64,000 nucleotides of DNA. It comes from Lachnospiraceae bacterium (GTDB lineage Bacteria; Bacillota; Clostridia; Lachnospirales; Lachnospiraceae). The stretch lies in NCBI GenBank assembly GCA_045631045.1, contig JAZQUB010000011.1, positions 1,214-65,213 on the forward strand, given 5' to 3'. The translations under genes and the position numbers were made by a program. The notes beneath the pieces were generated by a model, which was not told the DNA's origin, did no database searches, and saw nothing but the letters and a program-made list of their open reading frames with translations. This document shows, piece after piece, positions 1 to 64,000 of this stretch (positions within the stretch are counted from its first letter, which is position 1; every line of letters starts with the position of its first letter).

Positions 1-598
1 TCACTGTACCGGCATCCAGATACAAATAGGAAACACCTAATAACTTACCATTTGGTGACAGTTCAATAGCCATCGGATAACCACTCTGTTCCATAGAAGT
101 TCTGGCTCTGGTAATTTCTTCTCCGCTGACATCATAAATATAAATCCAATACACCTCATTATCATCCAGCACAGCACCCACATAACCCGCTTCTGCTACA
201 CAAAGGTTACGTATCGGTAGATTTGTATCAATTTCACCAATTCTACCGCTTTCGTCCATCACATAAATCAAGTGGTCTCCATAACCTGCCACTGCCACGG
301 TCCCACCATCTACGGAAACGCAAGGCTCCTGAATCTGATATGTAATATCCCAGATAGTCTTGCCTTTGGCATCCATGCAGCGAATACCATCTTTATTATA
401 TATAAGAAGATTATTTGCCATCTTGGCTGTTTTACAGCCTTCTTCTAAAATCACTTCCGTTTCACGAACCACCCTATAGGTATTAAAGGTTCGCGAAATG
501 TACTCTACCACAACCAACCCGGCCAGCAAGCCAACGCACAAAAGTGTCACTGCAATTTTTATGAATAAATGTCTGCGTTCTGTATTCTTCTCGTTCAT
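1..598 (-). CDS. Membrane-anchored repeat protein, 3' end cut by the window edge (DUF5711-like?)
   Basis: Absent from the ORF track because it runs off the window. ATG at 598-596 is preceded by AAGGG. My translation is MNEKNTERRHLFIKIAVTLLCVGLLAGLVVVEY... (N-terminal TM anchor), then beta-rich repeats (DGGTVAVAGYGDHLIYVMDESG..., AEAGYVGAVLDDNEVYWIYIYD). It is open to nt 1. Confidence 0.6.
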   Translation of the reverse strand, partial: MNEKNTERRHLFIKIAVTLLCVGLLAGLVVVEYISRTFNTYRVVRETEVILEEGCKTAKMANNLLIYNKDGIRCMDAKGKTIWDITYQIQEPCVSVDGGTVAVAGYGDHLIYVMDESGRIGEIDTNLPIRNLCVAEAGYVGAVLDDNEVYWIYIYDVSGEEITRARTSMEQSGYPMAIELSPNGKLLGVSYLYLDAGTV

Positions 599-687
599 AA
601 TTTCCCTTTTCTATGACAACAAAGGGGGACAAGCCTTGCACTTGCCCTCCCATTTTATAGTTTGCCTTATTATAGTAACACATTTTT

Positions 688-1884
688 TTACGGAAGTAAA
701 ATTGTTTGTCCTACTTGTATGTTATTTGGATCAATTATTTTATTCAAATCAATAACTTCCTGCAGCTTATTTTCATTTCCATAGTGAGCCCGTAAAATTT
801 TGAGAAGATTATCACCTTTTTTAATATAATATTCTTGCGGAACACTTTCACTTACTACTTCCGTGCTCGGAGTGGTGTCAGATGCCGGCGGTGTAACCTG
901 AGATTCTACCGGTTGTTCCTGCACCTGCTCAGAAGACGCATTCTCCCGCTGAACCTCACTACCCACAGTCTCCAAATCCGGAATGACTACCACATCCAAC
1001 TCTGCCGGCTGCTGTACATTTGTAGAAACAACAAGTAATTCTTTCGGTTCCGTACCTTCTGTCGTCGCTGCTGCTTCGGTGGTTTCATTTTCTACCAATA
1101 AATTATCCTTTTCATCTCCACTCAAATAACTATTACTGAAAACAGCCACTTTTTCCTTCATATCTGCAAAATAGGATGGAATTTGCTCCAGCCCAAAATC
1201 AGGATAATATGTTCTTACTCCGTATGCGCCACAAATAGCCAAAAGCATAATACACGCCACTGCCGGAAACGGACTTCTATTTTTGTGTGGCTCCGGTCTT
1301 TTTATCTTCTCTGCTTCCTGTACTTTTTTGCGATATTTTCCACTCTTCTGCTGTGCTTCCAATTTTTCCCGGTCTGCCCTCTCGCGCTTTTCTCTATCCA
1401 TGTCTGCTTTTTTAATAATTACCGGATCCAAATCAATTTCTCGTTCTTCTTTTTGATTTTCCATCATAAAATTAAGCATAGCTTCGTTTGTATCGTAAAA
1501 TATGTAATAACCGTCCATAGGAATAGACTTGTTACCGTAGCCCAGCCAGAAAACATTTTCATTGACTGCATCCGTAGAAATCACAACCCCTACAAGCTGA
1601 TAGTCTGAGAAATATTCCTCACGAATACTTTCCGCTTCCTCTTTTTGACTATTTGTGAGCGAATCCGTGCGTCCCCTTCCTTTTCCAATCAATGCCGCAC
1701 CATAAACAAAAGCATATTCTACACTCTTTTCTTTTTCTACCGTACCATATAGCGCAATTTGTTTTCTATCCTGAGGAAATTCCTCGGTGAGCTGCTTCAT
1801 ATAAGAAATGCAGTAATCCTCTAAATACAATTTTTTATTTGTCGCAATTGTGCCTACTTGTGTTGTGTGTTTTGGTAATTCCAT
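688..1884 (-). CDS. LysM domain-containing membrane protein
   Basis: 398-aa ORF. C-terminal LysM signature YYIKKGDNLLKILRAHYG...IIDPNNIQVGQTILLP; central TM (FPAVACIMLLAICGAYGV); charged KE-rich linker. Confidence 0.8.
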   Translation of the reverse strand: MELPKHTTQVGTIATNKKLYLEDYCISYMKQLTEEFPQDRKQIALYGTVEKEKSVEYAFVYGAALIGKGRGRTDSLTNSQKEEAESIREEYFSDYQLVGVVISTDAVNENVFWLGYGNKSIPMDGYYIFYDTNEAMLNFMMENQKEEREIDLDPVIIKKADMDREKRERADREKLEAQQKSGKYRKKVQEAEKIKRPEPHKNRSPFPAVACIMLLAICGAYGVRTYYPDFGLEQIPSYFADMKEKVAVFSNSYLSGDEKDNLLVENETTEAAATTEGTEPKELLVVSTNVQQPAELDVVVIPDLETVGSEVQRENASSEQVQEQPVESQVTPPASDTTPSTEVVSESVPQEYYIKKGDNLLKILRAHYGNENKLQEVIDLNKIIDPNNIQVGQTILLP

Positions 1885-1989
1885 ATCGTTGCCTCCTTTT
1901 TTTAAGGAAAATATAACACCCCAAGACAGAGAAATATGTCAAAATCAGACTGTGAAACACTATTTTTCTTCGACAAAAAAGGTCGCAAC

Positions 1990-2025
1990 AAAAAGACCCG
2001 GTTGGTACGTGCTGTACCAGCCGGG
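1990..2025 (-). terminator. Rho-independent terminator after pyrD
   Basis: On the minus strand, CCCGGCUGGUAC-loop-GUACCAACCGGG is followed by UCUUUUUG. Confidence 0.7.
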
Positions 2026-2045
2026 AGATTTGTTTACGTATAAAA

Positions 2046-2948
2046 TTATTTTACAGCACCGATTAATGTATTAATATCTTCAATACCATAGCGCTTCATA
2101 TAAGCCTCGATGCCATCCACAGTTTCCACCGTTGTGTAAGGATTTACAAAATTCATAGCTCCGATACTTACTGCGGTTGCACCTGCAAGCATAAATTCCA
2201 GTGCATCCTCTGCATTGGCAATACCGCCCATACCGATAATCGGAATCCGAACCGCATTTGCCACCTGATATACCATGCGAACTGCTACCGGTTTAATAGC
2301 CGGACCGGACAGGCCTCCTGTTTTATTGGCGATAGCAAATTTGCGACGATGTACGTCAATTTTCATACCGGTAATGGTATTAATAAGAGACAATGCATCT
2401 GCACCAGCTGCCTCTGCAGCTTTTGCCATCTCCGTAATATCTGTAACGTTCGGACTGAGCTTCATGATAACCGGCTGCTTTGCATATTTTTTGATTTCTT
2501 TTGTAATATTGTATAAAGCATCTGCCTTCTGTCCAAATGCAATAGCACCTTCTTTAACGTTTGGACAGGAAACATTGATTTCCAGCATATCCACCGGCTG
2601 GTCACCTAACTTTTCCACAACTTCACAGTAATCTTCCACGCTTTTTCCACATACATTCACAATAATCTTGGTGTCGTACTGCTTTAAGAAAGGAATGTCG
2701 CGCTCTATAAATACATCAATACCCGGATTCTGTAAACCGATAGCATTTAACATACCGCCATAAGTTTCTGCAACTCGTGGAGTTGGATTTCCAGGCCATG
2801 GTACATTTGCCACGCCCTTAGTCACAACCGCGCCAAGGCGGTTCAAATCAACAAATTCACCGTATTCCATTCCGGATCCAAAGGTTCCGGATGCTGTCAT
2901 AACCGGATTTTTAAATTCCACACCGGCAATCGTAACTTTTGTATTCAT
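2046..2948 (-). CDS. pyrD: Dihydroorotate dehydrogenase B, catalytic subunit
   Basis: 300 aa. MNTKVTIAGVEFKNPVMTASGTFG... is a typical class 1B DHODH. ATG overlaps the pyrK stop (TAATG). Confidence 0.92.
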   Translation of the reverse strand: MNTKVTIAGVEFKNPVMTASGTFGSGMEYGEFVDLNRLGAVVTKGVANVPWPGNPTPRVAETYGGMLNAIGLQNPGIDVFIERDIPFLKQYDTKIIVNVCGKSVEDYCEVVEKLGDQPVDMLEINVSCPNVKEGAIAFGQKADALYNITKEIKKYAKQPVIMKLSPNVTDITEMAKAAEAAGADALSLINTITGMKIDVHRRKFAIANKTGGLSGPAIKPVAVRMVYQVANAVRIPIIGMGGIANAEDALEFMLAGATAVSIGAMNFVNPYTTVETVDGIEAYMKRYGIEDINTLIGAVK

Positions 2949-3724
2949 TAAATTTCAACCTCCTTTGCCTCAAACACAGGTCCGTCTGTACAAATGCGGG
3001 CATTGTGTACATGGGAGTGATGATCTTTTTCTTTGGTCTTACAAACACATCCAAGACACGCTCCTACGCCGCATGCCATGTGCTCTTCCAAAGAAATATA
3101 TGCAGGAATGTCTAATTCTTCTGCACATTTCTTAATGGCACGAAGCATTGGCATTGGTCCGCAGGCCATAATCACATCCGGCTTGATACCGCTTTCCTTT
3201 AATGCATCCAAAACATTTCCCTTCGTTCCTACACTGCCGTCTTCCGTTGCAACATGAAGTGTCGCATATTGCTTAAATTCTTCTGCCAAGAATAACTGAT
3301 TGTCGCGGTAGCCCAAAAACGCATGCACATCGCCTTTTATTTCTTTGGCAGTTTGGAGCATCGGAGGAATACCGATACCACCTCCAAACAACACAACGGT
3401 CTTATCCTGACCCGCTTCAATTGGAAAGCCATTTCCAAGAGTACCTAAAATTTCTACACTGGTTCCGGCTGTATAACTGCTGAATTCTGTAGTTCCTGCA
3501 CCAACCACACGGTAAACTACACGAAGAGCCGTACGTTCTGCATTTACCTCACAAATACTGATTGGTCTTGGAAGCAGTGTGCTTCTTTCTTTTGTATATA
3601 TGCAGATAAACTGACCTGCCTTTGCGCCTAACGCAAGCTCGGTTTCTATCCACATATCATAAATATCCGGAGCAATATTTACTTGAGATATTACTTTTGC
3701 TGTAAGCTTTTTCTTTTGAGCCAT
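2948..3724 (-). CDS. pyrK: Dihydroorotate dehydrogenase B, electron-transfer (FAD/2Fe-2S) subunit
   Basis: C-terminal Cys cluster MACGVGACLGCVC...C. Start chosen at MAQKKKL (ATG 3724) with an AGAGGA RBS rather than the longer ORF-track start. Confidence 0.88.
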   Translation of the reverse strand: MAQKKKLTAKVISQVNIAPDIYDMWIETELALGAKAGQFICIYTKERSTLLPRPISICEVNAERTALRVVYRVVGAGTTEFSSYTAGTSVEILGTLGNGFPIEAGQDKTVVLFGGGIGIPPMLQTAKEIKGDVHAFLGYRDNQLFLAEEFKQYATLHVATEDGSVGTKGNVLDALKESGIKPDVIMACGPMPMLRAIKKCAEELDIPAYISLEEHMACGVGACLGCVCKTKEKDHHSHVHNARICTDGPVFEAKEVEI

Positions 3725-3791
3725 GTTTTGTTCCTCTTTTCTTGTATCTATTTGACGCGCCCTTTTGTATTGCATGGACGCATTATCGCCT

Positions 3792-5072
3792 TTATGCCTG
3801 ATATACTACTTTGCCACCGCAGATTGTGTATCGCACCTTTCCCGTAAGGGTCTCCCCCACAAATGGTGTATTCACTGCCTTGGATTCAAACTTCGTACCA
3901 ACGGTCCAAACCTCCTTCGGGTCATAGAGCACTAAATCGGCGTCTGCCCCTACAGAAATATGTCCGCGGCTTTCTTCTAAATGATATAACTTAGCAGGAT
4001 TGTAAGACATTTTCTCCATCAGCTTGGCATGATTCATATATCCCGGTTCCACCAGATGTGTAATGCAAAGTGCAAGACTGGTTTCCAAACCTATGATACC
4101 GCTTGGTGCCTGGGTAATATCTTTTGCTTTTTCCTCTATACTATGAGGCGCATGGTCCGTAGCAATCAAATCAATGGTACCATCTACCAAGCCCCCAATA
4201 ATTGCCAATCTATCAGACTCCGTACGAAGTGGCGGATTCATCTTTGCCAAGGTGCCGTGAGCAATTACTGCATCTTCCGTCAACGCAATATGATGCGGAG
4301 TTGCCTCAGCCCAAATATCACCGCCCTGTGCCTTGCCTCCTCGCACCAAATCAACCGCCTCACTGCTGCTGATATGCTGCACATTCATAGAGGCGCCTGT
4401 TTCCAGTGCAAGCTGTACATCTCGCTCCACCATACTGATTTCCGCCTGACGGTCGCTGCCTCCAATACCAAAATGCATAGATGCTTTGCCACGATTTACA
4501 CCATTATTGGAAATAAACATCGGATGTTCCTCGTGAAAACTAATCGGCACCTGAAGTCTGGCGGTTTCTGCCATAGCTGCCCTTGCCAGTTGCTCTTCTA
4601 AAATCGGCACACCATCATCCGTAAACCCAATGGCACCGGCCGCCTTCAGAGCTTCCATGTCAACCATCTCCTTGCCCTGCATACCCACGGTAACTGTAGC
4701 ACAGCTTTCTACGTGAATACCGGTTTCGCGACCTTTTTCCAATACATAGGTCAACGTCTCCACACTGTCAATAGCCGGCTTGGTATTGGCCATCATGACA
4801 ACCGTAGTAAAACCGCCTGCTGCCGCCGCCTTTGCACCGGTATAAATATCCTCTTTATACGTAAGCCCCGGATCCCTGAAATGTACATGTACATCCATAA
4901 GCCCCGGTCCTGCCACTAAGCCGGTACCGTCAATTACTTCTGCACCTTCCCCGTTCCGGCTTTTATTCGGTCCGGAAATTTCAATAATCTTTCCGTCTTT
5001 TAATAAAATATCACCAAGAACCTCTGTCATACTCTTTGGGTCTGCAATGGTTACATTTTTTATCAGTAGCAT
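3792..5072 (-). CDS. pyrC: Dihydroorotase
   Basis: 426 aa. DVHVHFRDPG metal-binding motif and ATDHAPH motif; sits next to pyrK/pyrD. Confidence 0.9.
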   Translation of the reverse strand: MLLIKNVTIADPKSMTEVLGDILLKDGKIIEISGPNKSRNGEGAEVIDGTGLVAGPGLMDVHVHFRDPGLTYKEDIYTGAKAAAAGGFTTVVMMANTKPAIDSVETLTYVLEKGRETGIHVESCATVTVGMQGKEMVDMEALKAAGAIGFTDDGVPILEEQLARAAMAETARLQVPISFHEEHPMFISNNGVNRGKASMHFGIGGSDRQAEISMVERDVQLALETGASMNVQHISSSEAVDLVRGGKAQGGDIWAEATPHHIALTEDAVIAHGTLAKMNPPLRTESDRLAIIGGLVDGTIDLIATDHAPHSIEEKAKDITQAPSGIIGLETSLALCITHLVEPGYMNHAKLMEKMSYNPAKLYHLEESRGHISVGADADLVLYDPKEVWTVGTKFESKAVNTPFVGETLTGKVRYTICGGKVVYQA

Positions 5073-5143
5073 AGTAAACCTCTCTTCGTTGTACTCAATC
5101 TTCTATTTATTATCTTAACATTAACCGCGATAAATGTACAGTA

Positions 5144-5575
5144 TCATTTGGCAAACAACGGAACATCCTCTATCAGCTCTGTCTTCAACACCACAATCGG
5201 AAACTGCACCGTATTAATTTTCTCCTTTCCTGCTTCCGGTCCCAGCAAAGATGTATCCACTAAAATTCCGTTTTCTCCGAGAAACAAATCATTCACCACA
5301 ATACTGTGCCCGCTATACTCCTGCCTGCCATATCCAATACAAATATACAAATATTCCTTATCGCTGTACGTCATCTCAAAAGGCTCTTCTTTTCGTTCTT
5401 CCAACAGTGGGGCCAGCTCTTTTGGAATACGTTCCTCACTTAAAATGGTATACTCCAACTCACGTACCTTTTCTCCGGCCCCCTTATGCACGTCGTTTAG
5501 CTTAATCCCCATATCACAGGCGGTTAACGTAATCATCAAAACAATCGTTGCTGCCAAACTGATTATTTTCTTCAT
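5144..5575 (-). CDS. Putative lipoprotein (PrcB C-terminal-like?)
   Basis: Start at MKKIISLAATIVLMITLTAC (lipobox LTAC) at 5575. The longer ORF-track N-terminus is unlikely. Confidence 0.6.
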   Translation of the reverse strand: MKKIISLAATIVLMITLTACDMGIKLNDVHKGAGEKVRELEYTILSEERIPKELAPLLEERKEEPFEMTYSDKEYLYICIGYGRQEYSGHSIVVNDLFLGENGILVDTSLLGPEAGKEKINTVQFPIVVLKTELIEDVPLFAK

Positions 5576-5719
5576 ATACTGCTCCAATAACTTTTTGTAA
5601 AAATATATGTGACTACCACTCCTCATTATGACACAATAGCAGTTGCTTTTCTTTTTCAAACACGTTATACTAATTATAATTATATGCAAAAATATATTTC
5701 TCAGCAAAGGACAACCTCT

Positions 5720-6460
5720 ATGATAAGATTTCTTGTAATCATTACATTTATATTTATATTTTTAGTATGTACTCTGCCACTTTTACTGGTTTTTTGGCTT
5801 TTACACAAGCGTTATCCCGAAAAAATCGACCGTTTAAGCTTTGCCATTGTTCAGTGGGCGCTGCGTGGCGTTACGTGGCTTGCCGGCACAGAAGTTACCG
5901 TTCTCGGCAAAGAAAACATCCCTCAGGGCAAACCGGTGTTGTATATTGGAAATCATACCAGCTTCTTTGACATCATCATTCCATACACCCTGGTTCCGGA
6001 CCTGACCGGCTATGTTTCCAAAATTAGTATGAAAAAATTTGTCGGCTTAAACTTCTGGATGGTTCGTATGCACTGCCTCTTTTTAGACCGCAGCAATGTA
6101 AAAGAAGGACTTAAAACCATTCTTTCCGCCATCGACAAAGTAAAAAACGGCATTTCCATCTTTATTTTCCCGGAAGGCACCCGCAACAAAACCCCGGAAA
6201 CCCTTATGGAATTCAAGGGCGGCAGCTTTAAGATTGCCGAGAAAAGCGGTTGTCCTATTATTCCGGTTACCATGGTAAATATGTCTGATATTTTTGAAGA
6301 CCACTTGCCACGCGTCAAAAAGACACGCGTTGTCATTGAATTCGGTGCTCCGATTGACATGAACACCCTTGACCGCGAAGATAAAAAGCACATTGGTGCT
6401 TATGTGCAGAATGTGATTGCAGAAACGTATAAGAAGAATAAAGAATCTTATTTTAAGTAA
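5720..6460 (+). CDS. plsC: 1-acyl-sn-glycerol-3-phosphate acyltransferase
   Basis: NHTSFFD (HX4D) and FPEGTR motifs. N-terminal TM. ATG 5720 has an AAAGG RBS. Confidence 0.85.
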   Translation: MIRFLVIITFIFIFLVCTLPLLLVFWLLHKRYPEKIDRLSFAIVQWALRGVTWLAGTEVTVLGKENIPQGKPVLYIGNHTSFFDIIIPYTLVPDLTGYVSKISMKKFVGLNFWMVRMHCLFLDRSNVKEGLKTILSAIDKVKNGISIFIFPEGTRNKTPETLMEFKGGSFKIAEKSGCPIIPVTMVNMSDIFEDHLPRVKKTRVVIEFGAPIDMNTLDREDKKHIGAYVQNVIAETYKKNKESYFK

Positions 6461-6475
6461 AATTTAAGCGTATGC

Positions 6476-6526
6476 AAAAGCCTGATATTCAACCAAACTG
6501 ATTGAATATCAGGCTTTACTTTTTTA
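6476..6526. terminator. Bidirectional hairpin terminator between plsC and the Rpn pseudogene
   Basis: AAGCCTGATATTCAA-loop-TTGAATATCAGGCTT, flanked by an A-run and a T-run. Confidence 0.75.
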
Positions 6527-6528
6527 CC

Positions 6529-7352
6529 TTAAATTAAATTTTCTTCAGCTGCTTCGTAATCAGCTTTATCTATCTTCAACAATTCACAAGCTTTTTCTGC
6601 AGTGATATCCATCGACTGCATAAGGTTCTTCACCATTTCCAATCGTCCCAACTCTATTCCTTCCGCTTTACTCGCATCCAACATCTCACCAATCGTCATA
6701 TACCTGTCCCTCACTTCCGAAGCCTGCTTTACCATTTCCACATAATCATGTATATGTGAAAGTTTTTCGTTTGTTACATTCTCTATTTTACTATGTTTCA
6801 AATAAGAAAGCAATTGCTTTATGGATTCTGTGCCACCTTTTGTTCCAGTGGTATTAAAGTATATGTACTTAAGACCGTCTTTATTTTCTATATCAGGATA
6901 TTCCTTGCAGGTGTTTTCGAAGGTATAAATCATGCCGCCTTTCCCAAAGGGATCAAACGTAGTAATCATAATCATGTACAAATTCGGCAGCTTTTCCCAG
7001 TTTTTTCACCACTTTTTAATCCTTTGCTATCTTTTTTTGCCTGATAATACCGATTTCGTTTTTGTAAGTTTTCTCCCATATATGTTTGTGCTTCCATGTT
7101 ATACAGACGACATTTTGCCGGTGAATTATCCCGTTCCTGAATTTCTACATCCAACCGAATTCCTCGAAGTTCGGGTGTATCTCCGGGAATAACCGATTGC
7201 GCCCTTACCATAATCTCCCCAATGTCACGATCAAGTAGCACGGAAAGTACCTCGCGAAAAAATGCTTCGCCCACATCTGGGTCATTTGCAATTGCATTTA
7301 ACATGAAATCATCCAGTACATTCAAATCCTCTAATCTTTGTCTCTTTCCCAT
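6529..7352 (-). pseudogene. Rpn-family (YhgA-like PD-(D/E)XK) recombination-promoting nuclease / putative transposase, split by a 1-nt frameshift
   Basis: ORFs 6972..7373 and 6529..6981 are the N- and C-halves of one Rpn-type protein (LNVLDDFMLNAI..., RLDVEIQ..., YNMEAQ, RYYQAK.., then ITTFDPFGKGG). The frames join if one base is added to the T6 run at 7001-7006. Confidence 0.8.
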
Positions 7353-7465
7353 AGAAAAAACCTCACTTTGCATTTTTATTTAAGTTCTAAATTTATCCCT
7401 CATTACATATATGCATAAGCAAGGCCTTTCGTCGCACTTTTTTGTGTTAAATTTTTATAAAGTGT

Positions 7466-8167
7466 TTATTTCACTTCCTCTTCCGCTTCCATCTCCTCGA
7501 TCAGTCTCATACCTGCGGTATCCGTCACCGGCAGGGAGAATACGATAGAGCGCGCTTTGGACTCCAGTCCTGCCTGTTCCATAATGGCACGCATAATATC
7601 GTTCTTTTGATTTTTGCGCACAACGATAAATACCATTTCCTTTTCCGGCACCAACGTTACACCCAAGAACTTCTCTGCCTTCTGGGCACCGGTACCTTTT
7701 GCATGAATTACCGTTCCGCCTGCCGCATGAACGCTTCTTGCAGCATCCATAATCAGTTCGGTATATCCATGATTTGCTATGACTACCAATAATTCATATT
7801 TTGTATCCTTCAATGTTGATTCCTCTCCCTTAACAAAATTCTGTCCGTCTGTTAAATAACCAAGTGCCTTTTTCCCACCGATACTGCTAATAGGTATCAG
7901 GAAGGCTATACCGATTCCCGGTACATCTATCTGCATTTTCCGTCGAAGTCCGGCTTTAAGGTTCTTCCAGACCGCTCCGGTTACCACATGAAAAAGAACG
8001 CTTTTTTCTGCACCGTCTAAGCCAAAGTAGTCCAGGATTTCACTTGCTGCCGTGCCTCGTCCACCGGTTGTTACGGAGATGTCCACACCATTTTCTTCAT
8101 AAAAGTTTGTAAATTTTTTGGTAAGATTACGATTGGTAATCGTCACCATCATATATAATTTGTTCAT
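7466..8167 (-). CDS. Tandem PII-like (GlnB-fold) protein
   Basis: 233 aa made of two halves of about 110 aa, each with a ferredoxin-like PII pattern (LYMMVTITNR... and YELLVVIANHG...GGTVIHAKGTG...). Lies immediately downstream of the DUF1538 gene. Confidence 0.65.
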   Translation of the reverse strand: MNKLYMMVTITNRNLTKKFTNFYEENGVDISVTTGGRGTAASEILDYFGLDGAEKSVLFHVVTGAVWKNLKAGLRRKMQIDVPGIGIAFLIPISSIGGKKALGYLTDGQNFVKGEESTLKDTKYELLVVIANHGYTELIMDAARSVHAAGGTVIHAKGTGAQKAEKFLGVTLVPEKEMVFIVVRKNQKNDIMRAIMEQAGLESKARSIVFSLPVTDTAGMRLIEEMEAEEEVK

Positions 8168-8180
8168 GTTTTATCCCTCA

Positions 8181-9743
8181 CTACAGCTCGATAATTGCAT
8201 CTTCATCCAGTGCCGCAAACGCATATTCCACTTCTGTCTTTTTGCCAAAATGCTGCTTCAACTGATATACCACACCCAAAATCTGTATGGTAATCAAAGG
8301 AGTCATTGCTACCATCGCTACTACACCAAAGGAATCCGCAACCAGATTACCGCCTACTGCAATACACGCTCCCTGCGCTAACGGAAGAAGGAAGGTGGCA
8401 GTCATAGGACCGGAAGCAACACCACCGGAGTCAAACGCAATGGCAGTAAAAATCTTTGGAACAAAAAATGACAGGATAATTGCTATCGCATAACCCGGAA
8501 TTGTAAAATACAATATCGGAATTCCTGTTAACACGCGGACCATTGCCAATGCTACAGAAGCGGCCACACCCACAGATAAGCTGATTCCCATTGCACTTGC
8601 TGAAATAGCACCATCCGTAATTTCTTCTACCTGATGATTCAAAACATAAACTGCCGGCTCTGCTTTTACTATAAAATAACCTATAAGAGCGCCTAACGGG
8701 ATAAGTAAAACTTTAAATTCATTTGATGCAAGCACTCTTCCAAGATAACTACCGGCCGGCATAAAGCCCACATTGGCACCGGTCAAAAACAGCACCAGCC
8801 CAATATATGTATAAACAAGGCCGATTACAATCTTGCCCAGTCTTCTATGTGACAATTTCAATGCAAAAATCTGGAACAATCCGAAAATTAAAATAATCGG
8901 TAATAAGGAAACGGCTATTTCCTTCATATATTCGGGAATACCGTGTGCAAACATTTCCCACAATTCCACAGAGTCCTGCACCTGCGGAATCTGTGCCGCC
9001 GTATAGCTACTTTCTGTAGGCTTATAAATCATACCCAAGATAAGCACCGCTAAAATCGGACCGATAGAACACAAGGATACCAAACCGAAGCTGTCGTCCG
9101 CCGCATGCTTATCATTACGAATTGCGGAAACACCGACACCAAGTGCCATAATAAACGGAACCGTCATTGGGCCGGTAGTAACACCACCGGAGTCAAATGC
9201 AACTGCTCTAAAATCCGATGGTACAAAAAATGCCAATATAAATACGATAATATAAAAAATCACCAAAAGATTCCTTAGTGCAACGCCAAGCAACATTCGA
9301 AGCATTGCAAATACAAGAAATACACCTACGCCGATTGCTACGGCAAGAATAAGCGTCATATTCGGTACAGACGGAACCTGGCTTGCTAAAACCTGCAAAT
9401 CCGGCTCGGATATGGTAATAATGACACCCAGTATAAAGGACATAATACCAATCAACCAGATGTTTTTAGATTGGGTCATTTTAGTACCAACCGCTTCACC
9501 CATAGGTGTCATGGAGGTTTCTGCGCCCAATGTAAAAAACATCATTCCCACAATTACCATCAATGCTCCCATCAAAAAACAGAGCAATATACTCGGCGTA
9601 ATCGGTGCAATGGTAAAACTCAGCACCAGTACAATGGCTATGATGGGAAGCACCGCCGTCATTGCTTCTTTAAATTTTTCCTGCAGTTTTTTATTCCAAA
9701 ATTTCAAGCTTTTACCTCTAATTCTTTTTATTCTTTCAGCCAC
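8181..9743 (-). CDS. DUF1538-type polytopic membrane protein (internally duplicated)
   Basis: 520 aa and very hydrophobic. Repeated motifs AFDSGGVTTGPMTVPFIMALGVGV and AFDSGGVASGPMTATFLLPLAQG. The ORF-track start is GTG overlapping the murF 3' end; the true start may be downstream (TTG about 9707 or ATG 9662). Confidence 0.7.
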   Translation of the reverse strand: MAERIKRIRGKSLKFWNKKLQEKFKEAMTAVLPIIAIVLVLSFTIAPITPSILLCFLMGALMVIVGMMFFTLGAETSMTPMGEAVGTKMTQSKNIWLIGIMSFILGVIITISEPDLQVLASQVPSVPNMTLILAVAIGVGVFLVFAMLRMLLGVALRNLLVIFYIIVFILAFFVPSDFRAVAFDSGGVTTGPMTVPFIMALGVGVSAIRNDKHAADDSFGLVSLCSIGPILAVLILGMIYKPTESSYTAAQIPQVQDSVELWEMFAHGIPEYMKEIAVSLLPIILIFGLFQIFALKLSHRRLGKIVIGLVYTYIGLVLFLTGANVGFMPAGSYLGRVLASNEFKVLLIPLGALIGYFIVKAEPAVYVLNHQVEEITDGAISASAMGISLSVGVAASVALAMVRVLTGIPILYFTIPGYAIAIILSFFVPKIFTAIAFDSGGVASGPMTATFLLPLAQGACIAVGGNLVADSFGVVAMVAMTPLITIQILGVVYQLKQHFGKKTEVEYAFAALDEDAIIEL

Positions 9744-11098
9744 TCCACAATTTCTTTAAACTGCATACCATTGGATGCCTTTACCAGAACAGTTGTGCCT
9801 GCAAAATCCTCCGGTTTATGAGCCTTAAAGAAAGCGGTTTTGTCGGGATAATATTCCGGCATCGCACGAAGCTTCCTTGCGCCTTCATACATTTCTTTGG
9901 CCATAGTACCAATATAAATCATTTTGTCCAAAGGTGCAAGGGCTGCATACTGCCCCACTTCACGATGTAAGAAAATTTCATCGGCACCAAGTTCAAACAT
10001 ATCGCCTAAAATTACTACCTTTGCGCCCTGTGCCATCATCAGTAAATCCATGGCACTCTTCATAGACACCGGGTTTGCATTGTAACAGTCATCAATAATA
10101 GTTTTATCCGACAGTCTTATAATATTGCTACGGCCACCGGTTGCCTGTACGGAAGCAATTCCGGCCAGCACCTCCTCGTTGGTCATGCCGAGGATACGTC
10201 CTACACAAGCGGCTGCCAGTGCATTTACTACCATATGCTGCCCCGGAAGCGGAACGGATGCATCCACATCATCCCCCATAAGCTGCATCTGAAAATCACT
10301 TCCAAAAAGTCCCTTACTTTGAATCTCTACCGCAAACGCATCCTTTGCTACCGCCCCTTGCGGACCAATGCCAAAGAAATACGGTTTGCGTCCATGTACC
10401 TCTTTTATGGTTGCCAATTTATCATCATCACCATTTAAAACCACAAAACCATCATTATTCATAAAATCAAAAATCTCTGATTTTGCTCGAAGCACACCGT
10501 CTCTGTCAATTAAATTTTCTAAATGGCACTGCCCAATATTGGTAATGACACAAATGTCAGGTTTGGCAACCTCACTCAGTCTGTACATTTCACCAAAATG
10601 ATTAATACCCATTTCCACAACCGCCGCCTCATGCTCCTGACGAATGCTCAAAATCGTCAGCGGTAAACCTACTTCATTATTAAAATTGCCTTGGGTCTTT
10701 AATACGTTAAATTTTGTGCTAAGTCCGGCTGCAATCATTTCCTTGGTGCTGGTCTTACCTACACTACCTGTCACGCCAATTACCGGGATAGTCAACTGCT
10801 CTCTGTAAAATGCAGCCACCTTCTTTAACGCTGCAAAAGTGTCTTCCACCTGGATAAACGGCACCTCTGCCTCCGGTGCATCCTCACATATCACCAGCGC
10901 TGCGCCTTTTTCCACTACCTGTGGGATAAAGCTATGACCGTCCACACGCTCTCCCCTGGTTGCAAAAAATAAAAATCCGGGCTCCACTTTGCGGGAATCC
11001 AGTACCGCACCTGTTATTTCAAATGTTTCCCTGCCCTCACCCCGGCAAAGCGGACGGTTTAGACAGGCTGCAATATTTGCCAACGTCATATTTTGCAT
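9728..11098 (-). CDS. murF: UDP-N-acetylmuramoyl-tripeptide--D-alanyl-D-alanine ligase
   Basis: 456 aa. GVTGSVGKTSTKEM P-loop and Mur ligase middle/C-terminal motifs. Follows ddl. Confidence 0.9.
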   Translation of the reverse strand: MQNMTLANIAACLNRPLCRGEGRETFEITGAVLDSRKVEPGFLFFATRGERVDGHSFIPQVVEKGAALVICEDAPEAEVPFIQVEDTFAALKKVAAFYREQLTIPVIGVTGSVGKTSTKEMIAAGLSTKFNVLKTQGNFNNEVGLPLTILSIRQEHEAAVVEMGINHFGEMYRLSEVAKPDICVITNIGQCHLENLIDRDGVLRAKSEIFDFMNNDGFVVLNGDDDKLATIKEVHGRKPYFFGIGPQGAVAKDAFAVEIQSKGLFGSDFQMQLMGDDVDASVPLPGQHMVVNALAAACVGRILGMTNEEVLAGIASVQATGGRSNIIRLSDKTIIDDCYNANPVSMKSAMDLLMMAQGAKVVILGDMFELGADEIFLHREVGQYAALAPLDKMIYIGTMAKEMYEGARKLRAMPEYYPDKTAFFKAHKPEDFAGTTVLVKASNGMQFKEIVEWLKE

Positions 11099-11130
11099 AT
11101 ATGTACTCCCTCTATCCTTGAAACAAATGC

Positions 11131-12165
11131 TTATTCCATATCTCTTAAAGAAATCTCAATCAACCACTCACACAAATCTCCATAAGAAATACCAATAGCC
11201 TGGGCTTCTTGCGGAAGCAGAGAAGTTGGTGTCATTCCCGGAAGCGTATTTGCCTCCAAACAGTACATGCTGCCATCCTTTGCAAGCATAAAATCCATAC
11301 GGGCATAGTTTCTAAGACGAAGTGCCTTAAATACATCCTCTGCATAGCCTTGCATGCGCTTGGTAAGCGTCTCACTTAATTCTGCAGGACAGGTCTCTAC
11401 CGTAGAGCCTGCCTGATATTTATTTTTGTAATCGTAAAAACCACTGATAGGCGCAATTTCAATAACAGGCAAAGCCTTACCATCAATTACACCAATGCTA
11501 AACTCTCGCCCCTTGATATACTGCTCGATAATGATTTCTTCGTCATAGCCAAAGGCCTCTGCTTTGGCAGCTTCATAGTCCTCTTCCTTTTCTACGATAA
11601 AGGTACCCACACTGGAGCCGCCATTGCAGCATTTTACTACCAATGGAAATGGTACCGTCTTTGGGTCGCACTCTTGCTTCTTTAAATGAATGCCTTCCGG
11701 AGTAGGAATCCCATTCTGGCGAAACAGCTCTTTTGCAATAGACTTATCCATGGCAATGGCACTGCTTACATGAGTGGTACCGGTATAGCGAATCCCCATC
11801 AAATCAAAGTACGCCTGAATCTTGCCGTTTTCCCCTTCAGCCCCATGAAGCGCCATGAATACCACATCTGCCTGCTGGCAAAGTTCAATCACATTTGGGC
11901 CAAAGAAGTTTTTCTTATAATCCGGACGCATAGCAAGAATCTCAGAAATGTCGCTGATTTCCGTAGACACACCACGCATATCTGCCGCCCAATCCTTATC
12001 CAGTGCAAACACGTCCCCGGACATATCTCCTGTGTATCCTAAAAAAACGTCCACCAAAATCGTCTGATGACCTTTTTCCTTCAGTGCCTTATATATTCCT
12101 GTCCCTGAAGACAAGGACACGTCTCTTTCTGTGCTGATGCCTCCTGCCAGTACCACAATTTTCAT
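11131..12165 (-). CDS. ddl: D-alanine--D-alanine ligase
   Basis: 344 aa. MKIVVLAGGISTERDVSLSSG, ATP-grasp core, LEANTLPGMT. Confidence 0.9.
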   Translation of the reverse strand: MKIVVLAGGISTERDVSLSSGTGIYKALKEKGHQTILVDVFLGYTGDMSGDVFALDKDWAADMRGVSTEISDISEILAMRPDYKKNFFGPNVIELCQQADVVFMALHGAEGENGKIQAYFDLMGIRYTGTTHVSSAIAMDKSIAKELFRQNGIPTPEGIHLKKQECDPKTVPFPLVVKCCNGGSSVGTFIVEKEEDYEAAKAEAFGYDEEIIIEQYIKGREFSIGVIDGKALPVIEIAPISGFYDYKNKYQAGSTVETCPAELSETLTKRMQGYAEDVFKALRLRNYARMDFMLAKDGSMYCLEANTLPGMTPTSLLPQEAQAIGISYGDLCEWLIEISLRDME

Positions 12166-12183
12166 AATTTACCTCCAAGGCAA

Positions 12184-13365
12184 TTATTCTGCCTGTTTTT
12201 TCTCTTGATGGGAATAAACCACCTCCCCATCTATTATAGTATATAGCGTTTCCGTCATAATTTCCATAGGATTTGCATGAAAAATACTAATATCCGCATC
12301 TTTTCCGACTTCTAAGCTTCCCACACGGTCACTTACCCCTGCAATCTGTGCCGCTTCCGCAGTAATTGCACGGAGAGCTGTTATAAACGGAAGCCCTGCC
12401 TTCACTGCCATTCCGGCACACAATGGCAAAGCCTGAATCAAAGACACAGGATGGTCGGTAGTAATAGCCACCTGCACACCTGCGCGATGCAAAATACCTG
12501 CGGTCTTAAATGCCGCATTTTGCACCTCAATTTTACTTCTGCTGGCAAAATCCGGTCCTACAATGGCAGGATATCCGGCTCCCACCAATTCCTCCGCTAC
12601 CAAATGCCCCTCACTGCAATGGTCCAAGGTCATAGAAAGACCATACTCCTTGGCAATACGAATGGCCGTAAAAATATCATCCACGCGATGAACGTGAGCC
12701 TTCAACGGAATTTCTCCCTCAAAAACCGGAACCCAACACTCCTTGGTAAAATCCGTTTCAAATTCCTCTCCCTGTTCCAATGCCCTTTTTCTTCTTAAAC
12801 AGTACGCCTTTGCATCATGCAATTCCTGACGAAGCATTCCTGCAATAGCCATACGGGTAGCAGGAGACTGATTTTGTCCGCTATAATTTACTTTTGGATT
12901 TTCACCAAATGCAATCTTCATGGCAGAAGGCTCCTTTATTACCATTTGGTCGATACATCGTCCAAAGGTCTTCATAACTAAAAACTGACCTCCCACCACA
13001 TTGGCACTGCCAGGTCCTACCTGTACACAGGTCACACCCGCACATACTGCATCCTTAAAAGCAGCATCCATAGGATTAATGGCATCCATAGCCCTTAACC
13101 AGGGAGTCACCGGATTAACGGTTTCATTACAGTCGTTACCTTCCATCCCCTTTTTTTCTTCCTGAATACCGATATGGCAATGTGCTTCCACAAATCCCGG
13201 CAAAATCCAGCCACCCAAAGCGTCTATTACTTCTTCATTTGCTTCCGGCTCTATGGGAGTATCCCCTATATCAACAAGAATGCCATCCCGAATCCGGATG
13301 GCACCTTTTTCTATAATCGTATTTTGCGAATCCATGGTATAAATGGTTCCATTTACAATATACAT
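12184..13365 (-). CDS. Metal-dependent amidohydrolase family protein
   Basis: PGFVEAHCHIG (HxH) and ITTDHP motifs. Start at MYIVNGTIY (13365) with a GGGAGA RBS, 2 nt after the upstream stop. Confidence 0.8.
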   Translation of the reverse strand: MYIVNGTIYTMDSQNTIIEKGAIRIRDGILVDIGDTPIEPEANEEVIDALGGWILPGFVEAHCHIGIQEEKKGMEGNDCNETVNPVTPWLRAMDAINPMDAAFKDAVCAGVTCVQVGPGSANVVGGQFLVMKTFGRCIDQMVIKEPSAMKIAFGENPKVNYSGQNQSPATRMAIAGMLRQELHDAKAYCLRRKRALEQGEEFETDFTKECWVPVFEGEIPLKAHVHRVDDIFTAIRIAKEYGLSMTLDHCSEGHLVAEELVGAGYPAIVGPDFASRSKIEVQNAAFKTAGILHRAGVQVAITTDHPVSLIQALPLCAGMAVKAGLPFITALRAITAEAAQIAGVSDRVGSLEVGKDADISIFHANPMEIMTETLYTIIDGEVVYSHQEKKQAE

Positions 13366-13367
13366 GC

Positions 13368-14228
13368 TTATTCTCCCATATAGTTTTCCGGGCAAACCGG
13401 CTGACCATTTTGTGTCATTGCAAAATAAAGATTACTTCCTTCTTCTGCAAAATATTTGGTAGGAGCTGCCACATAACCAAGCACATCACCTGCTACAACG
13501 TAGGTATCTTCCGCTTTTTGTAAATAATCCAATTGTCCGTAATAAGCTTTGAAACCGCCGCCCAAATCCATTTCATAGGTCCATCCGGTCTCGTAATCCC
13601 AGTATCTTCTGGTAATTTTACCTGCGGAAACTGCACAAACCGGTGTGCCTTCTTCTGCTGCAATAATCATTGCCGGACTATACTTGTACTGGTCTAAGGT
13701 TTCAAAATAAACAGCCTTGTCCATACTATATGGTATTAAAATATCATTTCCTTCCGGAACCGGCCAAACCATGTTCATGCCATCAAAGCTAAGCATCATG
13801 TTTTCCACAATACCGGACATAGCTGCCTCTGTCAATTCCTCTGAGGTTAGTGTGGCATCCGCCTTTTCATGAACCAACGTATTGCTGGATTTCGTTGCAG
13901 AGATTTTGGTTTCACTTTCCTGTTCGGAAACAATGCCTGTACGTCCCGGATTTTCCACTGTGGTAGAGTCCACGCTCTGCATATCAATATTCTCTACGCC
14001 CGGAGCCTGCAAAACATCACCGGACATATCCCCGCTAATACCTGTATTATTTTCCTGAATAGGCGTTTTCTCAGAAGCATTATTGTTAATGTACATTCCT
14101 GTTATAGTCAACGCAGTAAGCACAAACACTGCAGAAGCAGTTACAATTAATTTTTCTTTGCTTTTTGCCTTTGCCTGACTTCTTTTTTCAAATTCTGTAA
14201 CTTTATTATTGGTATTTTTATTATCCAT
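13368..14228 (-). CDS. Membrane-anchored LytM/M23-like protein with degenerate active site
   Basis: N-terminal TM (LIVTASAVFVLTALTITGMYI). C-terminal M23-fold pattern, but the HxxxD and HxH ligand positions read SPAMII and NLYFAM. Confidence 0.65.
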   Translation of the reverse strand: MDNKNTNNKVTEFEKRSQAKAKSKEKLIVTASAVFVLTALTITGMYINNNASEKTPIQENNTGISGDMSGDVLQAPGVENIDMQSVDSTTVENPGRTGIVSEQESETKISATKSSNTLVHEKADATLTSEELTEAAMSGIVENMMLSFDGMNMVWPVPEGNDILIPYSMDKAVYFETLDQYKYSPAMIIAAEEGTPVCAVSAGKITRRYWDYETGWTYEMDLGGGFKAYYGQLDYLQKAEDTYVVAGDVLGYVAAPTKYFAEEGSNLYFAMTQNGQPVCPENYMGE

Positions 14229-14316
14229 AGATTTCCCTCCTGTACCTTACGGGTACTTTTAGCACCTTATCTACGGATAGTATTAACCTGTTAACCAATT
14301 TTATACATTTAATTTT

Positions 14317-15165
14317 TTATTGTGTTGCAACTAAAATACCATGCACTACCAGACGCTGGTCGGTGTAGTTTGCACCATAACATGTTGAAAGTGTAACAAT
14401 CGGTGCAGAATCCGGAATACCTTCCACACCTTTATACACTGCATTGCTCAAAATTCTGCTCTTGTATTCCTGATATGTCTCTTCTGTATTCGGAATTACA
14501 TAAGTATCAGAAGTCGCTGTCGTAACATAATAGCTGCAAATCAAATACTTGTAAGTCTTTCCTTCTGTATATATGTAGAAATATGGATTGTTTGCATATG
14601 TTTTGGTATCGTTATAAAAATATTTCAAACGGGCAAACATACTGCCATCCTTCATATTATGACCATGTACAATGGTATTATAGTCTTCAAATGGATTTGC
14701 AGTAACCTGATCTAAGAAAATAGAACCACCTTTGTTTTCCTCATGCTTAAACGTATGGGTCAAATAATAGTCATTGTCACTTCCAAGAACCATTGGATAA
14801 TTGATAGATGCACCCGGTATGTACAACCATCCCACGAAATCAGAATTCACCGCCTCTAACGCCGTGAAATCCACTGACATGTTTACAAAACCATCATGGT
14901 AGCGCATTACGATTTCTTCCTCTTTGGACTCTGTGGTCGCGCTTGTACTGTTATTGCTTTCCTTTGCAGGCTCTGTCTGCTCTGTTGCCATCAGTATCTC
15001 CGGCTCATCTTCAATCTGCACGAAATTTTCTAATTCCTTATACTCATCCCTGCTGGCCTTGTACTCCATAGTGATGTTCACCACTTTATAAAGGCTGAAC
15101 AAAAAAACCACTATAACGATAACAAATAATACAATCTGTACCGCACGAAAAACTTTATCACTCAT
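14317..15165 (-). CDS. srtB: Class B sortase
   Basis: 282 aa. N-terminal TM; IVHGHNM (His), TLSTCY (Cys), RLVVHG (Arg); DNDYYLTHTF is typical of SrtB. Confidence 0.85.
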   Translation of the reverse strand: MSDKVFRAVQIVLFVIVIVVFLFSLYKVVNITMEYKASRDEYKELENFVQIEDEPEILMATEQTEPAKESNNSTSATTESKEEEIVMRYHDGFVNMSVDFTALEAVNSDFVGWLYIPGASINYPMVLGSDNDYYLTHTFKHEENKGGSIFLDQVTANPFEDYNTIVHGHNMKDGSMFARLKYFYNDTKTYANNPYFYIYTEGKTYKYLICSYYVTTATSDTYVIPNTEETYQEYKSRILSNAVYKGVEGIPDSAPIVTLSTCYGANYTDQRLVVHGILVATQ

Positions 15166-15252
15166 AATTCCCTCCTACTATTTCTTTATAATAGATTTTG
15201 ATTTTATAAATTAACACATATTATAACAAAATTCCACGGTAATATCCAGTAG

Positions 15253-18200
15253 TTATTTTAAGGTTTCCAAGACCTTTTCCGGAACCATAAAGCTTTCATA
15301 GGTTTCTGTCCCGGTTAAATCAAGCTCTGCTGAAAAAGCAACTGCCACATTTGTCACCAAAATGTCTACATTTCCGTCGCAGGCAAATCGGATACTTTGT
15401 ATCTTATTATCCTGTATGCGTACCTGCATGCTGCCATTCTCAAACTTAATTGCCATTTTTGTGCTTTCCTTTGCAATCGCAGCCGCAATCTCTGACATGG
15501 CATCTTCCTCCAACGCCAGACTATAAATGTACATATCATCCACTTCCGTACAGCTAAAGGTACCATGCAAAAATAATTCGTAAGCCAGTCCCAAAAGCAT
15601 GGCTGGCTCTATGCTCTCTGCGCTCTTGGTGGTCACAGAGTACCCCTTTTCATTGCAAATTTTATCTTCCGTAAAATACACAGAAACATCATTTTTCCGA
15701 ATGCAGTTCACCTGCAAATCATCCTGTTTCTTTGTTATAAACGTTATATCCTCTCCAACGGACAACGGACCGCAGTCTGCGTTCAAATAAATCTGCATGC
15801 CCAAAGGATTTCTGTCATCTAAGTCTTTCCATCCGGCATACAAACGGAACACATCTTCCGTCATAATTTCTTCCACCTTTGGCTGTTCGGACATAATAGC
15901 CTTGCGAACCTCTTGTGGAATTTCTATGGTCACCGCATCTGTATCTACCACCTTAAATTCCGCGGTAACAGTAAAGTCTTTTTTGTTTTCTGCTTTACCC
16001 TGAACTGTAAATAAAATGGAATCCAGTGCCTCTTCCTTTTCCACCACATCTACCTGCAGATGTTTCATTTCCAAAGCATCTTCTCCCATATTCGGAAGTA
16101 AGCATGTCAGAAGCTTTTCTTTGCTTTTCTCTTTTACGGTTATGCGATAAGTTAGGGACTCCTCTTCCTTTAAGCTCTCAATATCTACATCCTGATAAAG
16201 AAATACCAGGTAATTCATCAGTTCCGTGTAATCTGCTGACACTTCACTGGCACCATATGCCTTCCCATTTTCCAAGATAATCATTCCGTCCGCGTAGAAA
16301 AAAGACACGTCGGACTGACGGATACCGGTCACTTGATGTCCCTCCAAATCAGTAGTAAACACCATAGCCTCCACTTCCGACTGAGTATCGCCAAGCTTCG
16401 TTTGTACCGAAAGCTCCATGAACATTTCCGGCTGCTCCACATACTCTTTCAAAAGCTGATATGCACCTATTCCTCCCGTAAGCTTGCCCCTTAGAAGAAT
16501 TACAGCCAGTATAACTGCTAACACCACAATACATATTGCCAGCACCCATGCCAGCCATTTTACTATATTTTTCTTTTTACGTATCAACCAAACGACACCG
16601 CCTATCATTCCCACTATTACGATTACTGCTGCCAACCAGAGCGTCCAAAGCCGGGTAGTCTCCACCACTGCAATCTCCGCATTGGTTCCCGCAATATTTA
16701 CCACAAAATAACTTCCTGCCTTTTGTTCATCTGCCCGTTTCCACTTACCATCCTGCTTTACATATAAAGAAAGACCTTCCTTCTCCGCCTCCTTTGGCAA
16801 ATACCGCAACGTATGCAGTAAAAGTCCGTCCTCCGGCACTTCCACACTCCACTGCTCTAGAAGTTGCGTTTTGTTTAGCTTATCCCAAAAGCCTTGCTGC
16901 TCTTCCCATGCAAAATCCGGTTCTTTTTGTGTGATTTCCAAAATATCCTCTGCTGCAAATCTTCCCTCTGCCAAAAATACTGCTCTTCCGTCTGCACGAA
17001 CTTCTTTACTTTTCAAGGTAAAGATATCCATATCCGCTACGGTTGCATTTTCATTCATCAGCAAAGGAATGGTAACCTTTTCAAAATCCTTTGGAAGATT
17101 CTCCACCTCAAGTAACTCTTCATAGGAAATGGGCTCTGCCTGTCCCGCATAACTGATACGATTAATACCGGTCAAATCCTCTCCCACAAAATAGCATTCC
17201 AAATAGTCCCCCGCATGTATACCTGCAATAGCTCCTGTAAACTGCTGTGCTCCTGCCACATCCACCATGGAGTAACACCATCTTACGGTACTGCTTTCTC
17301 CGGTTGCATCCTCCGTGATTCCACTGCCCACAATGCCCCCAATATAATGCTTCCCGGCAAGACTGCATTTTGCAAAACACTTCTGCACGGTACTTCCCGT
17401 AAGCCCCGCAATACCACCTACATAATCGCCGCTCTCACTATAAATGGCACCATAGCCTTGGCAATCTGAAAGAAAACCCAAGTCCATGCGGCCGCAAATA
17501 CCACCTGCATAATGTTTTTTTGCAGTAACTACTGCGCTATTTTCACATTCATATATAATAGAAGTAAATTCATATTTACGGCGTTCTTTCATGGAAATTT
17601 CTGCCGTCAAATCGTCTTCCGGGTCAAGCTCGTATTCCAAGGAAATGGTTCCCGCAATACCACCTACGTTGATATCACCATAAATGGCCCCTTTGTTCCT
17701 ACTCTTCATGACCTTACCCAAGGTTGCAGCTTCCAGATTTACCTCAGAAATATCGTCTGCAAAATCACTTAAAGCCAAATGTTCCGCCTCTTCCATGACG
17801 TCTTCCAGCGTATCAGAAAGGCTGGATGCCTGCCGGCTGAGCTTTTCAACATCTTTTCCGAGAACCCCTGCCGTACCTGCTGTTTCCTGCGCCAAAAGTT
17901 CAATTTGCTTTATTAACACCGCGCTTTTAACTTGAAGATCTGAACGACTGTCACTGCCTTCCGTTTCCCCGTCAGCTTTGTCCAGCGCCTTTTCCATTTC
18001 CGCTGTATATGCCTTGATTTTATTGATACGCTTTTGTAACGTTGCATTTCCGGCATCTATACTTTTCTCCAGCGTTTCCACAGCTTCACTCAATTCTTTT
18101 GTTTCCTGACTAAGTCTGGCAATACCGCTGGCAGAAAGCTCTACCTCGATATACGGCTCCATCTGCCCTACAATACCGCCTACATCCTTTCGCCCATACA

Positions 18201-21200
18201 CCTCACCCAGGTTCTCACAGTCTGTCACAAATCCGCAGCTTCGTCCTACAATACCACCTAAATTATATCCGATATGAGCATATCCTATGGTTCCTGTATT
18301 GCTACAGCCTTCTAATACACCGGTAGAATAACCTGCAACGCCACCGGTATCGGCTGCAGCTCCTAATACATTCATGCTGTTAAGCTTAGACAAGTCCATA
18401 GATATATCCAGATTTAAGTCTTCCAAAGAAATGGCAGGATCCACGCTTACATTATTGACACATGCGTCATTCTTGCATTTGATAATGGAGCCTTGATTAT
18501 AACCGCATATACCACCTGTCATGGTCTCTCCAAGTACGGTTCCGCTGACACGACAATTTCTAAGCGTTGCCGATGTGCCATTAATACCTACAATACCGCC
18601 GGTATGGGTCTTTCCTTTTACCGTTCCCGTAAAGGTGCTATTTATAATTTCACCATAATTTTCGCCGACAATGCCTCCTACTGCTTCCTGTATGCCGGTA
18701 GGCTCTATATTACCGGTTACATTAACATTTTTAATAACGGCACCCTCTTGAAGCACACCAAATAACCCCGCTGGGGAAACACCGGAATTCACCTTTAGCC
18801 CGTGGATAGAATGCCCTTTGCCATCAAAAATGCCGCCAAAGGTCGGAATGGGCAAAAATTCCTCTTCCAGAAAAATATCTGCCTGAAGGACCACCGTCTT
18901 GCCACGAGACCAAGAATCCAGCTTGCAGTTCTCAGCCAGTTCCAATAAATCCTCTGCATCTTTAATTTTAATAGTTTCTTCGCTCACATAAGTAATATCC
19001 GCTGCCTGCACAGGAACTACGGCTCCACCAAGAACAACAGCCAATGCCAACACAACGATACCTCTTACCACATTTCGCCCACCTGTTTCCCCGGTATGAG
19101 AAATCCCCGGTACAGAGAAGGAAGTCTTGTCTATAATCTTTGCACCCACCAACAAAAGCTGTGGAAGAACAAACATAACCAGACAAATAGAAATCACCGT
19201 ACCTCTTGCCAAATTTAATCCCATATTGGCAATGGAGCCCTCGGAAGTCATATTACCGATAAAAAAGCTTGCCGTAGCCATAATCGTTCCCGAAATTGCA
19301 ATAGTCGGAAACGCAAAATTCATAGTTCCCACAATCGCCTGCTTATGCGGCATCTTGTCCTTCAATTCCATAAAGCGACTTGCAATCACAATGGCATAAT
19401 CGATATTGGCACCCATCTGAATGGCACTTACAATTAAATACGTCATAAAGAAAATACCATTTCCCGTAAAAGTCGGAACAGAGAAATTCATCCAGATACT
19501 GCCCTGAATTACTAAAATCAAAAGCAACGGCATGCCCACAGACTTAAAGGTAAATAACAATACTCCCAATACAATTAAAATGGTCAACACACTAATGACT
19601 GTATTATCCTTACTAAAGGTTTTCTGAAAATCATACTCGCTGGTTGGATTCCCAACCACATATACCTCTCCCTCCGGATAGTATTCCTCTGCAATTCCTC
19701 TCATGGTATCCAAAAAGGCATATAGGATATCTCCACCCTCCGGTATGTCCAGATACACTAACATGCGACTATAGCCCTCGCTTTGCAGCTGCTGCTTGGC
19801 ACTCTGCATCTGGGTCTGTGCCACAGAAAGCATTGCTTGTTGCTCCTCACCAAGAGACACCAGTCCTGAGTCTACCTGCTCACAGACAAATAAAAACATA
19901 TCAATGAGAGGCACTTTATATGTAGAAATACTGCTGATAATTTTTTCGTAGCTTCCCTGCTCTGCTGCATATGCCGCATAAATGACCTGCGCCAGTTCAT
20001 AATCCACATCTGTAAGCTCCGCAAATTCACGAGGATTTAAACTATCACTAAGTACATATCCCCCTAATGCCTCCACATTGGCAAGGCCCAAGGCAGACTC
20101 CACCTCTTCATATTCACTCAGACGTACCAAAATTTCCCCTTCCGCCTCATAATTTCCGGCAGGAAGTACCAAGGCCACCATCTCAGAAGAAGTAAAATTA
20201 TCCCCAATCATATGCTCCGCAATCTTTTTTTCATTTAATTTCGCCGTTTCCAGCCTGTTATATCCATACACATATGGACAATCTGCTGCAAAATGACAAG
20301 CTGCAAATATCACTACCACAAAAATCGGTGGAACAATAAAACGAGTGGCATAAGCAAACTTACCTATAAAAGGAATCTCCGGTATGAAATTTTTATGCTT
20401 GGTTTTATCCATCAAAGGACCAAACCATATTAAAAGCCCCGGCATTACTACAAATACAGAAAGTAACGCGAAGAAAATAGACTTAATCAGGTTAATCCCC
20501 ATATCCGGCCCAATTTTAAACTGCATAAATAACATAGCAAACAAACCACCAATGGTAGTCAGACTGCTGGCTGTAATTTCCGGAATAGACTTGCTAAGTG
20601 CTGCTACTACTGCCTCGTTAATCGGCAGGCTCTTATGTTCCTCCTTATAACGATTACAAAAAATAACCGCATAGTCCAAAGATAATGCAAGCTGCAGTAC
20701 CGTAGTCACGGAATTGGATACAAAGGAAATCTTGCCCATAATAAAGTTAGTACCCATATTCAGCACCGCCGCTACTATAAACGTCAAAAGAAGAACCGGG
20801 ATTTCCGCATAGGTCTGTGAGGTCAAAAGCAGCACCAAAATAATAATCACTGCTACATACACCATAATCACTTCCACTTCCCTTGCAATAATATCCGGAA
20901 GGGAATACCCAATTTCAGAGCCCACACATACATCCTGCCCTGCCAATACGTCCTTTACTTCTGCCAAAGACTTCTCACATCGGGAATCATACTGGTCATA
21001 ATCAAACATGACAGTATACAATGCAGAGGCATTCTGATAATGTGCAGAGGTCCGGTCAAAGGTCACACTTTGAACCCCTTCCACCTCTGATATATCGTCC
21101 ACATATGCAAGCGCATCTTCATATGTAATATTGGCAACCATCACATTGGCAGTCCCCAACGTAACAAAGTTGTCCTCCATAATTTCCATACCGAGTTTGG

Positions 21201-21345
21201 TCTCAGAATTCGACGGCAGATAAAATACCAGGTCATTTTCCACTTCTACCCATCCTATAGAAACAGCAGAAAATAGAAATCCTAAAATAACGAATAAAAA
21301 GAATAAATTGCGTTTTGCTACGATAAATGACGCGATTTTTGTCAT
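15253..21345 (-). CDS. Giant multi-domain envelope protein: MMPL/RND-type transporter fused to GLUG-repeat, coiled-coil and unknown C-terminal modules
   Basis: Single uninterrupted ORF. Likely start is MTKIASFIVAKRN at 21345 (GGGAGA RBS). Numbering uses the ORF-track residues. Residues 22-760 form two 6-TM bundles with MMPL-like motifs (LSLDYAVIFCNRYKEE, GANIDYAIVIASRF). Residues 855-1085 and 1240-1410 carry GGIVG/GGIAG/GGICG repeats. Residues 1090-1215 are heptad-rich. Residues 1586-1640 are two TMs. Residues 1650-2051 are a duplicated module. Confidence 0.85.
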   Translation of the reverse strand: MTKIASFIVAKRNLFFLFVILGFLFSAVSIGWVEVENDLVFYLPSNSETKLGMEIMEDNFVTLGTANVMVANITYEDALAYVDDISEVEGVQSVTFDRTSAHYQNASALYTVMFDYDQYDSRCEKSLAEVKDVLAGQDVCVGSEIGYSLPDIIAREVEVIMVYVAVIIILVLLLTSQTYAEIPVLLLTFIVAAVLNMGTNFIMGKISFVSNSVTTVLQLALSLDYAVIFCNRYKEEHKSLPINEAVVAALSKSIPEITASSLTTIGGLFAMLFMQFKIGPDMGINLIKSIFFALLSVFVVMPGLLIWFGPLMDKTKHKNFIPEIPFIGKFAYATRFIVPPIFVVVIFAACHFAADCPYVYGYNRLETAKLNEKKIAEHMIGDNFTSSEMVALVLPAGNYEAEGEILVRLSEYEEVESALGLANVEALGGYVLSDSLNPREFAELTDVDYELAQVIYAAYAAEQGSYEKIISSISTYKVPLIDMFLFVCEQVDSGLVSLGEEQQAMLSVAQTQMQSAKQQLQSEGYSRMLVYLDIPEGGDILYAFLDTMRGIAEEYYPEGEVYVVGNPTSEYDFQKTFSKDNTVISVLTILIVLGVLLFTFKSVGMPLLLILVIQGSIWMNFSVPTFTGNGIFFMTYLIVSAIQMGANIDYAIVIASRFMELKDKMPHKQAIVGTMNFAFPTIAISGTIMATASFFIGNMTSEGSIANMGLNLARGTVISICLVMFVLPQLLLVGAKIIDKTSFSVPGISHTGETGGRNVVRGIVVLALAVVLGGAVVPVQAADITYVSEETIKIKDAEDLLELAENCKLDSWSRGKTVVLQADIFLEEEFLPIPTFGGIFDGKGHSIHGLKVNSGVSPAGLFGVLQEGAVIKNVNVTGNIEPTGIQEAVGGIVGENYGEIINSTFTGTVKGKTHTGGIVGINGTSATLRNCRVSGTVLGETMTGGICGYNQGSIIKCKNDACVNNVSVDPAISLEDLNLDISMDLSKLNSMNVLGAAADTGGVAGYSTGVLEGCSNTGTIGYAHIGYNLGGIVGRSCGFVTDCENLGEVYGRKDVGGIVGQMEPYIEVELSASGIARLSQETKELSEAVETLEKSIDAGNATLQKRINKIKAYTAEMEKALDKADGETEGSDSRSDLQVKSAVLIKQIELLAQETAGTAGVLGKDVEKLSRQASSLSDTLEDVMEEAEHLALSDFADDISEVNLEAATLGKVMKSRNKGAIYGDINVGGIAGTISLEYELDPEDDLTAEISMKERRKYEFTSIIYECENSAVVTAKKHYAGGICGRMDLGFLSDCQGYGAIYSESGDYVGGIAGLTGSTVQKCFAKCSLAGKHYIGGIVGSGITEDATGESSTVRWCYSMVDVAGAQQFTGAIAGIHAGDYLECYFVGEDLTGINRISYAGQAEPISYEELLEVENLPKDFEKVTIPLLMNENATVADMDIFTLKSKEVRADGRAVFLAEGRFAAEDILEITQKEPDFAWEEQQGFWDKLNKTQLLEQWSVEVPEDGLLLHTLRYLPKEAEKEGLSLYVKQDGKWKRADEQKAGSYFVVNIAGTNAEIAVVETTRLWTLWLAAVIVIVGMIGGVVWLIRKKKNIVKWLAWVLAICIVVLAVILAVILLRGKLTGGIGAYQLLKEYVEQPEMFMELSVQTKLGDTQSEVEAMVFTTDLEGHQVTGIRQSDVSFFYADGMIILENGKAYGASEVSADYTELMNYLVFLYQDVDIESLKEEESLTYRITVKEKSKEKLLTCLLPNMGEDALEMKHLQVDVVEKEEALDSILFTVQGKAENKKDFTVTAEFKVVDTDAVTIEIPQEVRKAIMSEQPKVEEIMTEDVFRLYAGWKDLDDRNPLGMQIYLNADCGPLSVGEDITFITKKQDDLQVNCIRKNDVSVYFTEDKICNEKGYSVTTKSAESIEPAMLLGLAYELFLHGTFSCTEVDDMYIYSLALEEDAMSEIAAAIAKESTKMAIKFENGSMQVRIQDNKIQSIRFACDGNVDILVTNVAVAFSAELDLTGTETYESFMVPEKVLETLK

Positions 21346-21515
21346 AAAATTTTCTCCCGTTTTTTTGCGAGTTTCTTCATTTAATAAATACCATAATTTG
21401 CACGACATTTCAATGCAGCTTTTGTACTTTTCAGAAAAAACTGCTGACTTTTACCCTTATATATGATATAGTTAAATTACCAAATATAACTACAAAATCT
21501 TAAGGAGGAATACTT

Positions 21516-22040
21516 ATGTTAACATATGTATACTATAAAGATGTATTTCTCGAGAAACAGAAATATAATCACGAAAAGGATGAGAGCTTTTCCATGCAAT
21601 TCGCCAAAATTTTACTCGTATTTTTCCTGCTCTTTTTACTATGGAACGGCTATTCCCATTATAAACAAATAGAATTGATTCACCATGGTACCCCTGTGCT
21701 TGCAGACGTCTCTGTAGTAGGCGATGACAAATACATTTCCTTTACAGCAGAGGACGGAAAAACCTACGAAAAGCACATTTCCGGTATGTTTGTGGCTTAC
21801 GGAACCCATGAAGGAAGCAGCCGAACCTTCAAGCTCTCTGACCTCTTCTTTCAAGAACCCAGCGATACCATAGTGGTTTACTATCCAAAAGAACCGGCTA
21901 ATGCAACACCGCTGACTGAACCAATTTTCTTCTATATTATGTACGCTATTTCCGCTGCAGGTATTATGTTTGCGCTTTGGGTAATAAGAAGGACAAAACA
22001 AAGCATTGAAAAAAATAAGACGATAGTAGAAGAAGAATAA
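21516..22040 (+). CDS. Hypothetical two-TM membrane protein (DUF3592-like?)
   Basis: 174 aa. Strong AAGGAGG RBS; N- and C-terminal TM helices flank a beta-rich segment. Divergent from the giant gene. Confidence 0.6.
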   Translation: MLTYVYYKDVFLEKQKYNHEKDESFSMQFAKILLVFFLLFLLWNGYSHYKQIELIHHGTPVLADVSVVGDDKYISFTAEDGKTYEKHISGMFVAYGTHEGSSRTFKLSDLFFQEPSDTIVVYYPKEPANATPLTEPIFFYIMYAISAAGIMFALWVIRRTKQSIEKNKTIVEEE

Positions 22041-22090
22041 AAACAAGGCTGCCACATCAGTTTAAAAACCAATGTGACAGCCTATTTTGT
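22040..22090. terminator. Convergent bidirectional terminator
   Basis: AGGCTGCCACAT-loop-ATGTGACAGCCT, with an A-run upstream and TATTTTGTT downstream. Confidence 0.7.
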
Positions 22091-22872
22091 TATCCCAAAG
22101 CTACATCTAACGCCATCATCAAAGAAAAACCCACTGCAAACATAACCGTACCCAGATTGGAATGCTCTCCTTCGCTCATTTCCGGAATCAGCTCCTCTAC
22201 TACCACGTAAATCATGGCACCTGCGGCAAAACTCAATAAATACGGCAAAACCGGCACCACATAATTTGCTGCCATAATCGTAAGAATGGCCCCGATAGGC
22301 TCAACTACACCGGACAGCATACCATATAAAAATGCTTTTGGCTTCCCGGTTCCCTCTGCCCTAAGGGGCATGGATATAATCGCTCCTTCCGGAAAATTTT
22401 GAATGGCAATACCTAAAGATAAGGTCAATGCACCTGCCAATGAAATTCCCGCATTGTCCATAATCATGCCCGCAAACACAGCACCAACGGCCATTCCCTC
22501 CGGGAGATTGTGCAGTGCCACCGCCAGTACCAGCATCGTGGAACGGGACAATGGACTCTTTGGACCTTCTGCTTTTTCACTGTTCAGATGCAAATGTGGA
22601 ATCGCCCTGTCCAGGGCTAGAAGAAATACAATGCCCATCCAAAAACCCGCTACGGCCGGAACAAAGCTCCACGTTCCCATACCCGACGCCTGTTCCATAG
22701 CCGGAATCAAAAGACTCCACACAGAGGCTGCTACCATAACACCTGCCGCAAAACCGGTCAGTGCCCTTTGCAGACCACGTTTCATTTCCCCTCTCATAAA
22801 GAACACGCATGCCGCCCCCAAAGAGGTTCCTAAAAACGGCAACATAATACCCTGAAAAATTTCTATCGTCAT
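22090..22872 (-). CDS. ZIP family metal (Zn/Fe) transporter
   Basis: 260 aa, 8 TM. ALHNLPEGMAVG and IAIQNFPEGA motifs. Begins 9 nt after the upstream gene. Confidence 0.85.
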   Translation of the reverse strand: MTIEIFQGIMLPFLGTSLGAACVFFMRGEMKRGLQRALTGFAAGVMVAASVWSLLIPAMEQASGMGTWSFVPAVAGFWMGIVFLLALDRAIPHLHLNSEKAEGPKSPLSRSTMLVLAVALHNLPEGMAVGAVFAGMIMDNAGISLAGALTLSLGIAIQNFPEGAIISMPLRAEGTGKPKAFLYGMLSGVVEPIGAILTIMAANYVVPVLPYLLSFAAGAMIYVVVEELIPEMSEGEHSNLGTVMFAVGFSLMMALDVALG

Positions 22873-22881
22873 ATAAATCTC

Positions 22882-25800
22882 CTACAAATTAGAATGTTCC
22901 AATATATTATATGCCAATTCCTGCATTTTGGAAACATTTACTTTGCAAACCTTTCTGTCATATGTATAAAGACCGTTCACTTCGTCTTCCACGTCACTAA
23001 GCTGGGTATACACACATCCACAAATTCCTTTCTCCAGTCCGGGCAAAATCATTTCTTTATACATGTTTACAATCATGTCCGTCAGTGCTTCCTTATCCTC
23101 GGAACTGCCATAACCATACGTATTGTATTTACTATAATAATGCTCCTTTACCACCTGGGAATAGCCACCACACTCCGATACAAAAGCCGGTCGCTCCTTA
23201 ATCGTCGGCGGTGTCGTCTTAAAGTAAATGTGCGTACTGTCAAAGTCGTTTTTCTGCTGTGAAAACCAGCCGGATGTAGTATCCGCCAGTCGGGTATTAT
23301 CCAGACGCTTCACCAAATCATACATTTCATCACTGTTAAACTGACCCCAGCCTTCATTGAAAATGGTATATGCCACAATACTCGGATGATTGTACAACTG
23401 CTCTATGGTTTCTTTGGTATGCCTCTTAAAAATACGCATGGTTTCGTTTTCATGCTTTTTTACATCCTTTCGCTTCAACATACCAATGGTTGGAAGCGCG
23501 GTATCAAACAGGAAAGAATAACCACCGTTATTTACCATATCCTGCATCACTAACATACCATGCTTATCACAATAATAGTAAAACACCTCCGGCTCCACCT
23601 TAATATGCTTACGCAGCATGTTATACCCCAGCTCTTTCATGCGTAGAATATCTCTTTCGTATTCCTCCGGTTCTGCCGGAAGAAAAATGCCGTCACAGAA
23701 ATATCCCTGGTCTAAGACACCATGCATGAAAATCGGCTTGTTATTCAGACAAACATGATTTACACCACCCACATTCTGAATGTCTATTTTACGAAGTGCA
23801 AAATAGGTGTCCACCTCGTCTGTCTCTGTTACAATCTTCATATCATAAAGATGTGGATTGTTCACATCCCAAAGCTTTGGAGTGTAATTCTGACCGCTTT
23901 TGTCCACATGGTCAGTCAGTTTTATGTAACCTTCCCGCCCAATAAACTGTTTTTCCAATTGTTCACCATTAGACAATTGGATAATTACTTTAAATCCTTT
24001 TTCCTGTACGCCAGCTGCCTTTTTCAAGTTCTCTGCTAAAATTTCACCTGCCATGTTCAACGAAATTGTCACACCGTCCATATTCGGAGTCAACATCACT
24101 TTTGCAATATATGTCTCCGATACATTTTCCAGCCACACACTCTGCCAAATACCGCTGACCGGGGTATACCACATGCCGCCGCGCTCCTTGCATTGCTTAC
24201 CATAAGGATACTTTCTATCAAGACGGTCTGTCACCTTTACTACCAATCGGTTTCTTCTTTCACGCTCTATATTCGATGTAATATCCAGACAAAACGGTAG
24301 ATAACCGCCCTCATGCTTGCCAACGGGCACATCATTCACATAAACTTCCGCAATCTGGTCCACCGCACCAAAATGCAACAACACACGCTCCTTTGTAAAA
24401 TCTTCCGGAATGGTAAACTCCGTCTCATACACCAGTTTGGCTCCTATACGACCTTCAAACCCGGATAGAAGTGCCTGTGGTGGAAACGGCATACAAATCG
24501 GCTTACCGTTTAAGGTCCAGTTTTTATGTAAGATCACATAACCTGCTCGCTTCATCTGCGGTCTTGGGTATATGTCCCATGGGGTTGTGGACGAAGCCAG
24601 CACACGCTCCCCTGCCTCACTTACCAATCTATGATGTGCCACGCGCACCATATAAAAAATCGCATCCAGTACTAACAGCAATACTACTGCTGTCACAAAA
24701 GCTGCTGCCCAGATATTTCTATTTGGAAGAAAAGAAAATGTACCATCATTATTTTCAATCTGCTGTGCATTACGAAGTACAAATGCACCGATAGACGGTC
24801 CAACTACTCCCGGAATCAATACTTGTCCGATAATACGAATCCCTTGGAAACGACCTGCCATATTTTCCGGAATATGCTCACGAATTTTAGCACCAAATAC
24901 TGCCATACCACACAAGTAACCGCTCATCATAAGCAGCGAACCGATAAATACCGGCAAAGTACCTATACTTACAAACAAAATCAGATATCCTGCAAGCAAC
25001 ATTCCCACACATGGATACACGCTTTTTTGAAAACCAAGCTGGTCATACAAGCTTCCATAAACTGCGGTAAAAATGGCTGCCAAAATAATTGCCGGAGCCA
25101 GTACAAGGACATAATTTGTCATCTGTAAGGATTTTTCATAATACACAATTAAGTAAGGCATATACGTGTTGATAGAGATACCAAACACTGCAAAGGCTAC
25201 AATCACCGCATATAATAATTTATTATCCTTAAAGGTGCGAATCCGAAAACTGTAAAGCACATTTTGCAAATACGTAAACTCTTGTTTTTCTTCCGTGTTT
25301 CCGGACTGTACCTTTCTCGTCGGTGCTTCCTCAATCAGGAAAATACCCAGTGCACCAAGCACAATTACTATGCTGCCTATTATAACAAAAATCAAGGACC
25401 AACTGGATGCCAGATCCAAATTAAAGCCCATAAAACCGCCAAACACCACGAGAATTGCCACAAGCGGCATCATGGCATTAATACCCTCGATTTTACCACG
25501 GTTACTTTTATCACCCACGTCTGTCAGCCAGGCATTGTACGCTGCATCGTTTGCCGCGGAACCAAAAAAGATCATCACACAGTCCAGAATAATTACCAGA
25601 CTAACCCCCAGCGCTGCAGCTTGAACGGTACCGCCGCATAAAAGCGTCAAAACGTCCATTCTCACCAGACCAAATCCCAGTATAGAAACACCCCACACCA
25701 TGTACCCACCGCAAATGAATGTTTTGCGCTTACCAATATAATCAGATAATGCTCCGATTAAAATAGTAGTCAGTGTGGCCGCCACAGAGCTGGCACTTAC

Positions 25801-25944
25801 CATCAAGGAAATATCTGCTGCAGACGCATGAAACATTTTGTAGATAAATACATTCAGGTACATATTTTCTACCACCCATGCCACCTGACCTACCAATCCA
25901 AACAGCACAAGTGCTGCCCAAAATTTTTTGCCTAAGTTTTTCAT
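22882..25944 (-). CDS. Fusion protein: 12-TM MFS/GPH-like transporter (N) + glycoside hydrolase family 2 (C)
   Basis: Residues 1 to about 445 form 12 predicted TM helices with an MFS loop motif (GALSDYIGKRK). From about residue 465 come the GH2 sugar-binding, Ig-like and TIM-barrel regions, with NEGWG (acid/base Glu at 23353-23355) and SECGG (nucleophile Glu at 23173-23175). Confidence 0.8.
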   Translation of the reverse strand: MKNLGKKFWAALVLFGLVGQVAWVVENMYLNVFIYKMFHASAADISLMVSASSVAATLTTILIGALSDYIGKRKTFICGGYMVWGVSILGFGLVRMDVLTLLCGGTVQAAALGVSLVIILDCVMIFFGSAANDAAYNAWLTDVGDKSNRGKIEGINAMMPLVAILVVFGGFMGFNLDLASSWSLIFVIIGSIVIVLGALGIFLIEEAPTRKVQSGNTEEKQEFTYLQNVLYSFRIRTFKDNKLLYAVIVAFAVFGISINTYMPYLIVYYEKSLQMTNYVLVLAPAIILAAIFTAVYGSLYDQLGFQKSVYPCVGMLLAGYLILFVSIGTLPVFIGSLLMMSGYLCGMAVFGAKIREHIPENMAGRFQGIRIIGQVLIPGVVGPSIGAFVLRNAQQIENNDGTFSFLPNRNIWAAAFVTAVVLLLVLDAIFYMVRVAHHRLVSEAGERVLASSTTPWDIYPRPQMKRAGYVILHKNWTLNGKPICMPFPPQALLSGFEGRIGAKLVYETEFTIPEDFTKERVLLHFGAVDQIAEVYVNDVPVGKHEGGYLPFCLDITSNIERERRNRLVVKVTDRLDRKYPYGKQCKERGGMWYTPVSGIWQSVWLENVSETYIAKVMLTPNMDGVTISLNMAGEILAENLKKAAGVQEKGFKVIIQLSNGEQLEKQFIGREGYIKLTDHVDKSGQNYTPKLWDVNNPHLYDMKIVTETDEVDTYFALRKIDIQNVGGVNHVCLNNKPIFMHGVLDQGYFCDGIFLPAEPEEYERDILRMKELGYNMLRKHIKVEPEVFYYYCDKHGMLVMQDMVNNGGYSFLFDTALPTIGMLKRKDVKKHENETMRIFKRHTKETIEQLYNHPSIVAYTIFNEGWGQFNSDEMYDLVKRLDNTRLADTTSGWFSQQKNDFDSTHIYFKTTPPTIKERPAFVSECGGYSQVVKEHYYSKYNTYGYGSSEDKEALTDMIVNMYKEMILPGLEKGICGCVYTQLSDVEDEVNGLYTYDRKVCKVNVSKMQELAYNILEHSNL

Positions 25945-26006
25945 CGCACTCTCCTATGTATTTTTCTTTTTCAACTTCTAAGTTGCCATCTACAAGAATT
26001 ATAACA

Positions 26007-26043
26007 CAAAACTCCCCTGCCAGCTACTAATAAACCGGCAGGG
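26007..26043 (-). terminator. Terminator after the cupin gene
   Basis: On the minus strand, CCCTGCCGG-loop-CTGGCAGGG followed by GAGTTTTGTG. Confidence 0.55.
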
Positions 26044-26057
26044 AATTCCATTCTTTT

Positions 26058-26486
26058 CTAATATTTTTTCTTTTCCCCATCTGCCCGTGTTTTGTGCACC
26101 GTTCCCTTCGGGTGATTCGGCGGTGCATAAACGGAAGACAATTTCAACGGATGCATACTAGCATTTACAATGTTATGCCAGGTTCCTGCCGGAATAAAAA
26201 TGGCATCCCCTTTGCACAAATTTTGCTTAAAGTCCAGCACATTCCTACAGTTTCCCATTTTAACTAATGCTTTCCCATGTTCTATTCTTATTAACTGATC
26301 GGTATCCGCATGCATTTCTACCCCAATCTCCCCACATGGCGGAATACACATAACTGTCATCTGTAAATAACATCCCGTCCAAATCGCTGTTCGAAAGTTA
26401 GGGTTTTGAGCCGTTATATGCTCTATATTGGTAATATACGGATTACCTCCCTTATCTGTCTGCATGGAACAACAACTTTGCTTCAT
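26058..26486 (-). CDS. Cupin domain-containing protein
   Basis: Conserved part is NPYITNIEHITAQNPNFRTAIWTG...GEIGVEMHADTDQLIRIEHG...AIFIPAGTWHN. Start at MKQSCC (26486) with a GAGGG RBS. The longer ORF-track N-terminus overlaps the upstream gene and is discounted. Confidence 0.75.
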   Translation of the reverse strand: MKQSCCSMQTDKGGNPYITNIEHITAQNPNFRTAIWTGCYLQMTVMCIPPCGEIGVEMHADTDQLIRIEHGKALVKMGNCRNVLDFKQNLCKGDAIFIPAGTWHNIVNASMHPLKLSSVYAPPNHPKGTVHKTRADGEKKKY

Positions 26487-26565
26487 ACAAGCCCTCGTTT
26501 TCCCATTTATATTATAATATGCCTTATAGAAAATGGTGTGATAAAAATGCTCCTTGAACTGGCAC

Positions 26566-27849
26566 TTAATCCATACTTTTCTTGTCCTTCCTTGCCGGGT
26601 TATCCAACAGTTTCCCCTGCTCATCGAATCTGGAACCATGGCAAGGACAATCCCAGCTATTTTCATCCGGATTCCACTCCAAACCACATCCCATATGGGA
26701 ACATCGAAGTCCCTTCGGCCCAAGCCATCCCTTGGCAAGTCCTTTTATACTTTCTCCTACGTCATGCAAATAGTTTGCCGTTCCTGCACGAAAGTTCAAG
26801 CGCTGCGGACGATATAACGCCGCAAAGGCATTTTCTTTTCCGCAAATTTTATCCCGAAGTATCATTGCTGCCACCATGGACATACTCATGCCCCACTTTT
26901 GAAACCCGGTTGCCACATATAAGTTAGGTGTAAAAAGAGAATATTTTCCTATAAAAGGAATACCATCATGAGGCATACAATCCTGAGCTGCCCAGCGAGA
27001 CTCCACCTTGCAATCCGGATAATACTCCCTTGCCGCCTGTTCCAATCTGGTAAATGCTCCGCCGCATACATGCTCACCTGTCCTGCCCGACTCTCCTCCT
27101 AAAAGCAACTGTTCACCAGCTTGTCGAAATGAATGCCCATCTCCATCGATTCCATAATACATACCATTTATTTTTTCACATTTCGAAAGCTCCAACACGA
27201 AGCTCCGCTCCTGATGCTGACGCAAAAAATAAAACCCCGGCACATTTCGCATAGGGTAATGGGTCGCCATCACAATATGATCTGCGGTATACACCTTATC
27301 CTTTGTAAATACCTTTTTTCCTCGCACTTTTTCCACCATGGTGTGCTCTAGAATTTCCAACTCATCTGCAATATATTTTACAAAATCCGTTGCACAAAAC
27401 TGCGCCTGATTGCGAAATCCCACAGCCCCGGACACAGCAAAAGGAAGCTCCGTTTCCTTTGTCCAAAAAGCATCGATACCAAGAAATGTGGCCGCCTTCA
27501 ACTCTTCTTTCAGCTTCGTTTCTTCTATATTCGAATATAAATAAGAAGTCACCCTTTCAAACCGACAATCTATATTTTTTGTTTGAACAAGTCTGGCATA
27601 TGCTTCTATGGCAGCTTCATTTGCCCTGGCATATATTCTGGCCTTTTTTTCACCAATATTCTTCAAAAGCTTGCTGTATTTTAATCCATGCTGACTGGTG
27701 ATTTTAGCGGTGGTTCGTCCGGTCTGTCCAGAGCCCACTTCCTTTGCCTCCAGCACCAGTACATCTTTTCCTTCTTCTTTTAAAAAATATGCAGTCAAAA
27801 GACCTGCCATGCCGGCACCAATGACAATCACTTCTCGATGTGTTTTCAT
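26566..27849 (-). CDS. FAD-dependent oxidoreductase with C-terminal Rieske [2Fe-2S] domain (YhfW-like)
   Basis: VIVIGAGMAGLLTAYFL dinucleotide fold; C-terminal CSHMGC...CPCHGSRF Rieske motif. Confidence 0.85.
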   Translation of the reverse strand: MKTHREVIVIGAGMAGLLTAYFLKEEGKDVLVLEAKEVGSGQTGRTTAKITSQHGLKYSKLLKNIGEKKARIYARANEAAIEAYARLVQTKNIDCRFERVTSYLYSNIEETKLKEELKAATFLGIDAFWTKETELPFAVSGAVGFRNQAQFCATDFVKYIADELEILEHTMVEKVRGKKVFTKDKVYTADHIVMATHYPMRNVPGFYFLRQHQERSFVLELSKCEKINGMYYGIDGDGHSFRQAGEQLLLGGESGRTGEHVCGGAFTRLEQAAREYYPDCKVESRWAAQDCMPHDGIPFIGKYSLFTPNLYVATGFQKWGMSMSMVAAMILRDKICGKENAFAALYRPQRLNFRAGTANYLHDVGESIKGLAKGWLGPKGLRCSHMGCGLEWNPDENSWDCPCHGSRFDEQGKLLDNPARKDKKSMD

Positions 27850-27994
27850 AATTATCCCCTATTCTATTTTCCAAATCTTTGAGGATAGTATGTTACATAA
27901 TTTGTCTCTTCATGCAAATACTATTTTCAAATATACTTGTATAGATTTTGTAAGGCAACATTCTATATAAACCAATTCAAAAAGGAGACCAACT

Positions 27995-28198
27995 ATGAAA
28001 AACGAAATGCCAGGTACCAAGGAGTTTGCAAACTACAATACCGAATACGACTATTTACAGTCTGCTTCTACACAGGACTGCACCGGTCTGATACCGATTG
28101 CACCGGCAACAGAGGCAGAACGAATTAACAACGAAGAACTTTATCCAATTTTACCACAACTTGCACTGAAAAGCGCGCTGAATCAAGTGGAGGACTAA
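27995..28198 (+). CDS. Small hypothetical protein (67 aa)
   Basis: AAGGAG RBS 7 nt upstream of the ATG. Followed by a hairpin (GGAGGA-CTAAGT-TCCTCC) and a T-run at about 28187-28220. No family recognised. Confidence 0.5.
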   Translation: MKNEMPGTKEFANYNTEYDYLQSASTQDCTGLIPIAPATEAERINNEELYPILPQLALKSALNQVED

Positions 28199-28307
28199 GT
28201 TCCTCCATTTTTATTTTTTACTCAAGCTTACATCCATTGCCAAATTTCTCTAAATGTGCTACTGTTTTAAATAGATTTGAAAAATTTTCAACTATGGAGC
28301 GAACATT

Positions 28308-29132
28308 ATGAGTCAAACCACAAAAATGATTTTTCTGGATTTAGACGGGACCTTGATGGATGACGCAAAACACATTCCCGAATATAATATGTCCGCAATT
28401 CAAGACGCCTTAACACAAGGACACAAAGTAATTATTTGTACCGGACGTCCTTTATGCAGTGCCAAAAAACTGTTCCCTGCATTGAACATGGAACAAAAAG
28501 GCTGCTATGCCATTACATTTAATGGGGGATTGATTTACGACATTTTCCATGAAGAAATACTTTTTAAACAGACCATGCCATTAGAGTATGTACGATATAT
28601 TTTTGAAAAGGCAGAAGAACATAGAATGTATATGCAGACTTATTCCGAAGACGCCATTCTGTGCCAGATTGATATGAAAGAAGGACAAGACTATTCTAAA
28701 CGTCTGAAAATAGAGCGTGAGATTGTACCGGATGTATTTGAAGTTCTGGGAGAAGAAGAGCCTTGCAAGACTTTGGCTATTGCAAACGGATATAACCACC
28801 AGCTTTTGGAGAATTTTCGTGAAATTTTTACAGACTGGGCACCCGGAAAGGTAGATATTTTCTTCTCTTGCTATGAATATCTGGAATTTGTTCCTGTGGG
28901 TATAAGCAAAGGAGCTGCCGTACGTTTCCTTGCCGAGTACCTGAATATACCTATTGAAAACACGATTGCTGTTGGCGATGCCGAAAATGACATTCCTATG
29001 CTCGAGGCCGCCGGCTTGGGTGTTGCCATGAAAAATGCCTCCGATGATATCAAGCAGCATGCAGATTATATAACCAAACTAGACAATAATGAGGGCGGCG
29101 TAGGTGAAGTTATCCGCAAGTTTATGCTGTAA
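28308..29132 (+). CDS. Cof-type HAD-IIB family hydrolase
   Basis: MIFLDLDGTL (DxDGT), ICTGRP and GDAENDIPM motifs. Confidence 0.88.
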   Translation: MSQTTKMIFLDLDGTLMDDAKHIPEYNMSAIQDALTQGHKVIICTGRPLCSAKKLFPALNMEQKGCYAITFNGGLIYDIFHEEILFKQTMPLEYVRYIFEKAEEHRMYMQTYSEDAILCQIDMKEGQDYSKRLKIEREIVPDVFEVLGEEEPCKTLAIANGYNHQLLENFREIFTDWAPGKVDIFFSCYEYLEFVPVGISKGAAVRFLAEYLNIPIENTIAVGDAENDIPMLEAAGLGVAMKNASDDIKQHADYITKLDNNEGGVGEVIRKFML

Positions 29133-29178
29133 ACGGACATACTAATGATTGTTTAACACATAAAAGAAACAGAGAGGT

Positions 29179-30150
29179 TTGCATAATATGTTTTCCGGTA
29201 TTTTAATTGCTGTACTTCTTTTGGCAGTGCTCGTTTTACTAATATCCTATATTTGCTTTCGTATGGTATTTTATGTTCCATCCAAAAAAGAAGATACTTC
29301 CGATGTCCTTCCGGTTCCTGAAGGCGAAATCTATGAACCATATCATCCTCAGATGAAGCAGTGGATTTTAGAAGCCCGTGCTTTAGAAAGTGAAGACTTT
29401 TATATAAAATCATTTGATGGACTGACACTTCATGCCAAATATTTTGAATACGCAAAAGGGGCCGTTACAGAAATTATGTTCCACGGCTATCGCGGCAGTG
29501 CAGAGCGTGATTTAAGCGGTGGTGTCCAGCGTTGCTTTGCCCTCGGACGCAATATTCTTCTTGTGGACCAGCGTACCAGCTGCGGCAGCGAAGGCAATGT
29601 CATTACCTTTGGTGTCAACGAGCACAAAGATTGCCTTGCCTGGGTGGATTTTGCAGTGAAACAATTCGGTCCGGATGTGAAGCTTGTCCTCACCGGTATT
29701 TCCATGGGAGCTTCTACCGTGCTGATGGCTGCCGGAAAGGAACTTCCTCCAAATGTAGTTGGAGTTTTGGCTGACTGTGGTTTTTCCTCCGCCAAAAAAA
29801 TTATAAAAAAATGTGCCGGAGACATACATGTTCCGGCTAATTTGATTTATCCATTTATTAAATTAGGCGCAAAGCTTTTCGGACACTTCGACTTAGAGGA
29901 ATATACCCCTTTGGAAGCTATGAAAACCTGCAAAGTTCCGATTATTTTCTTCCATGGCGAAACGGACGACTTTGTCCCTTGCGACATGAGCCGTGAACTG
30001 TACCAGGCATGCCAATCACCAAAACGACTGGTTACCATTCCCGATGCAGGCCACGGACTTGTATATGTCGTGGATAATGACGGCTATTTTAAGGCAGTAT
30101 GCGAATTTTTTACAGAAAATGGAGTAGAGACGAGGGTAAAATCATGTTAA
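29179..30150 (+). CDS. Membrane-anchored alpha/beta hydrolase
   Basis: N-terminal TM; nucleophile elbow GISMGA; FFHGETDDFV and the His in DAGHG. Confidence 0.8.
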   Translation: MHNMFSGILIAVLLLAVLVLLISYICFRMVFYVPSKKEDTSDVLPVPEGEIYEPYHPQMKQWILEARALESEDFYIKSFDGLTLHAKYFEYAKGAVTEIMFHGYRGSAERDLSGGVQRCFALGRNILLVDQRTSCGSEGNVITFGVNEHKDCLAWVDFAVKQFGPDVKLVLTGISMGASTVLMAAGKELPPNVVGVLADCGFSSAKKIIKKCAGDIHVPANLIYPFIKLGAKLFGHFDLEEYTPLEAMKTCKVPIIFFHGETDDFVPCDMSRELYQACQSPKRLVTIPDAGHGLVYVVDNDGYFKAVCEFFTENGVETRVKSC

Positions 30151-31868
30151 AGTATCTAAAAAAATATTGGTTTTTCTGTATCCTGGCACCGCTTTGTATG
30201 GTGGGCGAGGTAGCTATGGATTTAATTCAGCCGGATATGATGGCTGACATCGTAGATAACGGTGTTTTAAAAGGAGATATTTCGCTAATTATCTCCGTTG
30301 GTGTGAAGATGATTCTGACGGTTATTTTAGGCGGTCTCAGCGGTATCTTGTGCGGAGCTTTTGCAAATGTTGTAACACAAGGCTTTGCAAATGATCTTCG
30401 AAAAGATTTATTCAAAAAAATTATGAATTTATCTTTTGAACAGACTGATAAGATTTCTACCGGTTCGCTGGTTACACGTCTTACAAGTGACGTTATCTTT
30501 GTACAGCGTATGGTTATGATGTCTATGAGAGGGTTCGTGCGTAACTCCGTCATGTTTGTGGGTGGTATTTTTATGTTATATCGCCAGTCACCCAAATTTG
30601 CACTGATTGCTGCATGCGGTCTTCCATTTGTTTTGTTTTTTATTGTATTCTTCCTTAAGAAAGCAGCACCTCTTTTTTCTATTGTTCAGAAACGACTGGA
30701 TGGTATCAACAACATTATGCAGGAAACCGTTGCGGGAGCCAGAGTTGTAAAGGCATATGTACGGGAAGATTACGAACTGGAACGATTTGATAATGCCAAC
30801 GAATCTTTATGTGCACAAAATTTAAGAGTACAATCCTTACTTGCTTTCATGAGCCCTTGCATGAATATTGTACTTAATATCTGTATTGTTGCAGTTATTT
30901 TGGTAGGTGGTTTCGAAGTGAAGACCGGCGGCTCTATTACTCCCGGTAATACGATGGCTGCAATTACATATCTTGCACAGATTCTTCATGGAATCACCTT
31001 TATGGCAAATATATTCCAAACCTTCAGCAGGGCCAAAGCTTCCGCTGACCGTATTAACGAAGTGTTACGTATGCCGGATGTGATTGTGGATGGTGAAAGT
31101 GACAAGGAACCAAAAGAGCATGGGACTATCGAATTTAAAAATGTCAGCTTTTCTTATCCGGAAAGCAGCGGGCATTGCGTGTTAGAAAACATTTCCTTCA
31201 AGGTAAATTCCGGAGAAACATTAGCTATTATCGGTGCAACCGGAAGTGGTAAGAGTTCTCTTGTGAATTTAATTCCAAGATTCTATGATGCCACAAACGG
31301 AGAAGTTTTTATTGATGGTATGAACGTCAAAGAATACGAGTTGAAGGCGCTACGCGAAAAGATTGCAATCGTACTTCAGAAGGCAGAGCTTTATTCCAGA
31401 AGCATTGAAGAAAATATCAGTTGGTCCAAAAAAGGTGCAACACCAATAGAAATCAAAAAAGCTGCACAGATTGCACAGGCAGATGATTTCATTTGTAATA
31501 CAACCTATGGTTATTACACATTGGTTACAGAGGGCGGTCATTCTCTCTCCGGCGGACAAAAACAAAGAATTTCTATTTCCAGAGCCTTATTAAAAGAACA
31601 CGAAATCCTTATTTTTGATGATTCTACAAGCGCACTGGATTTAAAAACCGAAGCAAAATTATATCAGGCATTAGAAGCAGAATGTCCGGATATGACCAAG
31701 ATTATTATTGCACAAAGAATTGCTTCTATTAAAGGAGCGGACCGCATCATGGTGTTGGATAACGGGGGAATCTCTGCAATTGGTATCCATGCGGAATTAA
31801 TGCAGATTTCAAAAATTTATCAAGATATTTATAGATCACAGTTAAAGGAAGGAGAACAAATTTCATGA
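30144..31868 (+). CDS. ABC exporter permease/ATPase, subunit with degenerate catalytic residues
   Basis: 6 TM plus NBD. Walker A GATGSGKSS, signature LSGGQKQR, Walker B ILIFDD (Asp replaces the catalytic Glu), switch AQR (Gln replaces His). ATG 30144 overlaps the upstream stop (ATGTTAA). Confidence 0.88.
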   Translation: MLKYLKKYWFFCILAPLCMVGEVAMDLIQPDMMADIVDNGVLKGDISLIISVGVKMILTVILGGLSGILCGAFANVVTQGFANDLRKDLFKKIMNLSFEQTDKISTGSLVTRLTSDVIFVQRMVMMSMRGFVRNSVMFVGGIFMLYRQSPKFALIAACGLPFVLFFIVFFLKKAAPLFSIVQKRLDGINNIMQETVAGARVVKAYVREDYELERFDNANESLCAQNLRVQSLLAFMSPCMNIVLNICIVAVILVGGFEVKTGGSITPGNTMAAITYLAQILHGITFMANIFQTFSRAKASADRINEVLRMPDVIVDGESDKEPKEHGTIEFKNVSFSYPESSGHCVLENISFKVNSGETLAIIGATGSGKSSLVNLIPRFYDATNGEVFIDGMNVKEYELKALREKIAIVLQKAELYSRSIEENISWSKKGATPIEIKKAAQIAQADDFICNTTYGYYTLVTEGGHSLSGGQKQRISISRALLKEHEILIFDDSTSALDLKTEAKLYQALEAECPDMTKIIIAQRIASIKGADRIMVLDNGGISAIGIHAELMQISKIYQDIYRSQLKEGEQIS

Positions 31869-33772
31869 CAGAACTACATAACCTTCCGGAAGGATTTCAA
31901 AATAAACCAGACGGTCATGGCCCGTTATTTAAAGCAGAAACACAAAGCGTGAGCAAGAATGCTGCACCCACCGTAAGCTTCCGCATGAGACCGGGTGGCG
32001 GAGGCCCCGGAAGAGGCTTAGGACAATCAGCAGAACATGCTGAAAATGTAAAAAGCACACTGTTACGAATGCTTCAATATTTCCAAAAGGAAAGCAAGCT
32101 CTTAATATTATTAATGGCTTCCGTAATCTGCGTAACATTGGCCGGATTACTTGCTCCGTCTTTACAGGGTAAAGCCATTGATTCACTCAAGGATAAAACT
32201 TGGGAAACCTTGTATTCCTGTGTTGTGGCATTATTAGCTGTTTACGCGGTCAATGTTTTGTCTACCTTAGGGCAATCCTTGATGGCAGCGCGCCTTAGCC
32301 AAAATATTGTAAAAAAAATGCGCCACGATTTATTTAAAAAAATCGATTATTTGTCTATCAAATACCTGGATACCCATTCAAATGGGGACATTATGAGCCG
32401 TATGACAAATGACGTAGAAAACGTATCCACTACCATTTCACAAAGTTTAGGTTCGTTAGTATCCGGAGTACTGACCATTATCGGCACGGTAACCATTATG
32501 TTTGCATATTGCTGGCAGCTAACGCTTATTACCATGACAAGCGTTATTCTCACCGTAGTGATTACCAAGAAATTGTCTAAGCTTATGAGAACCATATATC
32601 GTAAGCGCTCACAACTTTTGGGACAGCTAAATGGTCATTCGGAAGAAATGATTACCGGATACAAGTCCATTGTTGCTTATAACAAACAAAACGATGTGAT
32701 TGAGGAATTTGACAAGACATCCGATGAACTTACCGTAGTAGCTATCAAAGCAGAAATGTTGGCTGGTTCCATGGGACCTATTATGAACTGTATTTCCAAT
32801 ATCAGCTTCGTAATCGTTGCAGCGTTTGGTGGATATTTTGCTTATACAGGCCTCATTACCATTGGTATCGTATCTGCCTTCATCATTTATGCAAAGCAGT
32901 TTTCCAGACCAATCAATGAAATTGCTCAATTATACGGAACCATCCAGACTGCGATTGCAGGTGCGGAACGTGTATTTGCACTGTTAGACCAGCCGGACGA
33001 GGATAATTCCGGCAGTTTGGAACCGGAAAATATTACCGGAAAAATTTCTTTCCGTAATGTAAACTTCTCTTACGTACCGGACAAACAAGTTTTATATGAT
33101 TTTGATTTAGAAGTTGAACCGGGACAGAAAATTGCACTGGTAGGTTCCACCGGAAGCGGTAAGACAACTGTTGTAAATCTTCTGATGCGTTTCTACCCCG
33201 TTGATAGCGGCGAAATCCTGGTGGATGGTGTCAATATTATGGACATGAAACGAAGCTTTTTAAGAGATAATATCGCTATTGTTTTGCAAGATACCGTTCT
33301 CTTTTCCAATACCATTGAGAATAATATCAAATATGCCAATTTGAACGCTACAGATAAGGAAATGGTGGATGCAGCCTCCTTAAGTAACATCCGCGGTTAC
33401 ATCGAAAGACTTCCTGAGAAGTATCAGACATTCTTAAAGCAAGCAGGCGCAGGCCTTTCTCATGGACAGAGACAGTTGATGTCTATTGCAAGAGCGGTAT
33501 TGGCTGATCCAAAGATACTGATTCTGGACGAAGCAACCTCTTCTGTAGATACCCGAACAGAAAAGAAAATCCAAGACGCTATGGTGAAGCTTATGAAAAA
33601 CCGAACAAGCCTTATCATCGCTCACCGCTTATCAACCATTCGCGACGCAGACAAGATTGTTGTTATGGACCAGGGAAGAGTCGTGGAAATCGGAAACCAC
33701 GAAGAACTCCTTGAAAAGCAAGGAAAATACTACGATCTTTATATGACACAGTTTGCAGGAAATAGTATTTAG
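31865..33772 (+). CDS. ABC exporter permease/ATPase, consensus-ATPase subunit
   Basis: Walker A GSTGSGKTT, Walker B ILILDEATS, switch AHR, but an atypical signature LSHGQRQ. Overlaps the upstream gene by 4 nt. Confidence 0.88.
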   Translation: MTELHNLPEGFQNKPDGHGPLFKAETQSVSKNAAPTVSFRMRPGGGGPGRGLGQSAEHAENVKSTLLRMLQYFQKESKLLILLMASVICVTLAGLLAPSLQGKAIDSLKDKTWETLYSCVVALLAVYAVNVLSTLGQSLMAARLSQNIVKKMRHDLFKKIDYLSIKYLDTHSNGDIMSRMTNDVENVSTTISQSLGSLVSGVLTIIGTVTIMFAYCWQLTLITMTSVILTVVITKKLSKLMRTIYRKRSQLLGQLNGHSEEMITGYKSIVAYNKQNDVIEEFDKTSDELTVVAIKAEMLAGSMGPIMNCISNISFVIVAAFGGYFAYTGLITIGIVSAFIIYAKQFSRPINEIAQLYGTIQTAIAGAERVFALLDQPDEDNSGSLEPENITGKISFRNVNFSYVPDKQVLYDFDLEVEPGQKIALVGSTGSGKTTVVNLLMRFYPVDSGEILVDGVNIMDMKRSFLRDNIAIVLQDTVLFSNTIENNIKYANLNATDKEMVDAASLSNIRGYIERLPEKYQTFLKQAGAGLSHGQRQLMSIARAVLADPKILILDEATSSVDTRTEKKIQDAMVKLMKNRTSLIIAHRLSTIRDADKIVVMDQGRVVEIGNHEELLEKQGKYYDLYMTQFAGNSI

Positions 33773-33780
33773 ACAGAAAG

Positions 33781-33830
33781 AACCTCCTGCTCTCTACACA
33801 AAATGTAGAAAGTAGGAGGGTTTTACTTTT
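33781..33830. terminator. Convergent hairpin terminator between the ABC exporter and rlmD
   Basis: CCTCCTGCTCTCTACA-loop-TGTAGAAAGTAGGAGG followed by GTTTTACTTTT. Confidence 0.65.
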
Positions 33831-35384
33831 CTAAATATGTTCATTTATCTTTTGTAGTAATGTGACCGTCTCCACATGCACCGTCATCCCAAACTGGTCC
33901 ACAGCCCTCCACTTTTTCAGCTCATATCCGCCTTCTCTGAGATACTTCACATCCCTGGCCAATGTGGCACTATCACAGCTCACATACACAATCCTCTCCG
34001 GCTGCATTTTCAACATGGTGTCAAGGCACGCGGTGTCGCAGCCTTTGCGTGGTGGGTCCACGACAATCACATCCGGATGAAGCATGTCCGGTTTTAAGCC
34101 GGAAGAAGTCTTTATATTGTCCGCCAGATATGCACCACCAGCCTGCACCGCAGTCATCTTCTCATAAAATTCCGGCAGGACTTCCTCTGCTTTCCCCACA
34201 AAAAACTCTGCATTGGTGATGCCATTACGGCGCGCATTTGCTTTTGCGTCCTCAATGGCCTGTGGAATAATTTCCACGCCGTACACGTGCCCTGCTCGCT
34301 GTGACAGGAACAGAGAAATGGTTCCGATACCGCAGTATAAGTCCCAAACGGTCTCCTTTCCGGTAAGTCCAGCATAGTCCAGTGCAATACTATATAACTT
34401 CTCGGTCTGTCCCGGATTTACCTGATAGAAAGACAATGGAGAAATATGAAAATCTAACTTTTCACCGGTTCGCTCAAACTCTCGCCTGCAAGAATCATCG
34501 TTTCTCTTCCAATCTGCTGCCACATGACGAACGTATAAAGAATCCTCAATATATGGTTCTCCCCAAATAGTTACCACGTCATTCCCCATAATAACATTGT
34601 CGCGGCGTGTATTAAAATTAAGAGAAATACTGGTCATGCCCGGCACATCCTTCAGTGCTGCGATAAGTGCATCCGTGTGCAGTCTTGCCGCACCTTTTTT
34701 CTCCCAAGCTTCCCTCGTCATATTTACAATCACGCACACCATAATCTGCCCACTGGTAAAACCGGTACGAATCAAAATATGGCGCACCAAACCAGACCCC
34801 TCAGCTTCTTCGTAAGGTGCCACGCGTTCTTCCTTCATATAGTTAAGGATACGCTCTAAAATATCCTGATTTTCTTTTACCCCAAGATAACACTTGGTAT
34901 TGGCAATGATAGAATGGGTCCTGCCTGCATAAAAACCGGTAATAATTTCGCCGTTTTTGTCTCTGCCCACCGGATACTGTGCTTTATTGCGATAATGGAG
35001 TGGCTCTTCCATCCCCACCACCGGCTCCATAGTCTGCTGCAAAAGGGCATCTTCCACACCACCGATACGCAGCAAGTTGTTGTACACCTTCTGTTGCTTA
35101 AATGCAAGCTGACGCTCGTAGCTCATGGTCTGAAGCTGGCAGCCGCCACACGCTTTGTAATACGGACACACCGGCTCCACGCGGTCCGGTGAAGGAACAA
35201 GAATTTCCTCCAGGCGTGCATATCCATAAGTCTTCTTGGTCTTCATCACTTTGGCAGTCACTTTATCGCCCGGGATGGTATCCTTCACAAAAAAAGTAAA
35301 CCCATCTACCTTTCCAACGCCTTCGCCCTCATGGCTTACATCGGTAATTTCTAACGTAATTAATTGATTTTTTGTAAAACTCAT
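33831..35384 (-). CDS. rlmD: 23S rRNA (uracil-C5)-methyltransferase, RlmD/RumA family
   Basis: TRAM domain (ITDVSHEGEGVGKVDGF), Fe-S Cys cluster CPYYKACGGCQ, SAM motif DLYCGIGTI, DPPRKG, catalytic YVSCD. Start at MSFTKNQ (35384). Confidence 0.85.
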   Translation of the reverse strand: MSFTKNQLITLEITDVSHEGEGVGKVDGFTFFVKDTIPGDKVTAKVMKTKKTYGYARLEEILVPSPDRVEPVCPYYKACGGCQLQTMSYERQLAFKQQKVYNNLLRIGGVEDALLQQTMEPVVGMEEPLHYRNKAQYPVGRDKNGEIITGFYAGRTHSIIANTKCYLGVKENQDILERILNYMKEERVAPYEEAEGSGLVRHILIRTGFTSGQIMVCVIVNMTREAWEKKGAARLHTDALIAALKDVPGMTSISLNFNTRRDNVIMGNDVVTIWGEPYIEDSLYVRHVAADWKRNDDSCRREFERTGEKLDFHISPLSFYQVNPGQTEKLYSIALDYAGLTGKETVWDLYCGIGTISLFLSQRAGHVYGVEIIPQAIEDAKANARRNGITNAEFFVGKAEEVLPEFYEKMTAVQAGGAYLADNIKTSSGLKPDMLHPDVIVVDPPRKGCDTACLDTMLKMQPERIVYVSCDSATLARDVKYLREGGYELKKWRAVDQFGMTVHVETVTLLQKINEHI

Positions 35385-35441
35385 TTCGCTCCATCCAGCC
35401 GTCTTTCCACGCGGCTTCGTCTTATTATAAATCAAACTTGT

Positions 35442-36386
35442 TTAAAACTTTGTAGAATTTCTCACATTGGATTCCAATAGTCGATTATAGCCCATCCAGC
35501 CTTTTTCCGGACCAGCCTCCAAAATTTCGGTAAAGGTCTGGATTTTGGCATCGGTATCATCCGCATAGTTTAGCGCCAATGCCTCAATCAGTGCCGGCGT
35601 CTTTGGAGAACCATATTCCAGCTTGCCATGATGTGCCAAAATACAATGTCTCAACTCATTGCCAAGCACCTTAGGGAATCCATCAATGGCACGGATCTTC
35701 TCACCCACCATTTCCGCACCCATCACAATATGACCAAGCAGCTGACCTTCGTCGGTATAATCGTTTTCCGGAAAAGCAGAAAGCTCGCGGGCTTTACCAA
35801 TATCATGGCACATTGCCGCAGACAACAGCAGGTCACGTTTCAAAATCGGATATGCACTACAATAATAATCACAAAGCTTAGTCACACTCAACGTATGCTC
35901 TAACAAACCGCCCACAAACCCGTGGTGAATGCTCTTTGCTGCAGAAGAATTGCAAAATGCCTTTATAAATGCTTTATCTTCCACAAAAATACTCTGCATC
36001 AGCTTTTTTAAATATGGATTGCTCAGACTGTTAATGATGCCCTTTAACTCCGCATACATAGGCTCAATGCCTTTTTTACTCACCGGCAAATAGTCTGCCG
36101 GATTAAATTCTCCTTCTCGACAACGTCTTACACGCTTAACACTGACCTGCAGCGCCCCCTGAAAACTGGACACATCACCATACACTTCTACGTAGTCCAA
36201 TGCATCAAAGTCATCAATACCTGCATTGTTCGGCTCCCAGATTTTAGCGTCGATGCTCCCGGTTTTGTCCTGTAAAATCACACTATCATATAGCTTTCCG
36301 TTTTTGGTCACTGCGGACTGTTTGTGCTTACACAAATAAATGTCAAATACTCTGTCGCCATCTTTAAAATCTTTAATAAATTTCAT
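35442..36386 (-). CDS. yhaM: 3'-5' exoribonuclease YhaM (OB-fold + HD domain)
   Basis: 314 aa. N-terminal OB fold; HHGFVGGLLEHT and CHDIGK HD motifs. Confidence 0.85.
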   Translation of the reverse strand: MKFIKDFKDGDRVFDIYLCKHKQSAVTKNGKLYDSVILQDKTGSIDAKIWEPNNAGIDDFDALDYVEVYGDVSSFQGALQVSVKRVRRCREGEFNPADYLPVSKKGIEPMYAELKGIINSLSNPYLKKLMQSIFVEDKAFIKAFCNSSAAKSIHHGFVGGLLEHTLSVTKLCDYYCSAYPILKRDLLLSAAMCHDIGKARELSAFPENDYTDEGQLLGHIVMGAEMVGEKIRAIDGFPKVLGNELRHCILAHHGKLEYGSPKTPALIEALALNYADDTDAKIQTFTEILEAGPEKGWMGYNRLLESNVRNSTKF

Positions 36387-36410
36387 CTTATTCTTCTCTT
36401 TCTATTCTAA

Positions 36411-37703
36411 TTAATTATGATTTTCTAATACAATATTCAGCACACTTTCTTTGTATGTACCCTGACTCTGACGCATAATCACCATCTCTACAACCTCACC
36501 TACGTCCATATGCTGTAAGTGATAAGACAGAGAAGTCATGGAAGAAATATCTTTATCTCCAACTTTTATAATAATATCGCCTGCCTGAATACCGGCCTTC
36601 ATTGCAGGAGAGTCCAGCTTCACTCCCAAGATATATGCTCCGTATGGAATACCATACTCCTCATGAACCTGTTCTGTTATCTCTGTGCCTTTTACACCAA
36701 ACACAGGAGCTGCTTCCCCATTAGACATGCGCTCTACCTTTCGCTTCAATTCACTAATACCCAAAGCGGTAATTATATTGGAGGCTTCTGCCGAATGGTA
36801 ATCCTGATACAGTACACCCAATAACTGTCCTTGCCAATTTATCAAGAACCCGTTTGGATTTATCACCCCATACATATCGGTTGTAATCAGTCTGTAATTC
36901 ACATCCCAACTATTAACCTCCACACCATTTGACGTAATAAATCCGTATGTAGCACTTCCATTCACACCGTTTGGACTGCCTACTGCCATAACAGGACTTC
37001 CAACCAGAGCTTTATTATTGGAGGATGTCATTTCTACCACCTTGCATTGTTCCAATGTTTCTTCACTAAGAAGCTCCTTTGGAACCGCTACCACTGCTAG
37101 TCCGGCATCTGCATCTTCCCCTTTCACATACCCATCTTCAACCGTACTGTCCACAAACGTCACCTTTATTTTGTCTGCATTCAAAAGACCGTCTCGTTCA
37201 GCCAAAACTAATATCTCTGTGCCATTATCTGCAATGATTGCTCCCATTGCCGAATTAGAGCTAGTATTGATACTCTCCAGCCAACTCACAGAACTGGAAA
37301 ACCCATCCACCTGGACAAGCCATCGTTTACAATATTCGGCTTTTTGCTTTAAAAGGTAAATCATCTCCAAAAGCAGAGTTTCCGTATCCGGTTCTTCAAT
37401 TACGATACTTGGCTCCGGCTCCTCATCTACCAAAAGCATATCCTCAGGCTGCACCTCTTCACTGGTGTAAGGTGTACTCTCCTCCGAAAATTTCACCTCG
37501 TTAGTCGGTGTCGGTGTCGGAAAAAGCTTCTCCTCTAAAACAGGTGAAACGATAACCATTGTCACACAAGCAACCAGTCCAAACAACACTGCTAAAAAAG
37601 CTACTTCAAACGCTCTTCGTACCATACGCTTGCGGTTGCGAGGTCTTGTTTTTATTCGTTCTTCCAAAAAGTCACTGGTATTCACAGGGGTTCTCTTATC
37701 CAT
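36411..37703 (-). CDS. HtrA-like trypsin-fold + PDZ membrane protein, catalytic His and Ser absent
   Basis: N-terminal TM; trypsin-like core; C-terminal PDZ (GAYILGVKLDSPAMKAGIQAGDIIIKVGD). The expected TNxHV reads LAERDGLL, and the expected GNSGGPL reads NPNGFLIN. Confidence 0.7.
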   Translation of the reverse strand: MDKRTPVNTSDFLEERIKTRPRNRKRMVRRAFEVAFLAVLFGLVACVTMVIVSPVLEEKLFPTPTPTNEVKFSEESTPYTSEEVQPEDMLLVDEEPEPSIVIEEPDTETLLLEMIYLLKQKAEYCKRWLVQVDGFSSSVSWLESINTSSNSAMGAIIADNGTEILVLAERDGLLNADKIKVTFVDSTVEDGYVKGEDADAGLAVVAVPKELLSEETLEQCKVVEMTSSNNKALVGSPVMAVGSPNGVNGSATYGFITSNGVEVNSWDVNYRLITTDMYGVINPNGFLINWQGQLLGVLYQDYHSAEASNIITALGISELKRKVERMSNGEAAPVFGVKGTEITEQVHEEYGIPYGAYILGVKLDSPAMKAGIQAGDIIIKVGDKDISSMTSLSYHLQHMDVGEVVEMVIMRQSQGTYKESVLNIVLENHN

Positions 37704-37842
37704 ATCAGCCCTCCATAAGCAAAAAATATGTATACTTTAAATAAGTATACAAGATTTTGCACCTCATAGCAAGATTTTCTAGCCCTTTACTGATTTTGGT
37801 GTTATACTAAAATATATATGACTTACTGATTTGGGAGCAACC

Positions 37843-40218
37843 ATGAACAAAAAAGGTTTACAAATTTTAGAATATTACAAAATTATATCTATGCTAGTAG
37901 AAAAAGCATCCTCTGAGCCGGGCAAGTCTCTTTGCGAAAAACTTTATCCTTCCACCATTTTAGAAGAAATCGAAGAGGCACAGCAGGAAACTCAGGATGC
38001 CTTATCCCGTCTGTTTACTAAGGGAAATATTTCTTTTGGCGGCAATAAAGATTTGGGATTTGCTATTAAAAGTCTGGAAATCGGAAGTACTCTGTCCATT
38101 TCCGAACTGTTAAAGATTGCAAATATGTTAGAAAATGTGGCACGTGTGAAAAACTACGGCAGGCCGGAGAAGGACGATGAATCGCCTGACTCCCTTACTC
38201 CGTACTTTGAGATTTTGCAGCCACTGACACCGCTTTCTGCAGAAATCCGCAGATGCATTCTTTCCGAAGAAGAGATTGCAGATGATGCTTCTCCAACCTT
38301 AAAGCATATTCGCAGGCAGATGATTATTGCAGGAGAGCGCATACACACCCAATTAAACAGTATGTTAAACGGTTCCATGCGCAGCATGCTTCAGGACGCA
38401 GTCATTACCATGCGTAATAACCGTTACTGTCTGCCGATTAAGGCTGAGTACAAGAGCCACGTTTCCGGTATGGTACACGACCAGTCTTCTTCTGGTTCTA
38501 CCTTTTTTATTGAGCCGGCTGCAATTGTAAATTTAAACAATCAACTACGAGAGCTGGAGATAGAAGAGCAGGAAGAAATTCAAGTAATTTTATCCTCGCT
38601 GAGTGCTCAGGCCAGTGAACATACCGTGGCGCTTATGGACAATCAGCGTACCATGACCCGGTTAGACTTTGTATTTGCCAAAGCCAAGCTTGCCATGGAC
38701 ATGAACGCCACCAGACCGCTTTTTAATAAGGACCACTACATCCGTATCCGGGGTGGCCGTCATCCTCTTTTAGACAAGAAAAAAGTAGTGCCTATTGATA
38801 TTCATTTGGGCAAGGACTTTGACTTACTGATTGTAACCGGTCCAAATACCGGCGGTAAAACCGTTTCCCTAAAGACCGTGGGGCTTTTTACCCTGATGGG
38901 ACAAGCGGGTCTTCACATTCCCGCTTTAGACCGTTCCGAGCTTGGTCTTTTCACCAAGGTTTACGCGGATATCGGTGATGAACAGAGTATTGAGCAAAGT
39001 CTTAGTACCTTCTCCTCTCATATGGTCAATATTGTTACCATTTTAAAATATGCAGATGCAGACAGTCTGTGTTTATTTGACGAGTTAGGTGCCGGAACAG
39101 ACCCTACAGAGGGTGCTGCTCTTGCCATTGCAATTTTAAACCACCTTCACGACAGAGGTATCCGCACTATGGCAACCACCCACTACAGTGAATTGAAGCT
39201 TTATGCCCTATCTACACCATTTGTAGAAAATGCCTGCTGTGAATTTGACGTAGCCAGTCTCCGCCCCACCTATCGTCTGTTAATCGGTATTCCGGGCAAG
39301 AGTAATGCCTTTGCCATTTCACAGAAGCTGGGACTTTCCAAGGATATTATTGAAGCTGCCAAAGAGCAAATCAGTGCAGAAAAAGAATCCTTTGAGGATG
39401 TTATTTCTAATTTAGAGCACAGCCGCCTGGCTATTGAAAAAGAACAAAAAGAAATTGAAGCTTATAAGAAAGAAATCAAGGCGTTAAAGGAACAGTTGGC
39501 GACCAAAAAAGACCGTCTGGATGACTCCCGCGACAAAATTTTACGAGAAGCCAACGAGCAGGCTCGTGCAATCTTGCAGGAAGCCAAAGAAGTGGCCGAT
39601 GAAACCATACGCTCCATGACCAAAGCAGGTCTTAATACCGTAAGTGATTTAGAACGTCAGCGCCAAAAGGTACGTGATCAGATAAATAAGAAAAACGAAA
39701 AGCTTGCCATGAAGAATGCTACACAAGCTCCAAAGAAAGTTTTAACCGAAAAAGACATTCGTATCGGTGACACCATTAAAGTAATCAGTTCCGGCTTTAC
39801 CGGTACCATCAGTTCCCTTCCGGACAAAAAAGGCAATATTTTCGTACAATGCGGCATTATTCGTTCCCAGGTCAACATTAAGGACCTGCAGTTAATCCAG
39901 GAAGAACCGGAGAAAAAACCGGTGTTACAACGTACCAACACAGGAAACATTAAAATGTCCAAATCCTTTGGTATTTCACCGGAAATCAATTTATTGGGAA
40001 GCACCGTTGATGAGGCACTTGCAAAGTTGGACAAATATTTGGATGACGCATATCTGGCACACTTAGGAAACGTCCGAATCGTCCATGGTAAAGGTACCGG
40101 TGCGCTCCGTACCGCAGTCCACCAATATCTGAAGCGTGCTTCTTACGTAAAAAGCTTCCGCTTAGGCGAACATGGCGAAGGCGATGCCGGTGTTACTATC
40201 GCAGAATTCAAGCAATAG
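37843..40218 (+). CDS. mutS2: Endonuclease MutS2 (MutS-II ATPase + Smr domain)
   Basis: Walker A GPNTGGKTV, DELGAGTDP, C-terminal Smr (RIVHGKGTGALR). ATG 37843 with a GGGAG RBS. Confidence 0.9.
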   Translation: MNKKGLQILEYYKIISMLVEKASSEPGKSLCEKLYPSTILEEIEEAQQETQDALSRLFTKGNISFGGNKDLGFAIKSLEIGSTLSISELLKIANMLENVARVKNYGRPEKDDESPDSLTPYFEILQPLTPLSAEIRRCILSEEEIADDASPTLKHIRRQMIIAGERIHTQLNSMLNGSMRSMLQDAVITMRNNRYCLPIKAEYKSHVSGMVHDQSSSGSTFFIEPAAIVNLNNQLRELEIEEQEEIQVILSSLSAQASEHTVALMDNQRTMTRLDFVFAKAKLAMDMNATRPLFNKDHYIRIRGGRHPLLDKKKVVPIDIHLGKDFDLLIVTGPNTGGKTVSLKTVGLFTLMGQAGLHIPALDRSELGLFTKVYADIGDEQSIEQSLSTFSSHMVNIVTILKYADADSLCLFDELGAGTDPTEGAALAIAILNHLHDRGIRTMATTHYSELKLYALSTPFVENACCEFDVASLRPTYRLLIGIPGKSNAFAISQKLGLSKDIIEAAKEQISAEKESFEDVISNLEHSRLAIEKEQKEIEAYKKEIKALKEQLATKKDRLDDSRDKILREANEQARAILQEAKEVADETIRSMTKAGLNTVSDLERQRQKVRDQINKKNEKLAMKNATQAPKKVLTEKDIRIGDTIKVISSGFTGTISSLPDKKGNIFVQCGIIRSQVNIKDLQLIQEEPEKKPVLQRTNTGNIKMSKSFGISPEINLLGSTVDEALAKLDKYLDDAYLAHLGNVRIVHGKGTGALRTAVHQYLKRASYVKSFRLGEHGEGDAGVTIAEFKQ

Positions 40219-40227
40219 GAGGTTATT

Positions 40228-40926
40228 ATGGTAAACAAACAAAAAATCTTAATTGTAGATGACGATGAAAATATTGCTGAGCTTATCAGCCTTTATTTGA
40301 CCAAAGAATGTTTTGACACCAAAATTGTACATGACGGAGAAAGTGCTTTAGAAGCACACAAAAGCTTCCAGCCGGATTTAATTTTATTGGATATTATGCT
40401 TCCACGTATGGATGGATATCAAGTATGCCGTGAGCTTCGTACCTATTCCGGCACCCCGGTTATCATGCTTTCTGCAAAAGGTGAAGTATTTGATAAGGTG
40501 CTCGGCTTGGAGCTGGGTGCCGATGATTATATGGAAAAACCATTTGACTCTAAGGAACTGGTAGCCCGTGCCAAAGCTATTTTACGTCGTGTAAAGCCAA
40601 CGTCTCCGGCTGCTCCTGCCAAAAATGTCAAGAGCGTTTCCTATCCGGACTTGGAAATCAGCCTTACCAACTACTCTGTTACCTACATAGGGCAGCGCAT
40701 TGATATGCCGCCAAAGGAACTGGAATTGTTATATTTCATGGCATCCTCTCCAAATCACGTATTTACCCGCGAGCAGTTATTAGACCAGATTTGGGGCTAC
40801 GAATACATCGGCGATACTCGTACTGTGGATGTACATATCAAGCGTCTTAGAGAAAAAATCAAAGACCATGATGCATGGCGCATTGCCACCATCTGGGGCA
40901 TCGGTTATAAATTTGAGGTTAAGTAA
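40228..40926 (+). CDS. OmpR-family response regulator
   Basis: Receiver (ILIVDDDE...DLILLDIMLP) plus winged-helix output (VDVHIKRLREK...GIGYKF). AGGAGG RBS 10 nt after the mutS2 stop. Confidence 0.9.
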   Translation: MVNKQKILIVDDDENIAELISLYLTKECFDTKIVHDGESALEAHKSFQPDLILLDIMLPRMDGYQVCRELRTYSGTPVIMLSAKGEVFDKVLGLELGADDYMEKPFDSKELVARAKAILRRVKPTSPAAPAKNVKSVSYPDLEISLTNYSVTYIGQRIDMPPKELELLYFMASSPNHVFTREQLLDQIWGYEYIGDTRTVDVHIKRLREKIKDHDAWRIATIWGIGYKFEVK

Positions 40927-42350
40927 TGAGACGAACGATTTACCTAAAATTCTTACTGGGCTATGCAATTTTCGGAATTTTTTCTTATGTCCTGATTGCC
41001 ACTTACGTGCCGGACATGCTGACCCGCTATTTTGTCAGCGAGGAAAGCTCTTCTCTTTATCAGGAGGCAGTTTTAATTGCAGACACCTATGCGTCCAAGC
41101 TTTACACCGGCGAAATTTCTCTGGAAACGGTAAAGGAGCAATTAAATGCTCTGACGGTTTTTCTGGATGCTGATATTTGGATTTTAAATCCCAGCGGACG
41201 TATGGTTTTAGACTCTGCACATCCGGTAGATGTGGAAGAAATACAGATTGTGGAAGGCTTTGACCCTGCCGGTGTTGCCGGTAATTACTACGTCATTGGC
41301 AATTTCTTTGACTACTTTGACACAACCAAGCTTTCTGTCATGGCACCCATTATATCCAATTATCAAATCAATGGTTATGTAGTAATTCATTCAGACTATA
41401 CCTCTATTTTGGACAGCTGTTATAGCCTGCAGGGTGCGATTTACCTTTGTTTTGGCATTTTATTTCTTCTGTCTTTGATTATTTTAATTTTCTTTACCGG
41501 ATTTGTATATATTCCGCTTCGCAAGATTACCAAGGCAACAGAGCAATATGCGACCGGTAATTATCATTATGAGTTGCAACCGGACAGCAGCGATGAAATT
41601 GGTTATTTAGCAAGCATTTTATCCTACATGGCAAGTGAAATTGCACGTTCTGAAGATGACCAAAAAAAATTCGTAGCAAATGTAAGCCATGACTTCCGCT
41701 CCCCGTTAACTTCAATACGCGGTTACCTGGAGGCTATGTTAGACGGTACCATTCCATCGGAGCTTCATGAAAAATACCTACGCATTGTATTAAACGAAAC
41801 CGAACGACTGACCAAGCTTACTAACGGCTTGCTCCAGCTTAATAATTTAAATACCAAAGGCTTGCTTTTGGAAAAAACACACTTTGATATTAACCAAGTT
41901 ATTCGTGATACCGCGGCTTCCTTTGAGGGCACCTGCCAAAAGAAAAATATTAAACTACAACTATTTTTAACCGATGAGCAGATGTATGTTCACGCTGATA
42001 TGGGCAAAATCCAACAGGTTTTGTATAACCTTTTAGACAATGCCATTAAATTCAGCCACACAGATTCCAGCATCAAAATCGAGACCACCGAAAAGAAAAA
42101 CAAGCTTCATATTTCCGTTAAAGACTATGGTATTGGTATTCCAAAGGACGAAATAAAGCTTGTTTGGGACCGTTTTTATAAGTCCGACACCTCCCGCGGA
42201 AAGGACAAAAAAGGCACGGGCTTGGGCCTCGCCATCACCAAAGAAATTATCCAGTCCCATGGGGAAAATATTAATGTTATCAGTACCCAGGATGCAGGCA
42301 GTGAATTTATATTTACTTTGCCGATTTCAGAAGAGATGGAAGATATGTAA
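40926..42350 (+). CDS. Sensor histidine kinase (2 TM, HAMP, HisKA, HATPase_c)
   Basis: H-box FVANVSHDFRSPLTSI, N-box LLDNAIKFS, G-boxes DYGIGI and GTGLGLAI. Start overlaps the RR stop. Confidence 0.9.
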   Translation: MRRTIYLKFLLGYAIFGIFSYVLIATYVPDMLTRYFVSEESSSLYQEAVLIADTYASKLYTGEISLETVKEQLNALTVFLDADIWILNPSGRMVLDSAHPVDVEEIQIVEGFDPAGVAGNYYVIGNFFDYFDTTKLSVMAPIISNYQINGYVVIHSDYTSILDSCYSLQGAIYLCFGILFLLSLIILIFFTGFVYIPLRKITKATEQYATGNYHYELQPDSSDEIGYLASILSYMASEIARSEDDQKKFVANVSHDFRSPLTSIRGYLEAMLDGTIPSELHEKYLRIVLNETERLTKLTNGLLQLNNLNTKGLLLEKTHFDINQVIRDTAASFEGTCQKKNIKLQLFLTDEQMYVHADMGKIQQVLYNLLDNAIKFSHTDSSIKIETTEKKNKLHISVKDYGIGIPKDEIKLVWDRFYKSDTSRGKDKKGTGLGLAITKEIIQSHGENINVISTQDAGSEFIFTLPISEEMEDM

Positions 42351-42368
42351 TATATAAAATAAATAAAA

Positions 42369-42414
42369 ATGGCATGACCTCAGTTTTCTTTCAAAAGGTC
42401 ATACCATTTTTTAT
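42369..42414. terminator. Bidirectional terminator between the HK gene and trmL
   Basis: ATGGCATGACC-loop-GGTCATACCAT, flanked by an A-run and a T-run. Confidence 0.75.
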
Positions 42415-42430
42415 TTATTTGTTTATCAAC

Positions 42431-42925
42431 TTATTCCTTCCACTGCAGTCTGTGAAGCTCGCCTTCTAACTGCATGGATTTAAAATTCTGTTGACGAAGT
42501 GCCTCGTACAGGCAAATCGCAACGGAATTAGATAAATTTAAGGAACGAATGTCCGGAAGCATCGGAATGCGAATACAGGTCCCCTCGTAGTCTACAAGAA
42601 TTTCTTCCGGTATACCGGCGCTTTCCTTGCCAAACATGATAAAATCGTTCTCTCCATAGGTTACATCACTGTATACATGTTTTGCCTTAGTGGTAGCCAT
42701 CCAGATTTTGGCTCCCGGATTTTTTTTTAAAAATTCTTCAAAATTCATGTAACGATATAACTGTACATGCTGCCAGTAATCCATGCCGGCGCGTTTTACC
42801 GCTTTATCATCCAACTTAAACCCAAGAGGCTCAATTAAATGAAGCTTAGTACCGGTAGCTACGCAGGTACGGCCGATATTAGCAGTATTTTGCGGAATTT
42901 CCGGCTGATGCAAAATTATATTCAT
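42431..42925 (-). CDS. trmL: tRNA (cytidine/uridine-34 2'-O)-methyltransferase, SPOUT family
   Basis: 164 aa. NIILHQPEIPQNTANIGRTC and SLNLSNSVAI motifs. Confidence 0.85.
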   Translation of the reverse strand: MNIILHQPEIPQNTANIGRTCVATGTKLHLIEPLGFKLDDKAVKRAGMDYWQHVQLYRYMNFEEFLKKNPGAKIWMATTKAKHVYSDVTYGENDFIMFGKESAGIPEEILVDYEGTCIRIPMLPDIRSLNLSNSVAICLYEALRQQNFKSMQLEGELHRLQWKE

Positions 42926-42926
42926 G

Positions 42927-44098
42927 CTATTTCATTTCCTCTCTCAGCTTTTCTACAAAACGCTTCATTCTGCTCATAGCCTCTTTTAAATTGTCCAAAG
43001 AGTACGCATAGGAAATACGAAGGAAGCCTTCGCCGGAGTCACCAAATGCGGTGCCCGGTACTACTGCAACCTTTTCAGCTTCTAAGAAACGAGTAGCAAA
43101 CTCGTCACTGGTAATACCAAATTCCTTAATGCAAGGAAATACATAAAAAGACCATAAGGCTCAAAACATTCCAGCCCCATTTCTTTAAATGCATGCATCA
43201 AAAATCTACGTCTCTGATTGTATGCAGTTCTCATTTCGGCAATGTCATCATCTCCGTCACGCAGTGCCTTAACTGCCGCATACTGGCTTGTAGTCGGAGC
43301 ACACATAATGGCAAACTGATGAATCTTCGTCATCTGCTCGATAATTTCCTGTGGTCCGCAAGCATAACCAAGTCTCCAGCCGGTCATAGCGTATGCCTTG
43401 GAAAAACCATTAATTAAAACAGTTCTCTCATACATGCCCGGAATCTCTACAATAGATACATGTTTTTCTTTGTATGTAAGTTCTGCATAAATCTCATCAG
43501 ACATAACAAAGAGGTCATGTTTGATAATCACCTCTGCAATTGCCTCTAAATCCTTGCGCTCCATAATAGCACCGGTAGGATTGTTTGGGAATGGTAAAAT
43601 CAGTACCTTCGTCTTGTCTGTAATATGTTCTTCTAACTCAGCTGCGGTCAAGCGAAATTCATTTTCTGCTTTTAAGTTAATAGCAACAGGCTTAGCACCT
43701 GCTAAAATCGCACACGGCTCATAAGAAACATAGCTTGGCTGTGGAATCAACACTTCATCGCCCGGGTCACACATAGCACGGATACCTATATCAATTGCTT
43801 CCGAACCCCCAACGGTAATAATTACCTGCTTGCGTGCATCATATTCTACGTTTTGTTTTCTCTTTAAATAATTACAGATTTCCTGTCTTAACTCCATAAG
43901 GCCACTGTTGGATGTATAAAATGTACGACCTTTTTCCAAAGAATCAATACCTTCTTTACGTACATGCCAAGGAGTATCAAAATCCGGTTCGCCTACACCC
44001 AGTGAAATTACATCATCCATTTCACTTACAATATCAAAAAACTTACGAATACCGGATGGTTTAATATTAATTACGGTTTTTGATAATGGATTTCTCAT
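42927..44098 (-). pseudogene. Class I/II PLP aminotransferase (AlaT-like), apparent 1-nt frameshift near the 3' end
   Basis: The ORF-track product ends in the aberrant ...CFEPYGLFMYFLALRNLVLPVTSLLLVS. Adding one base to the A5 run at 43145-43149 gives ...GLFYVFPCIKEFGITSDEFATRFLEAEKVAVVPGTAFGDSGEGFLRISYAYS...EEMK, stopping at 42927-42929. PLP Lys lies in NGFSKAYAMTGWR. Confidence 0.8.
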
Positions 44099-44577
44099 GA
44101 TGTAAACAACTCTCTTTCATCTTCTTGCTTGCGTGTTAATACCGTACCATGGTCTTTGTACTTTTTCAGTATAAAATGCGTAGCTGTACTAAGAACGGAA
44201 TCTAATGTAGCCAGCTTTTCGGACACAAACATAGAAATATCCTTTAAAGACTTTCCTTCTAAGGTCACTAATAAATCGTAGCCACCGGAAATCAAATATA
44301 CGGAATTTACTTCCGGATATTTATAAATACGCTCAGCAATATTGTCAAAGCCTTGACCTCTCTGTGGAGTAACGCGTACTTCAATCAAAGCAGACACCTT
44401 TTCTTTTGTAGTCTTTTCCCAATTAATCATGGTGTGATAACCGCAGATAATACCTTCTGCTTCCATCTTTGCAAGCTCATTTACAATATCCACTTCCTCT
44501 GCGCCAAGAATTACCGCCAGTTCCTTCGTATTAATGCGGCTGTTTTTCTCAATAATAGTTAATAATTCTTCTCTCAT
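44095..44577 (-). CDS. Lrp/AsnC family transcriptional regulator (AlaR-like context)
   Basis: 160 aa, HTH plus RAM/ACT-like domain. Overlaps the aminotransferase start by 4 nt. Confidence 0.85.
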   Translation of the reverse strand: MREELLTIIEKNSRINTKELAVILGAEEVDIVNELAKMEAEGIICGYHTMINWEKTTKEKVSALIEVRVTPQRGQGFDNIAERIYKYPEVNSVYLISGGYDLLVTLEGKSLKDISMFVSEKLATLDSVLSTATHFILKKYKDHGTVLTRKQEDERELFTS

Positions 44578-44586
44578 AATAAACCT

Positions 44587-45603
44587 CTACACTTTATCAA
44601 TTTCATCAGTTTTTGGTCTTTCCAAATATCTGGTTTCTTCGCCCTCTTCCGTATGGTTCACAAGCACACGGTCATTGTCATCCGTAAGTCTGCCAATTAC
44701 TGCTGCCGGGACTCCTGCTTCCACGAGCTTTTCTACCAAAGCTTCTCCGTCTTCGGTCACCATTAACAGTGCTCCTCCGGACAATAATTCATATGGATTC
44801 AATCCAAAAACTTCACATACTTCTATGGTTTCCTGTTTTACGGGTATTTTCTTTAAGTCAATTCGAATTCCTGTCTGAGCCGCCTCTGCCAGCTCCCACA
44901 ATGCCCTAAAGATTCCTCCTCCGGAAATATCATGCATCGCGCAAACCCCTGCATTCATGGCAACTCGCGCTTCCGGCAAAACAGACAAGTACATATTATA
45001 CCGGGATACCTCTGCCAGCATCCTTAATGGAAGTCTTTTTTCCAGCTCTTCCTTCTTAGCCGTTGCTATTCTGGCTGTACCCTGTAAACCTATCCATTTA
45101 CTTATTACCACATCCATTCCCGGCTTCATAGTCTTTACCTCGAAACCTCGGCATGTGCCAAGAGCTGTCACATTGGCAATAGTCTCTGTCACAAACGGAC
45201 TGACCGTTGTATGTCCGCCAAGTATGGTTATCTGATGGTCTGCTGCAAACTGCTCCGCCTCTTCCATCATATGTCTAAGCTCTGATTCATATGCCGCCTC
45301 CGGAAGAACCAGGGAAAGTTCCACACCAAAGGCTTCCGCTCCCCCACAAATCAGATTGTTGCAGGCATTTATCATCGCTTCCACCACAACCATACGGTGG
45401 CGGCCGATGGCGGCAGCCGTAGCAGAGCCCATACGGCTTGTTCCTCCCTCTGAAACGGCAAAAAGGGCGCAGTCAGCCCCTATTTTTGCTCCTTGAATAA
45501 GATGACATACTTTGTCAATGGATTTGCTATTCTGTTGTACATATTTGAGTACGGAACGTTTTAATACGCTCTCTGAAACCTTTCCAATGTTCATGTCATC
45601 CAC
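44587..45603 (-). CDS. AIR synthase-related (PurM/HypE/ThiL-fold) protein
   Basis: 338 aa. GADCALF..., GGHTTVS and MHDISGGGIF motifs of the PurM-like ATP-binding fold. Confidence 0.7.
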   Translation of the reverse strand: MDDMNIGKVSESVLKRSVLKYVQQNSKSIDKVCHLIQGAKIGADCALFAVSEGGTSRMGSATAAAIGRHRMVVVEAMINACNNLICGGAEAFGVELSLVLPEAAYESELRHMMEEAEQFAADHQITILGGHTTVSPFVTETIANVTALGTCRGFEVKTMKPGMDVVISKWIGLQGTARIATAKKEELEKRLPLRMLAEVSRYNMYLSVLPEARVAMNAGVCAMHDISGGGIFRALWELAEAAQTGIRIDLKKIPVKQETIEVCEVFGLNPYELLSGGALLMVTEDGEALVEKLVEAGVPAAVIGRLTDDNDRVLVNHTEEGEETRYLERPKTDEIDKV

Positions 45604-45620
45604 CTCAAACTTTAATCCTA

Positions 45621-47099
45621 TTATTCTGCAGAAGATGCTAAAAGAGCTGCAACCACATTTTGTACATGGTCAATGTTTCCTGTAGCAACTGCTGCATTCA
45701 TCTTTTCCAATATTGCCGGGTCTGTAGTATACATACCCACCGTAGCCATACGTGCCACTGCACGGTAATTACTGGTATTTACCAATTCACGGCTCTTCTC
45801 TACACCATCCACTTTAACTACTTTCCATAATTTTGCTTTATAGCCTGTATATGCACTGGAAACCTGCACTTCACCAACCGGAAGGGTGCCATCCGTACGA
45901 ATTACATCCGGACCCGGATTTATAACTTCTAAGGTCTCAGAAATATATTCCACCGTTCTGCCAGCCGGTCTAGTTTCCTTACCATACACATTTACTACTA
46001 ATTTATGGTCTTTTGTAATGTATGATTCAATATAAATAGGTACTTCCTGATTGTTCTTAAAACGAAAGTCCTTTCCGGAAGTTTCTGCTAAAGTAGCATC
46101 GGAAGAAATCGGCACATATCCTACAATCATAGAGTGATTGTAGCGCATGGTAATCTCCAGCTCTGCACGAAGCGCTGCATTATATAATGTAGAGGATACC
46201 TGACAAATACCTCCTCCAACATCATCCACTAGCTTGCCGCCACTGTAAGACTTACCCATGGCATATCCATTTGCCACCGTATATGGTGCAGCATACGCAT
46301 CAAAGGAAAAATCCTCATCCGGATACATAGTAATGCCATCAATCAACTTGGCACCATTTGAAATATTGATAACCTTTTCATCCGTAGAACCTGCAAAAGT
46401 ACTGGTAAAAGTACCAATTAAATCCTTAACCTGTGATAACTCTTCTACAGAACCCTTTGGCTCCACTACCGCAATGCTTAGCGGCAGGAACACTTCCATG
46501 CGGTCCCATTCTTTATTTAAATAGTCTGTAATATCCTGTGCAGAACACTCTACATCTATCTCATAACCAATGGCACCTTCCACAATCTCAAAGGCATTAT
46601 CTTTACGAGACAGTGTATAATTACGAACCTCCTGATTATATGGGGTAAACGTCTTCTCAATATAAGAAGCAATCGGTTCCTTGGAAAAACCAATCTCTAC
46701 CTCGTAATTCACAGGTTCTCTTTCTAACGCCTTACGGCTCTTATAACGGTCAACTACATGTCCCTGATTTCCAAGCGTCATCACTTCATCAACCACCTCG
46801 GTATTGATCCACTGACCGCCTAGTACCGCTCCGCTTGGCTGATGCTCTGCCACATCTTCAAACTGTATATGAAGCAGCGTATTGTCCTCAAGCAGCTTAT
46901 ATACATAATTTTCGATTGTCGTTCTGGCCTGTGTCTTAGTCATACCAGCCAGATCTATGCCCTCAACAAAAACGCCTTTTGCAACAACCGGCTCTGCTTT
47001 TGCACTTAAAATCAAAGCCTCTTTATGTGCCATAAAGGCGACACAAAGCATACTCACTGCCATCAAAAGCAATGATTTATAATATCTGATTTGATTCAT
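45621..47099 (-). CDS. VanW family protein (with PG-binding and G5-like regions)
   Basis: VanW core GGGICQVSSTLYNAALRAELEI. Start at MNQIRYYKSL (47099) with a GAGGAG RBS; signal/anchor LLLMAVSMLCVAFMA. Confidence 0.8.
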   Translation of the reverse strand: MNQIRYYKSLLLMAVSMLCVAFMAHKEALILSAKAEPVVAKGVFVEGIDLAGMTKTQARTTIENYVYKLLEDNTLLHIQFEDVAEHQPSGAVLGGQWINTEVVDEVMTLGNQGHVVDRYKSRKALEREPVNYEVEIGFSKEPIASYIEKTFTPYNQEVRNYTLSRKDNAFEIVEGAIGYEIDVECSAQDITDYLNKEWDRMEVFLPLSIAVVEPKGSVEELSQVKDLIGTFTSTFAGSTDEKVINISNGAKLIDGITMYPDEDFSFDAYAAPYTVANGYAMGKSYSGGKLVDDVGGGICQVSSTLYNAALRAELEITMRYNHSMIVGYVPISSDATLAETSGKDFRFKNNQEVPIYIESYITKDHKLVVNVYGKETRPAGRTVEYISETLEVINPGPDVIRTDGTLPVGEVQVSSAYTGYKAKLWKVVKVDGVEKSRELVNTSNYRAVARMATVGMYTTDPAILEKMNAAVATGNIDHVQNVVAALLASSAE

Positions 47100-47115
47100 A
47101 TTCTCCTCAACACTT

Positions 47116-47217
47116 TTAAAACATGGTAAGCATAGGTAATACCATTGCCACAATTAAAATTACGCAAACCGCTGCTGCCATAATTCTCTTTGCTTTTTTA
47201 CTATGTAAATTCATCAT
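47116..47217 (-). CDS. Small hydrophobic peptide (33 aa), unannotated
   Basis: Below the ORF-track cutoff. GGGAGG RBS 7 nt upstream of ATGATG. Product MMNLHSKKAKRIMAAAVCVILIVAMVLPMLTMF (basic N-terminus plus one TM). Stops 17 nt before the VanW start. Confidence 0.45.
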   Translation of the reverse strand: MMNLHSKKAKRIMAAAVCVILIVAMVLPMLTMF

Positions 47218-47298
47218 CCTTTATTCCTCCCGAAGAATTTCATGAACCCCTCATTCATCTTGAACCTGTATTATAACAGACTTTTGGCTTCTTTGCAA

Positions 47299-49548
47299 CT
47301 ACTGCTGAATAACCTGTTCCGGCGTGGTAATTACAGCAATCGGCCACTGTGGGTCAGGGCCAAAATGCATACGCTCTACCGAACAAAATTCCGGTCCATT
47401 TTCATTTCCTACATGAAACACCCAATGGTAATCATTTTCGTATCCTGCATAAATAACAATATGACTGCAATAATCGGATTTGTTTCTGGAATCGCAAAAA
47501 GCAATAATAGAGCCTATTGGGATTTCCTCCGCCTCCACAAACTCGATAAAACCTCCCTTTAAAGATGCTTCAAAATTAATCATCTTGGAGTATCCCTTCT
47601 CTACCCAGTCCTTTGCTGCTATATACCAATCATTTGCATTATAGGCTTTTTCCGGCCTTGTTAACTCAGAGGTATCAACTCCTGCTACATTTGGCAAATA
47701 ATTAAAATACACATAGGTGGCATAGGAAGCACATACCAGTCCGTTTCTTTCAAAAAACTCGATATCCGGAAGCCCCTCTTCGGTCATTTCATAGCCATCA
47801 CTGCCCCCATTGTACGTAATGTCAGACAACCAGCCTTTGCCACGTTTATTGGCAGCAAGTACATAATACCACATAAGACCGTCAGAACGGTGTTTTTCGA
47901 TATTATACCCAGTATAAACCAGAGAATCAAAAAATATGTTATTTTCCAGATTTTCTACCGCATCCGCATACTTGCCATAGCCTTCTACCTTAGACTCCAC
48001 GCTTGCACTTACTTCCACGGTTTCCTCTTCATGACTCCACTTCACCAAATGCTTATACACCAACTTACCGACTTCATATCGTCCCAACTCGTTTGGATGA
48101 CACAAATCTGCCAAATATATTTCCTGATTTTCTTCATGAATATCCAATCCATGGAACACATCAATGCATTTTACACCCAGTTCATCACTTAATTCCAGTA
48201 TAGAAGCTACCAGATCCTCCAACACATATCCGTTATGCTTCTCCGTACCATACTCAAACAAACCAATAAAGTTTGGTGTCATCAGCACAATCTCACTATC
48301 CGGATATACTTCGCGCAAACGCTTTACGGCATATCGTACAGCCCCTTCAAAATGATACTTTTCCTCTGCTTTCGTACCTTTTAATGGACGACCTGACATA
48401 TAGTCATTTAAGCCAATGCTGATAAAAAATGTTAATTTTTCCTGATTCATTCCGGAATGCTGCCCATAAAACTCTAGTATTCCACTCTTAACAGGCTTAT
48501 TGTCTTCAAAAATCCCATGTTTGCCTTCCAAAAATGCATCAACTACATCCGCCAAACCTAAGCCTTGGTTATCTGCCTTTGCCGCATTCAATCCTCCATA
48601 GCCACAGTTAATAACCTTTGCCTTAGTGAACCCTTCCACTACGCCTGGAATAGACATAGAATCCGTATAATTTCCTATTACGCTGTCACCAAAAAAAACA
48701 TATGTGTGCTCTGAATCCAGTGTTTCATTTACCCCATTCTGAGCCAATGATTTCTCTATATTTTGCCGTTTTTGCAAAATATTACCCTCGTCCAGGGTAT
48801 ACATATAACCGCAAATCATCATCCTTGTTATAAACCTGGCCACATCCCTGTTTGGCTCCCCATTTTCCAGATAATTTGCTTGATTACCGGAAAGCCATAC
48901 TTCTGCTCCCGGAAGAAAGAGTACTACATTTTGATAGGCTTCCTGAGGTGTAAAAAGCTCCGACATATCATCATACCATTTCAACAATCTTGCTCTTTCT
49001 AACTCAGGCATTTTGGCCAAATCATCCGCACTTGGATATTCCAATATCAAATGAAAATAAATTTGCGGATTAGCCTTTACTATTTCCAAAAGCTCATCAT
49101 CCCATTTACATACATCCGTAAACATTTGCGCCAAACCAGCTCCGGAAGCCTTTTCTAGGGACAAACTCTCGTCCATACTAAGTCCAATATACACGGCCTC
49201 CAAACTCTGCTCTTGCTCCAAAGCAAGCTCTAAAAAGTCCAGCACTTCCTCTCCATTTTCCACGGTTTCTTCCAGCATGACCGTGTTTATGCCTCGATAT
49301 GTGATAAAATCATCCACCTCATAACTGTCCAGAGAAAACATAGAGAAAAAGAGCGCTTTTACTTCTTGGCTTTGTATTTCTGACAAAACGCTCTGCACCT
49401 CTGTCGATTCCTGCATATTTGTTTTTTTATGTTCTTTCCCATAAGCGACGGTGAGTGCAATCAAAACAGCTACTTCTACCACAAGAATGGTCATAATAGC
49501 AGCTCCCAGTATCAATAACTTTCGATTGCCTTTAAATTGCATTTTCAT
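47299..49548 (-). CDS. Membrane-anchored SGNH/GDSL hydrolase with C-terminal papain-like (NlpC/P60-like) domain
   Basis: N-terminal TM; FFGDSVIGNY (GDS block), GLNDY block, DLCHPN (DxxH) block. C-terminal Cys/His pattern (LVCASYATYVY ... CSHIVIYAG). Confidence 0.65.
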   Translation of the reverse strand: MKMQFKGNRKLLILGAAIMTILVVEVAVLIALTVAYGKEHKKTNMQESTEVQSVLSEIQSQEVKALFFSMFSLDSYEVDDFITYRGINTVMLEETVENGEEVLDFLELALEQEQSLEAVYIGLSMDESLSLEKASGAGLAQMFTDVCKWDDELLEIVKANPQIYFHLILEYPSADDLAKMPELERARLLKWYDDMSELFTPQEAYQNVVLFLPGAEVWLSGNQANYLENGEPNRDVARFITRMMICGYMYTLDEGNILQKRQNIEKSLAQNGVNETLDSEHTYVFFGDSVIGNYTDSMSIPGVVEGFTKAKVINCGYGGLNAAKADNQGLGLADVVDAFLEGKHGIFEDNKPVKSGILEFYGQHSGMNQEKLTFFISIGLNDYMSGRPLKGTKAEEKYHFEGAVRYAVKRLREVYPDSEIVLMTPNFIGLFEYGTEKHNGYVLEDLVASILELSDELGVKCIDVFHGLDIHEENQEIYLADLCHPNELGRYEVGKLVYKHLVKWSHEEETVEVSASVESKVEGYGKYADAVENLENNIFFDSLVYTGYNIEKHRSDGLMWYYVLAANKRGKGWLSDITYNGGSDGYEMTEEGLPDIEFFERNGLVCASYATYVYFNYLPNVAGVDTSELTRPEKAYNANDWYIAAKDWVEKGYSKMINFEASLKGGFIEFVEAEEIPIGSIIAFCDSRNKSDYCSHIVIYAGYENDYHWVFHVGNENGPEFCSVERMHFGPDPQWPIAVITTPEQVIQQ

Positions 49549-49552
49549 AATA

Positions 49553-50275
49553 TTACTTCTCCATTGCCTTCACTTCCATGCGATAACGTTCTATAAATCG
49601 ACTGGCTTCCGAGCGTGTCATAGAATCCAAATCGCAATCTAAAGAGATTCCAAGAATAGCACAATAACGAGTAATCTGCTCCTTTTGTGCAATTGTAATC
49701 GGCTTTTCTCTTTTTACATTATATATCATAGGTGTCGTAATAAATACCTTACACCCTTCTTTCTCGGCTCTTTCATAAAAAAGATTGCAAAGTTTTGTAT
49801 ACAGTATACTGGTCGCTTCTGCATCACCTAATGCCCGATGTGCTGTGTGCTTTATGTCAAAATATCGACATAAAAACTCCAGACTTCTGCTTTCTAACTC
49901 CGGAAGATACTTACGTGCTATACGCAAGGTATCCAATCCACTTTTTTCATAAGAAAGCTTTTCGTTAACCATAGCCTTTTTGATGAAAGCATAATCAAAT
50001 TGCAGGTTATGACCCATTATTGGAAGTTCTTCGCAAAATGTCTTAAATTTAACCATAACCTCTGCCGACCCGGGCGCATCGATAAGCATCTCATCCGTAA
50101 TGCCGGTAAGTGCTACGATACGAGGCTCCAAAGGTCTGCCCGGATGCAGAAAGCTCTGAAAACGCTCTACAATCTGCCCATCCACCACTTTCACGGCACC
50201 AATCTCTATTAACTTTTCTTCTTTCGGATTTAAGCCGGTAGTTTCCACATCGACACAGACATAACTTGTAATCAT
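49553..50275 (-). CDS. DEDD-type 3'-5' exonuclease (DnaQ/PolC-exo-like)
   Basis: VCVDVETTGLNP (Exo I), GHNLQFDYAF (Exo II), HRALGDA (Exo III). ATG overlaps the nth stop (ATGA). Confidence 0.82.
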   Translation of the reverse strand: MITSYVCVDVETTGLNPKEEKLIEIGAVKVVDGQIVERFQSFLHPGRPLEPRIVALTGITDEMLIDAPGSAEVMVKFKTFCEELPIMGHNLQFDYAFIKKAMVNEKLSYEKSGLDTLRIARKYLPELESRSLEFLCRYFDIKHTAHRALGDAEATSILYTKLCNLFYERAEKEGCKVFITTPMIYNVKREKPITIAQKEQITRYCAILGISLDCDLDSMTRSEASRFIERYRMEVKAMEK

Positions 50276-50916
50276 TTTCTTCCCTTCATACGTGCCTTGT
50301 AGTCCGGGCAGATATCGGACATAAAACACATTTCACACTTTGGATTGGGCGCTTTACAAATTTCACGACCAAAACGAATAATATGAATATTCCAAAGAAT
50401 CCATCTATCCTTTGGTAACGCCTTCATTAGTTCAAACTCAGCCTTTACGGGATCATCACTCTTTGTAATCCCCAGCTTTTTGCTGATACGCTTCACGTGT
50501 GTGTCTACCACCACGCTTGGCTCATGAAAAATATTACCGCGTACTACATTAGCGGTTTTACGTCCTACTCCAGCAAGGCTTGTCAATGCTTCCAAGTCAT
50601 TGGGCACTTCCCCACCATGTCGCTCTATTAACTGATTGCAGCAAGCAATAATATTTTTAGCTTTGTTGTGATAAAAACCGGTGGAATGAATATCCTTCTC
50701 CAGCTCTTTTAGGTTTGCTGCAGCAAAGTCATAAACGGTTTGATATTTTTGAAACAAGTCCTTGGTCACAATATTGACCCTTGCATCCGTACACTGTGCG
50801 GACAACATAGTAGCAATCAAAAGCTGCAGTGCATTTTCATGATGTAAATAACATACATAGTCCGTACCATATTGTGCCTCCAGACGTTCTATCACTTCCT
50901 TCGTATGCTTATTCAT
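50272..50916 (-). CDS. nth: Endonuclease III
   Basis: HhH-GPD motif LAGVGRKTANVV; C-terminal Fe-S cluster CKAPNPKCEMCFMSDIC. Confidence 0.9.
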   Translation of the reverse strand: MNKHTKEVIERLEAQYGTDYVCYLHHENALQLLIATMLSAQCTDARVNIVTKDLFQKYQTVYDFAAANLKELEKDIHSTGFYHNKAKNIIACCNQLIERHGGEVPNDLEALTSLAGVGRKTANVVRGNIFHEPSVVVDTHVKRISKKLGITKSDDPVKAEFELMKALPKDRWILWNIHIIRFGREICKAPNPKCEMCFMSDICPDYKARMKGRK

Positions 50917-50966
50917 TCCCTACTCCTTTCCTAGTTTCTCACAATATTATTTCTGTCTTGTAAATA

Positions 50967-52721
50967 TTATACCTCTTCCAAAATATGCACATGGGCTTCC
51001 TTCGTAAGAGGACTACGATTCTGATAATCAAACAACACCTTTACCGCCTCTCTCAATGGCTGATGCAGCTTGGCTCTCTCCACATCCCAAACCGGATACG
51101 TAAACCATTCCAAGTGCGTCATTTTACTGATTTGTTTCGTATCATAAGCCCCATAATGCGGCAACAAGCTTCGTACCCTTTCCTCCTCTGCAAAAAATGC
51201 ATGAAATGCACTCTTGAACGGCGTTATATCGCCTGCAAATTCCGGTCTGGATTTGGCATTTTCACGCAAATACAAATCGTAAGTCAGACTTTCGCGATAC
51301 AAATCCTCTCGTGCTCCATCCATACTTTTTGCAAACTGTAAAAGAACCTGATAACGATAGCTTCTGGCAGGTGATTTCAGGAAATAACCCTGCTCATCAT
51401 AATACGTTGCCAAATCCTCATATAAATAAAATGGGTTGTCATATAACTGCTCTAAAAGAGGCATGGTATGAGTAAACTGGTTACTATTATAATACAACTC
51501 CACCATTTCCTCAACCTGCTTTAATCGTAACACATCTTCATAGCTTAGCCAATTGGTAAATAAAACCTCATAGGGTGGCTGGCTCAGATATTTTAACCCA
51601 TACTGCCCCGCCATGTCATACATATAAGAGCCCTTTAATACCTTTAAAAAGCCCAATTGTAGCTGTTCTGGCTTCATGGCATATACATCCCCAAAGGAAC
51701 GGGCAAAACTCTCATAATTTTCAAATGGCAGTCCTGCAATCAAATCTAAATGCATGTGCACATTGTTCCCTGCATGAATTTTGGCAACAACCTGTTTTAG
51801 TTTCTCAAGATTTGTTACACGCCTTATCTCTCTTAAGGTATCCGGATTGGTCGTTTGAACACCAATCTCCAACTGCACAAGCCCCGGTCTCATTTGATGT
51901 AACAGCAAAAGTTCTTCTTCATCCAATATATCTGCTGCTACCTCAAAGTGAAAATTGGTTACACCATTGTCATGCTCTAAAAGATATCGCCAGATATCCT
52001 TTGCATGCCTATGATTGCAGTTAAATGTTCTATCAATAAACTTCACCTGCGGTACTTTGTGGTCTAAGAAAAACTGAAGCTCTTTTTTCACCAATTCTAC
52101 GTCTCGCAGACGAACCTTTTTGTCAATGGAAGATAAGCAGTAGCTGCATCGAAACGGACAACCCCTGCTGGATTCATAATAAATAATACGATGTTCAAAA
52201 TCATCTAACGTGTCTGCACTACCTGCAGAATACAAGAATGGAATCTGCGATAAATTCACCAGGTCTCTTTCCTTGGTATATCCCGTAGAAAGTGCCAGAC
52301 CTGGTATATCTTCCAGAGACAGTTTCCCTTCCTTTAAATAATAGCGTAATAAGGAAAGGAACGTTTCCTCGCCCTCGCCAATCATTATCCCCTTTACATA
52401 AGGATATTTCTCTAAAATAACATCACATTCAAAGCTGACTTCCGGACCACCCAGCCAAAGATCCGTGTCGGGCATAAGCTTATGTAGCTCACCTAAAAGC
52501 TCTTGTACCAAAGTAAAATTCCAAATATAACATGAAAATCCAATCACATCCGGTTTGCGCTTATAAATATCCGCCAAAATCTGATCCAAACTGTGATTAA
52601 TGGTGTATTCCCCCAACTCAATATATGGTTCATACTGCTCGCCTGCATATGCTTTTAAGCTATAAATGGCCGGATTAGAATGTATATACTTTGCATTAAA
52701 AGCAGCCAGTAAAATTTTCAT
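50967..52721 (-). CDS. B12-binding domain radical SAM protein (DUF4080-type)
   Basis: N-terminal cobalamin-binding-like Rossmann region; CPFRCSYC (CxxxCxxC) radical SAM motif. 584 aa. Confidence 0.8.
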   Translation of the reverse strand: MKILLAAFNAKYIHSNPAIYSLKAYAGEQYEPYIELGEYTINHSLDQILADIYKRKPDVIGFSCYIWNFTLVQELLGELHKLMPDTDLWLGGPEVSFECDVILEKYPYVKGIMIGEGEETFLSLLRYYLKEGKLSLEDIPGLALSTGYTKERDLVNLSQIPFLYSAGSADTLDDFEHRIIYYESSRGCPFRCSYCLSSIDKKVRLRDVELVKKELQFFLDHKVPQVKFIDRTFNCNHRHAKDIWRYLLEHDNGVTNFHFEVAADILDEEELLLLHQMRPGLVQLEIGVQTTNPDTLREIRRVTNLEKLKQVVAKIHAGNNVHMHLDLIAGLPFENYESFARSFGDVYAMKPEQLQLGFLKVLKGSYMYDMAGQYGLKYLSQPPYEVLFTNWLSYEDVLRLKQVEEMVELYYNSNQFTHTMPLLEQLYDNPFYLYEDLATYYDEQGYFLKSPARSYRYQVLLQFAKSMDGAREDLYRESLTYDLYLRENAKSRPEFAGDITPFKSAFHAFFAEEERVRSLLPHYGAYDTKQISKMTHLEWFTYPVWDVERAKLHQPLREAVKVLFDYQNRSPLTKEAHVHILEEV

Positions 52722-52724
52722 ACC

Positions 52725-53426
52725 TTACATCCTCTTATGCGAAATCTGCCACTTCATCTCTGCAATTTTCCAGTCAACCTCATTATCAATGTCCTGTACT
52801 TCTAACTCAGAAAGTTCCAACGGAAGAATTTTTCCTGTCCAGAATTCATGTTTAAAAAACGCAGCCGTTTTAAAACAATAGAACTGTCCCGCATCATGAT
52901 ACTGCTCTTCCAAGTCCTGAGAACGCGCATACATATACTCCGGATACTGAAACTCAAGCCGGCCTTCTCTTACCACTACAGCCCTTTGAGGCGGAAAAGA
53001 AAACGCTACTACCGGAAATACTTTGTCTGCATCAGAGCTTTCTAACAATTCCATGGCTGTCTTCAGCCTTTCTGCCTTCAAAAACGGTGCGGTAGGATAC
53101 ATACAGCAAAAAGCATCAAACTTCTCGCCGCGTTTCTCGTACTCACCCAGCACCTCCGCCAAAACATCATTGGTAGTCGCATAGTCATTGCTGGTAGCCT
53201 CAGAACGATAAAAAGGAACCTTTGCACCATATGCTAACGCAACCTCCGCAATTTCCTTATCATCCGTAGATACCATTACTTCATCAAACGCTCCTGATTC
53301 AAGCGCCGCTTCAATAGAATATGCAATAATCGGCTTGCCACAAAATTCCTTTATATTCTTACGAGGGATTCTCTTGCTGCCCCCTCTGGCAGTAATAATT
53401 GCTAAACGCCTCATAACTAAAAACAT
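52725..53426 (-). CDS. Acylneuraminate/pseudaminate-type cytidylyltransferase (CMP-sugar synthetase family)
   Basis: AIITARGGSKRIPRKNIKEFCGKPIIAYSI. Alternative start at 53414. Stop is 3 nt before the radical SAM start. Confidence 0.78.
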   Translation of the reverse strand: MFLVMRRLAIITARGGSKRIPRKNIKEFCGKPIIAYSIEAALESGAFDEVMVSTDDKEIAEVALAYGAKVPFYRSEATSNDYATTNDVLAEVLGEYEKRGEKFDAFCCMYPTAPFLKAERLKTAMELLESSDADKVFPVVAFSFPPQRAVVVREGRLEFQYPEYMYARSQDLEEQYHDAGQFYCFKTAAFFKHEFWTGKILPLELSELEVQDIDNEVDWKIAEMKWQISHKRM

Positions 53427-53590
53427 CCTTTTTCTTTAACTTCCGACATTCTTTCCAACGCCATAATAAACTATTTTAAGTATACAACGAAATTGTCAAT
53501 CAAACAAGTTTACTTTTTACTTACATACAAAAATGGCGGCCGCCCGGTTACTTTTTTTAGCCGGTACGACAGCCACTTTTACATTTGATA

Positions 53591-54349
53591 TTAATTCTCC
53601 AGTTTTCCAAGAAACTCCTGCATTCTTGGATTATTTGAGTTAAACACTTCTTCCGGACTGCCTTCCTCCACAATAACTCCGTGCTCCATGAAAATAATGT
53701 GATCTGCCACATTACGAGCAAAATTCATTTCATGGGTAACAATCACCATGGTCATGTGCTCTGCTGCCAAATCCTTAATGACCTTTAATATTTCACCCGT
53801 AAGCTCCGGGTCCAAGGCACTGGTAGGCTCATCAAAGAACAAAATCTTTGGATTCAGTGCCAATGCTCTTGCAATGCTGACACGCTGCTGCTGACCGCCT
53901 GACAACTGAAATGGATATTGATTTTCTTTTTCTTCTAAGCCCATTTTATGCAAAAGCTCTCGTGCCGTCTTTTCCACTTCCGCCTTATCTCTCTTTTGCA
54001 CTTTTAACGGCGCATGACATATATTTTTCATAACCGAAAAATGCGGAAATAAATTAAAATTTTGGAATACCAACCCAAAATAAGTCTGAATCTTTTTTAA
54101 CACATCCGGCTTTGCATATATTGCATTGCCATCCTTGTCACTGTGGACCGCATGCTCGCCACAGTAAATCATTTCTCCGCCATCCATGGTCTCCAACAAT
54201 GTGGCGCAACGAAGTAACGTGGACTTTCCTGAACCACTTGGTCCGATAATAGCAACCACTTCACCCTCTTTAACCTTGAGAGAAATATCCTTTAATACTT
54301 CCACATCCTCAAAAGTTTTGCGGACGTGATTCATCTCTAATAAGTACAT
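53591..54349 (-). CDS. Amino acid ABC transporter ATP-binding protein
   Basis: GPSGSGKST, LSGGQQQRVSIARAL, ILFFDEPTSALD; GlnQ/polar amino acid type. Confidence 0.9.
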   Translation of the reverse strand: MYLLEMNHVRKTFEDVEVLKDISLKVKEGEVVAIIGPSGSGKSTLLRCATLLETMDGGEMIYCGEHAVHSDKDGNAIYAKPDVLKKIQTYFGLVFQNFNLFPHFSVMKNICHAPLKVQKRDKAEVEKTARELLHKMGLEEKENQYPFQLSGGQQQRVSIARALALNPKILFFDEPTSALDPELTGEILKVIKDLAAEHMTMVIVTHEMNFARNVADHIIFMEHGVIVEEGSPEEVFNSNNPRMQEFLGKLEN

Positions 54350-54361
54350 ACTCCCCTCCCT

Positions 54362-55069
54362 CTATCGATAGTAACCAAGCTTCTTTTCGATATACTCAAA
54401 GGTCACAGCTACCACCAAATTAAATATGTAGTAGAAAATGCCGGCTACCACAAAAGGCATCATGCTCGTCTCTGCTGCAGCAATCTGCTTGGTAAGTGTA
54501 AACATTTCAATAACGGAAAGTGTATACGCTAAAGAAGTATCTTTAACTAATGTAATTGTCTCATTCGCTACCGGAGGCACAATACGCTTAATAACCTGCG
54601 GCATCACTATGTAAATAAAGGTCTGCGCCTTATTATACCCCAAAAGCTTTGCCGCCTCATATTGCCCTACCGGAATAGCCTCTATACCTGCACGGTAAAT
54701 TTCCGCAAAATACGCTGCATAATTAATGGCAAAACCAATCAGCACTGCTGTCATTTTATATCCGGAACTAATCTTCATACCAAACATAAACCAAGGTCCG
54801 AAATAAATAACCAACAGCTGTAACATAAGCGGTGTACCACGCATAATAGAAATGAACACCTTGGTGGGAAAACGTACAATAAAATGCTTTGACATGCGTC
54901 CAAATGCAACTACAAGTCCCAACAACAAAGAGAAAAACAAGGTACAGAAGAAAATCTGGACAGAAACCACCATACCTTCCGCTAATCGGGAGCACATATG
55001 TACAAAATACAGACCGAAGTCCTTTATACCATTTATCAATTCTACGATTTCGAATCTTATTTCTACCAT
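54362..55069 (-). CDS. Amino acid ABC transporter permease
   Basis: His/Glu/Gln/Arg-type permease with an EAA-like loop (YEAAKLLGYNKAQTF). Confidence 0.88.
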   Translation of the reverse strand: MVEIRFEIVELINGIKDFGLYFVHMCSRLAEGMVVSVQIFFCTLFFSLLLGLVVAFGRMSKHFIVRFPTKVFISIMRGTPLMLQLLVIYFGPWFMFGMKISSGYKMTAVLIGFAINYAAYFAEIYRAGIEAIPVGQYEAAKLLGYNKAQTFIYIVMPQVIKRIVPPVANETITLVKDTSLAYTLSVIEMFTLTKQIAAAETSMMPFVVAGIFYYIFNLVVAVTFEYIEKKLGYYR

Positions 55070-55097
55070 TCCAAAGTGTCCTTAATTTACTAATTTA

Positions 55098-55931
55098 TTA
55101 TTTGCCCAGACAAACGCTGTCAGTCAGACCCCATTTCTCTGCGATCTTTGTAAAGGTACCATCCTTTACCATTTCATTTACGGTAGCCTGAACCTGATCT
55201 CTTAAAGCTTCATTGCCAAGCTTAAATCCAACACCATACTGTTCAGAAGCGATTACTTCCTCTAAAATCACAAACTTGTCGCCTCTGGATGCTACCTGAT
55301 ACTGAGCAACACCGATATCCATTGCTACTGCATCTGCAGCACCTGCTTCCATATTTAAGAAAGCGGTGTTATACTCCGGAACCTGCTGTAACTCCTTGAA
55401 GCTTGCTGCAAAAGCCAACATATCTTCTGCGGCTTTCTTTTCCTCAGCAGTCATATCATCTGAAACTTCCGGCTGTAATGCATGCAATGCACTGGAATCC
55501 GCCTGAACTAATACAACTTTATCCTTTAAGTCATCAAAAGACTTGATACCGCTTGCTGCAGAAACCACAAATACCTGAGAGTTGTCTACATAAGGATCGC
55601 TCCATGTGTACTGATCTTCACGGCCATTAATGGTAAAACCATTCCAGATACAGTCAATCGCGCCGGAGTTTAACTCCATATCCTTAGCGTCCCAGTCAAT
55701 CGGAGTCTTTACTAACTCCCAACCATTTCTCTTGCAAACCTCTGCTGCCAGGTCAAGGTCAAAGCCTACATACTCATTGGTTGCTTCATCCAAGTAACCA
55801 TATGGTGGGAAAGAAGCATCAAAACCAACTACCAACTGGGTTCTGCCGTCACCTGAAGTCTTTGTTTCACCGCATGCAGTCATGGATAAAACCATCATAC
55901 ATGCCAATACTAATGCTAATAATCTCTTCAT
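55098..55931 (-). CDS. Amino acid ABC transporter substrate-binding lipoprotein
   Basis: Lipobox LSMTAC; family 3 SBP pattern (LVVGFDASFPPYGY). Confidence 0.88.
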   Translation of the reverse strand: MKRLLALVLACMMVLSMTACGETKTSGDGRTQLVVGFDASFPPYGYLDEATNEYVGFDLDLAAEVCKRNGWELVKTPIDWDAKDMELNSGAIDCIWNGFTINGREDQYTWSDPYVDNSQVFVVSAASGIKSFDDLKDKVVLVQADSSALHALQPEVSDDMTAEEKKAAEDMLAFAASFKELQQVPEYNTAFLNMEAGAADAVAMDIGVAQYQVASRGDKFVILEEVIASEQYGVGFKLGNEALRDQVQATVNEMVKDGTFTKIAEKWGLTDSVCLGK

Positions 55932-55984
55932 AATTAAAATCCTCCTAACCTTCCTACATAAACGGAAGTTCTCATAGCTTTATT

Positions 55985-56013
55985 ATAGTAGCACACTAAA
56001 GTGCCTATGTCAA
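55985..56013 (-). promoter_or_regulatory. Candidate sigma-A promoter of the amino-acid ABC operon
   Basis: On the minus strand, TTGACA-17 nt-TACTAT(AAT). Confidence 0.4.
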
Positions 56014-56130
56014 GTCCCCGCGCCTACTTTGCCTAAACACCATATTTCCTCTCTTTCACATTCCTTTGATATATGTTATAATATTTAAAATCTCTGTAGT
56101 AAAAACTGCAGCAATAATATAGGCGGTACT

Positions 56131-57843
56131 ATGAAACCTTCACACTCAAAAATTAAACTTTTTTTATTAATTCTAACAATCTTAGCATCTATTAAGATGC
56201 TTCTACAAAATTTCAGCCTGGATGAAGAATATCAGGTACTGATGTCCTATCGAAACATTATGGGCGATACTATGATTGGTACTATGTGGGAGCCTCACCA
56301 GACCTCTTCTTTTTTATGCACAGCTTTTATGTGGCCTTATTTTAAGCTTACCGACACTTTTACAGGTGTAGTAATTTATCTACGTTTTATGGGGACACTG
56401 GTACACCTGGGAATTGCATACTATTTATATCGGGTATTCTCTTACTTCCTAAAAAAGGATTATGCTTTTTACCTGGCGCTCTTTTTCTTTAATACCATCC
56501 CGAAGTTAATTATGCTTCCGGAATTCGGCGGTATGCAGGTGTGGTTCGGTATACTCTGCTTTTTGATGATTACAGACTCCGCAGAGGATATTACTCTGCA
56601 AAAATGGAGCACCCGACTTGTCCGTGCTTACACCAAACTGATTCTGGCCGGCTTATTTTTATGCTTGGAGGTACTAAGTTATCCTTCCTGTGTACTTTTA
56701 TTGATACCTTTCCTATTTATGATTTGGTATTGCCATAAGGAAAAAAAGCTTGTGAAATGTCTGCTTTTTACCGCCACCTGTGGTGTTATTGGTCTTGGCT
56801 ATGCAGTATATTTTTGGATAAAATTAGGAACAGAAGTATTTTGGCGCAACATTTCCGCCATTCTAAATTCAGATTTAACGCACACCTTTGATACCAGCTT
56901 AAAGCTAAGGTCTATCCTTGGTGACCTGGGACATTATTTAATTTTCTTCCTTATATTAACAGCTGTTGCTTTTCTTTTGTGCCTACTTCCACCACTGAAA
57001 AAGTACCTGCCAAAGAAGAAGGAAATTGCCGTTACAGGAATTTTGTTGCTTTTGTCGGTACTATATCAGCTTTTCAGCTGGATTTTCCTAAATACCGGCT
57101 ATGAATACCTACAACTACATTTGGCGTTAACCCTTTGCCTGGGACTGTGGTTCTTTGCCTTCCAATTACACGATAGCGATACCTTCTCACGATATATGTT
57201 ATTTGGAGCTTCAATTGGTCTGATTTCCCTTGCCTGTGTAATGATGTTGACAGACTTAGACCTTTTAAGCTCCATCCCCCACGGTATGCTGGGCAGTCTC
57301 TGTATGTTGGCACTTTTTGCCCACTTAGCCCATTCATACGAAAAATATTTATACACAATCCTATTGGCTTTTTGCTATGCGGCCTGCATCGGCAAGGGTT
57401 ACACCCTACGCGGTGGCATGGACTACAACAACGTCCTTCAAAGCGAAAATATTTGCAAATACGGTCCTGCCATCGGCACCATTTCCAACTACATGGGTGC
57501 TTATATCTATAATAACGAATACGAACTATGGCAAGATACCATACCGGAAGGCAGCAAGGTACTCATTGCAACAGACAACGTTCACAGTACCAATACTATC
57601 CAGTATACCTTTAAAAATGCAGAGGTTTGCCACTATTCCATTGTAGACCCTACCGCCTACGATGAGAGACTTCTGACCTACTGGTCCTATTACCCGGAAA
57701 AGGAACCGGACATCATCGTAATTGACTGCTGGTTTGGAAATATGCTCTTTCCGGAAGATTCCTGGATAGTACAGTATATCGAAAATGATTTTGGTTATAC
57801 GGAAGTCATTGAAGGAGACTATGTAAGAATTTACAAAAAATAA
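56131..57843 (+). CDS. Large polytopic membrane protein, possible GT-C-fold glycosyltransferase
   Basis: 570 aa with about 12 or more TM helices. Acidic first-loop motif (SLDEEYQV) and a soluble C-terminal domain of about 130 aa. No family recognised with certainty. A TGtTATAAT extended -10 lies at 56074-56082. Confidence 0.5.
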   Translation: MKPSHSKIKLFLLILTILASIKMLLQNFSLDEEYQVLMSYRNIMGDTMIGTMWEPHQTSSFLCTAFMWPYFKLTDTFTGVVIYLRFMGTLVHLGIAYYLYRVFSYFLKKDYAFYLALFFFNTIPKLIMLPEFGGMQVWFGILCFLMITDSAEDITLQKWSTRLVRAYTKLILAGLFLCLEVLSYPSCVLLLIPFLFMIWYCHKEKKLVKCLLFTATCGVIGLGYAVYFWIKLGTEVFWRNISAILNSDLTHTFDTSLKLRSILGDLGHYLIFFLILTAVAFLLCLLPPLKKYLPKKKEIAVTGILLLLSVLYQLFSWIFLNTGYEYLQLHLALTLCLGLWFFAFQLHDSDTFSRYMLFGASIGLISLACVMMLTDLDLLSSIPHGMLGSLCMLALFAHLAHSYEKYLYTILLAFCYAACIGKGYTLRGGMDYNNVLQSENICKYGPAIGTISNYMGAYIYNNEYELWQDTIPEGSKVLIATDNVHSTNTIQYTFKNAEVCHYSIVDPTAYDERLLTYWSYYPEKEPDIIVIDCWFGNMLFPEDSWIVQYIENDFGYTEVIEGDYVRIYKK

Positions 57844-57854
57844 ATTTAGATATA

Positions 57855-57911
57855 TTGACACGATAGGTTTAATGCGTTAAACTCAAATTAGAGCTTTAAC
57901 ACATTAAACCT
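57855..57911 (+). promoter_or_regulatory. Promoter (TTGACA-17-TAAACT) overlapped by a 17-bp inverted repeat; candidate BlaI-family operator and/or terminator of the upstream gene
   Basis: AGGTTTAATGCGTTAAA (57865-57881) pairs with TTTAACACATTAAACCT (57895-57911) with 1 mismatch, followed by TTTTTGTTT. The -35 lies at 57855-57860. Confidence 0.45.
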
Positions 57912-57934
57912 TTTTTGTTTGAAAGGAGAATTTT

Positions 57935-58294
57935 ATGTCCACTCCAAAGATTTTTGAAAGTGAATATCGTTTTATGCTGGTTCTTTGGGGCTTAGAACCC
58001 ATAGGCAGCACTAAGCTGGTGCAAGCCTGTAAGGAGCAGCTTGGCTGGAGCAAGGCCACTACCTATACCGTCATCCGCAGACTTCAGGAACGCGGTGCAT
58101 TATTAAACGAAAATACCATAGTGCGTTCCCTGGTCAGTCGTGAGGAAGTGCAGGCTTCGGAAATGGATGAATTTGTATCCAAAACCTTTCAGGGTTCTAT
58201 TCCGCAATTTTTAACAGCCTTTACCAAACGCCATGACTTACGTAAAGAGGATGTAGATTTATTACGGAAAATGATTGAGGATTATAAAAATTAA
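57935..58294 (+). CDS. BlaI/MecI/CopY family transcriptional repressor
   Basis: 119 aa. Winged helix (WSKATTYTVIRRLQERG). AAAGGAG RBS. Confidence 0.85.
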   Translation: MSTPKIFESEYRFMLVLWGLEPIGSTKLVQACKEQLGWSKATTYTVIRRLQERGALLNENTIVRSLVSREEVQASEMDEFVSKTFQGSIPQFLTAFTKRHDLRKEDVDLLRKMIEDYKN

Positions 58295-58327
58295 TTTAAA
58301 ATATAATTACACCAACGAGGAATTATT

Positions 58328-61300
58328 ATGCTAGAACAAATCTTTATAAAATTACTTGAAATCAGCATTCAGACAAGCTTTTTTATTCTTGTCGTTACCT
58401 GCATGCGCCTGATTAAGCGCCTGCCAAAGCAGTTTATTTGTTTTATGTGGGCTTTGGCAGCACTGCGCCTTATGATACCTTTTCAAATTACTACCGAGTT
58501 TGGCATGGTACCGGATGTTAGCCGCGTAGAAAGCCTTGCGGAGGTTTCCTTACCCCAAAAAGAAACTGCGAATACCAATGGGTATCCTTTGGACTTTGAA
58601 CCCTTAACAGAAGTTGCTGTATCAACGGATATAGCCTCTTCAATAAACACCTCTGTGCCATCAGAGTTCTCTGCTGCCGGTATCGACACCACCAATCCCC
58701 TCACTCTTACCGGGCTTTTGTCCCATATCTGGCTTGTGGGAATATTTTTACTTATGGGATATGGAATATTCAGCTATCTACGCCTGAAGCTTCGCCTTCG
58801 GGAAGCAGTACATGACCACGACAACATTTGGCTATGCGATACCACAAATACACCTTTTGTACTGGGATATATTATTCCTCGTATTTACATACCGTTTACC
58901 ATTCCAAAAGAACAATTACCATATATTATTGCACATGAGAAATCACACATTTCACACTGCGACCATTTGGGAAAGCTCCTTGGTTTTATGCTCTTGTGTA
59001 TATACTGGTTTAATCCTTTTATCTGGCTCGGTTATATTCTTTATTGCAAAGATGTGGAGTTATCCTGCGACGAACGTGTAATCAAGACGCTTGGAATGGA
59101 AGAAAAAAAGCATTATTCCGAGGCTCTACTTATGTGTAGTGTAAGCACCACAACCATTTTGCAAAGTCCACTGTCCTTTAGTGAGATAGCCCTAAAGGAG
59201 CGTATTATCAACATTCTGCATTACAAAAAGCCGGGATTTTGGTGCGTAATGCTTACCATTTTACTTGGCACTACGGCAAGTATCTGCTTTTTAACCAGCT
59301 CCCAGACTGAAACAAGAGACCATGATGCCTTCCTTCACGAGGTAACCATTGAGCTTTTGGATCAGGTAACCGCAGAATACATTCCGGAAGACGGTTTCCA
59401 TGAACTACCGGAGCAACCTTGCCCGGATGCTTATGTTTTGATTAAAACCGATGGAACAGAAAATCTGCAGTTCTACGGACTGGTAGATGGCAGTGCCATG
59501 ATTTTACGCGACGGCGATGCCATTTATGCTGTACAGGGAGTTCCATGGCCGCAGCGAAGAAGTGAAGTTCCCAATGAAGTGGCTGCAATCACTGTATTCA
59601 AAGAGGATTATGACAAAGATAATACCCCGGAATACGCAATTTCCAGCGATGAAAACGGCGTTTATTCCAAAAGTGTCATTATTCTGGAATCAAAAGATGA
59701 CATCCTACATACGTTTACCTTCACACGAGAAGATATCTCTTCTCAGCTGCAGCGTATTTCCTTTGAATATGCGGATGAAGAAGAACTTATTTACATTTAT
59801 GTAGATTCCGAGGAACCAACCGTCACTCTGGATGTAACGTGGGTAAATGAGATGTGTGCACAGAAAAATACAAGACTTTCCTTTGATACAACAACATATA
59901 TTTCCATTATTCCATCATATAGCAACGACCCTTGGACGTTATATACTTCGGCTGCATATTTACCTCAGGATGATACCTATTCCTTTCACCAGGTCGCCGT
60001 TTCCTTTAGCGCACCGGTTACCTATTTCTCCGACGGAACGTTCCAAATCGGGGAGTTTACCATAGATTATACCAATACTAAGCCTTCTTATCTAGAGCAT
60101 TGCACTGAGGAATTGGAGGCTTTTCCGGGTCAAGCGAAAGAACTGGAAGACGAGCAATTAATTACTAGCGTAACTGTTAACGACCGATACTGCGTGACAA
60201 CCACCGACCCGGCTACCGGCAAGCAAGTGTACATATGGCAGGGCAAAACTACAAAAGATTATCCTTTGGAGTATGTAGATGACCATATTCGGGAAGTTCC
60301 GGCAGAGGCTGTAACTCAAAATATTATCAGCAAACACAGTTTTGGCGGAGACCTTTTGGCACAGGTGGAACGGCTTCACCCTTACGGCACCAAGCAATAC
60401 ATTATTCGTGACAACGGCACAATAAACGTTAATATCGCCTATGAAGAAGAGGATCACATGGAGTTTCAGTACCTTACCTTCCAGGTCAGAGAGGAGAACC
60501 ACGATTTTGTTACCCTTACCGACTATGGCTACGGCTACTATCTGGTACAACTCACAGACACCGATGCCTTGAAAGCTTTTAGACGTTTTTATACCGGCGA
60601 CGAACACCTTTTGCCGAAACAGACCAGCCAATTGCCTTGGAACTGGCTGTTAGCTCTGAATAATGAGGAAAACGACGCTCCCCAAATAAAACAGAGTTCT
60701 CTGCCCGAGTATGCATCACCTTTTGATGTTATGGATTTGGTTTACAATAACATAACGGATTATTACAATGGATTTATTGTAGGAAGAAAAATAATTGACG
60801 GAAAATCCTATATTGAGTATCTCTATCAAACCCGAAAGAATGATATTTCCATCCTAACAGATCCTTACAGTGGAAAAGTGCTTTCCGTAACATACAACGA
60901 CACTGATGTACCGCTTCCGGACTATCCGCTGTGGCTTTTCGCCGGCGGTGCCGTAGGCGCCTATGGCACAGTATATTACGTGGATGCAACCGGTGACGGC
61001 AAACTAGAGCTTATTTTTGAAACCGGGGGAGGCGGTACCGGATTCTACCACACCGACCTTTATATATATAATCCTGTGCTCAAAGAGCAGTACTTCATCG
61101 ATAGGAATATATCAGATATTGCCTCTGAGCTACAAATTACCCTTTCGGATAATACCGCACATAATATTTCCTATAACTCTAAAGACAGGTGTTTTGAAGC
61201 AATGATTCCGATTCCAACTGACAATAATGTTCCTATGCAATATATTGGTACGTTATGGGCTGCATACAAATGGGATACCACGGCAAATAAATTTGTAATT

Positions 61301-61330
61301 GATCCCGCCACTGTAAAAATCTTAAAATAA
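58328..61330 (+). CDS. BlaR1/M56-family membrane metalloprotease with a roughly 680-aa unrecognised extracytoplasmic domain
   Basis: The N-terminal 320 aa have BlaR1 topology, with HEKSH (HExxH) at 58934-58948. A TM at residues about 304-322 is followed by a long soluble region with no penicillin-binding (SxxK) motif. DATGDGKLELIFETGGGGTG lies near 60984-61040. Confidence 0.8.
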   Translation: MLEQIFIKLLEISIQTSFFILVVTCMRLIKRLPKQFICFMWALAALRLMIPFQITTEFGMVPDVSRVESLAEVSLPQKETANTNGYPLDFEPLTEVAVSTDIASSINTSVPSEFSAAGIDTTNPLTLTGLLSHIWLVGIFLLMGYGIFSYLRLKLRLREAVHDHDNIWLCDTTNTPFVLGYIIPRIYIPFTIPKEQLPYIIAHEKSHISHCDHLGKLLGFMLLCIYWFNPFIWLGYILYCKDVELSCDERVIKTLGMEEKKHYSEALLMCSVSTTTILQSPLSFSEIALKERIINILHYKKPGFWCVMLTILLGTTASICFLTSSQTETRDHDAFLHEVTIELLDQVTAEYIPEDGFHELPEQPCPDAYVLIKTDGTENLQFYGLVDGSAMILRDGDAIYAVQGVPWPQRRSEVPNEVAAITVFKEDYDKDNTPEYAISSDENGVYSKSVIILESKDDILHTFTFTREDISSQLQRISFEYADEEELIYIYVDSEEPTVTLDVTWVNEMCAQKNTRLSFDTTTYISIIPSYSNDPWTLYTSAAYLPQDDTYSFHQVAVSFSAPVTYFSDGTFQIGEFTIDYTNTKPSYLEHCTEELEAFPGQAKELEDEQLITSVTVNDRYCVTTTDPATGKQVYIWQGKTTKDYPLEYVDDHIREVPAEAVTQNIISKHSFGGDLLAQVERLHPYGTKQYIIRDNGTINVNIAYEEEDHMEFQYLTFQVREENHDFVTLTDYGYGYYLVQLTDTDALKAFRRFYTGDEHLLPKQTSQLPWNWLLALNNEENDAPQIKQSSLPEYASPFDVMDLVYNNITDYYNGFIVGRKIIDGKSYIEYLYQTRKNDISILTDPYSGKVLSVTYNDTDVPLPDYPLWLFAGGAVGAYGTVYYVDATGDGKLELIFETGGGGTGFYHTDLYIYNPVLKEQYFIDRNISDIASELQITLSDNTAHNISYNSKDRCFEAMIPIPTDNNVPMQYIGTLWAAYKWDTTANKFVIDPATVKILK

Positions 61331-61356
61331 AAATCCTCTCTAAGTACCAAACAAAC

Positions 61357-61392
61357 AAGGCAGTTGCTTCAAAATGCAACTGCCTTATTTTA
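61357..61392. terminator. Convergent bidirectional terminator
   Basis: AAGGCAGTTGC-loop-GCAACTGCCTT followed by ATTTT. Confidence 0.75.
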
Positions 61393-61402
61393 CTATTTAT
61401 TA

Positions 61403-62827
61403 TTATTCTTTTCCATTCCAGCAATATGTACAAAGCTTACATGGCTCTAAGCCAATCGCTTCAATGACACCTTCCAAACTTTGGAATTCCAAAGAAGAAA
61501 AGTGAAGCTTCTCACAAATCGCCTGACGGAATGCTTTTCCGCGCTCTGTGTTAAAATCACTATACTCTTCCATATGCTTAAAGCCTTCTTCCCCCTCTAA
61601 CTCCATAACAATCTGGCGGGCAAGAAGCTCCATTTCACTGTTATTTCTGGAGAAGTCCAAATACTTACATCCATACATAATCGGTGGACATGCCGAACGA
61701 ATATGAACAGACTTTGCACCATTCTCGTAAAGGAACTCTACTGTCTCTCTAAGCTGTGTACCGCGTACAATAGAATCATCTACAAAAAGTAAATTCTTGT
61801 CCTGAATCAACTCATGAATCGGAATCTGCTTCATCTTTGCAACCTTCTTACGCTCGGACTGCTTGGAAGACATAAAGCTTCTTGGCCAGGTTGGAGTATA
61901 TTTGATAAATGGTCTCGCAAAAGGAATATCGCTTGCATTTGCATAACCAATTGCATGAGGAGTTCCGGAATCCGGCACACCGCATACATAATCAATCCCT
62001 TCCATTTTACCAAGCTCTTTATCATGCTTTGCCATAATTTCTCCATTACGACAACGCATTACCTCAACATTCTTTCCTTCATAATTAGAAGTAGAATAAC
62101 CATAATAAGACCAAAGGAAAGAACAAATCTTCATCTCTGTTCCCGGTTCCTGAAGCTGTTTCACACCATCTGCAGTAATCTCCACAATTTCACCAGGACC
62201 CAATTCCTTGTAATCTACATAGTCCAGTTTTTTATATGCAAAAGATTCAAAAGAAACACAGTAACCATCTTCCGCCTTACCAATAAGCATTGGAAGACGT
62301 CCCACTTTATCTCTGGCTGCAATAATAGACCCATCACTCTTTAAAATAAGAATAGAGGCTGTTCCTTGAATAGCACTCTGAACAAACCTGATACCATCCA
62401 GAAAATTACTCTGCTGACTGATTAACGCAGCAACTAATTCTGTAGAATTAACCTTACCACCGGTCATAGCATCAAAATGACCACCGCTAAAATTTAAATA
62501 TTGGTCAATCAAGCTGTTATAATTATTGATAACACCTATCATGCAAATTGCATAAGTTCCAAGCCTGGAACGAATTAAAAGTGGCTGCGGGTCAGAATCG
62601 CTAATACAACCAATCGCAGAAACACCCTTCATTTCGTCAAAAATATGCTCAAATTTTGTTCTAAATGGTGTATTTTCAATATTATGAATCTTTCGCTGCA
62701 AACCGATTGTAGGATCATATGCTGCTAAACCAGCTCTTTTCGTGCCAAGATGTGAATGGTAATCCACCCCAAAAAACACATCCGTCATACTATCACGCTT
62801 GGATGCAACACCAAAAAAACCGCCCAT
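61403..62827 (-). CDS. purF: Amidophosphoribosyltransferase-like protein (PurF family) lacking the N-terminal Cys nucleophile
   Basis: PRTase motif LLFVDDSIVRGTQ and a C-terminal Cys cluster (CKLCTYC). The N-terminus reads MGGFFGV where PurF has (M)CG(I/V)xG. Start at 62827 with a GAGGAG RBS. Confidence 0.75.
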   Translation of the reverse strand: MGGFFGVASKRDSMTDVFFGVDYHSHLGTKRAGLAAYDPTIGLQRKIHNIENTPFRTKFEHIFDEMKGVSAIGCISDSDPQPLLIRSRLGTYAICMIGVINNYNSLIDQYLNFSGGHFDAMTGGKVNSTELVAALISQQSNFLDGIRFVQSAIQGTASILILKSDGSIIAARDKVGRLPMLIGKAEDGYCVSFESFAYKKLDYVDYKELGPGEIVEITADGVKQLQEPGTEMKICSFLWSYYGYSTSNYEGKNVEVMRCRNGEIMAKHDKELGKMEGIDYVCGVPDSGTPHAIGYANASDIPFARPFIKYTPTWPRSFMSSKQSERKKVAKMKQIPIHELIQDKNLLFVDDSIVRGTQLRETVEFLYENGAKSVHIRSACPPIMYGCKYLDFSRNNSEMELLARQIVMELEGEEGFKHMEEYSDFNTERGKAFRQAICEKLHFSSLEFQSLEGVIEAIGLEPCKLCTYCWNGKE

Positions 62828-62859
62828 AATGCTCTCCTCAAACAAATTTTTCTTTCAAA

Positions 62860-63546
62860 TTATGCAAAAAAAAGTTCAGAAAGAGTCATTGGATCAATGT
62901 ATTCACCATTCTTGTAAACACGCATGTTACCGGATGCAATTTCATCAATTAACATAACATCGCCGTTTGCATCGTAACCAAATTCAAACTTAATATCATA
63001 AAGAACTAAACCTTTTTCCTTTAAGTCATCTGCAACAATCTGAGTAATCTTCTGAGTCATAACTCTAATGTCATCATACTGCTCAGCTGTCATAACACCC
63101 AAATCAACAAGACCATCTTTTGTTACAAGCGGATCACCCTTTTCATCATTCTTAAAGGTCATTTCAACGTATGCCGGTAAATCAGCACCTTCTTCAATAT
63201 AATCGCTGTAACGACGGAAGAAGCTTCCTACTGCTTTGTGACGACAGATAACTTCTAAGCCCTTACCAAAAACTTTTCCAGGAAGAACTTCCATAGTTGT
63301 ATCTTCAAGGCTTGCGTTTACATAATGAGTCTTAATACCTGCTGCATTAACCTTTTCAAAGAAATAGATAGACATACGAAGATTTACATCACCAACACCA
63401 TCAATGGTAAGGCCTACAGAATTTTCACCTGGGTCAAACACGCCGTCTTTACCGGTACAATCATCTTTAAATTTTAAAAGATAATTTCCATTCTCAAGCG
63501 CAAATACATCTTTGGTTTTTCCTGTGTAAACTAATTTTTTTTCCAT
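62860..63546 (-). CDS. purC: Phosphoribosylaminoimidazole-succinocarboxamide synthase
   Basis: [15 protein letters not shown]...; LIDEI... SAICAR synthase motifs. Start at 63546; the longer ORF-track N-terminus covers the riboswitch. Confidence 0.88.
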
Positions 63547-63638
63547 GGGTTTGTCTCCTTTTTGACTAAATACAAATAACTCGTTAATAGCCCTTCCCAT
63601 CTCATTGATATCCACATTCCTCTGAATACCTAAAACAT

Positions 63639-63755
63639 AAAAAGGGCGCACCTTCCCCTTTAGAGTAGTACGCCCAGACGGTCGGCTTATATGGACTTTA
63701 GTCCATCCAATCCCCTGTTCCTCTGTGGTGCTCCACTCGTTCCGTCAGTTGCAGG
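63639..63755 (-). promoter_or_regulatory. ZTP (pfl motif) riboswitch with terminator expression platform
   Basis: The minus-strand RNA is ACUGACGGAAC-GAGUGGAGCACCAC-AGAGGAACAGGGGA...linker hairpin...GCCGACCGUCUGGGCG. It matches the pfl consensus (ACUGGCGAAC..GUGGGA.ACCAC..GGGGA...CCGCCUGGGC). The GACGG/CCGUC pairing covaries with the consensus GGCG/CGCC. The terminator GGGCGUAC...GUGCGCCC+UUUUU (63639-63675) shares the GGGCG segment. Confidence 0.8.
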
Positions 63756-63776
63756 GAAATTTCTAGTAACATAATA

Positions 63777-63805
63777 TAAATACCACGATTTTGCAATGCG
63801 GTCAA
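63777..63805 (-). promoter_or_regulatory. Sigma-A promoter for the riboswitch-purC-purF transcript
   Basis: On the minus strand, TTGACC-17 nt-TATTTA with TG at the extended -10 position. Confidence 0.5.
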
Positions 63806-63892
63806 GAAATTTTTTAAAAAATAACGTCAATTATTGGTACTTTTTTTAGTACAATATTTATGATTGGCGGCTCCTGTATAACTCTTTAAAAA

Positions 63893-63917
63893 CAAAAAAA
63901 CCCTTGTAGAACAAGGA
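63893..63917 (-). terminator. Terminator downstream of tRNA-Lys
   Basis: On the minus strand, CCTTGT-TCTA-CAAGG followed by GTTTTTTT. Confidence 0.65.
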
Positions 63918-63926
63918 TTTCTAGAA

Positions 63927-63999
63927 TGAGCCACCGGGGACTCGAACCCCGGACAACTTGATTAAAAGTCAAGTGCTCTACCGCCTGAGCTAGTGGCCC
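63927..63999 (-). tRNA. tRNA-Lys (anticodon UUU)
   Basis: 73-nt cloverleaf read by eye: acceptor GGGCCAC/GUGGCUC, D arm GCUC-AGGCGGUA-GAGC, anticodon arm CUUGA-CUUUUAA-UCAAG, T arm CGGGG-UUCGAGU-CCCCG, discriminator A. CCA is not encoded. Confidence 0.9.
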
Positions 64000-64000
64000 A

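What the first reader, a model, noticed from the sequence alone, without database searches (positions are those of the whole stretch)
15253..21345. Roughly 2,030-aa single-polypeptide fusion of an MMPL/RND-type transporter with GLUG beta-helix repeats, a coiled coil and unknown modules
One uninterrupted 6.1-kb ORF combines parts that are normally separate proteins. (1) It has a complete 12-TM MMPL-like transporter with two periplasmic-type loops. (2) It has two blocks of GGIVG/GGIAG/GGICG (GLUG-type) repeats, which are typical of secreted beta-helical surface proteins. (3) A heptad-rich segment of about 125 aa sits between those two blocks. (4) A further TM pair follows. (5) The last roughly 400 aa form a duplicated module that I cannot assign to any family. 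MMPL proteins are known as lipid/glycolipid exporters in Actinobacteria. A covalent link to a large extracytoplasmic beta-helix scaffold would suggest an envelope export or assembly machine not described for Firmicutes. The ORF heads a long co-directional cell-wall block (srtB, LytM-like, amidohydrolase, ddl, murF).
Basis: partly seen in the sequence, partly recalled or inferred. Interest (0 to 1): 0.8.

Follow-up and report, generated by a model that had tools for sequence, protein, structure and literature searches.

The report
Transporter fused to its surface partner
This giant gene of a gut Lachnospiraceae bacterium joins a proton-driven lipid-type membrane pump to a large outer-face protein that hundreds of related species encode as the next gene, and that ends in two predicted lipid-carrier-like domains, pointing to an unstudied envelope export system in single-membrane gut bacteria.

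Summary
A 2,030-aa ORF lies on the minus strand (21345 to 15253) and is present full-length in many independent assemblies. It contains an MMPL/RND transporter with 12 TM segments and a conserved Asp-Tyr proton relay. A 13th TM follows that looks like a Sec signal peptide with an A-x-A site. Next come a GLUG beta-helix interrupted by a helical bundle, a beta-sandwich and a TM hairpin. The "unknown" C-terminal 400 aa is predicted with confidence to be two tandem LolA/LprG/RseB-like half-barrels.

The key new fact is that this is a gene fusion of a two-gene module. In 74 of 76 testable species-representative genomes, the MMPL gene and the partner gene are adjacent, overlapping ORFs. In 2 of 76 they are fused. 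Fusion recurs in at least 10 clades. The module occurs in at least 461 species of gut and rumen Clostridia, and I found no paper describing it.

The downstream cell-wall genes are syntenic only in close relatives, so they are probably not part of the system.

Most likely function (inferred, not shown): PMF-driven export of a lipid or other hydrophobic molecule, with hand-over to tethered carrier domains on a scaffold that projects into the wall. This would be analogous to mycobacterial MmpL with LppX/LprG. I rate it a new variant of a known kind.

The parts
15253..21345 (-). Whole CDS: 2,030 aa plus stop codon. A fused MMPL transporter and extracytoplasmic partner.
   Evidence: ORF list and translation. 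The exact product is on record and clusters with MBR2037995.1 'MMPL family transporter [Lachnospiraceae bacterium]'.
21353..21358 (-). Shine-Dalgarno-like GGGAGA, 7 nt upstream of the ATG at 21345-21343.
   Evidence: Read directly from the sequence.
19111..21345 (-). MMPL/RND transporter core, residues 1-745. TM1, loop 1 (34-156), TM2-6, TM7, loop 2 (355-581), TM8-12.
   Evidence: Pfam PF03176, E 5e-35. Hydropathy. PDB sequence hits to MmpL4/5/3, HpnN and SecDF. 45-50% identity to all 120 listed relatives.
20671..20676 (-). Asp224-Tyr225 in TM4, a candidate proton-relay pair.
   Evidence: Nearly invariant D-Y column pair in alignment A1.
19396..19401 (-). Asp649-Tyr650 in TM10, the second candidate relay pair.
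   Evidence: Nearly invariant in A1. Aligns with the 'TDY' of MmpL4/MmpL5 TM4 in the HMMER alignments.
19003..19110 (-). Short cytoplasmic linker plus TM13, residues 746-781. This is a former Sec signal peptide of the partner. Its c-region P-V-Q-A (778-781) forms an A-x-A-type site before Ala782.
   Evidence: Hydropathy. Split-gene partners start with typical signal peptides ending VLA|AE, VFA|AE and GSA|TE. The small-x-small site is kept in most independently fused forms.
18130..19002 (-). GLUG beta-helix, block 1, residues about 782-1072. Extracytoplasmic.
   Evidence: Pfam Glug, 6 stretches, E 2.6e-18. AF2 strands with pLDDT mostly above 90. Best fold matches are IgA1 proteases 7jgj/6xjb/7uvk. 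The PDB profile search hits 3n6z 'putative IgA1 protease'.
17776..18129 (-). Helical insert, residues about 1073-1190. Four helices, modelled as a bundle.
   Evidence: AF2 helices at model positions 297-318, 324-349, 354-377 and 384-411, pLDDT 55-82. Foldseek matches to four-helix bundles with target-normalised TM-score 0.6-0.76. The insert is 150 to about 450 aa in relatives.
17146..17775 (-). GLUG-type beta-helix, block 2, residues about 1191-1400.
   Evidence: GG[IV][AVC]G repeats in the sequence. Pfam support is weak (9.4 bits). Conserved in all GLUG-type relatives and modelled as beta-helix strands.
16651..17145 (-). 'MID' module, residues 1401-1565. The structured part is a beta-sandwich (about 1442-1564). 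No family assigned.
   Evidence: AF2 strands at model positions 665-787. No Pfam hit. Present in most partners.
16492..16650 (-). TM hairpin, residues 1566-1618. TM14 (1570-1588), cytoplasmic RKKKNIVK turn, TM15 (1600-1618).
   Evidence: Hydropathy. Short-form partners end at the equivalent of TM14 followed by a poly-Arg/Lys tail.
15856..16491 (-). LolA/LprG/RseB-like domain 1, residues 1619-1830. Extracytoplasmic.
   Evidence: AF2 pLDDT 90.2, pTM 0.76. Foldseek hits to RseB, LolA, LprG and LolB with E 2.7e-6 to 1e-3.
15256..15855 (-). LolA/LprG/RseB-like domain 2, residues 1831-2030. A duplicate of domain 1.
   Evidence: BLASTP of domain 1 against domain 2 gives E 3e-4 over 163 residues, in register. 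The order of secondary-structure elements is the same.
22046..22083 (-). Strong terminator-like hairpin after the upstream ZIP gene. It marks the 5' limit of the transcription unit and is context, not part of the protein.
   Evidence: 17-bp stem followed by a T-run.

Best explanation
The ORF is a natural fusion of the two subunits of a conserved, so far unstudied envelope module of gut and rumen Clostridia.

Subunit 1 is a proton-motive-force-driven MMPL/RND transporter.

Subunit 2 is a membrane-anchored protein on the outer face of the membrane. It consists of:
- a signal-anchor;
- a GLUG beta-helix carrying a helical insert;
- a beta-sandwich;
- a TM hairpin;
- two tandem LolA/LprG-like half-barrels.

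Proposed mechanism:
1. The MMPL core picks up a lipid or other hydrophobic amphiphile from the membrane.
2. It expels the substrate on the outer face.
3. The tethered LolA-like domains receive it.
4. The rigid beta-helix and helical scaffold docks on the pump's outer loops and projects into the cell wall.

This parallels mycobacterial MmpL pumps working with the LolA-fold lipoproteins LppX and LprG.

The retained A-x-A site after TM13 suggests that signal peptidase may still cut the fusion into two chains.

Shown: the architecture, topology logic, fusion, gene linkage, fold assignments and conserved relay residues. Inferred: the substrate class, the hand-over, physical docking and processing.
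For: Architecture.

Proton relay: the D224-Y225 and D649-Y650 pairs are nearly invariant and align with the MmpL4/5 TDY motif.

Fold of the C-terminus: AF2 pLDDT 90.2. Foldseek gives RseB 2.7e-6, LolA 4e-6, LprG with PIM bound 9.7e-5, and LolB, with 31 PDB hits at E<=1e-3.

Obligate partnership:
- In 80 species-representative loci, 74 have a separate MMPL ORF overlapping the partner ORF, 2 are fused and 4 are cut by the contig end.
- The three looked-up loci show overlaps of 8-32 nt.
- The syntenic locus L008 (57% identity) is split.
- Fused forms fall in at least 10 separate clades of the MMPL tree. Recurrent fusion is a classic sign of a stoichiometric complex.

Topology: there is a basic cluster in the loop between TM14 and TM15, and signal peptides on the split partners place the partner outside.

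Precedent: MmpL7 with LppX, and MmpL11 with LprG (PMC8427324); LprG-Rv1410 lipid export (PMC4709180).

Sister clade: an MMPL fused to a long extracytoplasmic coiled coil shows a family-wide theme of projecting stalks.
Against: - No substrate evidence of any kind exists.
- No lipid-synthesis genes are consistently adjacent.
- The LolA-like assignment rests on a predicted structure. No Pfam or PDB sequence match supports it. TM-scores are modest (0.39-0.54 on the target), partly because the query has two domains.
- Only about a third of partners (28 of 80 loci) carry the LolA-like module, so it cannot be essential to the core mechanism.
- These bacteria are thought to have a single membrane, so the destination of an exported lipid is unclear.
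- LolA folds can serve non-lipid roles, as GerS does.
- Docking between the pump and the partner was not modelled.
Confidence: 0.55

Rival explanations
1. It is a detoxifying efflux pump for bile acids, free fatty acids or other hydrophobic xenobiotics of the gut. This would resemble the TetR-controlled MmpL-type pump FarE of Staphylococcus (recalled from my own knowledge, not tested here). The partner would be only a stabilising or sink subunit.
For: Divergent TetR-family regulators lie directly upstream in distant members L003, L004, L006 and L010. A choloylglycine-hydrolase-family gene is the next gene, on the opposite strand, in L003. The organisms are gut and rumen inhabitants.
Against: No TetR gene is next to the window gene or its close relatives. 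A partner of 900-1,500 aa is an unusually large investment for simple efflux in a bacterium without an outer membrane. LolA/LprG-type domains are best known for acyl-chain cargo.
Confidence: 0.25
2. It is a cell-wall remodelling device. The LolA-like domains or the helical insert would bind and activate the neighbouring M23 peptidase or another hydrolase, as GerS activates CwlD, using pump-driven conformational change.
For: M23 peptidase, amidohydrolase, Ddl and MurF follow the gene in the window, L001 and L008. An SH3-NlpC/P60 gene lies two genes downstream in L002. GerS is a LolA-fold activator of an amidase in a Clostridium relative.
Against: The hydrolase neighbours are not conserved in L003, L004, L006, L009 or L010. 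The only invariant neighbour is the MMPL gene. There is a promoter-like site between the giant gene and the sortase, but no evidence of co-regulation.
Confidence: 0.1
3. It is a surface adhesin or host-interaction protein, built on an IgA1-protease-like beta-helix, that merely uses the transporter as a membrane anchor.
For: The best fold and sequence matches of the beta-helix are streptococcal and Gemella IgA1 proteases. GLUG repeats are common in surface proteins.
Against: No HExxH or other protease motif is present. Strict genetic coupling to an MMPL pump with intact relay residues argues that transport is central. The ectodomain is tied to the membrane at both ends, which limits its reach.
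Confidence: 0.07
4. It is an artefact: an assembly chimera, or a sequencing frameshift that falsely joins two genes.
For: Most relatives have two overlapping genes one indel away from fusion.
Against: The identical or near-identical full-length ORF is found on 10 or more contigs from different projects. Sixteen full-length homologues at 52-93% identity keep the same junctions. Here the fusion also removed about 45 aa of the MMPL tail, which is not a single-base error.
Confidence: 0.02

Closest known systems
Mycobacterial MmpL transporters with LolA-fold lipoproteins (MmpL7 with LppX; MmpL11 with LprG; LprG-Rv1410)
   Same: An MMPL-type RND pump with Asp-Tyr relay pairs, plus an extracytoplasmic lipid-carrier-fold protein that is genetically or physically linked to the pump.
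   Different: Here the carrier-fold domains are in tandem and are TM-anchored rather than lipid-anchored. They are covalently fused or co-operonic. They come with a 780-aa unit made of a beta-helix, a helical bundle and a beta-sandwich. The hosts are Clostridia, which have no mycomembrane. Sequence similarity to MmpL3/4/5 is low (E 1e-5 to 1e-3).
MmpL4/MmpL5 siderophore exporters (PDB 9gi0, 8zkp, 9rfu)
   Same: These are the closest solved sequence relatives of the pump core. From my own knowledge, not tested here, they also carry a projecting periplasmic coiled-coil stalk.
   Different: Their stalk is an insert in the second porter loop and their accessory protein is MmpS. Here the projecting parts belong to a separate or fused C-terminal partner.
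Streptococcal/Gemella IgA1 metalloproteases (M26; PDB 6xjb, 7jgj, 7uvk, 3n6z)
   Same: A GLUG-repeat right-handed beta-helix. These are the best fold and profile matches.
   Different: There is no protease domain and no HExxH. The matches are weak (Foldseek E 0.04-0.1).
LolA / LolB / RseB / LprG superfamily (unclosed beta-barrel carriers of acyl chains)
   Same: The predicted fold of each half of the C-terminal module.
   Different: No detectable sequence relationship. The arrangement is a tandem duplication. It sits in bacteria thought to have one membrane, where no Lol pathway exists.
Sister clade of clostridial MMPL proteins fused to a long Ala/Gln-rich coiled coil plus 3 TM (P0059-P0120)
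   Same: The same pump core (45-51% identity), and a 13th TM followed by a large extracytoplasmic extension that is re-anchored in the membrane.
   Different: The extension is purely coiled coil, with no GLUG helix and no LolA-like module.

Membership tests
RND superfamily, MMPL family (Pfam PF03176) | Score above the Pfam gathering threshold, matching both halves | tested here: met
   121.4 bits against a cut-off of 20.5, with two stretches.
RND superfamily, MMPL family (Pfam PF03176) | 12 TM segments with large outer loops after TM1 and TM7 | tested here: met
   Hydropathy peaks and loops at 34-156 and 355-581. TM5 is weakly hydrophobic and is inferred from the alignment.
RND superfamily, MMPL family (Pfam PF03176) | Asp-Tyr proton-relay pairs in TM4 and TM10, as in MmpL3/4/5 | tested here: met
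   D224-Y225 and D649-Y650 are nearly invariant in 56 sequences and align with MmpL4/5 TDY. Proton coupling itself was not tested.
Named MMPL/HAE subfamilies (NCBIfam TIGR00921 HAE3, TIGR00833 actII, HpnN, MmpL3) | Score above the curated family cut-off | tested here: not met
   94.8 against 351.9; 89.1 against 874.7; 55.8 against 751.9; 20.7 against 1400.
GLUG repeat proteins (Pfam PF07581) | Repeats above the gathering threshold | tested here: met
   Whole protein 43.3 bits. Block 1 alone 65.5 bits with 6 repeats, against a cut-off of 20.5. Block 2 reaches only 9.4 bits.
IgA1-specific metalloprotease (M26) | Zinc-protease domain with HExxH | tested here: not met
   No HExxH anywhere in the 2,030 aa. 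Only the beta-helix matches.
LolA/LolB/LprG/RseB fold superfamily | Unclosed antiparallel beta-barrel with helices, shown by structural similarity | tested here: met
   AF2 pLDDT 90.2. Foldseek probability 1.0 with E 2.7e-6 (RseB), 4e-6 (LolA) and 9.7e-5 (LprG). This is a predicted structure, not a solved one.
LolA/LolB/LprG/RseB fold superfamily | Sequence membership in a curated family (LolA, LppX_LprAFG, MucB_RseB) | tested here: not met
   No Pfam hit for the window module or for five diverse homologues. No PDB profile hit.
LolA/LolB/LprG/RseB fold superfamily | Binding of acyl chains or lipid in the cavity | not testable with these tools
Sortase-anchored surface proteins | C-terminal LPXTG-type motif, then a TM, then a basic tail | tested here: not met
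   The C-terminus is ...PEKVLETLK. Short-form partners end in a TM and a basic tail without a motif. The sortase gene is absent from syntenic L001.
Tripartite RND efflux systems (pump + membrane-fusion protein + outer channel) | Adjacent HlyD/MFP and OMF genes | tested here: not met
   None among the neighbours in the window or in the ten looked-up loci.

The most novel reading that the evidence does not exclude
The MMPL-partner module is a dedicated machine that moves a membrane lipid or glycolipid out of the cytoplasmic membrane and across the wall of single-membrane gut Clostridia, including Faecalibacterium, Roseburia and Agathobacter relatives. It would use tethered LolA-like carriers on a rigid beta-helix stalk. 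That would be an RND-driven lipid-trafficking route of a kind known so far only from bacteria with an outer membrane or mycomembrane. It would imply an unrecognised surface lipid layer, or lipid release to the host.
Probability: 0.25. Interest if true: 0.85.

Novelty: new variant of a known kind. Interest (0 to 1): 0.62.

Why it matters
RND/MMPL pumps with carrier-fold helpers are central to envelope building in mycobacteria and in Gram-negative bacteria. Nothing comparable is described for the dominant gut Clostridia.

This module is very common. It has at least 461 species-level representatives and thousands of 90%-identity protein clusters. It is strictly paired and has fused repeatedly, which gives a ready hypothesis for a physical complex.

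It offers a concrete handle on how single-membrane anaerobes export lipids or hydrophobic compounds past the wall. That bears on bile and fatty-acid tolerance, surface chemistry and host signalling.

The fused form in this window is a convenient single-chain target for structure determination.

Tried and rejected
- Pfam and NCBIfam scans of the MID and C-terminal modules, for the window and for eight diverse homologues, gave nothing credible.
- A PDB profile search with the whole partner alignment returned only a weak IgA1-protease hit plus coiled-coil noise.
- I searched the window for the small beta-rich protein of about 105 aa found upstream of the MMPL gene in some loci. There was no hit.
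- I searched the 640-bp upstream gap for a remnant of the AP-endonuclease gene that relatives carry there. There was none.
- I tested whether the conserved cytoplasmic tail of split MMPLs is a bactofilin. Pfam gave no support.
- I looked for HExxH and for a sortase signal. Both are absent.
- Newer Pfam accessions listed for the sister clade (PF24161, PF23649, PF27881, PF28019) did not come up in a scan of four of those proteins with the local Pfam copy.
- Six literature searches found no description of the module.
- I rejected the cell-wall operon reading because the synteny is not conserved.
- I rejected a chimera because the ORF is found in independent assemblies.
- I could not inspect model coordinates. 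Continuity of the two beta-helix blocks and the cavity of the LolA-like domains therefore remain unchecked.


Full report
**1. The observation**

A single ORF occupies the minus strand from 21408 to 15253. The first ATG gives 2,051 codons. The ATG at 21345 has a GGGAGA seven bases upstream and gives 2,030 aa. This exact sequence is on record as a called gene on a 65-kb NCBI contig. It belongs to a 90%-identity cluster that contains MBR2037995.1, "MMPL family transporter [Lachnospiraceae bacterium]". Full-length members of that cluster lie on at least ten contigs from different sources. GC content is even along the gene. Full-length homologues of 2,031-2,167 aa run from 93% down to 36% identity. 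The ORF is therefore real and is not a chimera.

**2. Anatomy**

Pfam finds MMPL (E 5e-35, both halves) and Glug. NCBIfam finds only sub-threshold matches to HAE3, actII-type MMPL, HpnN and MmpL3. The only solved relatives by sequence are MmpL4, MmpL5, MmpL3, HpnN and SecDF.

Hydropathy gives the following layout:
- TM1: residues 15-33.
- Loop 1: residues 34-156.
- TM2-6.
- TM7: residues 336-354.
- Loop 2: residues 355-581.
- TM8-12: ending at 735.
- A long hydrophilic stretch.
- TM14 (1570-1588) and TM15 (1600-1618), separated by RKKKNIVK.
- A final 412 hydrophilic residues.

RND proteins end in the cytoplasm. TM13 therefore puts residues 782-1565 outside. The hairpin returns the chain to the cytoplasm and out again, so residues 1619-2030 are also outside. 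The basic turn agrees with the positive-inside rule (inference).

Asp224-Tyr225 (TM4) and Asp649-Tyr650 (TM10) are nearly invariant in 56 relatives. They align with the TDY motif of MmpL4/5. From established knowledge of MmpL3-type pumps, this motif is the proton relay.

**3. The outer parts**

I predicted residues 778-1565 with a 56-sequence alignment (mean pLDDT 82.8, pTM 0.66). The model shows:
- a beta-helix (protein residues about 791-1071);
- four helices (about 1074-1188, pLDDT 55-82);
- a second beta-helix stretch (about 1196-1387);
- a beta-sandwich (about 1442-1564).

Foldseek against the PDB gave IgA1 proteases as the best matches for the beta-helix (7jgj, 7uvk, 6xjb; E 0.04-0.1, probability about 1). 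It gave small four-helix bundles for the insert. A profile of the partner family hit only 3n6z, "putative IgA1 protease" (E 0.0056). There is no HExxH, so this is a scaffold and not a protease.

I predicted residues 1619-2030 with 77 sequences (pLDDT 90.2, pTM 0.76). The model is two copies of a helix followed by an antiparallel-sheet half-barrel. Foldseek returned RseB (2.7e-6), LolA from four species (from 4e-6), M. tuberculosis LprG (9.7e-5; target-normalised TM-score up to 0.54) and LolB, with 31 hits at E<=1e-3. The two halves align with each other at E 3e-4. No Pfam model matches this module or the beta-sandwich.

**4. Relatives: the decisive result**

An exhaustive HMMER search with the C-terminal module found 292 clusters at 50% identity. 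Most are proteins of 1,300-1,650 aa with no MMPL domain. They have an N-terminal hydrophobic segment, GLUG block 1, the helical insert, GLUG block 2, MID, two TM segments and the C-terminal module. Others, of about 400-470 aa, are a TM anchor plus the module alone.

A search with residues 778-2030 gave 4,945 significant clusters among the 8,000 candidates scored. They are named "GLUG motif-containing protein" or "hypothetical protein" and come from Fusicatenibacter, Faecousia, Coprococcus, Oscillospiraceae and others.

In all three stand-alone cases I looked up, an MMPL gene of 804-816 aa lies directly upstream and overlaps the partner gene by 8-32 nt. One of them, L008, is syntenic with the window: MFS-GH2, ZIP, MMPL, partner, sortase, M23, amidohydrolase, Ddl.

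A scan of one genome per species found more than 600 pattern matches, of which 461 were confirmed as relatives. Among the 80 loci returned:
- 74 have a separate MMPL ORF overlapping the partner ORF;
- 2 are fused (Agathobacter sp. and a Lachnospiraceae bacterium);
- 4 are cut by the contig end.

So every testable locus pairs the two. About a third of partners (28 of 80) have the LolA-like module. The rest are "short forms" that end after MID with one TM and a poly-basic tail.

A neighbour-joining tree of MMPL domains places fused forms in at least ten separate clades among split forms. The split L008 sits inside the window's otherwise fused clade. Fusion, and perhaps fission, has therefore happened repeatedly.

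**5. The junction**

Split partners begin with classical Sec signal peptides ending in VLA|AE, VFA|AE or GSA|TE. Split MMPLs carry a conserved cytoplasmic tail of about 60 aa. In the window, most of that tail and the signal peptide's charged start are gone, but the hydrophobic core and P-V-Q-A|A-D remain. Other independent fusions keep the whole tail and also keep a small-x-small site. I infer that signal peptidase may still cleave the fused protein. This is untested.

**6. Neighbourhood**

Downstream on the same strand lie a sortase, an M23 peptidase, an amidohydrolase, Ddl, MurF, DUF1538 and a P-II-like protein. Upstream is a ZIP transporter ending in a strong terminator.
- The M23 to MurF block recurs in L001 (66% identity) and L008.
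- The sortase is missing in L001.
- Distant family members have unrelated neighbours, often a divergent TetR regulator.

The only constant neighbour is the MMPL gene. I therefore treat the cell-wall block as lineage-specific context.

**7. Mechanism**

The best reading is a PMF-driven exporter of a lipid or hydrophobic amphiphile. Its substrate is received outside by tethered LolA/LprG-like domains. The beta-helix and helical scaffold would act as an accessory subunit reaching into the wall.

The precedent is mycobacterial. PDIM export needs MmpL7 and the LolA-fold lipoprotein LppX. LprG interacts with MmpL11, and the LprG-Rv1410 pair exports triacylglycerides (PMC8427324; PMC4709180). A sister clade of these clostridial pumps is fused instead to a 350-500-aa coiled coil re-anchored by three TM segments. 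This suggests that projecting stalks are a family theme.

Weak points:
- There is no substrate evidence.
- The LolA-like module is optional across the family.
- The fold assignment is from a prediction.
- LolA folds can have non-lipid roles, as in GerS.

The rivals are listed separately: xenobiotic efflux under TetR control, hydrolase regulation, adhesin, and artefact.

**8. Novelty**

Databases already label the protein "MMPL family transporter", so the gene is not new. Six full-text searches found no description of the MMPL-GLUG partner pairing, the partner family or its LolA-like module. I rate it a new variant of a known kind: an RND pump plus an extracytoplasmic accessory or carrier. The interest lies mainly at the level of the family rather than in this one fused gene.

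Noticed in passing
window 22882-25944 (minus strand): A 1,020-aa ORF fuses an MFS transporter (residues 30-383) to a glycoside hydrolase family 2 enzyme (sugar-binding and TIM-barrel domains). The same fusion (1,095 aa) is present in the syntenic locus L008. A transporter-enzyme fusion of this kind is unusual.
   Followed up: partly
window 21516-22040 (plus strand): A divergent 174-aa ORF lies in the gap upstream of the giant gene. It has two hydrophobic segments flanking a beta-rich stretch and no Pfam hit. Relatives L001 and L008 have an AP_endonuc_2 gene at this position instead, and no remnant of it is present here.
   Followed up: partly
L009 5234-5548; L010 5170-5517; L006 7008-7403; also L011, L012, L013, L020, L027, L074, L080: A small protein of about 105 aa, with no signal peptide and a beta-rich sequence, is encoded directly upstream of the MMPL gene in about ten loci. 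There are two sequence types and neither has a Pfam hit. No homologue is in the window. It may be a third, cytoplasmic component in some lineages.
   Followed up: partly
L008 about 7820-8008; L009 about 7850-8032; L010 about 7840-8020; P0027 and relatives: Split-gene MMPLs, and several fused ones, carry a conserved cytoplasmic C-terminal tail of about 60 aa with a Gly/Val/Ile repeat (GRIxIDGxVxGEIHGxISGTVRAxVDGDVNLNVISG). It has no Pfam match. It is largely deleted in the window protein.
   Followed up: partly
proteins P0059-P0120 (relatives, not in the window): A large sister clade of clostridial MMPL proteins (1,150-1,390 aa; some clusters have hundreds of members) is fused to a 13th TM, 350-500 aa of Ala/Gln-rich coiled coil and three more TM segments.
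   Followed up: partly
L006 7074-13315 and L007 (relatives): In one lineage the module is broken into five or more consecutive ORFs: MMPL pieces, the GLUG part, MID and two C-terminal pieces. It is probably a decaying pseudogene or the result of sequencing frameshifts.
   Followed up: no
window 7466-9743 (minus strand): A DUF1538 membrane protein (520 aa) is followed by a 233-aa protein with a P-II-like domain, at the end of the co-directional block.
   Followed up: no
L012, L087, L088 (record titles): A few loci carrying the module are labelled Bacteroidaceae, Bacteroides sp. or Anaerovibrio sp. in their records. One protein cluster is labelled both Bacteroidales and Lachnoclostridium. These labels may reflect binning errors in metagenome-assembled genomes rather than true occurrence outside Clostridia.
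   Followed up: no

Follow-up and report, generated by a model that had tools for sequence, protein, structure and literature searches.

What does a bacterium gain by writing a transporter and a glycosidase as one protein, and what would such a protein take up and cleave? A transporter and glycosidase pair is a textbook sugar-use unit, and its members are normally separate proteins. In the window, the whole 64,000-nucleotide stretch of Lachnospiraceae DNA that was analysed, a single open reading frame encodes both. Our main reading, which we hold at a probability of about 0.65, is that this gene is a single-chain import-and-cleave unit for a furanose-capped oligosaccharide or glycoside. The order that the evidence supports best is uptake and then hydrolysis, since the two genes overlap in split versions and since unfused orthologues of the transporter adjoin other exo-acting glycan enzymes. 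What we infer is which way the substrate moves, which ion is coupled to transport, what the substrate is and whether the tether brings any kinetic gain.

The gene and the elements that flank it are the following.

22882..25944, minus strand: fusion open reading frame, 1020 aa, start ATG, stop TAG
26013..26045, minus strand: terminator-like hairpin at the end of the upstream cupin gene (13-bp stem with 7 GC pairs, then a T-run)
25998..26006, minus strand: putative extended -10 promoter-like element TGTTATAAT, a consensus match only, about 54 nt 5′ of the ATG
25951..25954, minus strand: ribosome-binding site GGAG, 6 nt 5′ of the fusion ATG
22090..22872, minus strand: ZIP/ZupT-like metal transporter gene (Pfam Zip, 4.5e-24), starting 9 nt past the fusion stop
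22046..22083, minus strand: strong terminator-like hairpin closing the two-gene unit (17-bp stem, then a T-run)

The hairpin that ends the cupin gene probably marks the 5′ limit of the fusion transcription unit. The ZIP gene, whose 9-nt spacing had been pointed out in the initial annotation and was confirmed, is the predicted second member of a two-gene operon with the fusion. Its own GGAG ribosome-binding site overlaps the TAG stop of the fusion (junction sequence GTAGGAGATTTATATG), and it matches the NCBIfam ZupT model at 4.5e-35, which is under that model's own cutoff. The order of the two genes is kept in relatives at ~90% identity and is absent at about 65-68%; a functional tie of the ZIP gene to the fusion was set aside because the pairing is limited to the former group. 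Fused genes, this one included, usually stand without sugar-catabolic genes or a dedicated regulator nearby.

The protein divides into a transporter half, a linker and a glycosidase half, as given below together with one loop of the transporter that is discussed later.

24640..25944, minus strand: MFS transporter half, residues 1-435, 12 TM helices (Pfam MFS_1, hydropathy, AF2)
24583..24639, minus strand: linker AHHRLVSEAGERVLASSTT, residues 436-454, ~19 aa, family consensus HYxL[WLM]TEAGE
22885..24582, minus strand: GH2 glycosidase half, residues 455-1020, composed of jelly-roll sugar-binding, Ig-like and TIM barrel domains
24730..24762, minus strand: beta-hairpin ENNDGTFSFLP in the extracellular TM11-TM12 loop, residues 395-405 (AF2 strands)

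Pfam MFS_1 matched residues 30-383 with an E value of 3e-27 and 95.9 bits, against a gathering cutoff of 33.4. Hydropathy gave 12 TM segments in which all predicted cytoplasmic loops are rich in K/R, a positive-inside pattern, and the AlphaFold model of residues 1-452 (pLDDT 91.5, pTM 0.89) has the same 12 helices. The K/R-rich TM2-TM3 loop carries the motif-A-like sequence GALSDYIGKRKT, that is, MFS motif A as GALSDYIGKRK at residues 64-74, of which G64, D68, G71, R73 and K74 are invariant in alignment A1; RVAHHR, after TM12, is likewise K/R-rich. From the 12 helices and the K/R-rich inner loops, both termini of the transporter are predicted to be cytoplasmic, and the GH2 domain would therefore be cytoplasmic too. 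That a 12-TM MFS transporter and a GH2 domain are covalently fused, as first proposed, was thus confirmed by the reading frame, Pfam, hydropathy and AF2, and the proposed cytoplasmic location is supported by the predicted even-TM topology, the positive-inside loops and AF2. The full-length AF2 model is of moderate quality (pLDDT 74, pTM 0.60), too uncertain for the domain interface or for the geometry between vestibule and active site; in it, residues 443-450 of the linker form a short helix.

The transporter had originally been described as an MFS/GPH-like transporter of sugars. The MFS part of this description stands (motif A, MFS_1), and the GPH-like part does not. A GPH/MelB-type transporter was ruled out: the protein had no match to PF13347 (MFS_2/GPH) at a threshold as loose as E<=10, searches of the PDB by phmmer and by profile returned no relative of the MFS half, and Foldseek with the MFS model retrieved many MFS structures of generic kind at TM 0.6-0.7, with MelB, MFSD2A and LacY all absent from the 50 best PDB matches listed. 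Precomputed matches to PF13347 exist in some homologues only and are weak or faint. The MFS half is a small, distinct MFS subfamily, and seven of its charged residues (E26, D121, D133, R149, E153, E270 and R370) do not vary among 50 fused homologues. Since neither sequence nor fold gives a GPH signal, the label of sugar importer rests on context. An observation that goes against the import reading is that the MFS half, by itself, says neither "sugar" nor "importer".

The direction of transport could then be the reverse, with the GH2 domain hydrolyzing a cytoplasmic glycoconjugate and the MFS domain expelling one product, for example an aglycone or a sugar. The nearest folds to the MFS half mix importers with exporters, and many of the closest are exporters or antiporters (VMAT2, LmrP, NorA, YajR); NCBIfam efflux-type MFS models also match weakly, far under their cutoffs, and catabolic genes for a released sugar are not found nearby. 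However, the MFS fold is silent on direction, exo-glycosidases of this GH2 clade recur beside uptake systems (PTS and other transporters), and the unfused MFS pairs with enzymes for extracellular plant glycans. The loop between TM11 and TM12 also argues for a substrate met outside the cell. Hairpin strands at 395-397 and 403-405 are present in both AF2 models (full-length and residues 1-452), and N398, D400, G401, T402 and F405 inside the hairpin, together with P407 just past it, are invariant in alignments A1 and A3, as expected if this extracellular loop recognizes an outside substrate. We regard cleavage followed by export as very unlikely.

The GH2 half gave clearer indications of what the protein may act on. 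Pfam placed GH2_N at residues 500-605, GH2 at 647-718 and the GH2_C TIM barrel at 731-892, all over their gathering scores. By sequence, the closest PDB entries are 7SF2 (4e-90), the Galf-ase 9J6N (1e-66) and 7XYR (1e-51); the top three of Foldseek are 7SF2, the structure of ORF1110 and 7XYR, with TM scores of 0.76-0.81 normalised to the target. An enzyme of the LacZ or GusA type was ruled out, since NCBIfam equivalog scores fall far under the cutoffs (for example, 107 vs 544 bits) and the top structures, by sequence and by fold, belong to group III. The two catalytic glutamates reside in motifs that align with ORF1110.

23353..23358, minus strand: N863-E864 of NEGWG, the O2-binding Asn and the acid/base Glu, aligning with N463/E464 of ORF1110
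23173..23175, minus strand: E924 of SECGG, the nucleophile, aligning with E530 of ORF1110

In fused homologues, N863 is conserved in 50/50, E864 in 49/50 and E924 in 50/50. The group III signature (R399, H401, Y512 and T586 of 9J6M) is found here as R778, H780, Y907 and T980, each in 50/50. ORF1110 binds iminogalactitol, a Galf mimic, through K212, Y228, H401, N463, E464, E530, Y551 and E594 (PMC11627007). All eight are identical here, as K583, Y593, H780, N863, E864, E924, Y945 and E988, and the residues that make the exocyclic O5/O6 contacts of Galf in ORF1110 (K212, Y228, Y551 and E594, here K583, Y593, Y945 and E988) are invariant. Also shared with ORF1110 are R399, Y512, D423, the Thr that replaces a stacking Trp, and three Mg ligands; all the active-site residues compared are conserved in 49-50 of 50 fused homologues. 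The metal bound at the GH2 site of ORF1110 is Mg, and no specific ZIP link was seen.

These matches and residues place the GH2 half in group III (GH2_18/19), the furanosidase group, and its -1 pocket is of the Galf type. Enzymes of group III (GH2_18/GH2_19) are known to act as Galf-ase or Araf-ase, and a few as beta-galactosidases (PMC12243196). The sugar removed here is most likely beta-D-galactofuranose or alpha-L-arabinofuranose, which is nearly isosteric with it; as group III also holds beta-galactosidases, Galp is a further candidate. The subfamily evidence is mixed. About 10% of GH2_19 members and about 80% of GH2_18 members are secreted (PMC12243196), and a cytoplasmic site and Bacillota origin suit GH2_19 better, whereas the bit scores point to GH2_18 (228 to a GH2_18 structure vs 179 to 7XYR, an atypical GH2_19 structure). 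The initial annotation was right that both glutamate motifs are present and that the enzyme resembles neither LacZ nor GusA; its view that the substrate was not deducible gives way to a partial deduction, a group III furanosidase-type enzyme with the pocket described above.

A Galf-type pocket does not by itself point to the diet. Galf is common in bacterial walls (PMC12290620), and the MFS domain might re-import pieces of Galf-containing wall polysaccharide or teichoic acid that the cell itself sheds as it grows, which the furanosidase would trim in the cytoplasm for re-use, analogous to AmpG and NagZ. Such envelope recycling would agree with an active site like that of a Galf-specific enzyme, O5 and O6 binders included, with the place of fused genes outside carbohydrate-utilisation loci and apart from any dedicated regulator, and with the plain extended -10 promoter-like element at this gene. 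AmpG is also among the fold matches, weakly, at rank 40-48, but dozens of other MFS proteins match the fold at least as well. Against recycling stands the company of the unfused orthologues, whose partners and neighbours act on plant or dietary glycan caps: a PL27-like gum-arabic lyase, GH29, GH78 and SGNH/CE2 esterases. One unfused MFS orthologue adjoins the PL27-like Rha-GlcA lyase gene with a 4-nt overlap, and another adjoins a GH29 fucosidase and an AraC regulator. In G576, a genome of another family, the split MFS|GH2 pair is grouped with two SGNH esterases, an RpiB/LacAB isomerase and a GH78 rhamnosidase. On the glycosidase side, close stand-alone GH2 relatives lie directly 3′ of other transporters, NhaC-type in two cases and a PTS cluster in one. 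We consider recycling unlikely. Stand-alone MFS orthologues were expected to occur as split pairs, but most do not, and several have no glycosidase neighbour.

The MFS-GH2 fusion is common in gut Clostridia. At least 120 full-length fused homologues are present in databases, 22 member sequences fall in the 90%-identity cluster of this protein, and the fusion occurs in 11 of the 301 Lachnospiraceae genera sampled (15 genera have this MFS, and it is fused in 11 of them). Carriers of the fusion include Roseburia-type relatives. Uninterrupted fused frames at 82-93% identity were found in independent assemblies, so a stop codon lost to sequencing error, a concern raised at the outset along with how far the fusion extends, does not apply; the many independent full-length homologues rule out a sequencing or assembly artefact. 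A search of the open-access PMC and bioRxiv literature found no published work on this fusion and no characterisation of its family, and the fusion appears never to have been studied by experiment. The Thermofilum paper PMC6965361, taken up as a possible precedent, proved irrelevant to the fusion. The only label that databases give these proteins is "MFS transporter", and surveys of product names can therefore easily miss the glycosidase in them.

The two halves also exist apart. In G300 and G576 the MFS and GH2 genes are separate and adjacent, with overlaps of 4 nt and 17 nt, respectively. In trees of the MFS half and of the GH2 half, fused and unfused forms are interleaved, and a remnant of the linker motif persists at the N-terminus of 66/97 stand-alone GH2 relatives; the fusion is therefore old and has been broken repeatedly. 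Because these breaks left working-looking separate halves, the covalent link is dispensable. It is an optimisation and not a necessity, as many lineages have separated the halves or lost one, and import channelled directly into hydrolysis, which the fusion had first been taken to imply, is not required by these data.

One may ask whether the fusion is simply the neutral read-through of two neighbouring genes, persisting by chance, its halves lacking a common substrate. It has been broken many times with neither half lost, and the MFS orthologues that stand without any glycosidase neighbour would agree with that. Against it, the fusion is retained, linker included, among proteins whose MFS halves have drifted apart to 35-60% identity, the split genes stay adjacent and overlapping in two families, the fused form prevails in the genera that have this MFS, and both halves are under strong constraint (63% mean column identity, invariant catalytic residues). 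We find chance persistence highly improbable.

A stronger form of the import reading makes transport and hydrolysis one coupled act, in which the GH2 active site docks on the cytoplasmic MFS vestibule through the conserved HYxLxTEAGE linker helix and cleaves the substrate at its release; we think this unlikely. If true, hydrolysis would pull uptake forward and render a secondary carrier effectively one-way, a "group translocation by hydrolysis" for glycosides, and gut Firmicutes would have in this protein their first route dedicated to taking up Galf- or Araf-capped oligosaccharides.

In the import-and-cleave reading that we prefer, the N-terminal 12-TM MFS domain, probably proton-coupled, would import a small furanose-capped oligosaccharide or glycoside, and the conserved ~19-residue linker would hold the GH2 group III exo-glycosidase at the cytoplasmic face. 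This domain would remove the non-reducing terminal sugar by a retaining mechanism that uses two glutamates, E864 (acid/base) and E924 (nucleophile). Fusion would guarantee that both halves are made 1:1 and reside at the same place, and rapid cleavage would hold the internal substrate concentration low. For abundant gut Lachnospiraceae, the fusion points to a route for furanose-capped glycans that annotations lack, with side chains of arabinan or arabinogalactan and galactofuranans of fungi or bacteria as candidate sources, and the partner enzymes (GH2 group III, PL27-like, GH29) give a first handle on the cargo of this MFS subfamily. A widespread, natural single-chain version is also a simple system for testing the kinetic gain from coupling uptake to hydrolysis, and it comes with natural controls because the same halves are also found split or alone.

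Among known systems, the GH2 half is nearest to characterised furanosidases. It shares the three-domain GH2 core and the active-site residues of ORF1110 of Streptomyces sp. JHA19 (GH2_18; 9J6M/9J6N), a beta-D-galactofuranosidase, at only about 27-30% identity to ORF1110 and group III. ORF1110 is secreted and carries CBM42, whereas the GH2 half here is predicted to be cytoplasmic and tethered to a transporter. Other group III members are GfgA/GfgB of A. nidulans, Afu2g14520 of A. fumigatus and a Thermotogae Araf-ase. GH2_19 has been described as devoid of other domains (PMC12243196), which differs from the fusion. The closest solved structure, 7SF2 (BACCELL_01794 of Bacteroides cellulosilyticus; E 4e-90, TM 0.80 normalised to the target), is a soluble Bacteroidota protein of ~590 aa, deposited as a "beta-galactosidase" and lacking a published function.

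LplT-Aas and LacS resemble the fusion in that they are MFS proteins whose cytoplasmic C-terminal domain responds to the molecule carried or acts on it. LplT-Aas, which occurs in some bacteria, joins a lysophospholipid transporter to an acyltransferase/acyl-ACP synthetase, and LacS is a GPH transporter with a C-terminal IIA domain; to our knowledge, these represent another enzyme class and other substrates, and neither is a glycoside hydrolase. In AmpG/NagZ muropeptide recycling, import through an MFS protein precedes the action of a cytoplasmic exo-glycosidase, as proposed for the fusion, but the genes are separate, the enzyme is a GH3 and the system is Gram-negative. In E. coli LacY/LacZ and GusB(UidB)/GusA(UidA), the glycoside that a secondary transporter imports is cleaved in the cytoplasm by a retaining GH2 enzyme. 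Their genes are adjacent, as are those of the split versions of this fusion. Unlike these pairs, the protein described here is one polypeptide, its GH2 domain is of group III where theirs are of the LacZ/GUS group I, and its MFS half is neither LacY-like nor GPH-like.

The fusion gene forms a single uninterrupted frame on the minus strand of the window, and all four domains of its product scored above their Pfam gathering thresholds:

22882..25944, minus strand: fusion ORF, 1020 codons, ATG start, TAG stop
Residues 30-383 of the fusion protein: MFS_1
Residues 500-605 of the fusion protein: GH2 sugar-binding domain
Residues 647-718 of the fusion protein: GH2 Ig-like domain
Residues 731-892 of the fusion protein: GH2 TIM barrel

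This confirmed the initial annotation, which had read the frame as a covalent fusion of a transporter to a glycosidase. A Kyte-Doolittle scan placed twelve hydrophobic spans in the N-terminal half (residues 8-28, 45-66, 76-94, 105-127, 155-176, 182-204, 241-261, 275-297, 307-325, 327-350, 369-390, and 411-434). AlphaFold2 modelled residues 1-452 from 38 sequences with high confidence (pLDDT 91.5, pTM 0.89) and gave the same 12 helices, in agreement with the twelve TM helices counted earlier; between TM11 and TM12 it also placed a short beta-hairpin. K/R clusters were located at the N terminus, in loops TM2/3, TM4/5, TM6/7, TM8/9, and TM10/11, and after TM12; the TM2-TM3 loop carries MFS motif A (GALSDYIGKRK). 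The transporter half is thus predicted to adopt the canonical N-in/C-in topology. Since the GH2 half starts about 19 residues past TM12, it would lie in the cytoplasm, where the initial annotation had put it; the basic-loop pattern and the even number of helices agree.

The transporter half matched the generic MFS_1 model only, and the MFS_2/GPH profile gave no match to it at E<=10. Neither phmmer nor a 40-sequence profile retrieved a related PDB chain. The structural model fitted dozens of unrelated MFS folds equally well (TM 0.6-0.7, 12-20% identity), including sialin, G6PT, VMAT2, DgoT, YajR, PfHT1, GLUTs, NorA, and AmpG, and these fold matches displayed no preference for the MelB or LacY fold. 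On these results, MFS membership is established, while the label of sugar importer is drawn from context. The earlier interpretation therefore stands as a fusion of MFS and GH2 and is not supported in calling the transporter GPH-like, as neither the profile search nor the 50 best fold matches tied it to MelB-type transporters. Just 203 matches to the MFS half were found at E<=1e-30 among 1.84 billion 50%-identity representatives, which leads us to regard it, by sequence, as a small, distinct subfamily. Fused-length representatives (989-1045 aa) occurred down to 35% identity. Seven charged residues are invariant (E26, D121, D133, R149, E153, E270, and R370), as are N398, D400, G401, T402, F405, and P407 in the hairpin region of the TM11-TM12 loop, which is predicted to be extracellular.

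For the GH2 half, the top PDB sequence match was 7SF2, the uncharacterised BACCELL_01794 (E 4e-90), followed by the beta-D-galactofuranosidase ORF1110 of Streptomyces sp. JHA19 (9J6N/9J6M; 1e-66) and 7XYR (1e-51), which comes from B. thetaiotaomicron and is uncharacterised; in this search, no classical beta-glucuronidase or beta-galactosidase scored better than 1e-18. Foldseek with the full-length model, which is too uncertain for reading the interface between the halves, returned 7SF2, the ORF1110 structure, and 7XYR as its top three (TM 0.76-0.81, normalised to target). A GusA- or LacZ-type enzyme was rejected, as the NCBIfam equivalog scores were far below their cutoffs; together with the leading rank of the group III structures, this bears out the earlier remark that the motifs differ from those of LacZ and GusA. 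In the 2025 subdivision of GH2, 9J6M belongs to GH2_18 and 7XYR to GH2_19, which jointly form group III (PMC12243196). The distinctive activities of the group are beta-D-galactofuranosidase and alpha-L-arabinofuranosidase, two beta-galactosidases have been reported within GH2_19 as well, and GH2_19 members are described, on a CAZy basis, as having no other known domains (PMC12243196). ORF1110 contacts iminogalactitol, a mimic of galactofuranose (Galf), through K212, Y228, H401, N463, E464, E530, Y551, and E594, with E464 as acid/base and E530 as nucleophile (PMC11627007).

When the ORF1110 residues were mapped onto the fusion protein by HMMER alignment, all eight iminogalactitol-binding residues were identical (K583, Y593, H780, N863, E864, E924, Y945, and E988). 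Both catalytic glutamates noted initially are therefore present, E864 and E924 aligning with E464 and E530. Identity extends, in ORF1110 numbering, to D157, D201, and Q213, which bind Mg, to D423, and to the signature of group III, made up of R399, Y512, and T586, a Thr found in place of the stacking Trp. Among 50 fused homologues (64-93% identity), all of these columns were conserved in 50/50 except for one E864Q. Because of this identity and conservation, the GH2 half is judged to be a retaining exo-glycosidase that is intact and whose -1 pocket is of the Galf type. By sequence, its preferred sugar may be Galf, arabinofuranose (Araf), or another. Every testable group III feature was found in this half, which may belong to either GH2_18 or GH2_19.

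The initial annotation had left the spread of the fusion to a database search. Among 5.8 billion proteins, at least 120 full-length ones (62-93% identity) shared the Pfam architecture of the fusion protein; the few named ones (Lachnospiraceae, Roseburia) were labelled just 'MFS transporter'. Of 301 genomes, each representing one genus of the family to which the window belongs, 15 had the MFS orthologue: 11 fused, 3 alone, and 1 as a split adjacent pair, a 434-aa MFS gene and a 575-aa GH2 gene overlapping by 4 nt (genome G300). The two genes overlap by 17 nt in genome G576, which belongs to a different family within that class. Unfused GH2 relatives (35-60% identity) were far commoner, in roughly 90/301 genomes. 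Fused and stand-alone forms were interleaved in two trees: one of 100 MFS halves, built by maximum likelihood (13-14 changes by parsimony, at least 5 forced by well-supported branches), and one of 91 GH2 halves, on which the fused state changed at least 6-7 times.

The direction of change, from fused to separate, is indicated by three kinds of remnant. The linker motif HYxL[WLM]TEAGE opens 66/97 stand-alone GH2 relatives of 60% identity or more; two such proteins (P0242 and P0243) join the transporter's first residues (MKNLGKKFW...) straight to the linker; and in genome G070 (locus L016, 18-3228) a GH2 gene starting with the linker remnant lies directly behind a transposase ORF, apparently a fused gene cut short by an IS element. 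The simplest reading of these sequences is an old fusion, repeatedly broken by deletion or fission, so the tether would be useful, not essential. A neutral fusion of unrelated neighbours is the explanation to which we give the least credence.

The fusion gene appears to have its own promoter and to open a two-gene operon, based on the order of predicted elements upstream, the junction with the ZIP gene, and the closing hairpin:

26566-27849, minus strand: FAD-dependent oxidoreductase (DAO family), 427 aa, with a C-terminal Rieske [2Fe-2S] domain
26058..26486, minus strand: cupin-like ORF, about 142 aa, the 5' neighbour of the fusion gene
26045-26013, minus strand: terminator-like hairpin ending the cupin-like ORF
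26006-25998, minus strand: extended -10 element TGTTATAAT, consensus match
25954-25951, minus strand: GGAG site ahead of the fusion ATG, consensus match
22090..22872, minus strand: ZIP gene, its GGAG site overlapping the fusion stop codon
22083-22046, minus strand: 17-bp hairpin and T-run closing the unit

The ZIP gene starts 9 nt after the fusion stop, as reported initially. In the window, the cupin-like ORF separates the FAD/Rieske gene from the fusion gene. It is missing from the 90%-identity relatives, where these two genes share one base, the last of the FAD/Rieske gene and the first of the fusion. The FAD/Rieske gene is repeatedly found ahead of the fusion gene, in relatives of 68% to 100% identity (L039 3715-5001, L040 559-1845, L022 56-1420, L024 1-244); the two may be linked in function or may simply share synteny. 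Behind ZIP, the 90%-identity relatives have an AP_endonuc_2 gene (xylose-isomerase-like TIM barrel) and, farther on, L-rhamnose mutarotase (rhaM) (L039 8827-11000, L040 5671-7844), a weak hint of a sugar context; the window has none at that position.

Neighbourhoods of fused genes were varied, and neither sugar-catabolic operons nor dedicated regulators were found near them in the loci examined; a CE2 esterase gene lies two genes upstream of one. At L034 3094-6290, one unfused MFS orthologue overlaps by 4 nt the gene for a 636-aa protein that resembles the PL27 L-rhamnose-alpha1,4-glucuronate lyase BACCELL_00875 (5e-124) and has no Pfam match. PL27 enzymes strip rhamnose caps from gum-arabic arabinogalactan (PMC8377490). 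A second orthologue sits behind a GH29 alpha-L-fucosidase gene, with a divergent AraC regulator, and in G576 the genes after the pair encode an RpiB/LacAB isomerase, two SGNH esterases, and a GH78 rhamnosidase. In loci L006 and L007, about 1 kb without a called gene (5026-6001) separates a spoIIA-like sigma-F cluster and the gene for a 977-1011-aa PT-repeat/SH3 protein from a stand-alone MFS orthologue downstream.

Other transporter genes immediately precede those of close stand-alone GH2 relatives, some of which retain the linker remnant. An NhaC-type (PF03553) gene directly precedes the GH2 gene in two loci with gaps of ~25-30 nt (L030 4670-7752 and L031 4660-7752), and both proteins checked, P0245 and P0248, respectively, keep the remnant; in L004 (8924-12775) one 165-aa gene separates the two. 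This pairing looks like a swap of the MFS partner for a non-homologous transporter. Another relative lies directly behind a PTS EIICBA-HPr-EI cluster. What recurs is the pairing of a transporter with a cytoplasmic exo-enzyme that would act on the terminal decoration of glycans of plant type or microbial origin, which supports uptake followed by intracellular trimming. The reverse order, GH2 hydrolysis and then export of a product by the MFS half, appears very unlikely. The substrates hinted at by these contexts are side-chain fragments of arabinogalactan or pectin, or glycans capped by Galf. It is also conceivable, if unlikely, that the cell recycles fragments of its own envelope that contain Galf, in the manner of AmpG/NagZ.

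Under the uptake reading, the MFS domain would import a small furanoside-capped oligosaccharide or glycoside (we infer both direction and substrate), the membrane-tethered GH2 domain would cleave the terminal sugar through E864 and E924, and the products would pass into central metabolism; the fusion would fix the stoichiometry and proximity of transporter and enzyme. We found no description of an MFS-GH2 fusion in the open-access literature, and one may exist elsewhere. For biochemistry, the fusion offers a target of moderate interest that should be very tractable. Its architecture is new within a known kind of system: it resembles the LacY/LacZ and GusB/GusA pairs in how it works, but it is one chain, and its halves belong to subfamilies other than theirs.
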